Source: Centroscyllium fabricii
Lineage: Eukaryota
Length of the DNA stretch: 64,000 nucleotides
Assembly: GCA_051313645.2 (NCBI GenBank)
Contig: JBNRSN020000003.1
Coordinates: 506,230,001-506,294,000 of the forward strand
Direction: 5' to 3'
The number at the start of each line of letters is the position of its first letter. Position 1 is the first letter of the stretch. The notes beneath the pieces are model-generated. The model was not told where the DNA came from. It worked only from the letters and a program-made list of their open reading frames with translations, and did not search any database. This document shows positions 1 through 64,000 of the stretch, one piece after another. Position numbers and translations under genes: made by a program.

Positions 1-204
1 TTGTAAGTGTTCTATCCCCGGGCTCCCTCCCGGCGAATGTTCTACCCGCGCGCTCCGGGCCCCGGGGAGTGTTCTACCCGCGCGCTCCGGGCCCCGGGGA
101 GTGTTCTACCCACGCGCTCCCCCCGAACCTTCAGTGGTTCGGAATTTTCAGTGGTCCGGCACCGGCCTGGTCCCGAGGGTGCCGGATTACCTGTGCTCAA
201 CCTG
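1..204 (-). mobile_element. Tc1/mariner-pogo-type MITE, one end only (continues beyond window start)
   Basis: Ends in GTGCTCAACCTG followed by TA. It is the reverse complement of the start of the MITE at 7005-7315. Carries ~32-bp GC-rich tandem repeats (gtgttctacccgcgcgctccgggccccgggga). Confidence 0.7.
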
Positions 205-999
205 TACAGACTTCTTCACAACGACCTCAACATAATGAAAGAATGGCTTGGTTCCAGCTATGAAAAGTAAAACCTTAGCACCCCAAGGCAAAAGACAAAC
301 TCATCACACACAAGATGCATAAATGCGAATTGGTAACTAAACTGCAAGAGATTTTGAAGCTGAACGGTAGGTGGCTGGCAGTTCGACAAAGTGGGCAGAC
401 AAGAGCAAGAGGGAATTATGAGTGCGAAAGTGAGAGCAAGAGTCAAAACAGAACCAGACAAAGAGCAAGAGTGCGAGCTTGAGACACCACAATTCAGAAC
501 GCATGTGTTCATGTGATTCAGTACCCAGTCTACAAGGAGACTGACTGCAACCTAGACATTAAATGGTTGGGTATATTTTTGTGGTTGGTTGGAAGGACTT
601 GCATTTATACTGTACCATTTTAAGCATGTATGGCACTGGATTGAAAAGGATATAAAAGAGATAGGTATGAGAGAGAAAGCAGGCGAACGGCTGATGGACA
701 AATCAAGCTACAGGAAGTTCTAGCTGACCGTACCAGAAAATATTTACATTAATGACATAATTTTTGTTTGTTTTTGTTTCAGGCCCAAAGGAGGGCTGGC
801 GAGAGCTCCAGTGCATATCGTGAAGGAATACAAGAACCAGCCCAAGCTGCAATGTGGAAACCAGGATATCTCCCCTCAAAGAGTTTGTTGTTCAACATCA
901 TCTTTTGCACAAGTTTGACATTGTTTCCTGAATGAAGACATTTTAATACAGCAATGCATCCCAGATTTTTTTTTCCAATTGACACCCAGTTTTAGAGGA

Positions 1000-1540
1000 G
1001 CAGAAATGTTCTCCAATTAAATATTGGATAGACCGAAGCCATTGTTTTCGGTCCCCGCCACAAACTCCATTCCCTAGTCATTGGCTCCATCCCCCTTTCT
1101 AATATCATCTGAGGCTGAACCACACTGTTCACAACCTTGGTGTCATATTGGACCCTGAAATGAGCTTCTGACCACATATCTGCAGTATAACTAAGACCGC
1201 CTATTTCCACCTCCGTAACATCGCCCGTCTCCACCCTTACCTCAGCTCATCAGCTGCTGAAACCCTCATCCATACCTTTGTTACCTCTAGACTTGACTAT
1301 TCCAACACTCCTGGCTGGCCTCCCACGTTCTACCTACGTAAACTTGAGGTGATCCAAAACTCAGCTGCCCATGTTCTAACTCACACCAAGTTCCGTTCAC
1401 CCATCTCCCCTGTGCTCACTGACCTACATTGGCTCCCAGTTAAGCAATGCCTCGATTTCAAAATTTTCATCCTTGTTTTCAAATCCCTCCATGGCCTCGC
1501 CCCTCCCTATCGCTATAATCTCCTACAGCCCCACAAATCC
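1000..1540 (+). mobile_element. L2 LINE 3' fragment (decayed RT C-terminus)
   Basis: Typical L2 ORF2 C-terminal peptide (IQNSAAHVLT..SPISPVLTDLHWLPVKQCLDFKI..LHGLAPPY). Confidence 0.75.
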
Positions 1541-1809
1541 CGCAAATCAGGAAGCTGTCATTAGGTGCTGTTAAGCTTGCAATTTTAAAAGCCTAAAGAT
1601 TGCAGATAGAAAGAAAGACTGAGGGAAATGAAAAGATCTGTTCCAGTTTTAGAAATTTTGCAAATTAGTGAGTGATACAGAAGGTGTTATGTTTTGCAAA
1701 TAATAAGTCACACAGAAGGCAATTTCCAAATTACGACATTAAAGAGCGAGATTCTCTCCTCCCCAGAGTTGATGGTACCGAACCAGCCCAAATCTTTGCT
1801 AGCTTGGTC

Positions 1810-1942
1810 TCTTCTTTGTCACCTGAGGAAGGAGCTTCGCTCCGAAAGCTTGTGATTTAAAATAAAACGTTGGACTATAAACCTGGTGTTGTGTGACTTT
1901 TTGCATTTGTCCACCCCAGTCCAACACCGGCACCTCCACATT
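1810..1942 (+). mobile_element. Penelope family A terminal repeat (pLTR) remnant
   Basis: Same sequence as the 3' end of the Penelope at 16895-18505. Confidence 0.75.
1819..1855 (+). ncRNA. Minimal type I hammerhead ribozyme (Penelope family A)
   Basis: TCAC-CTGAGGA-A-GGAGC-ttc-GCTCC-GAAA-GCTT-GTGA: both core boxes, stems I and II, palindromic minimal stem III. Confidence 0.75.
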
Positions 1943-2879
1943 ATGGTCTAGTTTCAGCCAACATCGCCACTTGCAGCAGACAGCGGATAATCCCAATCTT
2001 TAGCACAGCACTTTCAAGGGAGCCCCATTCACTCCTTTCCTGGAGGCATTGTTACCTGTGTAATGTGTCCAATCTCACTCACTTCGGAGACGAGGGGCGC
2101 AAAACTGGGTTCGCTAGTGGGTGTTAGGAGTGCCATTCGGGGACCAAAAGCGCATCACAATCCCTGCACCCGTTTTTGGGGGTTATCCATTGTAGGCCCC
2201 AAGGTGCTTTTAAATTTGCCACTTTGATTGTTCAGGTCACAGGGCCATTGCTCCACAGTGTGCTACATTTTGACAGTGAGGCTATGAAAACCAGCTCCTT
2301 TATCCGGACAGCAGAATCATAGGTCATGAAAACATGGGTAAGGGAAATGGTTTTAGCAAAGTGAAGCTGGAACATGGATGGCAGTTTTCTGCAAGGCCAA
2401 CTGTAAAAGTATTAAATTTAATAGTAATTGGTTTAAAAATATTAAGAGTGTTATCTCATTCTTGACATAAACACAGCTCTGTTAATTTAAATAGGGCTCC
2501 TCGCTGTCTCACTCGTTCTGATCATCTCACTCCCAATATTTTCCCAGTTGATGTCAATCAACTCTGAATGATGCTCCGTGCCAAGAGACGAAGATGCAGC
2601 ACAAATTAACTAAAAGCAAAACGTTTTATTGCGTGCAAGTGAAGTCTGCAGTATTACTTCAGCAAGGACAACTGTACTGAAATGTTAGAGGCACATTAAT
2701 CGTCATGATTCAGAGGACATTCCGACTGCTGCTACAGAAATTTACAACACGAGAAAATAGGAAGGATGGATGATCGGAATAACTGCAGGCTTCAGAGGCT
2801 GCTATGGAGGCAGGGAAAGCTGCAGACACTGGGGAGCTGTTTACAGGAGTCCGATGTACTCAATATGATGCATTGAGGG

Positions 2880-4514
2880 CCCCAAACACCCCTTCCAGGT
2901 GAAAGTGATTTACTTGTACTTCTTGCAATCTAGTATACTGTATTCGTTGCTCACAATGTGGTCTCCTCTACATTGGGGAGACCAAACGCAGATTGGGTGT
3001 CCACTTTGTGGAACACCTCCGTTCAATCCGTAAGGGTGACCCTGAGCTTCCGGTCGCCTGTCACTTTAATTCTCCCACTCTGATCTCGCTGTCCTTGGCC
3101 TATTACATTACATAGAAACATAGAAGATAGGAGCAGGAGTAGGCCATTCGACCCCTCGAGCCTGCTCCGCCATTCAATGCGATCATGGCTGATCATCCAA
3201 TTTCAGTACCCTGTCCCTGCTTTCTCCCCATATCCTTTGATCCCTTTAGCCTTAAGCAATATATCTAACTCTTTCTTGAATATAGTTAATGAATTGGCCT
3301 CTACTGGCTTCTGTGGCAGAGAATTCCACAGGTTCACCACTCTCTGGGTGAAGAAATTCCTCCTTATCTCTGTCCTAAATGGCTTACCCCTTATCCTTAG
3401 ACTGTGACCCCTGGTTCTGGACTCTCCCACCATTGGGAACATCCTTCCTGCATCGAGTCTGTCCAGTCCTGTCAGAATTTTATAAGTTTCAATGAGGTCC
3501 CCTCTCATTCTTCTAAACTCCAGTGAGTACAAGCCCAATTGACCCAATCTCTCCTCATACATCATTCCTGCCATCCCAGGTATCAGCCTGGTGAATCTTC
3601 ACTGCACTCCTTCCATGGCAAGAACATCCTTCCTTAGATAAGGTGACCAAAACTGTACACAAGATGTGGTCTCACCAAGGCCCTGTACAACTGCAGCAAG
3701 ACATCCTTGTTCCTGTACTCAAACCCTCTCACTACAAAGGCCAACATACCATTTGTCTTCTTAACCGCCTGCTGCACCTGCATGCTTACCTTCAGCGACT
3801 GGTGCACAAGGGCGCCCAGGTCTCATTGCACTTCCCCTTCTCCCAATCTATTGCCATTCAGATAATAATCTTCCTTCTTGTTTTTGACACCAAAGTGGAT
3901 AACCTCGCATTTATCCACGTGTTACTGCATCTGCCATGTTTCTGCCCAATCACCCAACCTGTCCAAATCATACTGGAGTTTCTTGGCATCCTCCTCACAG
4001 CACACATGCCCACCCAGCTTTGTCTCATCTGCAAACTTGGAGATATTATATCGTTCCCCGGAAGCTCAGCGTAAGCTCGGGGAACAGTACCTCATCTTCC
4101 GATTAGGCACTTTACAGCCTTCCGGACACAATATCGAGTTCAACAGTTTCAAATCATAACCTTATTTTTTATCTGCACCTTTGTTTTGGCCCTCCCCCCT
4201 CCACATGGCAGCTGTCTCCCATTCTGCCAGCGCATTTCACACCTAATCTAGAGCCGTCTTCTGTCTCCAATAGTCCTATCACCATCTCGTCTCGTTTTGA
4301 ATACTTCTTATTGTCTCTTCTCTTCGTTCTCTCCCAGCCCCCTACTGGCCTTCTAATCTGTTTCATTTCCTTGCTTCTTCAGCCTTGACAAAGGGTCCCG
4401 ACCCGAAACGTTGACTCTATTTCTCTCTTCACGGATGTTGCCTGGCCAGCTGAGTTTTTCCAGCATTTTCTGTTGTTATTTCAGATTTCCAGCATCCGCA
4501 GTATTTTGCTATCG
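2880..4514 (+). mobile_element. Penelope family B 3' fragment (GIY-YIG endonuclease + pLTR), split by a CR1
   Basis: Encodes LVYCIRCSQCGLLYIGETKRRLG (GIY-YIG). Resumes after ~4050 with QRKLGEQYLIFRLGTLQPSG, then a pLTR with a degenerate hammerhead at ~4383-4416. Confidence 0.75.
3110..4047 (-). mobile_element. CR1 LINE, 5'-truncated
   Basis: CR1 ORF2 C-terminus (YEERLGQLGLYSLEFRRMRGDLIETYKI..FFTQRVVNLWNSLP), 3' UTR stem-loop and (TTCTATGT)n tail. Confidence 0.9.
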
Positions 4515-5753
4515 TACTCAATATGAATACGTGCAGCCGGCCCAGACAGCACCTTGCAGATCGTGATAAGCCAGTGATTTTTCAAACTCTTTAATTTTGG
4601 TGGCCCCCAGCAAAAAATGCCTGCGCTCCCAGTAAACCCTCACCCCCTGTCCTAACGGCAAAAGAAAACTTCAGCTACCTAAAGTAAAACAGTTCCATTA
4701 ATGCAGCAAACATTAAATATACAGCAACAGAAAAAAAATACAGCTGGGCAGAAATCTGATCACCTTCTGGATCCCACCGGAATCGCCCTTCCAAAGCTCT
4801 TGCTCCCTTTTTGATAACTTATTGGATAACCCTCTTCCTTCACTTGTCCCCTCCCTCCATCCAGGCAATCACGCAGCGGGTTTTGCAGAACTGTTTTTGA
4901 ACATTGGGAATTTGATGCACAAAATCTGTACTGTAAGCAGTTTGAAATCTAACTTTTTTTCAACAAAAATATTGGCCCGACTTGAAGAAAATTGGGATTT
5001 AAAAAAAAAAAAAATACAAATGCTGAAGACTAAAGAAATGTTCACCATCTTCACATGATACCGAACAGCGTTTACAGATTTCTGTACAGACCCACAACCA
5101 AAGTTTAAATGTCTGAAAATTCTTCCATGCATTATACTTATCCATTATGACTTTTCCTATGGGATACAGGTAATGCTACCAATGCATTTCGACCCCAATG
5201 TCTGGTAAAACTGTACATTCATATTTACAGTACAATTAAAAAATATAATTGTTCTTTTAGATTGAAGCACCGGTACTTGGATCTCTTCATAAAAGGTTTA
5301 CTGGTCTTCAATAGGAGGGAGTCTTTGGCTCAGTGGTACCATTCCCATCTCAGGGTCATAATGTGTAGTCTTCGAACCCCGCTCCAGGCTCCGGCTTGGA
5401 ATTCTGGGTTGACTTCCAGGGGGATACTTGTGTCTGGTGGGTGTGGGTGACCTCCCCTCACCTTTCTCACCATCTGGACTAACTACCATATCGGCTGGTA
5501 TAAAGATGGCTACTTCCATGGTTACGTTGCAACCTCTCAAATTGTGTGAACCCTTCCACTACTTAACACTATTCTCTCCATGGGAAGATGTGAAAATGTG
5601 AAAATCAAAAATAAAATGCCTCCCAATTTTTTTTGCTAAATTAGAGGTGAACAAATAAATGTACACACACACACACACACACATTGAAGAACCTCATCAA
5701 TTCATTTTTGTTTAACTGCCACTTGCGTTACAAAGTAGACTGGATTACTGGGA

Positions 5754-5977
5754 AATAACAACAGAAAATGCTGGAAAAACTCAGCAGGCCAGGCAACATC
5801 CGTGGAGAGAGAAATAGAGTCGACGCTTTGGGTTGAAACCCTTCTGTACGTTCTGTAGAAGGGTTTCGACCCGAAACGTTGACTATTTTTCTCTCGACGG
5901 ATGTTGCCTGGCCCGCTGAGTTTTTCCAACATTTTCTGTTGTTATTTTGGATTTCCAGCATCTGCAGTATTTTGCTG
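5754..5977. mobile_element. Fold-back Penelope family B mini-insertion (two inverted pLTR ends)
   Basis: Inverted repeat arms. 14-bp TSD CTGGATTACTGGGA at 5740-5753 and 5978-5991. Confidence 0.8.
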
Positions 5978-6847
5978 CTGGATTACTGGGACATGGCTGG
6001 TATTTAAAAACATCTCCTTGATGTCACAGCATTTTCGGGATGAAGAGCAGAATGATAGAACTGGAACTTCCCAGTGAGCATCCACTCCTCGCTCCAAATA
6101 TCAACACATTTCTTATTGCATTCTGCATCTTCAGTCTGAAGAGCACTTTAAAAAAAAAAAAAATGCAAAATATACATTACGTTCTTGACCTCATTTAACA
6201 CAAACGGTCTTCTGTGCCCCTCGTGAATTCAGATCCAGAAAGCTGTTGTCTTCAATCGGCTGCTACTTGGTTTAGGATTTCCTTTACCTTATGATACCAG
6301 CTGTTTTGTCATCAATAAAAATTTGTATGTGAGGGACAGTGCACCTAAACACAACCCAACAATGAGTTATTGTATGCCTTCTACCAACAGCTGGTATTTC
6401 TCTCAAAATACTGTAACTCATTCAAATTGTGCCCAGCTTCACTATTCACTGGGATGGCATGTTCTGCCAAGTTGCCATAGTGATATGTTAATAGCTTTAA
6501 CACAATTGTTAATTAAAAAATTTTTTTTTTAGCAATGTCCTCTATGCTCATCATTTTACATTAGATTGAAGCAAGTCCTATATTTCACATTGTATCCCTG
6601 CACACTGATTAGCTGGAATCCACGTCCTTATACCTCATTTACACTCTGTGGCTGCTGCCACTATCAGCATTTCAAAGGGTGGAAACTTTGTAACATCTGG
6701 AACGGAGGTACAAAATCTCTCGGGTGATTTTCACCCCAGCGCGAGACTAGAATCAGTGCAGTGTAAACCAAATGTGGAATGCAAGTCCTTCCCATCCATC
6801 CCAACATTTACATCAATCACAAGGGACCAACCAGTGCAGATAGTTAA

Positions 6848-8400
6848 AAGCCCATGGGATCCAGGACAAAGTGTCAAGTTGGATTCAAAACTGGCTCGGA
6901 GACAGGAAGCAGAGGGTAATGGTTGATGGCCGTTTTTGTGACTGGAAGGCTGTTTCCAGTGGAGTTCTGCAGGGCTCAGTACTGGTCCCTTGCTTTTTGT
7001 GGTGCAGGTTGAGCACCGTTAATCCGGCACCCTCGGGACCAGGCTAGTGCCGGACCATTGAAAATGCCGAACCACTGAAGGTTCAGGGGGAGCGTGCAGT
7101 AGAACACTCCCCGGGAGCCCGGGGATAGAACACTTACAAAACCTAAAAAAACAGAAACCCAAACGCCCGACGCCTTCGACGCTCGCTCACCCTTCCCGGA
7201 AAACGGTGGCGCCGCCGAGCGGCTGCTCCACAAAATGAAGAACGCCAGTTTCCAATCGTGCCGGACAACTGAAGCTGCTGGACCATCAGGTGCCGGATTA
7301 CCAGTGCTCAACCTGTATATATCAATGATCTAGACTTGAATATAGGGGGTATGATTAAGAAGTTTGCAGATGATACTAAAATTGGCTGTGTGGTTGATAC
7401 TGAAGGAGGGAGCTGTAGACTGCAGGGAGATATCAATAAATTGGTCAGAACAGTGGCAAATGGAATTCAATCCGGAGAAGTGTGAGGTAATGCATTTGGG
7501 GATGGCTAACAAGGAAAGGGAATACACATTAAATGGTAGGACACTGAGTAGTGTAGAGGAACAAAGGGACCTTGGAGTGCATGTCCACAGATCCCTGAAG
7601 GTAGCAGGCCAGGTAGATAAGGTGGTTAAGAAGTCATACGGAATGCTTGCCTTTATCAGCCATGGCATAGAATACAAGAGCAGGGGGGTGGGGGGGGGGG
7701 TTATGCTTCAAATGTATAAAACACTAGTTAGGCCTCAGCTAGAGTACTGCGTGCAGTTCTGGTCACCACATACAAGGCTACGGTCCAAATGCAGGAAAGT
7801 GAGATTAGAATAGACTAGGTTTGGATGGGCGGCACGAACGTGATGGGCCGAAGGGCCTCTTTCTGTGCTGTATGACTCTATGACTCTATTACAGGAAAGA
7901 TGTGAGTGCAATAGAGAGTGTACAGTGGAGATTTACAAGGATGTTGCCGGGAGTAGAGAATCTTAGCTATGAGGAAAGACTGGATAGGCTGGGTCTGTTT
8001 TCCTTGGAACAGAGGAGTCTGAGGGGAGACCTTATTGAGGCGTATAAAATTATGAGGGGCATAGATAAAGTTGATAGAAAGGACCGCGTTCCCTTAGCAG
8101 AGGGGTCAAAAACCAGGGCGCACGGATTTAAAGTAATTGGTGGAAGGTTTAGAGGGGATTTGAGGGGAAATTTCTTCACCCAGAGGGTTGTGGGGGTCTG
8201 GAACTCACTGCCTGAAAGGGTGGTAGAGGCAGGAACCCTCACCACATTTAAAAAGTACTTGGATGTGCACTTGGGATGCCCTAACCTGCAGGGCCATGGA
8301 CCAAGAGCTGGGAAGTGGGATTAGGCTGGATAGCTCTTTATTGGCTGGCGCAGACACAATGGGATGAAATGGCCTCCTTCCGTGCTGTAACTTTCTATGT
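6848..8400 (+). mobile_element. CR1 LINE, 5'-truncated, decayed; interrupted by a MITE and by a second CR1 3' tail (~7772-7888)
   Basis: RT motifs KFADDTK, WQMEFNPEKCEVMHLG, RPQLEYCVQFWSP, FFTQRVV. The inner insert ends in (GACTCTAT)n. Confidence 0.88.
7005..7315 (+). mobile_element. Tc1/mariner-pogo-type MITE (311 bp)
   Basis: TIRs CAGGTTGAGCAC..GTGCTCAACCTG. Flanked by TG and TA (TA target, left copy mutated) inside the CR1 RT. Confidence 0.8.
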
Positions 8401-8486
8401 GGTTGGGTTAAGCTGTGTTTGTAATGAAGAGCTGCGGTGTCCAAAGGGGTTTTATACCCTTATCTATATAACAATCTATATATTTT

Positions 8487-9304
8487 GGGCCAGAATTTCC
8501 TGTGGCCCAGAGGAGCTGCACACGCACGGAGGGGGTCCAAAATGCCCCGTGCCACGGAACGGAGATTTCCAATGCTGAGGGAGAAGGGCCCTCAGCATCA
8601 AACGCAGGAGTGAGTTGCACCCAGAATTTGCAATCAAAAAGGGTGATTTTTGGTGAGTGATTCTGTGGGCAACTGGCCCACAAGCTGCACCCGGGAAAAA
8701 CAGTAGTAAACTCGTGCGTGAGGGACAAGATTTAGTTACTAAAGCAGGTAAGTTAATTTTTTTACTTTAATTTTAATTTTTTTACAGTTTTTGGGAGTAA
8801 TGTGGCCAGATCGGTAGCGTTACATTTTTAAGTTAAAGTTTCAAAACAAATTTTACAAATCCGATTTTAAGTTAATTTACCTGTTTCAAATCGCTAATTT
8901 TTAAAGTTACATTTCTGAAATTTTTAACTATCTAGCTATTAAAAAATCTAAGATAAAAAATGGCAGAGACTTACCTAGCATTTCTTCCTGAGAAGCTGCT
9001 GTGCCCGCGCTGCTCCCCGCCGAGTCTGTGAGTGCAGCTCCGCACGTCCCTGCTCTCACAAAGGTCCGACTTGGGATCTGTGCGCATTTTTTAAATTTAA
9101 ATTAGGGATCTGGGGGCGTTTTTTATTTAAATTTGGGATCTGTGGGCGGGGCATACACTGCGCACCTAGCGTGGCTGGACTGCCACGCATCGCAGGAACG
9201 GGGAGGAAAGTCAGGGAGCAACTTCTGTGCGATATTGGTGCGTGCGATAGGTGTCCGCAGGGTCCTAGCGCACGCACCAACCTGCACAGACGAAATTCTG
9301 GCCC
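8487..9304. mobile_element. Non-autonomous DNA transposon (Harbinger-like termini) inside the Gypsy 3' LTR
   Basis: Perfect TIR GGGCCAGAATTTC..GAAATTCTGGCCC. Absent from the sister LTR. Confidence 0.8.
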
Positions 9305-9583
9305 AATGACTCCGGGGTGGAGAGTTTAGTTAATGGTCATTTTATTTACAATGTGCTTCAAGGCACTACATTTCCCATAGTGCCCTGCAAATCACCACTA
9401 CGGTATCCCATATGGGACAATTCTAATACACATTCAAAATACACAACATATTCCTCCCCTTTAAAATAGAATGTCTACAAAACAGAATAACTGAAAATGA
9501 CTATAACTTTGGAAGAGAGGGTAGACTGCCTCTACATTCCGCTAACCCTGGGGATTATTCTGCCCCATGTACACAGGTTAGCA

Positions 9584-12500
9584 CTAACTGTAACTAGGGT
9601 GCTCTGGAGGCTGCCTTTCTCTTTGGGGGTAACGCCTATTCTCAGGAGCAGGCTCTGGCTGTCTCTCCCATGACCCTGCAGGCATGGCTTCCTCCCTCGA
9701 TGGCACAAGCGTGGATGGTGCCACCGTCTCAGGGTCGGATGACCAGTCCCTGCTGGAGCCCCCAGCAGGTCCTTGATCCTCTGTTTCTTGGGTTACCTGT
9801 GGCGACTGTCTTGGCAATAACTGGTCTACATGCCATCTCCATGTTCGGTCATCTCCGGTGCGGACTCGGTATGAAACGGGGCCCGTCTTTTGAATGACCG
9901 TAGCCAGGACCCACTGCTCCGGGATGGTGTAGTTACACGTGAGGACTTTGCCCCCCGCCACAAAGTTTCGTTCTTTGGACCTCTGAGCTCGTCTGCCGAC
10001 ATGATCCTGCTGATTGGCGTGCACCACTGCTTCCGTGGGCTTTGGCCTCAGCAGGTCAAGGCGTGTCCGTAGCTGCCTTCCCATGAGTAGGTAAGCAGGA
10101 GATGCTCCAGTCGTAGCATGAGGCATGTTTCAGTATTTCAGCAAGAAAGCATTCAGGCGCTGCTTTAGAGGAGCATTACTTCTTGCAGCTTTCAACGCGC
10201 ATTTCAGCGTTCTGACAAATCTCTCCGCCAATCCATTCGTGGATGGATGATACAGCATGGAGAACGTGTGCTGGATTCCATTGCTCGAGGAACTCCATCT
10301 CCTGGGATGTGAATTGTGTTTCATTGTCGGTTACGATCTGCTCCGGCAGACCAAATCACCCGAACATCTCTCTGTGTATTTCTTAAGGCTAGAGGGATCA
10401 AGGGATATGGGGAGAAGGCAGGGACAGGGTACTGAGTTTGGATGATCAGCCATGATCTCATTGAATGGCAGAGCAGGCTCGAGGGGCCAAATGGCCTACT
10501 CCTGCTCGTATTTTCTATGTTTCTATCTATGTTTCTAGAGTCTCGATGGTTTTCTCCGCAGTGGTAGTGGACATTACTGCAACCTCCAGCCATTTGGAAT
10601 GGGAGTCCACCGTGACCAGGAACATTGCTCCTTCAACTGGTCCCGCGAAGTCCAGATGGATCCGTTGCCACGGTGTCGCCGGCCATTCCCATGGATGCAG
10701 TGGCGCTGCTCTTGGTGTATCCCTGGTTGTCTCACATGATGGGCATGATTTCGCTTCAACTTCAATTTCCTGATCCAGACCAGGCCACCGGAAGTAGCTT
10801 CGTGCCAGCGCCTTCATCCGGACAATACCACAATGTCCTGAGTGCAGCTCGTTGAGGACCTGTTTCCACAGCTTTGGTGGTATGATCACTCGCATGCCCC
10901 AAAGGAGGCATTTGGACATGACAGACAACTCCTTCCCTCGACAGGTAAGGTAGGAACTCAGGTGGTGCGTCTGACACCTGTGATCCGTCTCCTCGCATCA
11001 CCCGATCCAGCATCTTGGATAGTGTAGGGTCCACTCTGGTCTCTTTCTGGACCTGCCGGGCCGTGACGGGGCATTGCTCACCATGTCAAAGTAGAAGATC
11101 TTCTGCTCACAGTCTTCAGAGGGCACAGGCAGCGGGAGTCTTGACAATCCGTTCGCATTGCTATGTGCTGCTGACCTCCGGTATTTGATGCTGCATCCTG
11201 CACGCTGCCAGGGAGGGTATTCTTGTGTGTGGACCAAAGATCGATGTCAGAGGACGATGATCCGTCAGCAAGATGAATTTCCTTCCAAACAAGTAGTGAT
11301 GGAACTTTGTGATTCCAAAGATGCCCAAAGCCTCCTTTTCGATCTGCGGGTATTTCACCTCCGCCTTACTCAGGGACCTTGACGCGAATGCAATCGGCTT
11401 CTCTTCGCCGGAGGGAAAGATGTGGGACACGACCGCGCCGACGCCATAAGGCGACGCGTCACAGGCCAGCTGAATCTGCAACGACGGGTCAAAGTGCGAC
11501 AACACTCTGGGGTCAGTCAAAGCTGCTTTGGCTTTCTTGAATGCAGCTTCGCACTCCTTCGTCCAAGCCCGGGCCTAGCCCTGACACAGCAACTCATGTA
11601 ATGGCTTCAAAAGTGATGCCAGCTGTGGAATAAACTTTCCATAATAGTTCAGGAGACCTAAGAATGACCGCAGCTGGCCGACATTTGTAGGTGCAAGAGC
11701 GTCGGCAATGGCTTTCACTTTCGACGGTGCTGTGTGTAGGCCGTCCGCGTCGATGACATGGTCTAGGTACTCCACTGATGGCTTGAAAAATTCGCATTTG
11801 TCCTTGCGAACGTGTAAGCCATATTCTTCAAGTCTGCCCAGTGTCTTAGTCAGGTTCTGCAGATGCTCGTTGTCGTCCTTTCCTGTGACAAGGATATCAT
11901 CGAGATAACATTGTGCCCCTGGATTGCCGCTTAAGATCTGGTCCATAGCCCGCTGAAACAATGCTGGTGCTGACGTTATACCAAAGGGTAGGCGGCAGTA
12001 CCTGTAGAGGCCCTTGTGGTGATGGTGAGGTACTTCTGTGAGATCTCTTCTACATGCATCTGCAAGTAGGCTTGGCATAGATCAATCTTGCTAAACTTCT
12101 GATCACCTATTAGACCCACGAAAAGATCTTCAATGATGGGGAAGGGGTACTGTTCAGCTGAGAGCACAGGATTCACTGTTACTTTAAAATCTCCACATAA
12201 GCAAACCGTGCCATCACTCTTCATCATTGGTACCACGGGCGTGGCCCACTCACTGTGCAAAACCGGCATCAGGACCCCTATCTTGACCAGACGCTCCAGG
12301 TCAGCCTCCACTTTTGGTTTGTGGGCATAGGGAACGTTCCTGGTCTTCAGGAATCGTGGCTGGATGTCAGGCTTCACCTGGAGTTTGACCGTAATCCCCT
12401 TCATACTCCCCAATTCTCCATCAAAGACAGCTACATGCTTTGTCAACACTGTCGCTAGCCCTGCCTCTTCGACTGACACCGCATTAACTTTTTTCCAATC

Positions 12501-13648
12501 CAGATTAATTTTCTCCAACCATGGCCGGCCCATCAGGGATGGATAGTCACCCTTGACCACGTAAACTGGCAGCATCACGCTTTGTCCATTAAGCTCCACC
12601 TTGACCTCTGTCTTCCCCAGCACTGGGACTGTTTCCCCAGTGTAGGTCTTTAAGATGAGCTTGGCCGGCGTCAGTGATAGGTGGTTCGGTTTCTTTTTGA
12701 ATAGCTTCTCTGAAAATCAAGGAGACAGCGGCCCCCATATCCAGCTCCATTTTGATCGGTATTCCCTCTAGTAGTGGAGTGACTCCATAGCCTGATGAGC
12801 CTCCATTCACAATTAACACATGGAGATCAGGCTCCCCATCAGAGTCTGTGTCACTGTCTTCCTGTTCTTGTTTCACCATGTGTAGGTTTTTCTTTTTAGA
12901 ACGTCAGTTGGATGTGTTTCCTCGTTTGTTTTTGTGTGTCTCTGTGTAGGATTGTTTGCTTTGCCCATTACATGCACGTTCAAGGTGTCCTTTCTTTTCA
13001 CATTTCTGACAGCTCAGGTCTTTACACCAGCAGGCAGATGGCTAATGACCTGACCTTCCACATCTGTAACACTCTGGCGCCCCTTTCATGCTTACCCTAG
13101 CTGCTACCCTATGCACTCTTGTTGCAGCCCCCAACAGCTGTACATATTTAGCTGCTAACTCCATAGACACAGTGAGCTCCATTGCTGATTTAAGCATCAG
13201 TTTGTCAGCCGTGAGCAAGCGCCTCTGTGTTGCTTCACATCTTAATCCACACACAAACCGATCACGGACAGTGTCACTTAGAGTTTCACCAAACTCACAA
13301 TGCTCAGTTAGCTTCTTTAGCACTGCAACATATTTGACTATGGACTCACCCTCCCCTTGGTTTCGTTTGTGAAACCTGAACCTCTTGGCAATCAGCAGTG
13401 CCTTGGGTGCGAAATGTGTTTCCAAAACTTCCGCAATCTGATCATATGTCTTAGTGCCGGGCTTATCCGGGTGCATCAAACTCCGTAACAAGCCAAATGT
13501 TTTTGCTCCAATCACACTGAGGAAAGTCGCCACTTTCATGTCATCTTTAATGCCATTTGCAGTCACAAAAAACCGAAACGCTCTGTATAAGCACTCCATT
13601 GCTCCGCCATTTCATCAAATGGTCCAAATGCTCCGGTTAGAATAGCCA
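9584..13648 (-). pseudogene. Gypsy gag-pol, broken by frameshifts and stops
   Basis: Gag with CYRCGRSGH knuckle, protease LD(M)GA, RT YLDD, RNase H ACDASPYG, integrase HSGHCG..C..C and IHLDFAGP, in order across several ORFs. Confidence 0.9.
10375..10538 (+). mobile_element. CR1 3' tail inserted into the Gypsy integrase
   Basis: Same 3' UTR stem-loop and (TTCTATGT)n tail as the CR1 at 3110. Confidence 0.85.
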
Positions 13649-14371
13649 TTTAAAAAAAATAAAAAATTATAATCAGTCCTTTTTCTCCACTTCATTTCAC
13701 TATCGTTACTCTCCCCCTTTTTATTTGTGTAACACACGAACTGCCACCTTTATGAGGTGATTGCATCAGCACTAAACTGCTTACTTTAAACATCGCCAAT
13801 TCCAGTGCAAAGTGATGCGCACGTCCGTTGTCCTCGTTGCCAGTTTTGTTGTGTCCCAAGGGGTTTTATACCCTTATCTATATAACAATTAAGAAGGACT
13901 CTGGGGTGGAGACTTTAGTTAACCTCCATTTTATTTACAATGTGCTTCTTAAACTCAAGGCACTACATTTCCCATAGTGCCTTGCAAATCACCACTATGG
14001 TATCCCATATGGGACAATTCTAATACACATTCAAAATACACAACAAGAGCCCAGCCGTGGAGAGGTCACAATGAAAACTTGCAACTGGGCCAGATCACTT
14101 ACCTCAGACTCTAGAACACAAACTTCCAGCACTAAGTCGTGCGCAATAGATCTTTGAATAAAAATATAAGCGACTAAATGAGCCTACCTAAATTGGTTTA
14201 ATCCTTTCTGTAGCACTTTAACTGGGAGGATCTTGCATTTGAAAGTTACAACTAAACTTGTTTTTAATCAATAGGAAGTCTCGAAGACTATTAAAATTGG
14301 CAAATCATTTTTATAAAAACCACGATCCTTCTGGTTTGCCTCCCTTCCAAAACATAATCACGCAACAGTGC

Positions 14372-14680
14372 AAAATACAGTGCTGAGGGAGTGCTGCATT
14401 GTTTGAGATGCCATCCTTTGGGTGAGGCATTAAATCAAGGTCCCACCTGCCTTGTCTGATGGAAGATCCCGTGGCGCAACTTTAAAGAGCAAATAGCTCT
14501 CCCTGAACAAAACAACCAGAAGCAGATTAACTGGTTATTCGTCTCACTGCTGGCTGTAGGATCCTGCGGTGCTCAAAATTGCTGTTGCATCTGGCCACGT
14601 ATCAATTGTGACTGCATTCCCAAGTCATTCACTATATGTGACGCACTTTGAAGCATTTTTTTGGACAGACCCAAGATGCT
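14372..14680 (+). mobile_element. Old DeuSINE (SacSINE1/AmnSINE1-like) fragment
   Basis: Resembles the recalled Deu-domain consensus (cagtgctgagggagtgctgcattgt..gatcccgtggc..cagattaactggttatt..actgctg). Confidence 0.55.
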
Positions 14681-14974
14681 TCAAAAAGCTTTTCTTTTCA
14701 TTTCGAGCAAGTGGTTGTTTAAAAAATGTCCTTAAAAATACCCCTTCCATGCTCCAGAGGTCCTACCATCAAAGTCAATTACATTCTAAAAAAAGATGAC
14801 ATTGTAGCAAAGTCAGTGTTGCAGTAGAAGTTGTGTGACTATCATAAGTACACAAAAGGAAACAACCCCCACCCACATACACACACAACCTTGTCAGCCA
14901 GTTTATTAAAGAAACACTCAGGAGAAATATCATGAATCCAGGTCATGAGGCCGAGCTGGTGCAGAGACTGCATT

Positions 14975-16690
14975 CATAAGAACATAAGAAATAGGAGCAG
15001 GAGTCGGCCAATCGGCCCCTCGAGCCTGCTCCGCCATTCAATAAGATCATGGCTGATCTGATCCTAACCTCAATTTTATTTTTACTCTCCACCCCGCCCA
15101 GACCAATGTGATCACCTGGGAGAGGTGAAAAACCAGACATGGCCGATCTGAACCTAGCCTCACGTCCACTTACCAGCCCGTTCACCATAACCCCTAATTC
15201 CCTTTAATTCCAGGAAACTGTCTATCTCAGTTTTAAATTTATTCAACGTAGTAGCTTCTACAGCTCTCTGGGGCAGCAAATTCCACAGCCGCACCACCCT
15301 CCGAGTAAAGAAGTTCCCCCTCATCTCAGTTTTGAAATGGGAGCCCCTTATTTTAAGATTATGCCCCCTAGTCCTAGTCTCACCCACCGTTGGGAACATC
15401 CTCACCGCATCCACCCGATCAAGCCCTCTCACAATCTTATATATTTCAATAAGATCGCCTCTCATTCTTCTGAACTCCAATGAGTAGAGGCCCAATCCAC
15501 TCAGCCTCTCGTCATATGTTAGCCCCCTCATCCCCGGAATTAACCTAGTGAATCTTCTCTGCACTGCCTCGAGAGCAAGTATGTCCTTTCTTAAATAGGG
15601 ACACCAGAACTGCACGCAGTATTCCAGGTGTGGTCTCACCAATACCCTGTACAACTGCAACAAGACCTCCCTGCTTTTATACTCAATCCCCTTAGCAATA
15701 AAAGCCAACATTCCGTTGGCCTTCCTTACCACCTGCTGCACCTGCATATTAACTTTCTGTGTCCCCTGCACCAGGACCCCCAGATCCCTTTGCACTGAAG
15801 TACTTTCCAGTTCCTTTCCATTTAGATAATAACTCGCTCTATTATTTTTCCTGCCAAAGTGCATAACTTCACATTTTCCAGTATTATACTCCATCTGCCA
15901 AATCTCTGCCCACTCACTTAGCCTATCTATGTCCTTTTGCAGGTTTTTAATGTCCTCCTCATTTTTCACCCTCCCTCCCATTTTTGTGTCATCCGCAAAC
16001 TTTGATATGTTGCACTTGGTCCCTTCTTCCAAATCGTTAATATAGATTGTAAAGAGTTGGGGTCCCAGCACTGACCCTTGCGGAACACCACTAGTGACTG
16101 ACTGCCAGTCTGAGAACGAACCATTTATCCCAACTCTCTGTTTTCTGTTAGAAAGCCAATCCTCCACCCATGCCAAAATATTACCCCCAACCCCAAGATT
16201 TTTTATCTTGAGTAATAATCTTCTGTGGGGCACCTTGTCAAATGCCTTTTGGAAGTCCAAATACACCACATCCACTGGTTCCCCTTTATCCACCCTATAT
16301 GTTATGTCCTCAAAGAACTCTAGCAAATTTGTCAAACATGACTTCCCCTTTGTAAAACCATGCTGACTTTGTCCTATTAAATGGTGTTTATCCAAATGCC
16401 CTGTTACTGTTTCCTTAATAATAGATTCTAACATTTTGCCAACCACAGATGTTAGGCTAACTGGTCTATAATTTCCAGCCTTCTGTCTATTACCCTTTTT
16501 AAATAAGGGCGTTACGTTAGCAGTTTTCCAATCTGCCGGAACCTTTGCCGAGTCCAGTGAGTTTTGAAAAATTATTACCAACGCATCCACAATCCCTACC
16601 GCCACTTCCTTCAAGACCCTAGGATGTAAGCCATCAGGTCCAGGGGATTTATCCTCAAGTCCCATAATTTTCCCAAGTACCACCTCCTTA
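14975..16690 (-). mobile_element. CR1 LINE, 5'-truncated, young
   Basis: Uninterrupted RT ORF, 3' UTR stem-loop, (TTCTTATG)n tail. Confidence 0.93.
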
Positions 16691-16710
16691 GTTTGTTGTG
16701 CAAGTTGCAC
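15160..16710 (-). CDS. CR1 ORF2 reverse transcriptase (truncated; ORF start lies in the flank)
   Basis: KSPGPDG, NYRPVSLTS, YLDFQKAFDKV, GVPQGSVLGP, FADD. Confidence 0.9.
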   Translation of the reverse strand: MQLAQQTKEVVLGKIMGLEDKSPGPDGLHPRVLKEVAVGIVDALVIIFQNSLDSAKVPADWKTANVTPLFKKGNRQKAGNYRPVSLTSVVGKMLESIIKETVTGHLDKHHLIGQSQHGFTKGKSCLTNLLEFFEDITYRVDKGEPVDVVYLDFQKAFDKVPHRRLLLKIKNLGVGGNILAWVEDWLSNRKQRVGINGSFSDWQSVTSGVPQGSVLGPQLFTIYINDLEEGTKCNISKFADDTKMGGRVKNEEDIKNLQKDIDRLSEWAEIWQMEYNTGKCEVMHFGRKNNRASYYLNGKELESTSVQRDLGVLVQGTQKVNMQVQQVVRKANGMLAFIAKGIEYKSREVLLQLYRVLVRPHLEYCVQFWCPYLRKDILALEAVQRRFTRLIPGMRGLTYDERLSGLGLYSLEFRRMRGDLIEIYKIVRGLDRVDAVRMFPTVGETRTRGHNLKIRGSHFKTEMRGNFFTRRVVRLWNLLPQRAVEATTLNKFKTEIDSFLELKGIRGYGERAGKWT

Positions 16711-16894
16711 ATGCCTTCTACCTCAAGTCGCTAACACAGGCCTACAGACCAACAGTTTGGTTGCTCTTTATGGAAGCTGAAAAGAGATCAAATAGCTGTC
16801 ATCTGAGAGTCACGTAAAATACATTGCAAAATTCAGTAGAGATACATCCATATTTGCTCTGCATCATCCATAATCAAGTGCTTACTTCAGAGGT

Positions 16895-18505
16895 AAGAAG
16901 TCACACAACATCAGGTTATAGTCCAACAGTTTTAGTTGAAATCACAAGCTTTCGGAGCGCTGCTCCTTCATCAGGTGTAATAGAGATGCATATAGGCACA
17001 GCATATATAGTCGGAGAACAATGTAATCTTTCAATAAAGACTACACGATAACATAAACAAGTTCCATCGCACCATCAAACTCACCATGGACTACTCCCCA
17101 GAATCGTTTTCATTCTTGGACACACAAATTTCCATCAAAGACGGACACCTCAGCACTTCACTCTACCGCAAGCCCACTGACAACCTCACGATGCTCCACT
17201 ACTCCAGCTTCCACCCGAACCACGTTAAAGAAGCCATCCCCTATGGACAAGTCCTGCAAATACACAGGGTCTGCTCAGACGAGGAGGAACGCGATGGACA
17301 CCTACAGACACTGAAAGATGCCCTTGTAAGACGGGATATGACACTCGACTCATCGATCGACAGTTCAGACGGGCCACAGCGAAAAATCGCATAGACCTCC
17401 TCAGAAGACGAACACGGGACACAACCAACAGAGTACCCTTTGCCGTCCAGTACTTCCCCGGAGCGGAGAAACTACGCCATGTTCTTCGCAGCCTTCAACA
17501 TGTCATGATGACAAACACCTCGCTAAGGCCATCCCCATGCCTCCACTACTCGCCTTCAAACAGCTGCCTAACCTCAAACAGACCATCGTTCGCAGCAAAT
17601 TACCCAGCTTTCACGAGAACAGCGACCACGACACCACGCAACCCTGCCATTGCAACCTCTGCAAGACGTGCCAGATCATCAGCACAGATACCATCATCAC
17701 ACGTGAGGACACCACACACCAGGTATATGGTACATGCTCATGTGACTCGGCCAATGTTGTCTACCTCATACGTTGCAGGAAAGGATGCCCCGGAGCATGG
17801 TACATCGGCGAGACCATGCAGACACTACGACAACGGATGAACGGACACTGCACAACAATCGCCAGGCAGGAGTGCTCCCTCCCAGTCGGGGAACACTTCA
17901 GCAGTCAAGGACATTCAGCCTCTGATCTTCGGGTAAGCATTCTCCAAGGCGGCCTTCGAGACACACGACAACGCAAAATCGAACAGAAACTGATAGCCAA
18001 GTTCCGCACTCATGAGCATGGCTTCTTGTCACGCTACATGTAACCCCACCTGACGTAGAGTCATCCAGACTCAAGTCGTTTTTGGCTTGTCCTCACTACA
18101 CAGATGCGGCTGTACCGGCTGCGATTTCCAGCAAGAAAAATCTTCTTTTTTTTTTTTTATTGTTCTGTGTTGGTTTTCACACAGACCCCAGACTGTGCAA
18201 CATTTGACCCTTTGTGACTCCACTTCATTGTTCTTCGGATGGTGCCTGCCTGACTGACCTGATTGAACACCATTCACACCTTTGATTGCTATGAATGTCT
18301 CTCTGCCGAGGTGTGAAGGGCAGTTGGAAAGATTACATTGTTCTCCGACTATATATGCTGTGTTTAAATGCCTCTCTATTACACCTCATGAAGGAGCAAC
18401 GCTCCAAAAGCTTGTGATTTCAAATAAAACTGTTGGACTATAACCTGGTGTTGTGTGACTTCTTACATTTGTCCATCCCAGTCCAAGTCCGGCACCTCCA
18501 CATCA
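16895..18505 (+). mobile_element. Penelope family A element, 5'-truncated, with an inverted 5' pLTR
   Basis: RT thumb (FLDTQI..LYRKPTD..YSSFHP) and GIY-YIG (NVVYLIRCRKGCPGAWYIGET), frameshifted. 16895-~17035 is the inverse of the 3' pLTR. 13-bp TSD TTACTTCAGAGGT. Confidence 0.9.
16943..16977 (-). ncRNA. Minimal hammerhead ribozyme (Penelope family A)
   Basis: Minus strand reads CAC-CTGATGA-A-GGAGC-agc-GCTCC-GAAA-GCTT-GTG; consensus core. Confidence 0.8.
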
Positions 18506-18564
18506 TTACTTCAGAGGTTAATGGCTATCCAGCACTCTTTTCAAACTAGTACTAAAGCTGCTTA

Positions 18565-19128
18565 AGGCCCTGTCACACCTAGACGTTTTAGCCAGCCTAT
18601 GCAAATGAGGCTAAAACGCTGAACTTTCGACACTTTGTTCAATTTTTGGAGTATTGGACGTATGCATAACGTATGCGTAACGTATTAGTAACGTACACAG
18701 AGCGTATCAATAACGAATGCTTAGCGTTCACAACTTATGCCCAACGATAGTCTAACGTATGCATAGCGCGCGGCAGCGTATCGCCGACGTTTTAGATAAA
18801 TTTAGAAAAAATTGGAAAACGCTAGCTTTAAATCGTCAAGGTGTGACAGGGCATGACAGGGGCAAGGTAATGTGTGTTTAACGATCGCCTAACGTGCCTA
18901 CAACGTATGTCCAGCGTATGCGGAACGTATAAATCGTAACATTTATACGTCGTGATTTTTTGTGCATGCACAAAAAATCACGACTTATACGACTTATACA
19001 ACTTATGGCCAGCGTATGCCAGCGTGCTCTTAACGTATGCATAACGTACCCATAACTTGTCCAACGTATACCAGCGTATCGGCCAAATTTGCATACGCAA
19101 GCTAAAACGTCAAGGTGTGACAGGGCCT
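18565..19128. mobile_element. PIF/Harbinger-type MITE, CpG-rich
   Basis: ~30-bp TIR AGGCCCTGTCACACCT(A/T)GACGTTTTAGC; 3-bp TSD TTA on both sides. Confidence 0.85.
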
Positions 19129-19652
19129 TTACCAGCAAATTGGAGTATCACCGCTGCTCTTTAAGGCAATACCTTTTATTAACAGAACAGGTTTTTTAAA
19201 CTAAAAAAAGACAAAAGCTTGACATTACATTAACACTCTCTCATGACTGCAAGCTTTTATAGGTCCCTCCCATGAGATGTCTGGCACTGAAGATGAGCAC
19301 AAACTCTTTGTAATTAAATATGCGAGTATAAGAAACTGTTGCCTGGTTCTGTATGTTCTCTACCTAGAGAGAAAATGTGAACAATCGATGACATTCAAAC
19401 AGAAACAAGAGCAGACCTCACACTGGAATGAGAAGTTTCCATTCTCACCTTTGCCTCCGCCAGGTGCTGGTTAAATGTCTTGTTTCATCACAAGGCTGGT
19501 GAGCCTCTTTTCTATATGGTGTGTCAAGATTCTACAACTGAACATTCAGCATTAGACAGGCAGTGAACATCACTCCAGTGAATGCAGGGTTTTCAACAGT
19601 TTGCAAAGACAACTTTTACGCTAATTAATTTGGTTATCATTACTCAACATAA

Positions 19653-20200
19653 AGGCCCGTATTTTCCGATCGGAGGCTTCCTGCGTGCGGAGGCCTCCAA
19701 CCTGGGAAAAATCTACGCCCTTACCCGAGGGCTCCGGAAGTCCAGATATTTCTGCTCCTGGGCCTCTGCTCTACGAAATGCGCAGGGCCCAGGTATCCCA
19801 GGGGCGCAGGCGGTTCAGAAGCGTCCCTGGGATCACGTGGGCCATGGGGAACCAATCAAAGAAGGGAATCGCCCTTCACACTTTTGACAGCTTAGATCTG
19901 TCAAATATATGAATGGAGATCACTACAGAAAACACATCAAAACATTCATTTTTTTTTAAATCACATTTTTAAAATTAGTTAAAATTACATTTTAAACAAA
20001 AATGTAATCTTTTGGAAAAAAAATTAAAGTTTTTTACGGGGCTAAAAATAAACTTACCTTTTCTAAAAGTATTTGAAAATTATGAATGAGTGAAAAAAAA
20101 ATTTTTTTTTTAAACTTTTTTTAAACACTTATGCTGGTAAAAGCAGGCCTTATGCCTGCTTTTACCAGGCGTAAGAATTTTGAAGGTTTTCTGTGGGCAG
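19653..20200. mobile_element. Non-autonomous DNA transposon fragment
   Basis: Starts AGGCCCGTATTTTC. Shares TGGGATCACGTGGG..CCAATCA with the 24688 element. Right end not found. Confidence 0.45.
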
Positions 20201-20448
20201 AGGTTCTCCAGAAAGCGAAACCAGTGAAACTCAAGTACAATTAATGCACGATACCTTTCTGGATTAATTATACACAAGCGAAAGCCCCTGCACAAGAGTC
20301 CAATTAGAAAGTGAAATAAACCAGCTATGCACCACTGCTGTATCAGATTCTGCAATGATGTATATAGTCTGAAATGGATAAAATATTTTGTTTGCTGAGA
20401 ATGGAGAGAGCAAACTTTTGAAACTAAACTTTTTGCACTAATGTTTTA

Positions 20449-21198
20449 GGGGGGGAAATTTGGTTGCTTGCGCCTGCCGTTAGCGCCCTAAGAGGGCTGC
20501 TAATTGGGCGCAAGGTACTTAGCGCCTGGGCTGGCGCCTCCCGTGATATTCAGTGGGGTGCTGGCGGGGGTGGTAATCGGTAGCGCCCCGTGGTGCTGCG
20601 CCACCACCGATGACGTCATCGCAGTGCGCAGCGCCCTGCTCACGCCCCGGCTGCAAATTTCAGTCGCGCCTGCTGCCGTGCCGCCGGACGCGGTTACTGA
20701 CAGGGTCAGGGGGGCGTACTTGCAGCAGGGAGAGCGATATTTAAAGGGAGGGGTGGCGGGCAGCCATTTTTCTTGCTGGCACCTGCCCCCTCTGCTGTCC
20801 CCGGCCTTCCCCGATGTCCCCCGCGGAGTGCTGGCTGTGCTCCGTGAGCCCGACTCTTCCCTCGAGAGCCGGGCTCCTTTGGCGGCATTGCGATCCCCGG
20901 CAGTCCAACGGGGCTCCGGCCCGAGCCGTGCTCGGCCACTCCCCTTTAATCACGGGAGGAAGGCCTGCAGTACCGCAGTGCGGCACTCTGCAGAGCGTGG
21001 AGCAGCGACCCACAGCGCCCGAAATTGAGTGGTAGCGTCTAAAGAACGAGGTGGGGCGCCCGCAGTAGCGTCCCATCTCCTACTTGGGGGCGCTAAAACC
21101 CAATTTCAGGAGGAGCGGCGCTAACATTTTCGGGGCGCTAAAAGGAGCGCAAATCCGAGTTTAGCGCCCCAAACGGGGCGCAACCCAATTTTTCCCCC
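20449..21198. mobile_element. GC-rich MITE (Harbinger-like termini)
   Basis: GGGGGAAATTTGGTTGC..GCAACCCAATTTTTCCCCC termini. TAGCGCCC motifs near both ends in inverted orientation. Confidence 0.75.
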
Positions 21199-22010
21199 AT
21201 TGTACTTTACAGCACCCTGTGGAACCTTATCCTGCAAGAGTTGGCACCTTCAAGAGAGGAGAAATTAGGTAAAGAGGGGAGGCGGGGAAATACTACAAAA
21301 GGTACCACAAAACATTCAGAGCTTGCAATGTAATATTATTTGGCTTAGGTTTGTTACATTTAATTACACACATTAATTTTACAGGGCTCTTGGCATATAT
21401 CCAAAATAAACTTATTTAGGACCAACCTACGACAATTTAAAATCTAATAAACTTGCTGCTAGAAAGGAATGGTGTTCTTTTGCAAGGGAGTGCAGAATCC
21501 ATTTATTTCATAGCCTCCAAACACATAGATTTGTACCACCACCTTCACTACATCATTGCTCAGTTAACCAGCTCTGGAGTCAATGTTTGAGAACTGTAAG
21601 TGCCAGGCTGTAATTCATAAGAGTAATTAGTTTATTCCAGAAGACATTAGCAGTTATCGTGTTCACATTAGCCAGCGTAAAATGCCCATGTTAATTTAAT
21701 GCTGTTGATGAAAACAGTAATTGGTGTCACTTTTTAAAAAAGCTATCCGGGCTTTCTGCCACAGTCAAGTTCAATTTAGGTTCAATGATTCCGAGTTGTC
21801 AGAATTAGTCTGGGTAGAAGCAACCAAACAAGTTCAGTGACCAGCTCAGCTTTCTCACTGATACACAACAAGGTTGTTAACACCATTACTGAACTGGTTC
21901 AGGCTCCCATAGATCAGGCAACGGCCTTTATTCTCCTTGAATAAAAACAGAAAATGCTGGAGAAACTCAGCAGGTCAGGCAGCATCTGTGAAGAGAGAAA
22001 CAGAGTTAAT

Positions 22011-22788
22011 GGGGATGATTTCGCCGGAAGGGCGGGAAACTGGCAGGGATTGGTCTGGGCCGCTTCCGGTCCGGCCTGCCCAAACAGCTGGGAAGGCCAC
22101 ACAATTTTAATTTCATTAGATTGTTAAATCCACGCCGGCGGCAGCGGGAGGTAATTACCTCAATCGAGTCAGGCTGCAACGGGGCTGCGAGGAGTTTGAT
22201 TGACAGTTCCAGCACTGGTTGTTGACAGTTCCCATGGAAACACTCCACTGTGACATCACAGTCGAGTGGAACCAATGGGAAAGGTCAAGTGCTGGTGACT
22301 TGACAGGTGGGCGGGCGGGCTCAGAATCCTTGACAGCTCGGCACGGCTGTGAGCAAATGTTCAGAGCGGAGTTTTCTCAGTTTTTGCTCACAGCTGGTGC
22401 AGACAGAATGGAGTAACTTACTCCTCTAAGATGCTGGAGGCATGGCAAGCATTTGGCAGCATGTCCTTCACACCTTGAAGGAGAAAGTGATAACCAGCGT
22501 TGTGCTCCCGCTGGGTTTCACCCAGCGGGGTTTAAGGTGACGGGGTTAGGGCGGGAAACAGGGCAAAATGGCTGAGGGCCCTTAAAATGGCATTAAAAAT
22601 GCCAATTAAGGGCCCTTAACGAGGTGACAACCCATCCCCACCAGCTGGCGGAGGAAAGGTTTCGGGGCGGGGAATCTGGGCGGGGGAAAATGAAAAAGCG
22701 GTGGGGATAGGCGGGACCCGCAGCTCCCGCTATTTTGCTGGCCGGGCCGCCCAAAACCCCGCCTCACGGCCAGATGAAATTCACCCCC
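22011..22788 (+). mobile_element. Harbinger-like non-autonomous element, family M copy 1
   Basis: GGGGATGATTTC..GAAATTCACCCCC termini; 3-bp TSD AAT; homologous to the copies at 29581 and 32581. Confidence 0.85.
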
Positions 22789-22816
22789 AATGTTTCAGGT
22801 CGATGACCCTTTTTCC

Positions 22817-22853
22817 AGTTCTGACGAAAGGTCATCGACCTGAAACGTTAACT
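22817..22853 (+). ncRNA. Minimal hammerhead ribozyme (Penelope family B)
   Basis: AGTT-CTGACGA-AGGTC-atc-GACCT-GAAA-CGTT-AACT (one extra A before stem II). Confidence 0.8.
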
Positions 22854-24687
22854 CATTTCTCTCTTCACAGATGCTGCCTGACCTGCTGAGTGTCTCCAGC
22901 ATTTTCTGTTTTTATTTCAGATTTCCAGCATCTGCAGTATTTTCTTCTTGCCTTTTAGGCAACCAAGTTCAGAAGACACGTCCTATCTTTTTGGGGCCAT
23001 TGAACCTGGGTCCATCACTAGAGATAAAACAAAACTACCCTGTATCTTGGAAGGATACAGAAGACAATTCTGGTTCTGAAGAAGAGTCTACACCTAAAAC
23101 GCCAGTCTGTTCTCTCCACGGAATTTGCCTGGCCTGCCTGCTGAGTGTTTCCAGCATTTTCCGTTTTTGTTACTAATTACTTTTATGAAAAGATTGCTGT
23201 ATTACAGCCGGGCATTTGCAGTCTCTCAAATTGGCTCTAGAGTTGGTTAAATGAGGGACAGGGTAGTGGAGGTGATGATGCAAATACTGTGCTTCAAGTC
23301 ACTGTTTACCACATTACGTTCTCCACATTGAGAGTATTAAAAGTGTTAATTATTAAAATGAAAGTTTTGTTTAGGAATGTCTCAAGAATTTAGTAGTTCT
23401 TAATAAAACTTTGGACGTTTTTCTTCCAGTTCTCTGTAAAATGAACAAGCTTACAACAGTAGCAACTCTAGCCCTGCTCAGGTGAGCAAATGGGGCAGCA
23501 CTGATCCAGTTCATTCGAAATGCTGCTGCCCAGCAAGGTCAAGACCTGCGCTACCTTCTATACACTAGTTGCTGCAATTATCGAAGAGAGTGCTGTCCAG
23601 GGCTCAATGAATATACAGTGGCAGTGTGCAGTTTCAGTGGGGTTAGTGGGATAACTAATTCCATGCTATTCCTATATTCAATACTTTGGTATAAGAGGCA
23701 TGAGGTGTATTTTTTTTTAAAGCAAGGTTTACTCTAGAATAAAGTATTCAGTACAAGCAGAACCTGAAAAACCAAGTAAAGGTAGTAAAAATGTGTCATT
23801 TACACACCTGGCTTCCAGTTCACAAAGACAAACTCTCACACCCTATTGCTATTTACATCACTGACAGCATTGTGTCAGTACTGCCTGCCTCATAGGAAAT
23901 ACTAACCCCTTTCGGCAGGCTACATTCCTCACTGTTTTTAACAGCACGTTTGCACAGATATGGCTTCCTCCTAATGTAAACACAGCACAGACCACCAATT
24001 CAAAATCGGACAACACCAAGTTTATTGTAACATTCAACGGTTCTGTGCGACTTTTTTTTAAAAATTTTTTTAAAGTTAAGCATGAATATACAGTTTGAGT
24101 TATTTAACAGCAAACTGCATGTCATTAATCGAAAGGACGTCCAAATAGACCAAGCTGAAGCAGTGCTTTCAAACATGGCCTTTCGTTCCTTCGTGTCTGC
24201 ACTGTTCCTCCTCCTTGGGCCAGATTTCTTTTCAGCTTTAACAGATGTCAATACAATGTGGGTACACAGACTGCAATGTATTATCACAGGTAAATGACAC
24301 AACATATAAATTCAATAACATGTCAAGTTGGAGTGTGTCACAAAGCTTCAGCATTACTGAATACAAGCATGAAACTCATTCCTTATCAATGTTAAAACCA
24401 AGTTCCAAAACACATCAATTATAATTTACTCCAACTACTTTACTTTAAACAATATGGAAGAGTTAGACTGTTTTTATAGTTATGAGTTTAGTGCTTTCAA
24501 GTCAGTTCCAGCGGAATTGATCACTATTGTTTGCCATAATGGATTTGTCAAGAAAGTAGAATTCATGATGTTATGTGCCAAGGCGAAGAAGCAGATGGCA
24601 GGGACAACAGCTTTTATGAAGAAATCCCTTGATATATGATGGGTGAGATGCATCTCAAGGGCTTTCACTTACAAATCAAAATATATT

Positions 24688-25769
24688 GGGGCAGACTTTG
24701 TGGTCGGTGGTGTACCTACAGAGTACGCCGCCGGAATCCGAATAGAATCCGAACTCACCTGATGAAGACCCTCCTTCGTAAACTTGCTCTCTGGTGCTGT
24801 GTGCTCAAGGGCAGCGTAGTGGCCCACGGATCCCAGCGTGTGCGAAAACGTACCTGGGATCACGTGGGTCTCGTGCTCCAATCAATGCACCAAAGGGAAA
24901 GTGTCTACCTCCAATACTGGTAACATTCTTTATATTGCATTTCAGTCAATGTTATATTTTTACAGAATTATCTGCAATTAGATGTATTTTCAGAATAATT
25001 AGAAGGGCTGGGAGAATAAATAGTTCCAAAATGACCCTCACACACACAAAACATTATGTGGAGGTGCCGGTGTTGGACTGGGGTGGACAAATGCAAGAAG
25101 TCACACAACACCAGGTTATAGTCCAACAGTTTTATTTTAAAATAAAACTGTTGGACTATAACCTGGTGTTGTGAGACTTCTTACACAAAACATTATTTGG
25201 GAATTAATTCTTAAATCTAATTTAGGAATTAGAGTTCTGATAAGTCGTTCAAGCTCTATGAAATTTCATATAAATACATCTATAAGAAGCGGAAATATCT
25301 GGCAGTATTAACATGGACAGGTGATAAAAATATAAATACAACAGAGCCCAAACAAAGATCTGAAAAATCTGTACATTAATCATTGGAGGTGTTCCGGACA
25401 GGTTTCCAATTATTATTATATTAGGGATGGGCAACTAGCAACGCCCAGATTCCATAGGCGAATATTTATTTTTTTTAAATCACGTTCCGGAGCTAATAGA
25501 TTGAGTAACTGTCTCTATCTAATCCCCTTATGCTGAAGTAAACAAGCCCTGCACCTCTTTGCATCAGCCGTAAAATGTTCATACGTAATTGCTGGGCAGT
25601 TGGTGGGCAAGTAGCCCAACTCTCCGCCAGCAATTGGGATTTTCAAGGTAGACTTGTAACTTGACAAATCGCAAGTTCAGGATTTAATCCCGAACTTGCG
25701 GTCCATTTCAAAAGGCGGTATGACAGCATACTCAGAGTACAACCTCATACCCACCGCAAATTCTAGCCC
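24688..25769. mobile_element. Older non-autonomous DNA transposon
   Basis: Imperfect TIRs GGGGCAGACTTTGTGGT / ACCGCAAATTCTAGCCC. Confidence 0.55.
25058..25182. mobile_element. Fold-back Penelope family A mini-insertion
   Basis: Near-perfect palindrome centred on TTTTAAAA (25135-25142); 14-bp TSD ACACAAAACATTAT. Confidence 0.8.
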
Positions 25770-26009
25770 ATTATTTTAACCCTTGTAGCTCATTAATAAA
25801 GTCAAAATTGGAATGTGGAAACTGGGCACCTCATCTTCAGGCAAGAAGAGCACCAGGATGATTTGGGAACACAAAACAGAGTTAAAATAGGCTGACAGAG
25901 CTGAACTTATTCTCACTAGAGAAAAGATTGTTGGGGGACATTGTACTAGTCTTTAAAATGCTGGAAAGGAGAGATAATTTGAATGGAAGGTGGCTATTTA
26001 TACCCCGAA

Positions 26010-26525
26010 TCCGGAACTCTTATCCATGCCTTCCAGACTCCCATATGCCTCTCCATAAACTTCAGCTCACCCAAAAGTATGCTGACCACATCCTATCCTG
26101 CACCAAGTCCCACGCACCCAGCACCCCTGTGCTCGCTGACCTATATTGGCTCCCAGTCCCCCAATGCCTAAATTTAAAAATGTTCCTCATGTTTAAACTC
26201 CTTCATGGCCTCATCCCTCCCTATCTCCGAAACCTTCTCCAGCCCTATAACCCTCTGGGTTCCTTCAATTTTGGCATCTTGTGTATCCACCATTCCCTAT
26301 ACGACATCACTCCAGCCATGCCTTAAGCCATCTCGGCTTTACTCTGTGGAATTCTCTGCCTAAACGATTCCACTGCTCCCCCTTTATGACCCTCCTTGAA
26401 ACCCACTTCTCTGGCCAAGCTTTGACCAAATATCTCCTTCTTTGGCTTGGCTGATTATGCTTATGTGAAACAGCTTGGGACATTTTTCTATGTTAAAGGT
26501 GCTTTATAAATGAAAGTTGTTGTTG
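26010..26525 (+). mobile_element. L2 LINE 3' fragment
   Basis: PVLADLYWLPVPQCLNLK..LHGLIPPYL and an L2 3' end (..tataaatgaaagttgttgttg). Confidence 0.7.
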
Positions 26526-27104
26526 ACGTAGAAGTCGAGTTCAAATCTGACAAGTTTCTGCTCAGTGCAGTAGATAGGAAGAATATAAGTTGCTGGTCCA
26601 TAAAAATGATTTAACACTTTTAAAAAATAATTTTGTGCACAGGGTGTAGCCAACATTGGCAGTGCCACATTTACTGCCCATCCTTAGTCGTTCTGAGAAG
26701 GTGCTGGGTGGGCTTCTCCTTAAACCATTGCAGTCTGTGAGACTGAAGGTGCTCCCTCAATGTAGGGAAGTCTAGGATTCTGACCCAGTGCTGATGAAGA
26801 AATGGCGATATATGTCCAAGTCAGCGGTGTGTGACTTGGGAGGGGAACCTTCAGGCAATGGCATTTCTAGAATATTGATGCTCTTGTCCTTCTCAGTGGT
26901 GAAAGCTGTGGGGCTCGCAGGTTCAGTCAAAATAACTCTTTTAAACAGTGCCTATGAATACTTGGTTGTAAAATTAATTGATGGTTCAGGGCAGGCATGG
27001 CAGTCAATGGGATGCTATGGACACAGCGTTATTCTGACCATAGGAATGTAATGAGATGAATGCAACAAATGTGTATGTTGCATTCATCTCATTACATTCC
27101 TATG

Positions 27105-27702
27105 GTCAGATTGGGTGACCGCTTCGCGGAACACCTCCGTTCAGTCCATAAGGGGGACCCTGAGCTCCCAGTGGCCTGTCACTTTAACTCTCCACTCCAC
27201 TCCCATTCAGACCTCACTGTCTGTGGCCTGCTGCATTGTTCCACGGAAGCCCAGCGTAAACTCGAGGAACAGCACCTCATCTTTCGCTTCGGCACTCTAC
27301 AGCCCTCTGGACTAAACATAGAGTTCAACAATTTTAGATCATAACCTCGGCCCCCACTACACTTTTTTCAGATATATATTTTCTCTCTTTTTTCAATCCA
27401 CACTTTCGTCTGGGCTTTTGTCTTTACTATGCTAAAGCTGTTCACACCTATTCGGAGTCATCCTGTGTTTCTTCAATTTCTCCGCATATCTCTTATCTCC
27501 CCGCCTTCTAGTCCCCCTATCCCCAGCCCCCACAAGCTTTAAAATCTATCTCCCCTCCTGGCCTCTAGTTTTGAAAAAAGGTCATCGACCTGAAACGTCA
27601 ACTCTGCTCTTCTCTCCACCGATGCTGCCTGGCCTGCTGAGTTTCTCCAGCGTTTTCTGTTGTTATTTCAGATTTCCAGCATCCGCAGTATTTTGCTATC
27701 GT
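27105..27702 (+). mobile_element. Penelope family B 3' fragment
   Basis: RLGDRFAEHLRSV..PVACHFN..QRKLEEQHLIFRFGTLQPSGLNIEF, then a pLTR with a degenerate hammerhead. Confidence 0.85.
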
Positions 27703-28140
27703 AAATGTGTATATTTAATGTTCGATTGATTATCATGGGGTTTTTAAACTTATCACCTTTGGAGGACACGGGCAGGTAGAAATTTCACCTCACTTAAAGT
27801 CATTGATGGTGCAAACTGTACAGTAACATGGTCCATTAGAAGGCCAAGTGTGATTGGTTAACTGGACTTTTATTGTTCCAACTTCCTTATCTATGACCGT
27901 ACTTTATCGATATTGAAAATGCAGAAATGACAGCTTCTTCTAGTCCTGCCCAATGGCTGATCAAACGGAGCACCAATTTTACAGTTACAAATTTTATTAA
28001 AATAAAGGGCAGTCATTTTTTGGATAAGCATTTGAGGTTAAGGCCACAAGGTGTACGCAAGGGCTTATCCTGGAGTATTCCTTCAATTAATATGTCAATT
28101 GATGCATATTATCTTGTTTGTGCACTGACACAGAACCAGA

Positions 28141-29014
28141 GGGGGGGATTTTCGGAGGGCTGTGAGGGCGGGTTTCCGGCGGGGCGGGGGGGGGGGTAAA
28201 ATCGCAATTTCGGCGGGCGGGAAGCCACCCCGCCGGATCCCCGCCCATTTGCAATTTTCCTCGGGCGGGTTTTGCCGCCCCGAATGTTTCCCGCCGGCCG
28301 CGATGCACAATGAGCTCATTGAGGGCCCTTAATTGGATGGGTAATCCTATTTTAAGGGCCCTCAGCTATTTTCACCCTCTTCCCACACAAAACCCACCTG
28401 GTGGGAAACCCGCCATTGAAAGGTGGCGGGCACCCAATCGGCTGGGTGACTGCCACCTTCAAGGCATGGGTACAGTAGGCACACAGCAGCTTGCTAGCCT
28501 CCACCATGCTGGAAAAATGCAGTGCCCCAAAAAGTTTAAATCACCTTCATCTGCATCCCAGCCATTGAGATCGCACTGTGGAGCTGTGTCTGTGAGGCAA
28601 GCACCCAGGGGATCAGTTTCTGTTTACATTCCATTGAAACCACAAACAAACAATGAACCACTTGAAGTGTTTGCTTTGCGATTTCAATGTTTCCTTAGAC
28701 TCGGACATCACAAAGGCTATGTCAACATGGAAAGAAAGGAACCACTTGAGAACTGTCAATCAGGCTTAGTGGTTTCTTACTACTGAAACTCTTCAGGCCT
28801 GTCAATCAGCAGCCCGCCCCCATTCAATCTGTGAATGGACCGCGCAGCCTTCCAGACTCAAAAGTGTGTATTGGAAATGGAGCAAACTGACGGGGATTTA
28901 ATTGGCCACTTGAGGCAAAATTGTTCGGGCCTCCCAGGTCCTTGGGCGGGCGCGACAGAAAGCTGACCCGCCCAAAACCCGACAGCTTCCCACACCTTTT
29001 TAAAAATCCCCCCC
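28141..29014 (-). mobile_element. Harbinger-like non-autonomous element related to family M
   Basis: TIR GGGGGGGATTTT..AAAATCCCCCCC; shares the doubled (T)AAGGGCCCTT motif. Confidence 0.7.
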
Positions 29015-29580
29015 ATTGTCTGGGTCTGAACATTGGGACACCACATTGGTGAAACAACCTAATTTATATTACAAGAGATGGGGTGTCTAACGTTTGCTCA
29101 ATTGCACATGTGGCAACTTGCAGTTTGTTGACACATATACAATTAATTTGCCTCACTTCTTTCAACTCTATTACACCAAGAGAAGCCTATTCACGCACAA
29201 GTCCTGTTAAACCCATTTACAGGAGGGCGTGGGTGTAAAGTTTAACAAAAAAAAGAGTAGACGAGAGTTGTAAATAAATGGTAAGATTTCTCCTGGTAGC
29301 ACCATTAGTTCATGTGTAAGGATTTCCTCCATCCTGTATTTCAAGGGAAATAATAAACACATTCTTTTACAACAACTCTACAACTTTGCTGGCAATAGCA
29401 TAAACAAGAAATATTTATTTATGATGTTCCTATGCTTAGTAATCAAATAAATCCTTCTCCCAAGGTTGACAAGACTGGTGGCAAGCAGATGACGACCAAA
29501 AGGTAGGCCTTTTTGCACACCTCGGATTGTAAATAGGCCAAAAAGAAAAAAAATGCATGGAGGAGATTATTAAAGACTAT

Positions 29581-30375
29581 GGGGGTATTTTCCTGGAGGT
29601 GCGGGAACCTGGCGGGGATTGGTCGGGGTGGGTTCCTGTCCCGCCCGCCCAAGGACCTGGGAAGCGGACACAATTTTTGTTTAATTGATCAATTAAATCC
29701 CTGCATGTGGGGTGCCCCTGCAAATTGCAGCAGTCGAGTCGCCAATTCCGGGGCTCAAGTGGCATTGCAGGAGGTTTTCAGACAGCTGCGGGAACTGTGT
29801 GTATACAGTCCCCATGGAAACACTCCACTGTGACATCACAGTGGAGTGGAACCAATGGGAAAGGCCAAGTGCTGTTGAGTGACAGGTGAGCGGGCGGGCT
29901 CCAAATTTTTGACAGCTAGGTGCCGGCTGTCAGCAAATCTGGGACAGCATGATTTCTAAGTTTTTGGCAACAGCTGGTCTTGACCCAAGGGAGTGACTTA
30001 CTCCTCCAGGGTGTTGAAGACCTGGGAAGCATTTTGTTGTAGGTCCTTCAACACCTTGAAGGAGAAAGTTAGGAAGGCCACTGTGCTCCCGCTGGGTTTC
30101 ACCAGCGGGGTTTTAGGATGGCAGGGTTAGGGTGGGAAGGGGGTGAAAATTGCTAAGGGCCCTTAAAATGGCATTACAGATGCCTATTAAGGGCCCTTAA
30201 TGAGCTGAACAACCATCCCCACTGGCGGGAAAGATTCGGGGCGGGGAGACAGGGCGGCGGAAAACACAAAAGCAATGGGGATCCGGCGGGGTGGGGGGGG
30301 GGGGGGGGGGGTTCCGCTATTTTGCTGTCCGACCCACCGAAAATCCCACCTCACGGGGACTTGAAAATTTTGGCC
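29581..30375 (+). mobile_element. Family M copy 2
   Basis: Colinear with 22011-22788. Confidence 0.8.
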
Positions 30376-30494
30376 TGAGTGTATGAGTTGTCAGTCAGAG
30401 TTGGATTCAATCAGGGCAACGCACCAGATATCCCAATCAAACTCTTTAAACAGGATCTCTTCGATCCCAGTTCGTAAAACAGGCTCTGTAATTA

Positions 30495-31690
30495 AAACAG
30501 AAAACGTTCGAAATACTCAGCAGGTCAGGTAGTATCTGTGGAGCGAAACAAATTTAGCATATCAGGTCGATGACCTTTCATCAGAACTGGAAAAAGTTAG
30601 AGCTAGAACAGGTTTTAAGCATGTACAGAGGCAGGGAAAGAAAGAACTAAGGGGAAGGACTGTGATAGGGTGGAAGGCAGGAGAGATTAAATGACAAAAG
30701 GGATGATGGTGCAAGGTGAAAAGGGAATGGTAATGGGACAAGTAAAGAAACAAAAAGATGGTTCTAGATGAGCTGTAAATGGGAACAGCAGAATCATTGC
30801 CAACAGCTGCTGGCTGAAAAAAATGGGGGCAGTGGTTATGATCTGAAATTGTTGAACTCAAAGTTGAGTCTGGAAGACTCTAAAGTGCCTAATCGAAAGG
30901 TGAGGTGCTGCTCCTCGAACTTATCTTGAGCTTCATTGGAACAGTGTAGGAGGCCAAGGACAGAGAGGTCATTGGGAGAGTGGGGCGGAGAATTAAAATG
31001 ACGGACGACTGGAAACTCGGAGTCACGTCTGCGAACTGAAGAGGTGTGTTGCAAAGCGGTCACCCAATCTGCGTTTGGTCTCCCCAGTGCAAAGGAAGAA
31101 GCAGAGAGCCCTCAGGACGTCTTGGTGGGAGATGGAGGTGTAGAGGGATTAGATGTCCATGGTGAAAAGGAGACGGATAGAGCCAGGAAACTGGAAACTG
31201 TGGTGGAGGGCGTTGGAAGAGTCGCCGACGTAGGTGAGAAGAGACTGGACAAGGGGAGGGAAAAAAAGTCGAAACAGGGGGAAATGATGAGTCTACCAGG
31301 GCAGTCCTGTTTGCGGATCTTGGGAAGGAGATAGATGCGGGCTATGCGGGGTTGGGGTGCTATGAGGTTGGAGGTCGTGGAGGGAAGACCTCCAGAGGAG
31401 ATGGAAATGAGATCAGTGACAGGCTGGGAAATGATGGCTTGATGTTCGGTGGTGGAGTCATGGACCAGGGGGAGGTAGGAGGAGATGGCTGTTCAGCCAC
31501 CGCACGGTAGAGGTCAGTTCGCCAAACAACAACAGCACCACCCTTATCAGCAGGTTTAATGAAAATGTTGGGGTTGAAATTGAGACAACGGAGTGCTGCA
31601 AGTTCAGAGGGAGGTAGGCTAGAGTGAGTGAGCGGAGTAGAAAATTTGAGATGGCCAAAGTCACGTCAGCAGTTCCCAATGAAAAGATCT
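30495..31690 (-). mobile_element. Penelope family B fragment
   Basis: PVVRHFNSP..KFEEQHLTFRLGTL; pLTR with CTGATGA-AAGGTC-atc-GACCT-GA(T)A. Confidence 0.75.
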
Positions 31691-32580
31691 AGAAATACTT
31701 GCTGTTTATGTGGAGTATGTGCCAATGTAGCTGCTTGAGAAGAGGGGAATGACCAGAGAACCATGGAGGTTTATAGCACAGAGGCGGCCATTCACCTCAC
31801 TGTATCTCTGCTGGCTCTTTGCCATTACAGATGCATTTTAATTGGCTGGTTTTCTCTCATTTCCATTTGGCAAAACTATGTTCAATAAAATTCAATAAAA
31901 AAATCTTTAAATCCAGTGTTTAGGAAAAAAATAAACAGAGAACCTTGCAATGGGACTGTGAGTCATTTGTGCATAGCTGAAAGAAAATGGGTCTCAGGTC
32001 AGATTATTTCAGCACCCTACTCAATAACAACTTAATTTTAACCTTACAATTTCTTCCCTTTAAACAGTTGCTAATCCACACATGATACCTACTGATCTCA
32101 GTCTGCCAAGTAATCTCTTGGGCAGTACCTTTATCAAAAGCTTTTAGACACACTACATCATTTGGCTTCTTGTGCCACCCCACTCCACCTCCATGTTAAA
32201 AACCGTCTATGTGGTTAATGGGCCAAAAGTTATCCCATCTGAACTAGTGCTGCCTGTTGTTTATTAGGTTATTTTCCAGACAGGCACATTTCCATTCTAC
32301 TTCCATTAGTTATCCAATTATTAAGGCCTGGCCAGTGGGGTGGTAGTTGTCAGATGTTGCCTTTCTTGAAAATGGAAATGACGTTTGTCCATTTCCGATC
32401 AGGCAGAATATCCCAGTGTTGATAGCGACTCCCTCAACATAACGATCAGTAATTTGCAATGCTTGTGTCTCCCAAGTACCCCGAGGTATAGTTGATCAAT
32501 CCAAAGGGATTTATTGGCTTTTAGCCGTCTGAGCCCACTGGAACCTTTGTTTTGCTAATGCCACAGTCCCAAATAGCACA

Positions 32581-33363
32581 CATTTTCATGTCCCCGTGAG
32601 GCGGGGTTTTGGGCAGCTGGGAGGTGAAAATAGCAAATTTTTGGGTCCCGCCCCAGCCCGCCGGATCCCCGCCGGTTTTGCATTTTTGGACGGCCTCTTT
32701 CCCTGCCCCGAATCTTTCCCGCCGGCAGCCGGCAGGGATGGTTGTCAAGGTCCTTAAGGGCCCTTAATTGGCATCTGTAATGCTATTTTAAGGGCCCTTA
32801 GCAATTTTCAACTGTTTCCCACCCATACCCCGCCACGCTAAACCCCGCTGGGTGAAACCCAGCAGGAGCACAGCACTGTTCATTACTTTCTCCTTCAAGG
32901 TGGTGAAGGACATGCTGCAAAATGCTTGCCATTCCTCCAGCACCTGAGAGGAGTAAGTCACTCCGTGGTGGGTGCACTAGCTGTGGGCAAAAACTGAGAA
33001 ATCTCAGCTTTGTATATTTCCTCACAGCCGGTGCCGAGCTGTCAAGAATTCGGAGCCTGCCCGCCCACCTGTCAGTCACCAGCACTTGACCTTTCCCATT
33101 GGTTCCACTCGACTGTGATATCACAGTGGAGTGTTTCCATGGGAACTGTCAACAACCAGTGCTGGAACTGTCAATCAAACTGCTCGATCCCCGCTGGAGC
33201 CCCGACTCGATTGAGTCAATTACCACTGGCTGCCGCAGGCGGGGATTTAATAAATCAATTAAATGAAAATTGCGTGGGGTTCCCAGGTCTTTGCCCAGGT
33301 GGGACAGGAACCCGCCCCAACCAACCCCCGCCAGGTTCCCGCACTTCCGGCAAAATCCCCCCC
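32581..33363 (-). mobile_element. Family M copy 3
   Basis: Reverse complement of the copies at 22011 and 29581. Confidence 0.8.
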
Positions 33364-33618
33364 AGTGGGTTTGATGGTATAATGTCATTTTCCTCATTGG
33401 TAAGTGCTTCCAAACAGCAGTATTTAACATGTTTACTATCTCCTGTACATTCCCATTTACTATGGATTCCATAAGGTTTTGATTTCCTTTCAGACTACCC
33501 ACATGAAATTAGTTTTTTGGGGGCAAAAAAATGGAATCTTCTGCTCAATACCTTTCCGGTTCTTCTTTGTGTCCATCGTTTATTTTCTAACCGATCTCTG
33601 TATAAATCTCAGAGTAGT

Positions 33619-34026
33619 AACATAGAAACATAGACATAGAAACATAGAAACTAGGAGCAGGAGGAGGCCATTGAACCCTTCGAGCCTGATCCGCCATTCA
33701 ATGAGATCCTGGCTGATCATCCAAACCCAGCACCCCGCCCCTGCCCTCTCCCCATATCCCTCGATACCCACCAAGCCACATCCCACCTTATACCCGCAAC
33801 CCCACAAATTCAATCCCCCCAACACTAAGGGTCAATTTATCCTGGCCAATTAACCTAACCTGCACATCTTTGGACTGTGGGAGGAAACCGGAGCACCCGG
33901 AGGAAACTCACGCAGACACGGGGAGAATGTGCAAACTCCACAGAGATAGTACCCGAGGCTGGATTTGAACCCGGGTCTCCAGTGCGGTGATGCAACAGTG
34001 CTAACCACTATGCCACCGTGCCGCCC
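33619..34026 (-). mobile_element. HE1-type V-SINE (tRNA head, V domain, CR1-derived tail)
   Basis: A box TGGCATAGTGG, B box GGTTCAAATCC, V domain TGTGGAGTTTGCACATTCTCCCCGTGTCTGCG, and a 3' tail shared with CR1 ending (TTCTATGT)n. Confidence 0.88.
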
Positions 34027-34437
34027 ACCATGCCGTTTCCTTTCTCTACAAGTTCTTTTCCCCCTTAATTCTCCATTTGATCCATTTCAACACATTCATT
34101 TCAACCCTTTCTGTACTTTGGTATGTACTTTTCCTACATGTCCACACAATTTTCAAAGGACATCCATTTATACTCAAGTGATCTATCCTTGAATAGTGCC
34201 AGTCTACATTATCTGGGGCTCATACTCTTGTCAAACGGAGATTGAGTTACATGCCTGCACTGTTTCCCCAAGTGAGGTTAAATATTGGTGTACCATGGTC
34301 TTCATCCCCTCGCAGTTCAAATACTTCTACTCCGTGAATAGTGTCTGGGTCATTCTCAACAACCAAGTCAAGAGCCACATCTCATGAGCTCTCTGATTCA
34401 CTAATTTAGGAAGCAGTCATAAACTACATTGATGAGC

Positions 34438-36146
34438 TGTAAGGTCGCAATATTCCCTGTTAAATTAGATCCACAAAGACAAGAAACGAAGGATGGAGTA
34501 TACACATTTTATTTTATTTGGACAATGGCAGACAAGACAGGCTGCGGCCTGATCAGAGAAAAGGGGCCTCCAAGATGGCCGCCGGACCACATGGCACAGT
34601 ACAAACCGAAACCAAAAACCCAACTCGAAAAGCCCGCGAAGAAACCAGACATAAAGGCGCTGTTAAACCTGGAAATAAATAGCCTGCCTTTTAGAGGCCG
34701 ATTAGCCCGACAAAGAAATGCACCCAGTTTAAATAATCACCCAAAACAACTGCAGAAACGAAGCAGCTGGTCCGTTCAGCCAGCTACAGAAATTGTATAC
34801 CCTTCCAGCAGAAAGCGATTAGCACCCTTGAAAACAAAGGGGCTCTAACCTGAGAAGTTAGAGCCACCATCAAACTATTACCGGCAGACTTGGCTAGACA
34901 AAAGGAGTGCAGTAACCGCTTTCCACACACAATACAGGCTCTAATGGGAAAGACATTAGGCAGTTCGACTGTGGGGTATAACTGGTAGCACATTTCTAGA
35001 ATTCTCTCTCTTCATCTCGGACTCCCTGGAGGAGGGGGGTTTGACTCTCTTGTAACAGACTCTCTTGTAAAATCGCTTCTCATCGGTGAGCTCTTGGAGA
35101 AGGCTCTTGGATTTCTCTCTTTCGACTCGTGGAGGCGACCTCTTGAAGCGGTGAGGTCTAGCAGTGACTTTGGGTGGGCTGTCTTTCTCGAAGACTCCAG
35201 TTCAGCTTTCTGGGTGCAGGGCAAGCAAGGTGAAGGCTCTGGCAGGACAGCAGAGTTGGGTCAGGGCAGTATCGCATCGGAAAACCATTGCCGGTGAGGT
35301 AGTTTAGTTGCTGAGGCCCATTAGCGAAGCAAATATTCAAAGTGAGTGAGTTAGAAAAGGCTGGTTGCAGTTGCATTCGAAGAGTGGGAGAACAATTAAG
35401 CTAGCAGCCCGTTACAGTTCGGCTTGAGAGGGCAGGATCAGCATACCCCAGGGTCCGGTTCAGCCAGGGAGACGGTGCGGTTGGTGTGAGAAGGTAGAGC
35501 AGCCTCGAGGAACCCGTCCGGGACCAGCCCGAGCAGGAGCGACCGCCGCCCAAAGGGAGAAAACAACAAGTGGACTCCCGAATCTTCCACAGCCACGTGA
35601 CGACCGACGCTGCAGCCGAGGAGACGAGGGACTTCGTAGCAGAACCCGAGTATTACCGAGTGGTGAGCATGTGCATTGATCCTACACACCTGGACATAGC
35701 TAGGCAATAGAGGGAAGGGTGGTTCGTTTGGGGTGTAATTTTAGAGTCATTGCCCCGATTTACGATGTGTCGTGCGTTCCCCATCCTATGAGTTGTTTGT
35801 GTATGTGCATATGTATATATATCTATTTGGGAACAATTGTTGGTGTTCCATACTGTGTTGACCCGAGAAAACACCATCTAACTGCTGTAAATATATCTCT
35901 TGGTGTAATAAAAACCTTCCTACTTTACAAACTTTTATTCGAGTCAATAGTCTGAGTCCAATCGGCGTCCATCTCGTCTCTCTCTCTTCTCCTGCACCTA
36001 AGTCCAGCGTCTAGAACCGTAAAGAGTGAGCGATTCGAACCGCTCGCGGGGGAGGAGGTTATTGCGCGAGGCCTAGCGGACTGCTAGCGCAAGGCAATAA
36101 CCTACCCCAAGTCGTACAATAAAACATACGGCGCACGCTCCTTACA
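34438..36146 (+). repeat. 5' LTR (1709 bp)
   Basis: Direct repeat of 40580-42288; three differences seen by eye; AATAAA at 35907-35912. Confidence 0.95.
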
Positions 36147-36148
36147 GA

Positions 36149-38071
36149 ATGGCGACCGCGGCACGACGCTGGCAGCAGGAGAGAGATCTATTGGACTCAG
36201 CTTTGAATAAAAGAAGCGTAATGGAGGAAAGGATTGCTGACTATGTATTTAGTAAAGTAAATTTAACAAAGCAGTGGATTGGGGACCTGTTGGCAGACAA
36301 ACGCCCACTGGATGCAGCTATCCGTTGGACGGGTAGCAAGGGGCATAAAAAGGCCGTAGAGAAAGCCGTATGGCTTATGTGTTATAAAAGACAGGTCCAG
36401 CTTTCGGACCAGGTGATTGCGGAGCAGACCGCGCAGATAAAAGGGTTGGTCTTAGAAGTGGAGGAAAAGGTCTCAGGGGGGCAGCGGTTAATCACCGCGC
36501 TAGAGGCTCTAAATAATGAGCGCCAGGTGAAGACCAACCGCCATGAAGCGAGGGTTGAGCTCCTAGAGAGACAAGTCGTAGAGGCCATGTCAAGTGAAGG
36601 GAAGCTCAGGGAAAGGTGCGTCCGCCTAAGTGGCCAATTGAAGGCACAGGAGGAGGATTTACTGGGGATGAGGGCAGCTTACAAAATGTCCCTCGAGGCC
36701 AAATATGAGGACGCCGATCATAGCGCCTGTTTAAAGGAGATTCAGGACCTCAGGGAGGCCCTGAACAAGTCAAATGGTCTGGTGTGCCTCATCGACCCAT
36801 CGGTGGGTGAGGTAAAGGTAGCTCAGGAACCCCCGAAGCCAAAGTTAAGGAGGAGGGCGCCGGAGGCACCAGCCCCCGCGCTCCCCGCGCGATCACCCCA
36901 CTATACGCAAGCATGGGAGAAAGGGGACAGAGAGGAGGTGGCGGCAAAGGTTCCCAAAGTGGGGAATCCAGACCCGGCACCCATGTGTCCGGTTCGAGAG
37001 ACGAGGCGGGGTCCCGACACTGCGGCTGGGGATCCCGGGCCCATCCTGAATGAGGTTATAGTGCCCCATAGCTCGCAACAAATAAGGAGCATGATAGGGC
37101 ATTTCAAGAAGCTGTCCGCAGCAGGCGATCCGTCCCTGCATTTTAGGGAGGTCGAACAGGCCGCAGCAATTAACGGCTGTGACGAAGGGGAGCAAGCCAG
37201 GATGTTGCTTTTCTCGTTGGATAGCTCTATTCTTCAGTGTCTCTCCGACGAGAGCAAAAGGGGGGAGAATTGTTATAACGACCTGCGGGACGAGGTCCTA
37301 GAAATATTAGGGATGGACGATGAAGGTCCGTTTGTAAGGCTGGGTAGGACCGTGCAGATGGAGGGAGAACCCCCACGGGTTTTCGCCGGGAGGCTGTGGC
37401 CTGTGTATCAGCGCAGCTGCCCAGATGTACCTGCACGGGCTGTTTTGCGCGATGCCGGGAGAGCCCAGTGGCTCCGGTGTATCGTTGCCAACAGCCTACC
37501 CGCCGTTAGAGAGCAGGCGAAGGTGTGGTTTGACCCCACCGATGCTCTAACCACAGAGGAGACGGTCCTCAACCGACTCACGGTTGGGTATAAAAATACC
37601 AGAAGTTCGGTGATGCACTGCGATAAGGGGAAGGTGTATGCGACTAACGCAAACGCCCCAGCGCAGAGAGAGTGGTATCAGGAGGGGGGCAACCCGGGGC
37701 AGTCTACATGTCATAGATGCGGGAAGGCAGGCCACTGGCGCAGAGACTGTAGAGCCCCATGGAGGGAGGTCAAGGAAAGAGCTCCCGCAGCCCCAGCCCG
37801 AGCACCCACTCCCACAGGAGGTGCCGGCGCGACTCTAAGTCCCGAGACAATTGAGTCGATGCTGGAAGCCATGAAGTTTTATATGACTTCCCAGGGAAAA
37901 GTAGCCCCAACCCGAGCACCCGCTCCCACAGGAGGTGCCGGGGCGACTTTAAGTCCCGAAGCCATTGAGTCCACGCTGGGGGCCATGAAGTTGTATATGG
38001 CTTCCCAGGGGAAGGCAGCGGTGGCCACCGGTTCCGCAGGCACCGCAGCCCCTCACGTGGAAACCCAATGA
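36149..38071 (+). CDS. gag: Gag polyprotein (coiled-coil N-terminus, capsid-like core, one CCHC knuckle)
   Basis: Intact 640-aa ORF after the LTR; CHRCGKAGHWRRDC; 38-aa C-terminal duplication. Confidence 0.85.
   Translation: MATAARRWQQERDLLDSALNKRSVMEERIADYVFSKVNLTKQWIGDLLADKRPLDAAIRWTGSKGHKKAVEKAVWLMCYKRQVQLSDQVIAEQTAQIKGLVLEVEEKVSGGQRLITALEALNNERQVKTNRHEARVELLERQVVEAMSSEGKLRERCVRLSGQLKAQEEDLLGMRAAYKMSLEAKYEDADHSACLKEIQDLREALNKSNGLVCLIDPSVGEVKVAQEPPKPKLRRRAPEAPAPALPARSPHYTQAWEKGDREEVAAKVPKVGNPDPAPMCPVRETRRGPDTAAGDPGPILNEVIVPHSSQQIRSMIGHFKKLSAAGDPSLHFREVEQAAAINGCDEGEQARMLLFSLDSSILQCLSDESKRGENCYNDLRDEVLEILGMDDEGPFVRLGRTVQMEGEPPRVFAGRLWPVYQRSCPDVPARAVLRDAGRAQWLRCIVANSLPAVREQAKVWFDPTDALTTEETVLNRLTVGYKNTRSSVMHCDKGKVYATNANAPAQREWYQEGGNPGQSTCHRCGKAGHWRRDCRAPWREVKERAPAAPARAPTPTGGAGATLSPETIESMLEAMKFYMTSQGKVAPTRAPAPTGGAGATLSPEAIESTLGAMKLYMASQGKAAVATGSAGTAAPHVETQ
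36150..36167 (+). promoter_or_regulatory. Primer-binding site, tRNA-Arg(TCG)-type
   Basis: TGGCGACCGCGGCACGAC lies 3 nt after the LTR. It is 17/18 complementary to the recalled vertebrate tRNA-Arg(TCG) 3' end (GTCCTGCCGCGGTCGCCA). Confidence 0.8.
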
Positions 38072-39742
38072 CTAAGACCCGCGCTGCCCATTTACCTGTG
38101 TCCGCTCCGTTACGATGCATGGAGGAGACCTCTGGTGGAAATGGAGGTGGAGAGACAGGAGGGGAATTATCTGTTGGATACGGGGGCCTCATGCACCGTG
38201 ATCCACACAGAGAAGCCGTTTAATTCCCCAATGTCCACCGGAGTCCCTTTTGCATTAGCCGGGTTTACGGGCAAGGAACAGTGGGGCGCGCGCTCAGCGG
38301 CAGTAGGGGAAGAAGGGGAGATCTTCATCCACAAGGTGAAGGCTCACTCTTCCACGGAACCACGTGGGGGAGGCAATCAGCGGGCGGATGCGCTGGCCAA
38401 GGAGGGTGCTCGTGAAGGCACTTTCTGGGACCCCTACGGGTCCGGACCTGTGGCAGCGATCCGGGACAAGGAGGGGAACCACCCCAGGGTTCCCTTGCCT
38501 TTGGATCTCAAAACGGTCCAAAACCAGGATCCCGTTTTAAAAGCTGTCCTCAAAGCTATTAGTGAGGACAAGCAGGTAGAGGGCCCATATAATAGGGCGA
38601 CCCTCTCCGTTAAGGAGGGTATGTTGTTCAGGGAGGAACAGTGGGTTGTGCCGCAGCAGCACAGGAGGGAATTTCTCCAATTGGCCCACGAGGGTCCAGG
38701 AGCAGGGCACCCCGGGCCAGAGGTTACGTGGCAACGGGTGGATATAAACCAGTGTAAGAGGTATAAGTCGGGCACGCAGGGGTCGACCACAGGGGCAAGC
38801 CCTGTGAGTGGGAACGCCCAGCCAAGTGCAGGACCACAGGTCGCGCAGGCAGGTAAAGTAGCCTGCGTGAAAGGAGAGGCCCCGATGGAGGAGAGGAGGG
38901 TCTCTCGTGCTGTGTGGGATTCGGATGGGGAGGAGCCGGACCAACACGACCAAGTGTTGGATCCGATGGACCAACACGACCAAGTGTTGGATCCGAGTGG
39001 CCAACCCGACCAAGGGTTGGACCTGATTGACCTATGCGACCCAGTGCTAGAGTCAATCACAGGGGAGGAGGAGGGGTCGGAGGACGGGGGTTCCGTTCTC
39101 GACTCGAATGCCGACGAGGTAGGGATAGCGGGCGGAGACTCACCACCTGAGGAGAAAGGTGAGGTGAGGTCAGAAGCCGCAAGAGATCCCAGTCCCGGGG
39201 AAGCGAAGCTGAAGGAGGGAGGGTCGGTGCTGGCAGCTGTGAAGGAGTCACAGGCTGCAGCACGATCCGGCCCGGCCTTCAGTTCGTCGACGAGGCGAGA
39301 GGAGGGAGCGTCGATGCTGACAGATGTGACGGGGTCACAGGCTGTAGCACGACCTGGCCCGGTCCTCAGGTCGTCGACCCAGGGGGCTCTCGGTCCCAGG
39401 GAGGCGAAGCTGGAGGGAGAGAGGTTGGTGCTGGCAGATGTGACGGGGTCACAGGCTGCAGCACAACCTGGCTCGGTCCTCAGTTCGTCGGCCCAGGGGG
39501 CAGTACCTAAAGGCACCCTCCGTCGATCAGATAGGATACCCCAGCCCAGGAAAGCTTGGCCAGAACCATCATATGCCCTCAGGAACAGGAAAAGCCCCCG
39601 CAAAAGGATAATTATCCACCCCCGACAAGCAGCACCAGGCTGCGGAGAATCAAAAGCAGCGACAGGCTGCGGGGAACCAAAGGGAAGGGTCAGCAAGGCA
39701 CCGCCACGGGGAGCGGCCCACTACGACCCTGACAGGGGATAG
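38072..39742 (+). CDS. pol: Deleted Pol: protease, RNase H C-terminus, integrase N-terminus, low-complexity tail; in frame with gag
   Basis: RPLV..YLLDTGAS; HKVKAH..GNQRADALAKEGA; WVVP..LAHEGPGAGHPG; no YxDD and no DDE core. Confidence 0.8.
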   Translation, partial: LRPALPIYLCPLRYDAWRRPLVEMEVERQEGNYLLDTGASCTVIHTEKPFNSPMSTGVPFALAGFTGKEQWGARSAAVGEEGEIFIHKVKAHSSTEPRGGGNQRADALAKEGAREGTFWDPYGSGPVAAIRDKEGNHPRVPLPLDLKTVQNQDPVLKAVLKAISEDKQVEGPYNRATLSVKEGMLFREEQWVVPQQHRREFLQLAHEGPGAGHPGPEVTWQRVDINQCKRYKSGTQGSTTGASPVSGNAQPSAGPQVAQAGKVACVKGEAPMEERRVSRAVWDSDGEEPDQHDQVLDPMDQHDQVLDPSGQPDQGLDLIDLCDPVLESITGEEEGSEDGGSVLDSNADEVGIAGGDSPPEEKGEVRSEAARDPSPGEAKLKEGGSVLAAVKESQAAARSGPAFSSSTRREEGASMLTDVTGSQAVARPGPVLRSSTQGALGPREAKLEGERLVLADVTGSQAAAQPGSVLSSSAQGAVPKGTLRRSDRIPQPRKAWPEPSYALRNRKSPRKRIIIHPRQAAPGCGESKAATGCGEPKGRVSKAPPRGAAHYDPDRG

Positions 39743-40579
39743 GTAGGCCGCCCGGGAGAGGCGGCACTGTACATAATGAAAAATAAGGTTTTTAGTGTCA
39801 AGGGAGTAGCCCGAATTAAGTTTTGATTTTTGTTAAAGGTAAAGGGGAGTGTTTAGGTAAATATGGGATCTGTCCAGGAGGCGTGCACATCTCACCACAG
39901 CCAGGCGCTCTTGGGAGGCCGGCAACCCCTTTGTTTGATTACAGAACCCAGAGAGGCGGGGATTCTGATGACGTGTGCGGGCATCAAAGATGGACTGGCC
40001 TGCCGGGGCCACACCGGGGAGTAAGGACGGCTGGGAACGGACCCAATGGAGCATCCCAGCACGTCGGAATCTGCTTGTGGAGAGACTTGGTTTTATGTGC
40101 CCCGGATCAAGACCATCGCACCCAGAACCGGCGCTATCATCGGTAAAAGGACTTACTTCCGTTGAGGGATAGGAAGATCCCAGCGAGCCGATGGTGGTGG
40201 CTGCAGAAGACCGCCAGAACACTGTACAAACTTTGGGGACAAATGGGGGGATTGGTGAAGAGAAATGTGTGTGTTTATATGTTCCGGATGGTTGTGAGAT
40301 GTTTTTCAAGTTAATAAATGATGTAAACAGGTGGAGACGAAGGCATCGGCCTGGCAGACGTGGAAGGAACCAGGAGGTGTAAGCCATGGTTGTGTAAATA
40401 TACGATTGCCCAGGGTAAAGGCAATGCGAGGTTGATCAAAGGGAATGGGAACCGCATGTGTCATGGGGCAAGAGTTAATTTAGGTAACCAGGAGAGTTGA
40501 GGTGTGGAGAATCGGGAATCTTGCTCAACCTTTCTTAATTGATTCGCTAAGCAGGGTTATGCTAATCAACAGGAGGGAC

Positions 40580-42288
40580 TGTAAGGTCGCAATATTCCCT
40601 GTTAAATTAGATCCACAAAGACAAGAAACGAAGGATGGAGTATACACATTTTATTTTATTTGGACAATGGCAGACAAGACAGGCTGCGGCCTGATCAGAG
40701 AAAAGGGGCCTCCAAGATGGCCGCCGGACCACATGGCACAGTACAAACCGAAACCAAAAACCCAACTCGAAAAGCCCGCGAAGAAACCAGACATAAAGGC
40801 GCTGTTAAACCTGGAAATAAATAGCCTGCCTTTTAGAGGCCGATTAGCCCGACAAAGAAATGCACCCAGTTTAAATAATCACCCAAAACAACTGCAGAAA
40901 CGAAGCAGCTGGTCCGTTCAGCCAGCTACAGAAATTGTATACCCTTCCAGCAGAAAGCGATTAGCACCCTTGAAAACAAAGGGGCTCTAACCTGAGAAGT
41001 TAGAGCCACCATCAAACTATTACCGGCAGACTTGGCTAGACAAAAGGAGTGCAGTAACCGCTTTCCACACACAATACAGGCTCTAATGGGAAAGACATTA
41101 GGCAGTTCGACTGTGGGGTATAACTGGTAGCACATTTCTAGAATTCTCTCTCTTCATCTCGGACTCCCTGGAGGAGGGGGGTTTGACTCTCTTGTAACAG
41201 ACTCTCTTGTAAAATCGCTTCTCATCGGTGAGCTCTTGGAGAAGGCTCTTGGATTTCTCTCTTTCGACTCGTGGAGGCGACCTCTTGAAGCGGTGAGGTC
41301 TAGCAGTGACTTTGGGTGGGCTGTCTTTCTCGAAGACTCCAGTTCAGCTTTCTGGGTGCAGGGCAAGCAAGGTGAAGGCTCTGGCAGGACAGCAGAGTTG
41401 GGTCAGGGCAGTATCGCATCGGAAAACCATTGCCGGTGAGGTAGTTTAGTTGCTGAGGCCCATTAGCGAAGCAAATATTCAAAGTGAGTGAGTTAGAAAA
41501 GGCTGGTTGCAGTTGCATTCGAAGAGTGGGAGAACAATTAGGCTAGCAGCCCGTTACAGTTCGGCTTGAGAGGGCAGGATCGGCATACCCCAGGGTCCGG
41601 TTCAGCCAGGGAGACGGTGCGGTTGGTGTGAGAAGGTAGAGCAGCCTCGAGGAACCCGTCCGGGACCAGCCCGAGCAGGAGCGACCGCCGCCCAAAGGGA
41701 GAAAACAACAAGTGGACTCCCGAATCTTCCACAGCCACGTGACGACCGACGCTGCAGCCGAGGAGACGAGGGACTTCGTAGCAGAACCCGAGTATTACCG
41801 AGTGGTGAGCATGTGCATTGATCCTACACACCTGGACATAGCTAGGCAATAGAGGGAAGGGTGGTTCGTTTGGGGTGTAATTTTAGAGTCATTGCCCCGA
41901 TTTACGATGTGTCGTGCGTTCCCCATCCTATGAGTTGTTTGTGTATGTGCATATGTATATATATCTATTTGGGAACAATTGTTGGTGTTCCATACTGTGT
42001 TGACCCGAGAAAACACCATCTAACTGCTGTAAATATATCTCTTGGTGTAATAAAAACCTTCCTACTTTACAAACTTTTATTCGAGTCAATAGTCTGAGTC
42101 CAATCGGCGTCCATCTCGTCTCTCTCTCTTCTCCTGCACCTAAGTCCAGCGTCTAGAACCGTAAAGAGTGAGCGATTCGAACCGCTCGCGGGGGAGGAGG
42201 TTATTGCGCGAGGCCTAGCGGACTGCTAGCGCAAGGCAATAACCTACCCCAAGTCGTAAAATAAAACATACGGCGCACGCTCCTTACA
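40580..42288 (+). repeat. 3' LTR (1709 bp)
   Basis: Direct repeat of 34438-36146. Confidence 0.95.
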
Positions 42289-44559
42289 GAGCTCAGAATT
42301 GTCCAGACTTGGCCTTCCAATTTATGTTGGGCTGGTTGAAGTCCTCCATCAGTGCCAGCTTCCTTGTCCCACTCATCATTCTGAGCTCATCATAAAATGA
42401 CAACTCATTCTCCTTATTTTGGTAATCAAACTCTATAAATCTTGTCTTGGCCCTTATTCAGCCAGAGAATTTGATACTGCAACCTTTTTTGTGTTGCAAC
42501 TTCCCAGGTGTCACTTGCGTGTAATACAACCCCTTTGCCTTTCCTGTCCACATTGAATGGCCTTTACTTTTGCAGGTTATATCCATTCCCACCATTCTAG
42601 ATTAGCTTTGTCAGTGTGATGCCTATGACATCATAATTGCAGGGGCCACCTTTGCCTCGAGATTCCATTTACAATTATACACGAGGCGCTACAACTGGCC
42701 TCTAATCGGCGACTTGCTGATGACCATTACATCTGGATGAATATGCCACAATAGTAAAAGTGGACTGGGATCCAGTTTTACTTGTTTGAAAAAAAAAAAA
42801 AATCAGACAGAAAAGGTTTATCCTTCATCACAAAATTCCAACACAACGGTGATATTGTTTATTCTTAGATGAAGTGTGGCTACAATCCTTACGCACAGGT
42901 AGTTTTGGTTGACTGCTGAGCACATTAACTGGTTTCCATGACTCTTGCAATCAACACAGCGAGTTCCTGATCACAGTCGGGTCACCCTGGCAGATGCTGA
43001 CTGGAAGCCAAGTGCTTTCCCAAAAGAAAAGATAATCGGTCCAATCACACTTACACAGCTACTCGCAGATAGCAAGAAAACAACACTTTGGAGATGTGAG
43101 AGCAGCCCTCAGAGGGGAATGTGACACACAGAGATTCTAAAGAGGGGAAGGTAAGTAAAGCAAAATACTTCTTAATGCCCTTCATTTATCAAGAAACCTT
43201 CTGGCCAAGAAGGATAATGGCACTTTCATATATATATTTTTTAAAAGACTAATTGCATTTTAAAAAGGCACAAAGGTAGATTATTCTCAAATCAATGGAT
43301 TGAAATGATTCTCCTTATCAGAAGACAATGAAAAACAAAAACAAAAATCGCGCAATAATCACAGCCAAAAATCAGAAAGTGGGAACCCACTGTGGGGACT
43401 TCCGACTGATTCACAAGATGGTGCTTTTACACACAAGGTCTATCTAGGAATTACACATTTCTATTCTTAGCCTATTTGAAGTACAACAGGCTTCTCGAGC
43501 AGAAATTACAATTTTCTACTTAGAATCTAATCACTATCGGCAGAGATGTGTACTGAATACATTCAAAGTGATAATAGGAACGATAAATAAACCACTTAGT
43601 GTTCCCTACATCACCTATTGCAGCTGCTGTAAAATTGATCGATGTGAAGACTTGCTAAACTCCCATCAATTTTCATCAGTGGTAATAACAGAAACATGAA
43701 AGAATCAACAAAAAATAAATCAGATCCAGCTCAAAAAATTACAGATTCAAAACAGTTTCAAATAGACTATGAAAGTTACTAAAGAGCTGGAGTTACCACC
43801 AAATATTAATCATTAACTATTCATATCACATGTTAGAGCTTCTGTGATTCAGAACCAATAATGTGGAATTGTACCACTCTCCTAATAACTTAGGCAAAGG
43901 TACCAGCCTGCATGGTACTGAGCATTACAGACCAGAACATTCAATTCCTGGTCTGTGCTGAATTAGCCATCGCAGCTGGGCTGTATGTGGGGGTGCTACA
44001 ATTTTCCTTAGCATCCTTGGGCTATGGTTGGGGGGGGGGGGGGGGGGGAGGAGGTGGTGAATAAGATTATTAGCCATGGTTCTTACTCTTGATCCTCATG
44101 CCTTTCGCTGTCTAGGCCCCAAACACTGAAATTCCCTCCCGAAACCTCTCAACCTCTATCTCATCCTTTATGACGCTCCTTAAAACCTACCTCTTTGACC
44201 AAGCTTTTGGTCATCTGTCCCATATCTCCTTATGTGGCTCGGTGCCAAAATTTTGTCTGATCACGCTCCTGTGAAGCACTTTAATAAGTGATGTGCCTTA
44301 AATAGAGACTGAGACAGGTAGTTATAACTCAAACAGTTGGCTTTTAATAGCTTAGAACTGGACTGCACTGGAGCCACATGTTGCCTTACAGAAATGGCTT
44401 CTCAGACTGAACAAGGAGGCGGAGCCAGGGGCGAGGTCACAGATGATCTGGACAATCAATGGCACAACAGAGTGAACACAGCATTCCTGGCCAACCAAGA
44501 AAACAGCAGGGTTGCAATAGATTACAATAGGGAACTATACACCGGTAGAATGAGGTATA

Positions 44560-45010
44560 CTTAGTAAACTTATTGTGGTGCAATAAGTCTTATATGTTAA
44601 ATGCACTAGATAAATGTAATTTTAATGTTGTTATGTGTGTGGTCAGAGGAGGAATTACCCTCTGTAGGCACGACTGCCAATGGTGGGGTAAACGGAAGGA
44701 AGGATGTACAAGAACCCAGAACCAGAGGAAGGGAAAGTTTGGAGACGGTTTTAGAGTTGGAGGAGGCTTGCAGAGATAGGAAAGGGGGAGGCTGTAAAGT
44801 GATTTAAAATACGAGGATGTGAATTTTAAATTGGAGGCATTGGGGGACCGAGAGCCAATGTAGAGCAGCAGGAAGAGGGGTGATAGGGGAGTGCAAACTG
44901 AGGCAGCAGAGATTTGGAGCAGCTGAAGTTTACGGACCGTGGAGACTTGGGAGGCCAGCCAGGAGAGCAATGGAATAGTCATGTCTGGAGGTGATGAAGG
45001 TATAGATGAA
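44560..45010 (-). mobile_element. L2 LINE 3' fragment
   Basis: Reverse-strand match to the L2 pieces at 1000 and 26010. Another small + strand piece lies at ~44100-44280. Confidence 0.6.
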
Positions 45011-45529
45011 GGTTTCAATGGCAGCAAGGAAAGATGGGGGCCATACCAAAGGAAACAGCCAAGATGAGAGAGTAAAGGTTTTGCTGGGGAGGAGGGAAAC
45101 AATGATGGAAGCGAGGAAGTGGTTGAGCAGATTGACGGCTGCAGAAGTATGGTGGCAACAGTTTGTTTAGGACACTGACCAATCAGCATTCACTATTCAC
45201 AGGCCAATGCTGTTCTATTGCCACCCACTAGGAGGTATGCTAGAGCTGCCAAAGGTGCAATTCCTCCTACAGTTTTCTCTCCCTTTGAACAGAGCAAAAG
45301 CCAATCTCCACACGTTCGGACAGCAGACTGGGAACTCAGCATATGGAAATTTGAGAGATTCAATCTGCATCTTATCACCCTACAGCTCAGCTCACTGAAG
45401 CTTCAGTGCATTGCCTGCATCTCAATAAGCTTTCTCGTAAGGGAGGCTCACCATATTTACCATAATGTGGAGGAGCCGGTGTTGGACTGGGGTGGACAAA
45501 TGCAAGAAGTCACACAACACCAGATTATA

Positions 45530-47857
45530 GCATTCTTACAATGCAGCCAAGATAATTTTCTGAAACAATATGTGGGGTCACCTACAAGGGGGGGGGCGGT
45601 ACTAGACCTAATACTTGGGAACGAGGACGGGCAGATAGAGGAGGTAACAGTGGGGGAGCACTTCGGGGATAGCGACCACAATTCAGTTAGTTTCAAGATT
45701 GTAATGGAGAAAGATAAAAATGGACCAGGGGTAAAAATACTTAACTGGGGGAAGGCGGATTTCAATAAAATTAGGAACGATGTAACCGCAGTAGATTGGG
45801 GCCATCTCCTCAGAGGAAGATCTGCATCAGAGCAGTGGGAGGCCTTCAGAGGGGAAGTCGGGAAGATACAGGAGGAACATGTTCCTGCAAAAATTAAGGG
45901 TGGGGGAGACAAACAAAGGGAACCTTGGATGTCTAGGGATATATGTAAATTAATGAAGAAAAAAAGGGGGGCTTTTAACGAATATAAACGGCTAAAAACT
46001 GAGGAGGCACTAGGGGAGTATAAGAAATACAGGGGGGATTTAAAGAAGGAGATAAGAAAAGCCAAGAGAGGTCATGAGATTACAATGGCCGGTAAAATCA
46101 AGGATAACCCTAAGGCATTTTATAGTTATATAAAAAACAAAAGGATCACGAGGGAAAGGGTGGGGCCCATAAAAGACGATAGCGGAAAGCTGTGCGTCGA
46201 GCCTGAGGAGGTGGGGGAGGTACTAAATGAATTCTTCTCTTCAGTATTCACAAGAGAGAGGGACGATACCGACATTGAAATCGGACAGAATGTAGGGGGG
46301 GTAATTAAGGATATTACTATTACAAGGGAAGAAGTTCTAGAAATCTTGGGAGGCTTAAAGGTGGACAAATCACCAGGGCCGGACGCAATGTTCCCCAGGC
46401 TGCTGTTCGAGGCCAGGGAGGAGCTTGCGGGCCCCCTGTCTCAAATCTTCAGGACCTCTCTCGCGTCAGGGGATGTGCCTGAGGACTGGAGAACGGCTAA
46501 TGTAGTACCCCTGTTTAAAAAGGGTAGTAGGGACAAACCGGGCAACTACAGGCCAATCAGTCTTACATCTGTAGTGGGGAAAGTAATGGAAAAAATTCTG
46601 AGGGATAAAATCAGTTCGCATTTGGACAACCAAGGTCTAATAAGAGACAGTCAGCATGGCTTCGTCAAAGGTAAGTCGTGCCTGACCAATCTGTTGGAAT
46701 TCTTCGAGGAAGTAACAAAGAGGGTGGATGAAGGGAGTACTGTGGACGTAGTATATATGGACTTTAGCAAAGCTTTTGATAAAGTCCCACATAGGAGACT
46801 AATAACAAAGGTTAGAGCGCACGGGATACAGGGTAACTTGGCACAGTGGATCGAAAACTGGCTGGGGGATAGGAGACAAAGGGTAATGGTAGAGGGCTGC
46901 TTCTGTGACTGGAAACCAGTAACCAGTGGCGTCCCCCAAGGATCGGTTTTGGGACCCTTACTGTTTCTAGTATACATCAACGATTTGGATATGGGAGTAG
47001 GGGGTACGATCAGCAAATTCGCTGATGATACGAAAATCGGAAGGGTGGTAAACAACGATGAGGATAGTAAGGGGCTTCAGGAGGATATAGACATAATGGT
47101 AAATTGGGCAGAAAAATGGCAAATGGAGTTCAACCCAGAGAAATGCGAGGTCATTCAATTCGGTAGACCAAATGGGGTAAGGGAATATACCATGAACAAC
47201 AAAACGTTAAATAGGACCGAGGAGCAGAGGGACCTGGGGGTACAGGTGCACAGCTCCCTGAAGGTTGCTGGACACGTTAACAAGGTGGTTAAGAAGGCAT
47301 ACGGAATCCTCGCCTTTATTAACCAGGGCATAGTATACAAAAGTAGGGAGGTAATGTTAAACCTGTATAACACACTGGTGAGACCTCAGCTGGAGTACTG
47401 TGTGCAGTTCTGGTCACCGCACTACAGGAAGGATGTGGCTGCCCTGGAGAGGGTGCAGAGAAGGTTTACCAGGATGATACCTGGTCTGGCGGACCTATGC
47501 TACGAGGAAAGGCTGGACAGGCTGGGGTTGTTTGCCTTGGAGAAAAGAAGGTGGAGGGGTGACATGATTGAGGTGTACAAGATCATGAGGGGACACGATA
47601 GGGTAGACAAAGGGGCATTGTTTCCCCTGGTGGGAGAGTCAAGCACCAGGGGACATAGATTCAAGATCAGGGGGGGGAGGTTTAGGGGGGAGGTAAGGAG
47701 AAATTTCTTTACCCAGAGGGTGGTGGAAGACTGGAACTCCCTGCTTGTGAGGGTGGTGGAGGCAGGAACCATCACAACATTTAAAAAATACTTGGACCAG
47801 CACATGAAGGACCATAACATACAGGGTTATGGGCCAGGTGCGGGCAACTGGGGTTAG
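45530..47857 (+). CDS. CR1 ORF2 (APE endonuclease C-terminus + RT), no internal stops
   Basis: PTRGGAVLDLIL, GDSDHN, KSPGPD, NYRPISLTS, GVPQGSVLGP, FADD. The first ~104 aa of the predicted 879-aa ORF come from flanking DNA. Confidence 0.9.
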   Translation, partial: AFLQCSQDNFLKQYVGSPTRGGAVLDLILGNEDGQIEEVTVGEHFGDSDHNSVSFKIVMEKDKNGPGVKILNWGKADFNKIRNDVTAVDWGHLLRGRSASEQWEAFRGEVGKIQEEHVPAKIKGGGDKQREPWMSRDICKLMKKKRGAFNEYKRLKTEEALGEYKKYRGDLKKEIRKAKRGHEITMAGKIKDNPKAFYSYIKNKRITRERVGPIKDDSGKLCVEPEEVGEVLNEFFSSVFTRERDDTDIEIGQNVGGVIKDITITREEVLEILGGLKVDKSPGPDAMFPRLLFEAREELAGPLSQIFRTSLASGDVPEDWRTANVVPLFKKGSRDKPGNYRPISLTSVVGKVMEKILRDKISSHLDNQGLIRDSQHGFVKGKSCLTNLLEFFEEVTKRVDEGSTVDVVYMDFSKAFDKVPHRRLITKVRAHGIQGNLAQWIENWLGDRRQRVMVEGCFCDWKPVTSGVPQGSVLGPLLFLVYINDLDMGVGGTISKFADDTKIGRVVNNDEDSKGLQEDIDIMVNWAEKWQMEFNPEKCEVIQFGRPNGVREYTMNNKTLNRTEEQRDLGVQVHSSLKVAGHVNKVVKKAYGILAFINQGIVYKSREVMLNLYNTLVRPQLEYCVQFWSPHYRKDVAALERVQRRFTRMIPGLADLCYEERLDRLGLFALEKRRWRGDMIEVYKIMRGHDRVDKGALFPLVGESSTRGHRFKIRGGRFRGEVRRNFFTQRVVEDWNSLLVRVVEAGTITTFKKYLDQHMKDHNIQGYGPGAGNWG

Positions 47858-47943
47858 TACAGGGAGGAGTTTTCCTGGGCCGGTGCGGACTGGATGGGCC
47901 GAATGGCCCTTATCCGCACTGTAAAATTTCTATGATTCTATGA
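45531..47943 (+). mobile_element. CR1 LINE, 5'-truncated, young
   Basis: Intact ORF2, 3' UTR hairpin, (TTCTATGA)n tail. Confidence 0.93.
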
Positions 47944-48478
47944 TAGTCCAACGGTTTTATTTTAAATCACAAGCTTTCGGAGTGCTGTCCACCGGAGGAA
48001 AGCTTGTGATTTAAAATAAAACCGTTGGACTATAATCTGGTGTTGTGTGACTTCTTGCATTTGTCCACCATATTTACAACAGACCTTTTATTGAAGATTT
48101 TAAAGTTAATTTGTTTTTACAGATTTTGGTTGGTTTTATGAGCTTTATTTGCCTGAATGGTAACAGAGTGCATCACCAACATCATCAGGGAACTGGCTCT
48201 GGGAAGTCATTGCCTCGAAAAAGCAAGAGAGCCAAATTAACATAGATTTAAAATGACAAAAATCACTGAAGCATCCAGAGTTAATGACTGCATCTTCTGT
48301 TGTTGATACTGCTCCTTCACACTGTCTAGCTCAGTAAGTCCGCCAAGCCAGATCCCCATGAGGTTTAAAACACTCACTGTTCAAACAAAAATATTCACAC
48401 ACACAAAAACATCCAACAGAAATGGACAGGAAAAACACAAAATAAAATCTGAAACCAAAATTCTTTATATAATCATTT

Positions 48479-51400
48479 TGTGGAGGCATGCAAGGCTGAA
48501 GGACCACGCTGGACACAGGGGGTTCGGAAGGAGCACTTTTATTACAGTAAGCTGTTACAACTATGGCCAGGTGGAGAAGAGAGAGAGCCACCTGGCGCTC
48601 AGGTATTTAAAGGTCCCGCGGTTGGGGACATCACTGCCGGCCGGCCACCTGGTGACGTCATCACGTCGGGGATGCCCGTGCGTCCTCCGACGGGCGGGGC
48701 CGTTTTGCAGCTTTCCCAGAGCGGGTTCGTAGCTGCCGGTGGGCGTGTCGCCACACAGCTCCCCCCCAGAATCCGCGAGGGGAAGTGTAGTTGCCTAGAG
48801 GAGAGGGAGACAAAAAGGAGAGCAAACACATATTTCGATAACACACAGAATGTCCGACAGTTTGCCGCAATGGCCTGGTTTTGTGGCCGGCAGGTGTTGT
48901 GTGCTGTTCCGTGGTTCGAAGGATGGTGTTGTGGCGGGCCGCCAGTGTTCTGCCAGTTTTGCCTCAGGCGAGGCGCTTAGGTGGCCTGATGGTGCGGCCG
49001 GCACGTGTGATGTGTTGCTTGTTGGTCTGTGTGGGAGTGTGGGCGGGTTTTGGTGCGGTAGGGCGGCCGCGTTTAGGTGGTTGTGCGGGGACTGTTGTCT
49101 CGCCCGCCATTACGTGTGCTGGTTTGAGCCGGTCAATGGATACGGTCTCAGTTCTGTTGCCCATTTGAATGTCAAAAGTTTTGGGTCCCGCCCGAAGCAC
49201 TCTGAATGGCCCGTCGTACGGTGCCTGCAGCGGTGTTTTGTGTGAGTCATGGCGGACAAACACATATTTGGCGTCTTGAATGGCCTCGGGGACCCGTGTC
49301 GCCGGTTGTCCGTGGCGGGCCACCGGAAGTGGTTTGAATTCTGCTGCCTGGTTGTTGAATTCCCTGAGGCAGCGCTCGGCTGACCAGGGTTCGTTTGTTT
49401 CCGCCACGAACTCGCCTGGTACCGTTAGTGGTTGGCCGTAAACGAGCTCGGCTGCCGAGGCGTGTAGGTCTTCTTTGGCCGCCGAGTGGAGGCCGAGCAT
49501 TACCCAGGGCAGGCGGTCCGTCCAGGTTGCATCCTGGAGGCTGGCCCGCAGGGATGTTTTGAAAGTTCGGTGGAACCGTTCGCAGAGGCCATTGGCTTGC
49601 GGGTGGTAGGCAGTGGTTCGGTGCAGGGTTACCCCGAGGTCGTGAGCGATGGTTGACCATAGAGTTGAAGTGAATTGGGGGCCCCGTCTGAAGTAATGTC
49701 GTTGGGGACGCCGAAGCGGGCGACCCAGGTGGCGATGAAGGCCCTGGCCAGTTCGGCGGTGGTGGTCGTGTTGAGGGGAACCGCTTCGGGCCAGCGGGTG
49801 GTGCGGTCGACCATTGTGAGGAGGTAGGAGTGACCACGTGATGGGGGTAGTGGTCCGACCAGGTCGATGTGCACGTGGCTGAAACGTCTGGCTGGGATGA
49901 CGATTGGTTGGAGCGGTGCTTTGATGTGGTTGTGCACCTTGGCTCGCTGGCAGGCATTGCACGAGGTGGTCCAGGCGCGGACATCTTTATTTAGGCCGCG
50001 CCAAACGAATCGCGCAGAGATGAGCTTGGTGGATGCGCGGGCGCCGGGGTGGGAGAGGCCGTGGAGGGTCTGGAATATGTGTTGCCTCCACGCGTGGGGG
50101 ACCACGGGCCTGGGTTGGGGCAGGGTGACGTCGCAGCGGACCCCCGTGGCTGTGGGTCCGTGTGCTACGGTGGCTAAGAGTAGGCCGGGAAGTTTGTTGG
50201 TGGGGTCGAGGAGGTCGGGGTCGGTGAGTTGGTCGGCCGCCATTTTGACGTAGTCGACCGCGGTCTGGACCGCGTTGGTGGTTGGGTATGCGCAGCAGTG
50301 TGCACAGGCGTGGTCGGTGGCTGGAGTTGGGGGGTTGTCGGCTCTGTCGGTTTGGGTGCCGGTGGTGCCTGCGCTGCTGGTGGCGGGGCACAAGGAGTGG
50401 TTGTTGGGGCGGTCGGGGTTGGGTTTGTCAATGGCGGGTCGTGAGAGGCAGTCAGCGACCACGTTGTCGCGGCCGGCAATGTGCTGGATGTCGGTCGTGA
50501 ACTCTGACACGGTCGCGAGCTGGCGCTGCTGCCTGGCCGACCAGGGTTCGGAGCGCTTAGCCATTGCGGAGACCAGCGGTTTGTGATCTACAAATGCCGT
50601 AAAGTGGCGGCCCTCCAAGAGGAAGCGAAAGTGGCGCACCGCGAGGTAGAGAGCGAGTAGCTCCCTATCGAAGGCGCTGTACTTGACCTCTGGGGGCCGG
50701 AGGTGCCGGCTGAAAAAGGCCAGTGGTTGCCATGAGTCGCCCGACCACTGCTCGAAGACTGCTCCGACAGCGTGGTCGGAGGCGTCGGTGGTGAGGGCTA
50801 CTCTGGCGTTGGGCCTGGGGTGGCTGAGTAGGGTGGCTTTGGCGAGGGCGGTGTCGGCTTCGGCTGTCCACTCGACCGCGGTCTTGTTGGACTGCCCATG
50901 GGTGGCCCGATAAAGGGGGGCCATGAGGGCGGCTGCGCCGGGAATAAAACGGTTGTAAAAATTAACCATCCCGAGGAATTCCTGCAGCCCCTTGATGGAG
51001 TGCGGGCGGGGGAATTCCTGGACGGCCTGCACCTTGGAGGGCAGGGGTATGGCCCCGGTGTGGGAGATGTGGTGGCCGAGGAAGTCGATAGCCTCGAGGC
51101 CGAATCGACACTTGGAGGGGCTTAATATGAGGCCGTGTTCGGCCAGGCGTTTAAAAAGGGTTCTAAGGTGGATGAGGTGTTCCCGGGGGGAGGCGCTGGC
51201 CACCAGGATGTCGTCAAGGTAGACGAATGTGAACTGCAGGTCCCGGAGGACTGAGTCCATGAGGCGCTGGAAGGCCTGGGCCGCGTTTTTGAGTCCGAAG
51301 GGCATCCGGAGGAATTCGAATAGGCCGAATGGGGTGATGACGGCTGTCTTAGGGACATCCGCCGGGTGCACTGGGACTTGGTGGTAGCCCCGCACAAGGT

Positions 51401-53280
51401 CGATTTTTGAAAAGACCGTGCAGCCGGCTAGCCTCACGGAAAAATCTTGGATGTGGGGGACTGGGTACCTATCCGGGGTGGTGGCGTTGTTGAGGCGGTG
51501 GTAGTCTCCGCAGGGGCACCAGCCGCCGTCGGGTTTGGGGGCAATGTGGAGGGGGGAGGCCCAGGGGCTGCTGGAGCGGCGGATGATGCCGAGCTGTTCC
51601 ATGATGTGGAACTCGGCGCGCGCGATCTCTAGCTTGGCTGGGTCCAGCCTGCGTGCGTGGGCATGGACTGCGGGGCCTGTGGTGGTGATGTGATGCTCTA
51701 CGCCGTGCTTGGCGGAGCGGGCTGTGAAGGTTGGGTTGGTTAGGATCGGGAACTCGGCGAGCAGCGTGGCGTACGTGTCGGAGTTGCGGGCCCGGCAGTG
51801 GGCTGCCGTGTGGGTCTGGTGTGCTGGGGCTGTGGAGCAAGGGATGGTTGACATGATTTGGATGTCGACCAGGCGGCGCCGGGTAACATCGACCAGGAGC
51901 CCGTGGGCGCACAGAAAATCGGCTCCGAGTAGGGGCATGTTAACCTGCGCGGTAATGAAGTCCCACGTATACCTGTGGCCTGCTAGTTTAATGGTAAGCT
52001 GGCGGGTACCGAACATGAGTATCTCGGAGCCGTTTGCGGCTTCGAGTGGTGGGCCTCGGGTGCCCTGCTTGGATTCTGCGGGGGAGGCTGGCACGATGCT
52101 GTGCTGCGCGCCTGTGTCGCAGAGGAAGCGGAGGCCTGAGACGCTGTCTGTAACGAAGAGCAGCGCTCCGGAGCGGCCGACGCACATGGTGGAGCTGGGG
52201 CTGGTTTCGGGTTTGAAGTTGCAGGGCGGAACGCAGTGCTGCGCTTTGGCTTCAAACCTGGTGTGGTAGTAGCACCAGCCGGGTCCCGCGGTGCGTGGCT
52301 TTTTGTGGGTCCGCGTGGCTCTGAGTTGGGGCCGGGGTTGTGGGTAGTGCTGCTCTTGTTGAGCGGCAGCGTTACGGTGCATGGTGGCGCGGGTGCGCTC
52401 GGCCTTAATAAGCTTGTCTGCCTCCTGAGCTAGCTGCCTGTTTGAGAGGTGCTCCAAGACCGTCAGTGTCGGTCTGATGGAGGGCGGCAGCTTAAGGAGG
52501 TAGAGGGCGCGCTTAAGGGTGGCCGGGTCGCGATTGAGCGCCTCAAACTGGGTCCACAAGTCGGTGGGGTCTGCGTCTCCGAGGTCGGGGAGGTTAATGA
52601 CCTGGCAATCGCGCTCGAAAATGGTTGGGGTAAATTTTTCAAGCAGCGCGGCCTTTAGCGATTCGTACCTGCCAGCAGAAGTGTCTTCCTCGATGGTGTC
52701 CCACATTCTGTCGATGGTGGACTGTGCGAGGGCTGCGAAGAGCAGGCTGTAGCGGTCGTCTCCCTGCACGCCATGGATGCGGAAGGTGTTCTCCGCGTTG
52801 CGAAACCAAGCCGCTGGATGGAGCTCCCAGAACTGTGGTATGGCTGGAACCGGGAGGTAAACTTGGCCCCGTCTGCCTTGGCGTGCTGAGTCATTTACTG
52901 CTGGCATGGTGGTAGCGATTCCACTGAGGCAGCTTGGCCCTCAGTCCTGCAGCGGCTGCTTCATTGTTCACCTGAGAATCGTCCCAAGTATCGGGGTCAC
53001 CACTGTGGAGGCATGCAAGGCTGAAGGACTACGCTGGACACAGGGGGTTCGGAAGGAGCACTTTTATTACAGTAAGCTGTTACAACTATGGCCAGGTGGA
53101 GAAGAGAGAGAGCCACCTGGCGCTCAGGTATTTAAAGGTCCCGCGGTTGGGGACGTCACTGCCGGCCGGCCACCTGGTGACGTCATCACGTCGGGGATGC
53201 CCGTGCGTCCTCCGACGGGCGGGGCCGTTTTGCAGCTTTCCCAGAGCGGGTTCGTAGCTGCCGGTGGGCGTGTCGCCACA
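48479..53280 (-). mobile_element. Ty3/Gypsy LTR retrotransposon, CsRn1 clade, young
   Basis: 277-bp LTRs at 53004-53280 and 48479-48755 (two differences seen); TSD ATTT; PBS TGGTGACCCCGA (tRNA-Trp); PPT GGGGGGAG; CHCC Gag motif. Confidence 0.93.
48964..52907 (-). CDS. Single-frame Gag-Pol with one frameshift in the integrase (~49688)
   Basis: CYYHTRFEAKAQHCVPPC, LCDTGAQ, YLDD, TTDASD, HGLSHPG..C..C, HIDLVGP, TSD/RGPQF, YHPQANGLCER, APYDGPF. Confidence 0.9.
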
Positions 53281-53311
53281 ATTTGATCTTTAAAAAAAAA
53301 GTGCATATGGC

Positions 53312-56300
53312 TGTAGTAAACCACTGTTGTATATTGTAGTTCACTCTTACCTGCTGTATGTAACCTAGCTGGACATGCCCCTGCTGACTTCGCCTGTGGC
53401 TCCTCCCTCAGACCCAGGTACAAAGGTGATTGTTTCCCAACCCCCCTTCAGTCCTGGACCAGTTGATCAGCAGAGGCATGCTCTCATTCTTTAGTGAATA
53501 AAAGCCTATTTGTTACTTGTATAACTTCTAGTCTTTTGGAGTTATTGATAGCGCATCAATTTTATTCACTAAATTTTTTACGATGGAGCAAATATTGAAG
53601 CCTGAACGGCTAGAACTGGATCCCCAATCAGCGGATGCCTCCAACAACTTCGAGCACTGGCTGAGCTGCTTCGAAGCATTCCTGCAGGTCTCCACCGCTA
53701 CAGTCAAGTCCGATGCCGACAAGCTGCTTGTACTCAACTCACGGGTGAGCCACCAAGTGTATTCGATGATTAGAGACGCTAAATCCTATACGGACGCGAT
53801 CAAACTCTTGAAAAGCCAATATACTAAAACGGTTAATGAGGTCTATGCCAGACACCTCTTGGCTACCCGCAAGCAGCGACCCGGGGAATCGGGCGACGAA
53901 TATCTACGGGCACTGAGAGTCCTCGGTCGGGCCTGCCAGTGCAAATCGGTGACGGCCACAGATAACACGGAGGACTTAATCCGGGACGCCTATGTCGCCG
54001 GCATCAGGTCCAGCTATACCCGGCAGAGACTGTTGGAACAGAGCGGGCTAGACCTGCAGAAGGCTGTGATCCTTGCTGACTCGCTGGACGTGGCCCACTG
54101 AAACATGGACGCCTACTCCCCTGACCACGCGGCCGCATCGTGGATGTCACGGGCGCCGCCTTCTTGGGACTCGGGAGGGCCGCAAGCCTGCGCCACGTTG
54201 TGGCCCACCAGCGACCCGACTACAGCCACAATGTCCAGAGGCCCGCGACCCACCAGCGACTCGACTACAGGCCCGAAGTACTACTTCTGCGGCCAGGCCA
54301 AGCACCCCAGGCAACGCTGCCCAGCAAAAGACACGATCTGCTCCGGTTGCGGTAAGAAGGGACACTACGCTAAGATGTGCAAGGCCAAATCGACCTCCAA
54401 CTCCAGCAGCGCCGCGTGTGGGCCGCCATCTTGGACGCCACCAGCCACGTGTGAGCCATGCGGGCCGCCATTTTGGGACCAGGCCCCCGACTCCCCCACC
54501 GCCTCAACCGAGTACGACAGCAACCCACCGAACCCAACGCTGGCCTCCATCACCCTGGATCAATCCAGGCCTCACCAACTCGCCAGATCCATGATGAACA
54601 TTAAGGTAAGCGGCCGCGATAGGAACTGCCTGATTGACTGCGGGAGCACCGAGAGCTTTGTCCACCCCGACACGGTGCGGCGCTACTCCCTCCCAGTAAT
54701 GCCAGCTAGCCAAAAGATTTCTATGGCCTCCAAGTCCCATACAGCGGACGTCGGCGGCTACTGCGTAGTGACCATGACTGTGAGGGGCACGGAGTACAAG
54801 GATTTCAAGCTCCTCATCCTACCACAGCTCTGCGCTGCCGTGCTTCTTGGGCTAGATTTCCAATGTCACCTAGAGAGTGTCACAATGGCGTACGATGGGC
54901 CCCTTCCCCCTCTCGCTGTCCGCAGCCAGCAGTTTTTTAAAATCGCCCACCGTGCATCATCCCCCCTCCCACTGCCTACAGCCAGCAGCCTTTAAATCGC
55001 CCACTGCACAACATCTGCAGCCTCTTGACTCTTAGTCACCCCTCCCCCGCTGTTTGCTAACCTTACCCCAGACTGTAAGCCCATCACCACCAAGAGTAGG
55101 CGATACAGTACTGGGGACAGACTGTTTATCAAATCAGAGGTGCAACGACTCCTCAAGGAGGGGATCATCGAGGCTAGCACCCGCCCCTGGAGACCCCAAG
55201 TGGTGGTCATCAAGACCGGTGAGAAACACCGCATGGTCATTGACTATAGCCAGACCATCAACAGGTACACGCAGCTGGACGCATAGCCCCTTCCCTGCAT
55301 ATCTGACATGGTCAATCAGATTGCACAGTACCGGGTATTCTCCACCATCGACCTCAAGTCTGCATACCACCAACTCCATATCTGCCCAGAGGACCGCCAG
55401 TACACTGCCTTTGAGGCGGATGGCCGCCTCTACCACTTCTTTAGGGTCCCCTTCGGCGTCACCAATTGGGTCTCGGTCTTCCAACGGGAGATGCACTGAA
55501 TGGTTGATCAGAACGGGCTGCAGGCCACATTCCCGTACCTGGATAATGTCACCATCTGTGGCCATGACCAGCAGGACCACAACGCCAACCTCCAGAAATT
55601 TCTCCGCACCGCCCAACGCCTAAACCTGACTTACAACAAGGAGAAATGCATATTTCGCACAACCCGCCTTGCCATCCTTGGCTGCGTTGTGGAGAATGGG
55701 GTCATCGGTCCCGGCCCCGACCGCATGCGCCCCCTCCTGGAACTCCCCCTCCCCCACTGCCTCAAGGCCCTGAAGAGATGCCTGGGCTTCTTTTCGCATT
55801 ACGCCCAGTGGGTCCCCAATTATGCGGACAAAGCCCGTCCACTCATCAAATCCACCTCTTTTCCCCGGACGGCAGAAGCCCGCCTAGCCTTCAGCAGTAT
55901 TAAGGAAGACATTGCGAAGGCCACAATACACGCTGTGGATGAATCCACCCCGTTCCAGGTGGAGAGCGATGCGTCCGACTTTGCCCTGGCCGCTACCCTT
56001 AACCAGGCGGGCAGACCCGTGGCCTTCTTCTCACGAACACTCCAGGGCCCGAAATTCGACACTCCTCTGTCGAAAAGGAGGCCCAGGCCATTGTGGAAGC
56101 TGTGCGGCACTGGAGGCATTACCTGGCCGGTAAACGATTCACCCTGCTGACTGACCAACGTTCAGTTGCTTTTATGTTTAATAACAAGCAGCGGGGCAAA
56201 ATCAAAAATGACAAGATATTGAGGTGGAGAATCGAACTTTCCACCTACAATTATGATATCTTGTACCAGCCCGGGAACCTCAATGAGCCCCCAGATGCCC

Positions 56301-57745
56301 TATCCCGCGGGACATGTGCCAGCGCACAGGTGGATCGGCTGCAGACCCTTCACAATGACCTCTGCCACCCGGGGGTCACCAGGTTCTTCGACTTCGTCAA
56401 GACCCGCAACCTACCTTACTCCATCGAGGAGGTCAGCACCATGACCAGGAACTGCCAAGTCTGTGCCGCGTGCAAACCGCACTTCCATAGGCCAGACAGA
56501 GCACACCTGATAAAGGCCACCCGCCGACTTTAAAGGGCCCCGCCCCTCCCCTCCTCTGACCGCAATGTGTACTTCCTCAATATCATTGATGAGTACTCAC
56601 GTTTCCCTTTTGCCATCCCCTGCCCGGACATGACCTCTGCCACGTCATCAAGTGTCTGCACAATCTCTTCGCCCTGTTTGGGTTCCCCAGCTATATCCAT
56701 AGCGACCGTGGTTCCTCATTTATGAGTGATGAGCTGCGCCAGTACCTGCTCGCAAGAGGAGTCGCCATGAGCAGGACTACCAGCTACAACCCCCGGGGGA
56801 ACGGACAGGTAGAGAGGGAGAACGCAACAGTCTGGAAGACCGCCCTGCTAGCCCTGAAGTCTAGAGGCCTTCCAGTCTCCCACTGGCAAGATGTCCTCCC
56901 TGATGCGCTCCAATCAGATCTCTACTCTGTACCGCCACCAACGCTACTCCTCACAAAAAAATGTTTCTCTTTTCTAGGAAGTCCACCTCAGGGACCTCGC
57001 TACCAACGTGGCTGACGTCCCTAGGGCCTGTCCTGCTCCGGAAGCACGTGAGGAGCCATAAGTCGGATCCCCTGGTTGAAAGGGTCCATTTCCTCCACGC
57101 CAACCCCAAATATGCCTATGTTGCATACCCTGACGGGCGGGAGGGCACGGTCTCCATCAGAGATCTAGCACCCTCAGGAGCCCGAGACCACAGTCACCCA
57201 CCACCCCTCACCATTACCCCCCACCGCTACCCACGATGCACCAGTGTCAAGGCATGTTCTTCTAGCCCCTGTAGACGGCACGCCAAGGCCCCAGGATCCA
57301 TCGCTGAGCACCCGCCATCTCGACGCAGCGGAGGACAACACACCGGTGCTCCAGACCGCCCAGGATTCAACACCTGCACCGCGGCCAGTACTACGACGGT
57401 CGCAGCGGCGGACCAGACCCCCCGAAAGACTTAATTTATGATAAATGTTAACCCACTTCACCCCGCCGGACTCATTTTAAACAAGGGGTGAATGTGGTAA
57501 ACCACTGTTATTGTATTATAGTTCACTCTTACCTGCTGTATGTAACCTAGCTGGACATGCCCCTGCTGACTCCGCCTGTGGCTCTTCCCTCAGACCCAGG
57601 TATAAAGGTGACTGTTTCCCAACCCCCCTTCAGTCCTGGACCAGTTGATCAGCAGAGGCATGCTCTCATTCTTTAGTGAATAAAAACCTATTTGTTACTT
57701 GTACAGTATAACTTCTAGTCTTTTGGAGATATTGATAGCGCATCA
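53312..57745 (+). mobile_element. Ty3/Gypsy LTR retrotransposon (Mag-like Gag), decayed, no tRNA PBS
   Basis: LTRs at 53312-53558 and 57493-57745; TSD ATGGC; PPT ACAAGGGGTGAA. Confidence 0.92.
53583..57441 (+). pseudogene. Gypsy gag-pol with premature stops and frameshifts
   Basis: Twin knuckles (FCGQAKH..C, CSGCGKKGHYAKMC), IDCGS protease, YLDN RT, ESDASD RNase H, HNDLCHPG, YNPRGNGQVER. Confidence 0.88.
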
Positions 57746-57907
57746 ATGGCAACATTTGCTCTTTATAAATATGTATCTGTACTATGCAAATCCTTTTCCA
57801 ACACTCTCTCTATCCTCCCCATTTTATCTTATTTCCTGTTCTCCTTCCCAAGGCAGTGACTCTTACTAGATAATGATCAGAAGTGGGAACACCAACTGAT
57901 TTTTTTC

Positions 57908-58033
57908 ATGATAGCAAAATACTGTGGATGCTGGAAATCGAAAACAACAGAAAACGCTGAAACGTTAACTCTGTTTCTCTCTCCACTGATGCTGCCTGAC
58001 CTGCAGAGTTTCTCCAGCGTTTTCTGTTGTTAG
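57908..58033. mobile_element. Fold-back Penelope family B mini-insertion
   Basis: Inverted pLTR pieces flanked by AACTGAT(5-6T)C duplications. Confidence 0.7.
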
Positions 58034-59231
58034 AACTGATTTTTTCTCCTTCCCTAACCAAGAGACAACAAGGCTGACTGTAATCACAACACCACCATCC
58101 AGACTGAGAACAGCTAAATCAAGGATCGAACCCAGCACCTTTCCAGTCTGGATGTTTGAGTCAAGTCACACTGCACCATCCGGGGAGGTCCCTTTCACAC
58201 TACTTCAATGACTGGTGTCAACTCTTGGGGAGATTATTCATACTTTTTCCAATATAGAGAAAAAACCCATTGAGAGTGTAAATCCAAACCGCAGTTTTCA
58301 AAACTATTAGATCTGCAACTGATCCAACAACATGAGACTGTTAGACACGAGTCAAGCAAAGGATTCTTACACTCGAGTATTAATTAAAACACCCTCTGTG
58401 TACAGTACCCAATAGTTACAGGTCCTGGAAGTCAAAGGTTCCTTTCTAACCAGGACAGCCTCATTTCCTTTCATTTTACCACACCACAATTCAGAATTCA
58501 GGAGCACACAAGATCTTATTCATGTGCGCAATATCAATGAGCTCCCTTTATATTTTACACTTACAGCACAAAGTAAAATATGCACAGATGCAAGTGGGGA
58601 TTCTGCAGCGTAAGGCTCATCACAAAACAGAGCATGAAGTGTTCCTAATCATAACATAAGGGCGTGTGTAACCTTTTTGAATGAAGACTGAGACTCCATG
58701 AAGAGCCTGCCTGTTCTCAATGACTGGCTTTGAGCACAAGCCTGTTTGTCAACTGAAGCTCGCCGAGTTCAACGTCTCATTTGTACCCATTCCAACCAGT
58801 TAAGAACTAGCCTATTTCTTCAAAAAGGAGATTTGATTGTACCTCTCATCCACTTGGGCTTTAATTCTAAAGCCCAGCATCTTAACTTGAGGCTATCGCT
58901 GCACCAATTATTCCATTATAACCATTTTAATCTTAAATTATTTCAAAATATGCAATTTTTTTCTTAAGTTTAAAATATAGAATAAAAGATTTGTAAAACT
59001 AATTAGGACAGGGAGTAGCTGAGCCATTCAGTTCTGAGGGAGGGTTTATATCTGAAGCATCAACTGTCTTTCGGTCTTTTCTCGATCGACGCTGCCTGGC
59101 CTGCGGAGTTTCTCCAGCGCTTTCTGCTTTTGTTTCAGACCAAGGGGGCCCCAGGTTCAAAATGGCAGGTGCTGAATTAACGCATCTCCGCCGGGGTCAC
59201 CACAATTGGACTCATTGTCTGGATTAGAGTG

Positions 59232-60062
59232 CCATCATCACACGTGAGGACACAACACACCAGGTACATGGTACATACTCATGTAACTCAATCAATGTTG
59301 TCTACCTCATACATTGCAGGAAAGGATGCCCCGGGGCATGGTACATCGGCGAGACCATGCAGACACTACGACAACAGTTGAACGGGCACCACGCAACAAT
59401 CGCCAGGCAGGAGTGTTCCCTCCCAGTCGGGGAACATTTCAGCGGTCAAGGACATTCAGCTTCCGATCTTTGGGTGAGCATTCTCCAGGGTGGCCTTCGA
59501 GATACACGACAACGCAAAATCGTCGAGCAGAGGCTGATAGCCAAGTTCCGCACCCATGAGCACGCCCTCAACCGTGATATTGGGTTTATGTCATGCTACA
59601 TGTGACCCCGCCTGACGTAGAGTCATCCAGACTCGAACCATCTTCGGCTTGTTCTGCGATTTTAAGTAAGAAAAATCCTGTTTTTTAAAAAATCATGATG
59701 TGGGATTTAAAGCAGACTAACATTTGACCCTTTGTGACTGCAACCTTTGATATGTTGGAAAATCTTTGACTGCTTTTATGTCCCTCAGCTGAGGTGTGAT
59801 GTGAAACAACTGGAGAGACCACATTGTTATCTCTCTCTATATATGCTATGTTTAAATGTAACACTTAAAATATGTTAATAAGCCTTTGGGTGTCTAGCTC
59901 TATGGAGGTGAGATGTGGGAGATATCAGATTTCTCTCTTCATCGCACATGTGCGTTCTTTAAGTCAGTTTCTCTTTCACCTGAGGAAGGAGCAGACGCTC
60001 CGAAAGCTTGTGATTTAAAATAAAACCGTTGGACTATAATCTGGATTTGTGTGACTTCTTGC
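59232..60062 (+). mobile_element. Penelope family A 3' fragment (GIY-YIG + pLTR)
   Basis: Matches 17690-18500; 9-bp TSD ATTAGAGTG. Confidence 0.85.
59976..60013 (+). ncRNA. Minimal hammerhead ribozyme (Penelope family A)
   Basis: TCAC-CTGAGGA-A-GGAGC-agac-GCTCC-GAAA-GCTT-GTGA. Confidence 0.75.
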
Positions 60063-60953
60063 ATTAGAGTGGGAAGAGGCAAGAAAGAAACAAATGAAAC
60101 TGCTTGGGTGAGGAGAGGATCAGGCTTGGCTGTGATGCCCATTCATGGAAATCTAGCCTGGCACTCATCGTGTGGCTTCAACAGCAACAACAACTTCTAT
60201 TTATATAGCACCTTTAATGTTATAGAACATCCCTCGCTTCACACAAAGAATGGCTACTCAGGTGAAATACTGAGGGCACATTGCACCCATGGAACTGTGT
60301 CACAACAAGGAATCAGCATGTTCAATGGAAGAGGCGGGGGCAGGGGGAGGGGGGTGGAGGGGGAGGGGAAGCGATTTGGTATAAAAATTGAGCACAAAAG
60401 GTCATAAAAAGCCAAAGCGCATTCTATTATAAACAAATAAAGCTGCAAGTACTTTTGGGCTTGCTTCAGAATTACTGTTGCAACCCTCAAACAATGACAT
60501 GGCCGAGATACCGGACACATAAAATAACCACCTTCCATCTACTTTCACTTTCTACGCATTTCTCACAGAATATTAAAGAATGAAATGTCATCCACCCACG
60601 ATATAACCATAAACCATTTCCTTTTGTTCACACTAGGACTGGTCAGAGAGCAGCATCAATTAATTGCATCTAAATTGATCATTTTTTCCAGCATCTGCAA
60701 CCTCTGCAGACTTATGGCTGACAAAAGGCAGGGTTTTTTTTTGTTTGTTTTTTTAAATGGCACAGTTTAATCATTTCCACCCCATTATTATCTAAAATCA
60801 AGATAGATATGTTACATGAACAGCCCAGATCCAACATGGTCCTACTGAATTTCACACGAGGCACTTTTCCATTACTGTAAAAATATGTATGTCTAACACA
60901 CACTTGAGTTTCAAGTTCATTTCCCCAAAGTGAAATGGTGCATGTTATACACC

Positions 60954-61031
60954 AATGCAAGAAGTCACACAACACCAGATTATAGTCCAACGGTTTTATT
61001 TTAAATCACAAGCTTTCGGAGCGCTGCTCCT
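60954..61031 (-). mobile_element. Penelope family A pLTR remnant
   Basis: Reverse pLTR with half a hammerhead; TACACCAA on both sides. Confidence 0.65.
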
Positions 61032-61615
61032 TACACCAAAATCATTTTAAGTTCTTCTAGCATATATCTGGATTTTGGGAGCCATTTTTCAATGTAACAG
61101 TGTACCAGAAAGGGGCAGCATCTTGTACTATACTCAATAGTACCACAAATTCAATATTGATTGATCTTTAGTAGATCAATGGTATGGTCACCACAATTGA
61201 CTACAATATCCCACAATAGGAAGAGAGGGGAAAAATCCTATTTCCAACAATTGCATTTATACAGCACTCCCAATGTGAAAAAACAACTCAAGGCTGTTTC
61301 ACAGGGAGATGAACAATGAGCAGTAAAGAGAGCAATTGGGAAGGAGAAGGGAAGAACACCCCAATGGTACAGTCAAAGATTCTTTTTTTAAAAGAGGCTT
61401 TTTATGCAAGGAGGGAAGGTAAAGTGGTTTTATACAGTATTTCTGGAAACAGGGATATAGTAATTGAAAGACCAGTCTCTGTTTTTGGAGCAGAAGGGAT
61501 GGGGATATGGCTGGAGAAGATTGCTCAGATCGGGTGGAGTGGGGGGGGGGGGGGAGCAATTTGAAGGATTTAGAGGTTGATTTGCTGAGTCACAGGGAGG
61601 AGTGTGCAGAACTGT

Positions 61616-63417
61616 TGTAAAGGTCGCAATTTACCACGATTCAAAAACGACAGGAGACAGCCAGTTTAATTAGACACTTTATTGGACAAAATGGCTGCAA
61701 CACAGAAAAGGGCTGCGGCTTGTTGAAAGAGAGAGAAAGAGGGGCCCCTAAGATGGCCACCAGACTCCGTGACAAACCGACCAGAACTTTCGAGACATCT
61801 TCTGAATAACTTAACTGCCGTCCAGACAAACATTATGTATGAGCCCTGCGAAAGCCCGCGAAAACTAGCTAGCACCCAGACATGGAGGCGCCGAGGAATA
61901 ACACTTGTTGGAAGATCCAACAAGCCCTCCCCGAAACCGATTGACTGGGCCCGTTTAGCCAGACAATAAAGAACACCTTTTAACAGGTTTAAATATGACA
62001 CTGCCAGATACCGATTGACTGACCCAGATAGTCAGACTTAAGATTGAACAGCAAAACCATCGGTACGCCATTTACATAATTTCCCGACAAAGGAAAACAT
62101 TTCACAGATAGTTAAGGCCGTTCTCGGGCCATCCCGGAACAGGTTAACCAGACAACAGAGGCATCCGAGCCATTTATTCTCACAAAAGATTTCACGATTT
62201 GGGCGGGAGATAAGCCCACAGTTTCATACTATAACAATAAGACATGTTGTACTTTTGGATATCTTCAGAGAGAGACCTTTTACTGAGAGATACTGGTGCG
62301 ACACTTCTGCTAGTTATCCAGCTCTTGCTGGCTGAAGGCACGGTACTGTTCTGTACGGAAGAGCAGGTACTGGAGAGTGCGGGATGGTAGAGTTGGGCCC
62401 GAGCGGCGACTGCTGCAGAGTAAAGTTAGTTGCCTGCTAGCGGAGAGTCGGGTGCTAAGTCGGCGAAAGACGGTACCGGCTGCTGAGGACTGTTGAGCAT
62501 CGGGCAGAGTTGAGGCATAGTGCGGGAGGTACTGTAAGTGCTGAAGGAACTAATCGAGGCACTGGAGGTATTGGAGGTCCTCAAAGATTGGGCACGGAAC
62601 CCATAGTTCGGCAGTCAAGTCGAGTTTAGAACGGGCAGCACAGCCCGGGAGAGACAGTCGGACAAACGATAAGAAAGGCAGTCAGTCACAGATCGGCTCG
62701 AGAGTGCAGGACCGGCTCACCACAGGGCCCGGTTCAGCCAGGAAGACAGTGCGGTTCAGCGCACGGTACGGCAGGCAGTGGAACGTTGAAGAGAGGTAGA
62801 GAGATCTTGAGAGACCCGCCCAGGGCCAGCCCGAGCAGAGCCAGCCGCCGCCGAGAGGGAGACGTAAACAAGTGAGCTCCCAAATCTTCCACAGCCACGT
62901 GACAACCAGCACTGCAGCGGAAAAGCACGAACCTCGTAGCAGACCCCGAGTTTAACCGAGTGGTGAGCATGTTCTCCGATCCTACACACCTGGACATAGT
63001 TTAGGCAATAGAGGGGAGGGTGGGTTTTATAGGGTAACCAATAGAGTGTTGACCCCTTTTTCGATGTGTCGTGTGTTCCCCATTTTGTAAGAATAATAGT
63101 GTGTGTTAGATATATTTATATACATATATTTATATTTGATACTGCCGTTTGAGTATAGGACGTGTATGTCCTATGGTGATGATGTGTTTTGATATGCTGT
63201 CTGCTATAATAAAGATCCATTTGAACTTTTACCAAAGCCGAGTTTGAACGAGTCCAGTCTCTGCATTACTCTTTCCTGCATCTAAGTCCAGCGTATAGAA
63301 TCGTAAGGGCGAGTGGGTCGAACCACTCACGGGTGATCATTGCGCGAGGCCTGGCCGGTGGCTAGAGCAAGGCAATAGGACCATAGGTCGCGTAAAGCAC
63401 GGCGCAAACCCCTTACA
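61616..63417 (+). mobile_element. Solo LTR (1802 bp), divergent relative of the 34438 element
   Basis: TGTAAAGGTCGCAAT..CCTTACA; 4-bp TSD CTGT; colinear conserved blocks with 34438-36146. Confidence 0.9.
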
Positions 63418-64000
63418 CTGTGTGTGGAAGAGAGCTCGGCAGAAAGTTCTGGATTAGCTGAATTTTGGGAAGGATAGGTGGAAGTACGGATACTGGCAAG
63501 AAAAGCATCTGAAAAAAGCAATTTTTGAAGTGCTGAAGGCACAATTAGGGTTTCAGCCTATTCCGTCTGGAGGAGGGAAGCAGGAACTTGGGTGAGCAAT
63601 GTTCTAGAAGTACAAGGATGTGGTATGACAACAGACCAGATGTGGAGCAAAAAAAATTCACCTCAGTGTCCAGGGAATGCTGAAGCTGCAGAACACCAGA
63701 CTCAGCCCGAGCGGACAGCCGGGGAAAGTGATGGCGGGAGAGCCAGAGGCACATCGGATTCACAAAAGCAGAAATGGTTAGGTTCAGATTTACCATGCTG
63801 TGCCACAAGAAGCAACCTCAAATATATACAAATCAATTTAAATTGAAAATCTATTACAAATATTGGAGAGAGGGTAGATCATGGGCAACCATGCATTTTG
63901 GTAAATATCTCATGTGATGCCACCATAAGGCATTTATGCAGTCATAGAAATACTTGTACATCAAAATATGCCCTCTATTTATAACATGTCCCCTATTAAT

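Follow-up and report, generated by a model that had tools for sequence, protein, structure and literature searches.

The window (the whole stretch of 64,000 nucleotides that was analysed) contains a young endogenous retrovirus, and the RNA fold reported here occupies the last 128 nt of its 5′ LTR, that is, a part of U5. The element and a related solo LTR were annotated as follows.

34438 to 36146, plus strand: 5′ LTR of a retrovirus-like element of family A (1709 bp; TG..CA ends; target-site duplication GAGC)
35814 to 35821, plus strand: TATA-like box, from a motif scan
35907 to 35912, plus strand: AATAAA
36149 to 38071, plus strand: gag ORF (640 aa, with a CCHC knuckle), ending in UGA-CUA, with pol in the same frame
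38072 to 39742, plus strand: pol remnant (protease, end of RNase H, integrase Zn finger)
40580 to 42288, plus strand: 3′ LTR, in which the cloverleaf sequence recurs at about 42161-42288
61616 to 63417, plus strand: solo LTR of family B (target-site duplication CTGT), with the cloverleaf at 63303-63416

The element is 7.85 kb long, with 3 differences between its 5′ and 3′ LTRs, and it has the hallmarks of a retrovirus, namely TG..CA LTRs, the GAGC duplication, a primer-binding site (PBS) and a purine tract. Judging by sequence motifs, transcription would start near 35845 and the R/U5 border would lie near 35930. The RT/tether region and the integrase core are deleted from the pol remnant, and the window copy is therefore non-autonomous. 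Longer relatives encode protease, RT, tether, RNase H and integrase (PR-RT-tether-RNase H-IN, with dual RNase H), and the best PDB matches of the RT of a longer copy were MLV-type and foamy RT. The UGA-CUA at the end of gag (38069-38074) is common to most A and B copies, and family C has UGA-CAA; we take UGA-CUA at a gag/pol border to be a readthrough context.

Compared by eye, the motifs of RT and RNase H match those of SnRV, as does the layout of RT, tether and RNase H, as far as the excerpted SnRV literature extends; ERVs resembling Snakehead retrovirus form the clade Huo (excerpt of PMC6001957). In contrast, the RT motifs differ by eye from those of the lokiretroviruses Loki-Pma and Loki-Aro (PMC7947760, in excerpt). 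No env ORF was found in the window copy or in 4 longer family A copies. Family C (L388, 6372-8894) has an 841-aa third ORF with RQKR (an RxKR site), 24 Cys, 11 N-glycosylation motifs and a hydrophobic stretch at the C-terminus; it had no Pfam or PDB match, and a weak Atlas lead (0.76) pointed to F-type fusion glycoproteins, a trait reported for lokiretroviruses.

Relatives were sampled from family A (the window element), family B (the solo LTR), intermediates, family C and an old lineage D, and a junction pattern found 10,992 LTR-PBS junctions of the clade in the 7.2-Gb genome (0 in controls). Gag of family C is about 60% identical, and the RT of lineage D (L220) about 50% identical. A Gag search found one relative, from a skate, which makes a cartilaginous fish the probable host; no branch was well supported in a tree of the family C copies; a scan of viral contigs found nothing, and a metagenome scan found 70 distant loci. 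Contigs of three other organisms hold close family A copies, which gave no useful covariation or start-site data. A U3 segment (35404-35784, compared with 62678-63083) is about 75% identical between A and B, above the R region, and is possibly a promoter or antisense element. The window also holds a Gypsy-type element on the minus strand (48479-53280; 277-bp LTRs 99% identical; 1103-aa ORF) and LINE-type RT ORFs at 45179-47857 and 15160-16722.

The cloverleaf at the end of the 5′ LTR consists of four helices.

36019-36026 with 36138-36145, plus strand: P1, weak in families A and B and strong in C
36028-36032 with 36041-36045, plus strand: P2 hairpin, with an unpaired 8-nt loop (36033-36040) that contains the Arg codon CGA (36036-36038)
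36048 to 36108, plus strand: P3 arm, with a basal G/C helix, a core (36061-36098) and a variable cap
36111 to 36132, plus strand: P4 hairpin (36111-36116 with 36127-36132), with a conserved 4-bp base and a variable tip

An earlier note on this DNA had described these helices, directly before the gag AUG, as a selected and uncatalogued cis-acting RNA fold. All four were found where it placed them, and the AUG (36149-36151) lies just past the LTR end at 36146. Within P3, the core pairs 36061-36065 with 36094-36098 and the cap pairs 36073-36077 with 36083-36087, and the GAG/AA internal loop is near-invariant. The folding z-score of the window copy was -3.84 (0 of 200 shuffles were as stable) and that of the solo LTR was -1.93 (10 of 200). 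Covariation was evaluated with 25 natural copies of families A, AB, B, C and C′, among which 97.1% of cells pair. The covariation score was 0.202, compared with 0.135 ± 0.007 for shuffled alignments (0 of 500 reached it) and at most 0.071 for slid controls, for a structure that was itself derived from the same sequences. Two-sided changes occurred in 7 of 41 pairs, a count not above that of the shuffles (100 of 500). Three families with Gag proteins about 60% identical retain the fold.

When folded in context, the pairing probability was about 1 for P2 and P3 and 0.7-0.8 for P4. P1 reached 0.98 in family C but about 0 in both the window copy and a copy of family B, and in these predictions no other helix is as weak; the terminal repeat of the LTR, which is under constraint for other reasons, supplies the 3′ strand of P1. 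A K-turn at the base of P3 was considered and set aside: by eye it suits family A, whereas B and C do not accommodate it. In another organism, a contig aligns with window 35991-36045 up to and including P2 and then runs into a different short hairpin; it perhaps represents a more distant family.

Rfam gave no match over 36019-36146 at E ≤ 10, and none in 5 other copies at E ≤ 5. The fold model (R1), run on 21 lineage D loci, 56 of the 70 metagenome loci and the window, matched only the three window copies; therefore, the fold is known from this clade alone. The covariation and the absence of an Rfam match support the claim of the earlier note, and we conclude that the cloverleaf is likely a real, selected cis-acting RNA, larger than first noted. 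Beyond that note are a link between the P2 loop and the primer anticodon, the location of the AUG within the PBS and a long U5-gag stem, which involve the following features.

35938 to 36011, plus strand: 5′ arm of the predicted long U5-gag stem, with inner helix P0 at 36004-36011
36149 to 36151, plus strand: gag AUG, the U and G of which are the first two PBS bases
36150 to 36167, plus strand: PBS, 17/18 complementary to a genome-encoded tRNA-Arg(UCG)
36165 to 36221, plus strand: 3′ arm of the predicted long U5-gag stem, equivalent to gag codons 6-24

The PBS types of the other groups match tRNA-Arg genes of the same genome at 18 of 18 positions: Arg-UCG for family B (L293) and family C (L300), Arg-CCG for C′ (L299) and Arg-ACG for lineage D (PBS from L220, gene L294). 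Thus, the UCG primer serves A, B and C (two genes), the CCG primer C′ and the ACG primer lineage D. The idea of a mid-PBS mismatch was ruled out, since the PBS types fit different tRNA-Arg genes. Several tRNA-Arg(UCG) genes (L287, L293) have an insertion of about 17 nt after the anticodon, probably an intron, and in loci L305-L315 (G000:C731) tRNA genes (Arg-ACG, Met, Ala) recur about every 1.29 kb in a long tandem array.

Of 100 junctions listed, 99 kept the A of the AUG, though the spacers vary from 2 to 4 nt, and in 111 of 123 junctions the reading frame to a conserved Gag motif was uninterrupted and in register. Therefore, the AUG at 36149, within the PBS, is probably used as the gag start; no AUG occurs anywhere in 35812-36148. 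The leader of lineage D is of the ordinary kind, at about 100 nt, and the PBS-to-gag leader is missing in this clade. The families also conserve a second in-frame AUG (36221-36223, codon 25), which sits at the foot of the long stem and near the apparent Gag start of lineage D; it could serve shunting or the synthesis of two Gag forms.

The predicted U5-gag stem, of about 45 bp, encloses the cloverleaf, the PBS and the AUG, and in all of the 30 copies folded its energy lay between -44 and -61 kcal/mol. Exchange of arms between families A and C weakened the stem to -29 and -36, whereas close relatives swapped freely. Between A and C, 32 of 60 positions of the 3′ arm differ; both families pair 19 of them, and at 17 of the 19 the partner base is not the same. 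Relative to control windows, the stem z-scores were -5.6 (AB), -4.1 (B) and -5.0 (C), as against -2.8 for the window copy, a value equalled by 1 of 129 control windows.

The codon displayed in the P2 loop was compared with the primer type over 135 distinct junctions, a non-random sample. It was found that with a UCG-type PBS the loop was CGA in 94 of 101 cases (CGG in 3, unread in 4), and with a CCG-type PBS it was CGG in 20 of 32. Genome-wide, a CCG-type PBS is present in 102 of the 10,992 junctions; among 100 listed, 88 belong to subfamily C′, the loop of which was CGG in 19 of 19 examined. Outside C′, 11 of 12 listed copies with a CCG PBS were without CGG, and such copies look like sporadic mis-priming. 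One copy, L378, has a CCG PBS outside C′, a CGG loop and the AUG, and looks like an intermediate or a recombinant. Conversely, 262 LTRs have a CGG loop, the first 100 of which include 85 of family C type; in those fetched, every family C 5′ LTR with a readable PBS was of the CCG type (two rearranged places were unreadable), and three single A/B copies had a CGG loop yet a UCG PBS.

Comparison of C′ (20 copies) with C (8 copies) gave 40 diagnostic columns out of 2469: 10 indels, 3 in the PBS and 27 other substitutions (1.1%). The loop base is the sole fixed change inside the cloverleaf and the only C′/C substitution outside the PBS from -297 to +11 of the LTR-terminal hexamer; opposite it would lie position 34 of the anticodon, the point of difference between the two primers. 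The P2 loop is predicted to be unpaired in context, and all 5 of 5 loops paired best with the anticodon loop of their own primer. The C′ loop gave -6.7 with CCG and -3.8 with UCG, and the C loop -4.3 compared to -2.3, energies that ignore loop geometry and tRNA modifications (for example, methylated G37). The covariation of loop and primer is one evolutionary event, noticed post hoc. Hitchhiking is possible because the loop change is linked to 26 other substitutions; a rough estimate from the column comparison puts this chance at about 0.5-1%. In lineage D, the ACG-type PBS has a different hairpin beside it, the loop of which shows CGU in 2 of 3 copies; this hairpin is non-homologous (no R1 match) and was chosen by eye.

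The loop has another potential partner in the primer, the T-arm (positions 52-58), which would be freed on annealing to the PBS. The loop plus one stem base can form 7 bp with the T-arm of both primers at -10.0 kcal/mol (-9.5 in C′), on paper a stronger pairing than that with the anticodon (-10.0 versus -4.4), at a site contiguous with the PBS-bound tRNA segment. This pairing would account for the variable first two loop bases, the other loop bases being fixed, and it has a precedent in avian sarcoma virus, in which a U5 segment is complementary to the T-loop and U5-TΨC pairing is described (excerpt of PMC3185550). However, it requires that P2 be partly opened, and because the T-loop is the same in both tRNAs it predicts no A-to-G change with the primer switch, leaving the C′ change as a tolerated G-U hitchhiker. 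We regard the T-arm as an unlikely principal partner, though it is the main and a serious rival; it and the anticodon could also both pair with the loop in turn. The further suggestion of the earlier note that the loop mimics a tRNA T-loop fared poorly: it has 8 nt rather than 7, and family B has G at the position equivalent to U54.

Subfamily C′ also bears on the function of the fold. It has no pol, and in 6 of 19 copies a frameshift disrupts gag early on; nonetheless the fold is retained, which points to a cis role in copying or packaging. The C′ copies L386, L389, L392 and L393 keep gag and the third ORF region, with the AUG now UUG, and an in-frame AUG lies four codons on, within the CCG-type PBS. 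Loss of the first AUG as compensation for the new one is possible but weak as a reading, because C′ is non-autonomous.

Could the cloverleaf instead be mainly a packaging or dimerisation signal relocated to U5, in which P2 would act as a palindromic kissing loop and the purine-rich loop of P3 as a nucleocapsid site? The missing PBS-gag leader and the retention of the fold in pol-less copies would suit such a signal, and packaging of MPMV needs long-range U5-gag pairing (PMC4878616, in excerpt). The self-pairing energy of the P2 loop is -5.1 in A and -5.3 in C, but it weakens to -3.7 in B and -4.3 in C′, two groups that have been amplified, and dimerisation leaves the codon change unexplained. 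The conserved 6-nt loop palindrome of a kissing loop was not found, the palindrome being 4 nt in B and including a wobble in C′. The palindrome part of the dimerisation and packaging proposal in the earlier note is therefore weakened (6 nt to 4 nt in B; a wobble in C′, where self-pairing falls from -5.3 to -4.3 kcal/mol), whereas packaging roles of P3, P4 and the stem belong to the explanation that we favour; a role for P2 as a dimer loop, the one part that competes with that explanation, is quite improbable.

We find it very doubtful that the cloverleaf acts in translation, as an IRES or a shunt directing ribosomes either to the PBS-borne AUG or to the one at codon 25. A stem of -52 kcal/mol precedes the AUG, the codon-25 AUG sits at the stem base, and the kept A, the open frame and the lack of an upstream AUG (as above) would fit a translational role. 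On the other hand, C′ has lost the equivalent of AUG 36149 and often has a broken gag, and still keeps the fold, and the loop codon has no tie to translation. The IRES proposed earlier gained no positive evidence, and no Rfam IRES match was obtained, although the heavy structure ahead of the AUG leaves it a slim chance.

It is highly improbable that P2 mimics the anticodon arm of the primer and so binds arginyl-tRNA synthetase, in the manner of the HIV-1 TLE with LysRS (excerpt of PMC11181671). The A and C loops do resemble the anticodon loop of tRNA-Arg(UCG), but mimicry predicts a UCG-to-CCG change in the loop, and the actual change is elsewhere and makes the loop more UCG-like; furthermore, family B is without a U33 equivalent.

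Taken together, we favour, with reasonable confidence, an interpretation in which U5 forms part of a folded leader domain that docks the primer tRNA-Arg at two points, the PBS and the P2 loop. The identity of the PBS, the correlation of loop codon and primer, the overlap of AUG and PBS and the covariation are observations, and the helices and the stem that closes the domain are predictions. The 3′ end of tRNA-Arg would bind the PBS, and its anticodon loop would bind the P2 loop, which displays the matching codon; this second contact may select or stabilise the primer complex, as proposed for the A-rich loop of HIV-1. The folded, tRNA-bound state would cover the gag AUG and mark the RNA for packaging and reverse transcription, and a ribosome translating gag codons 1-24 would open the domain. 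P3 and P4 probably have packaging or scaffold roles, because there is no leader between the PBS and gag.

This docking model resembles the HIV-1 A-loop, in which, as far as the excerpted literature extends, a U5 loop is complementary to the primer anticodon and loop and PBS change together; likewise, the P2 loop is complementary, predicted to be unpaired and changed with the primer (in one event). HIV-1 stably uses foreign primers once the PBS and A-loop are changed together, although this point is disputed (excerpt of PMC3185550), and its contact with the primer anticodon protects the viral RNA (excerpt of PMC7793103). Unlike in HIV-1, the loop belongs to a four-way junction and precedes the PBS by about 110 nt, tRNA-Arg serves as primer, and the co-change was not engineered but occurred naturally in the genome of a host; the two are not similar in sequence. 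Extended primer contacts outside the PBS are likewise described for Ty1, which pairs with tRNA-iMet over a 10-nt PBS, compared with the full 18 nt here (PMC3592414, in excerpt). The closing of a leader domain by pairing of U5 with the gag start has counterparts in MPMV LRI-I/II (excerpt of PMC4878616), HIV-1 U5:AUG and FIV, but in this clade the AUG is in the enclosed loop, inside the PBS, and the PBS-gag leader is absent. The avian sarcoma virus fold is much smaller, and here, unlike there, the loop covaries with the anticodon. In that virus, U5-leader and U5-IR stems flank the PBS, one of them using the terminal repeat, and the arrangement here is similar. To our knowledge, the U5-gag interactions of other retroviruses are much shorter than the approximately 45 bp predicted here.

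In the bacterial T-box, a codon in a loop reads the tRNA anticodon while the 3′ end of the tRNA pairs elsewhere, and by analogy a codon in a structured RNA loop would read an anticodon here too. The differences are the lack of an Rfam match, an 18-nt instead of a 4-nt 3′ pairing and the lack of a terminator. We raise only tentatively, as a doubtful extension, that this is a T-box-like tRNA receptor in a vertebrate retrovirus: a four-way junction of 130 nt would read the anticodon by its loop codon, invariant P3 and P4 motifs would hold the remainder of the tRNA, and once the cognate tRNA-Arg covered the start codon, the RNA would be diverted from the synthesis of Gag into packaging and reverse transcription.

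Searches of the open-access literature found no description of the fold or of a natural loop/primer co-change. We conclude that the domain probably works like known retroviral PBS domains, and that what is new is its unusual architecture and the natural co-switch of loop and primer. In HIV-1, it is a long-standing dispute whether contacts with the primer anticodon beyond the PBS are under selection (excerpt of PMC3185550), and this clade offers a natural primer switch with a predicted compensating base, in a short RNA. The layout in which the AUG lies in the PBS, together with the very long U5-gag stem, could couple primer binding to the shut-off of translation.
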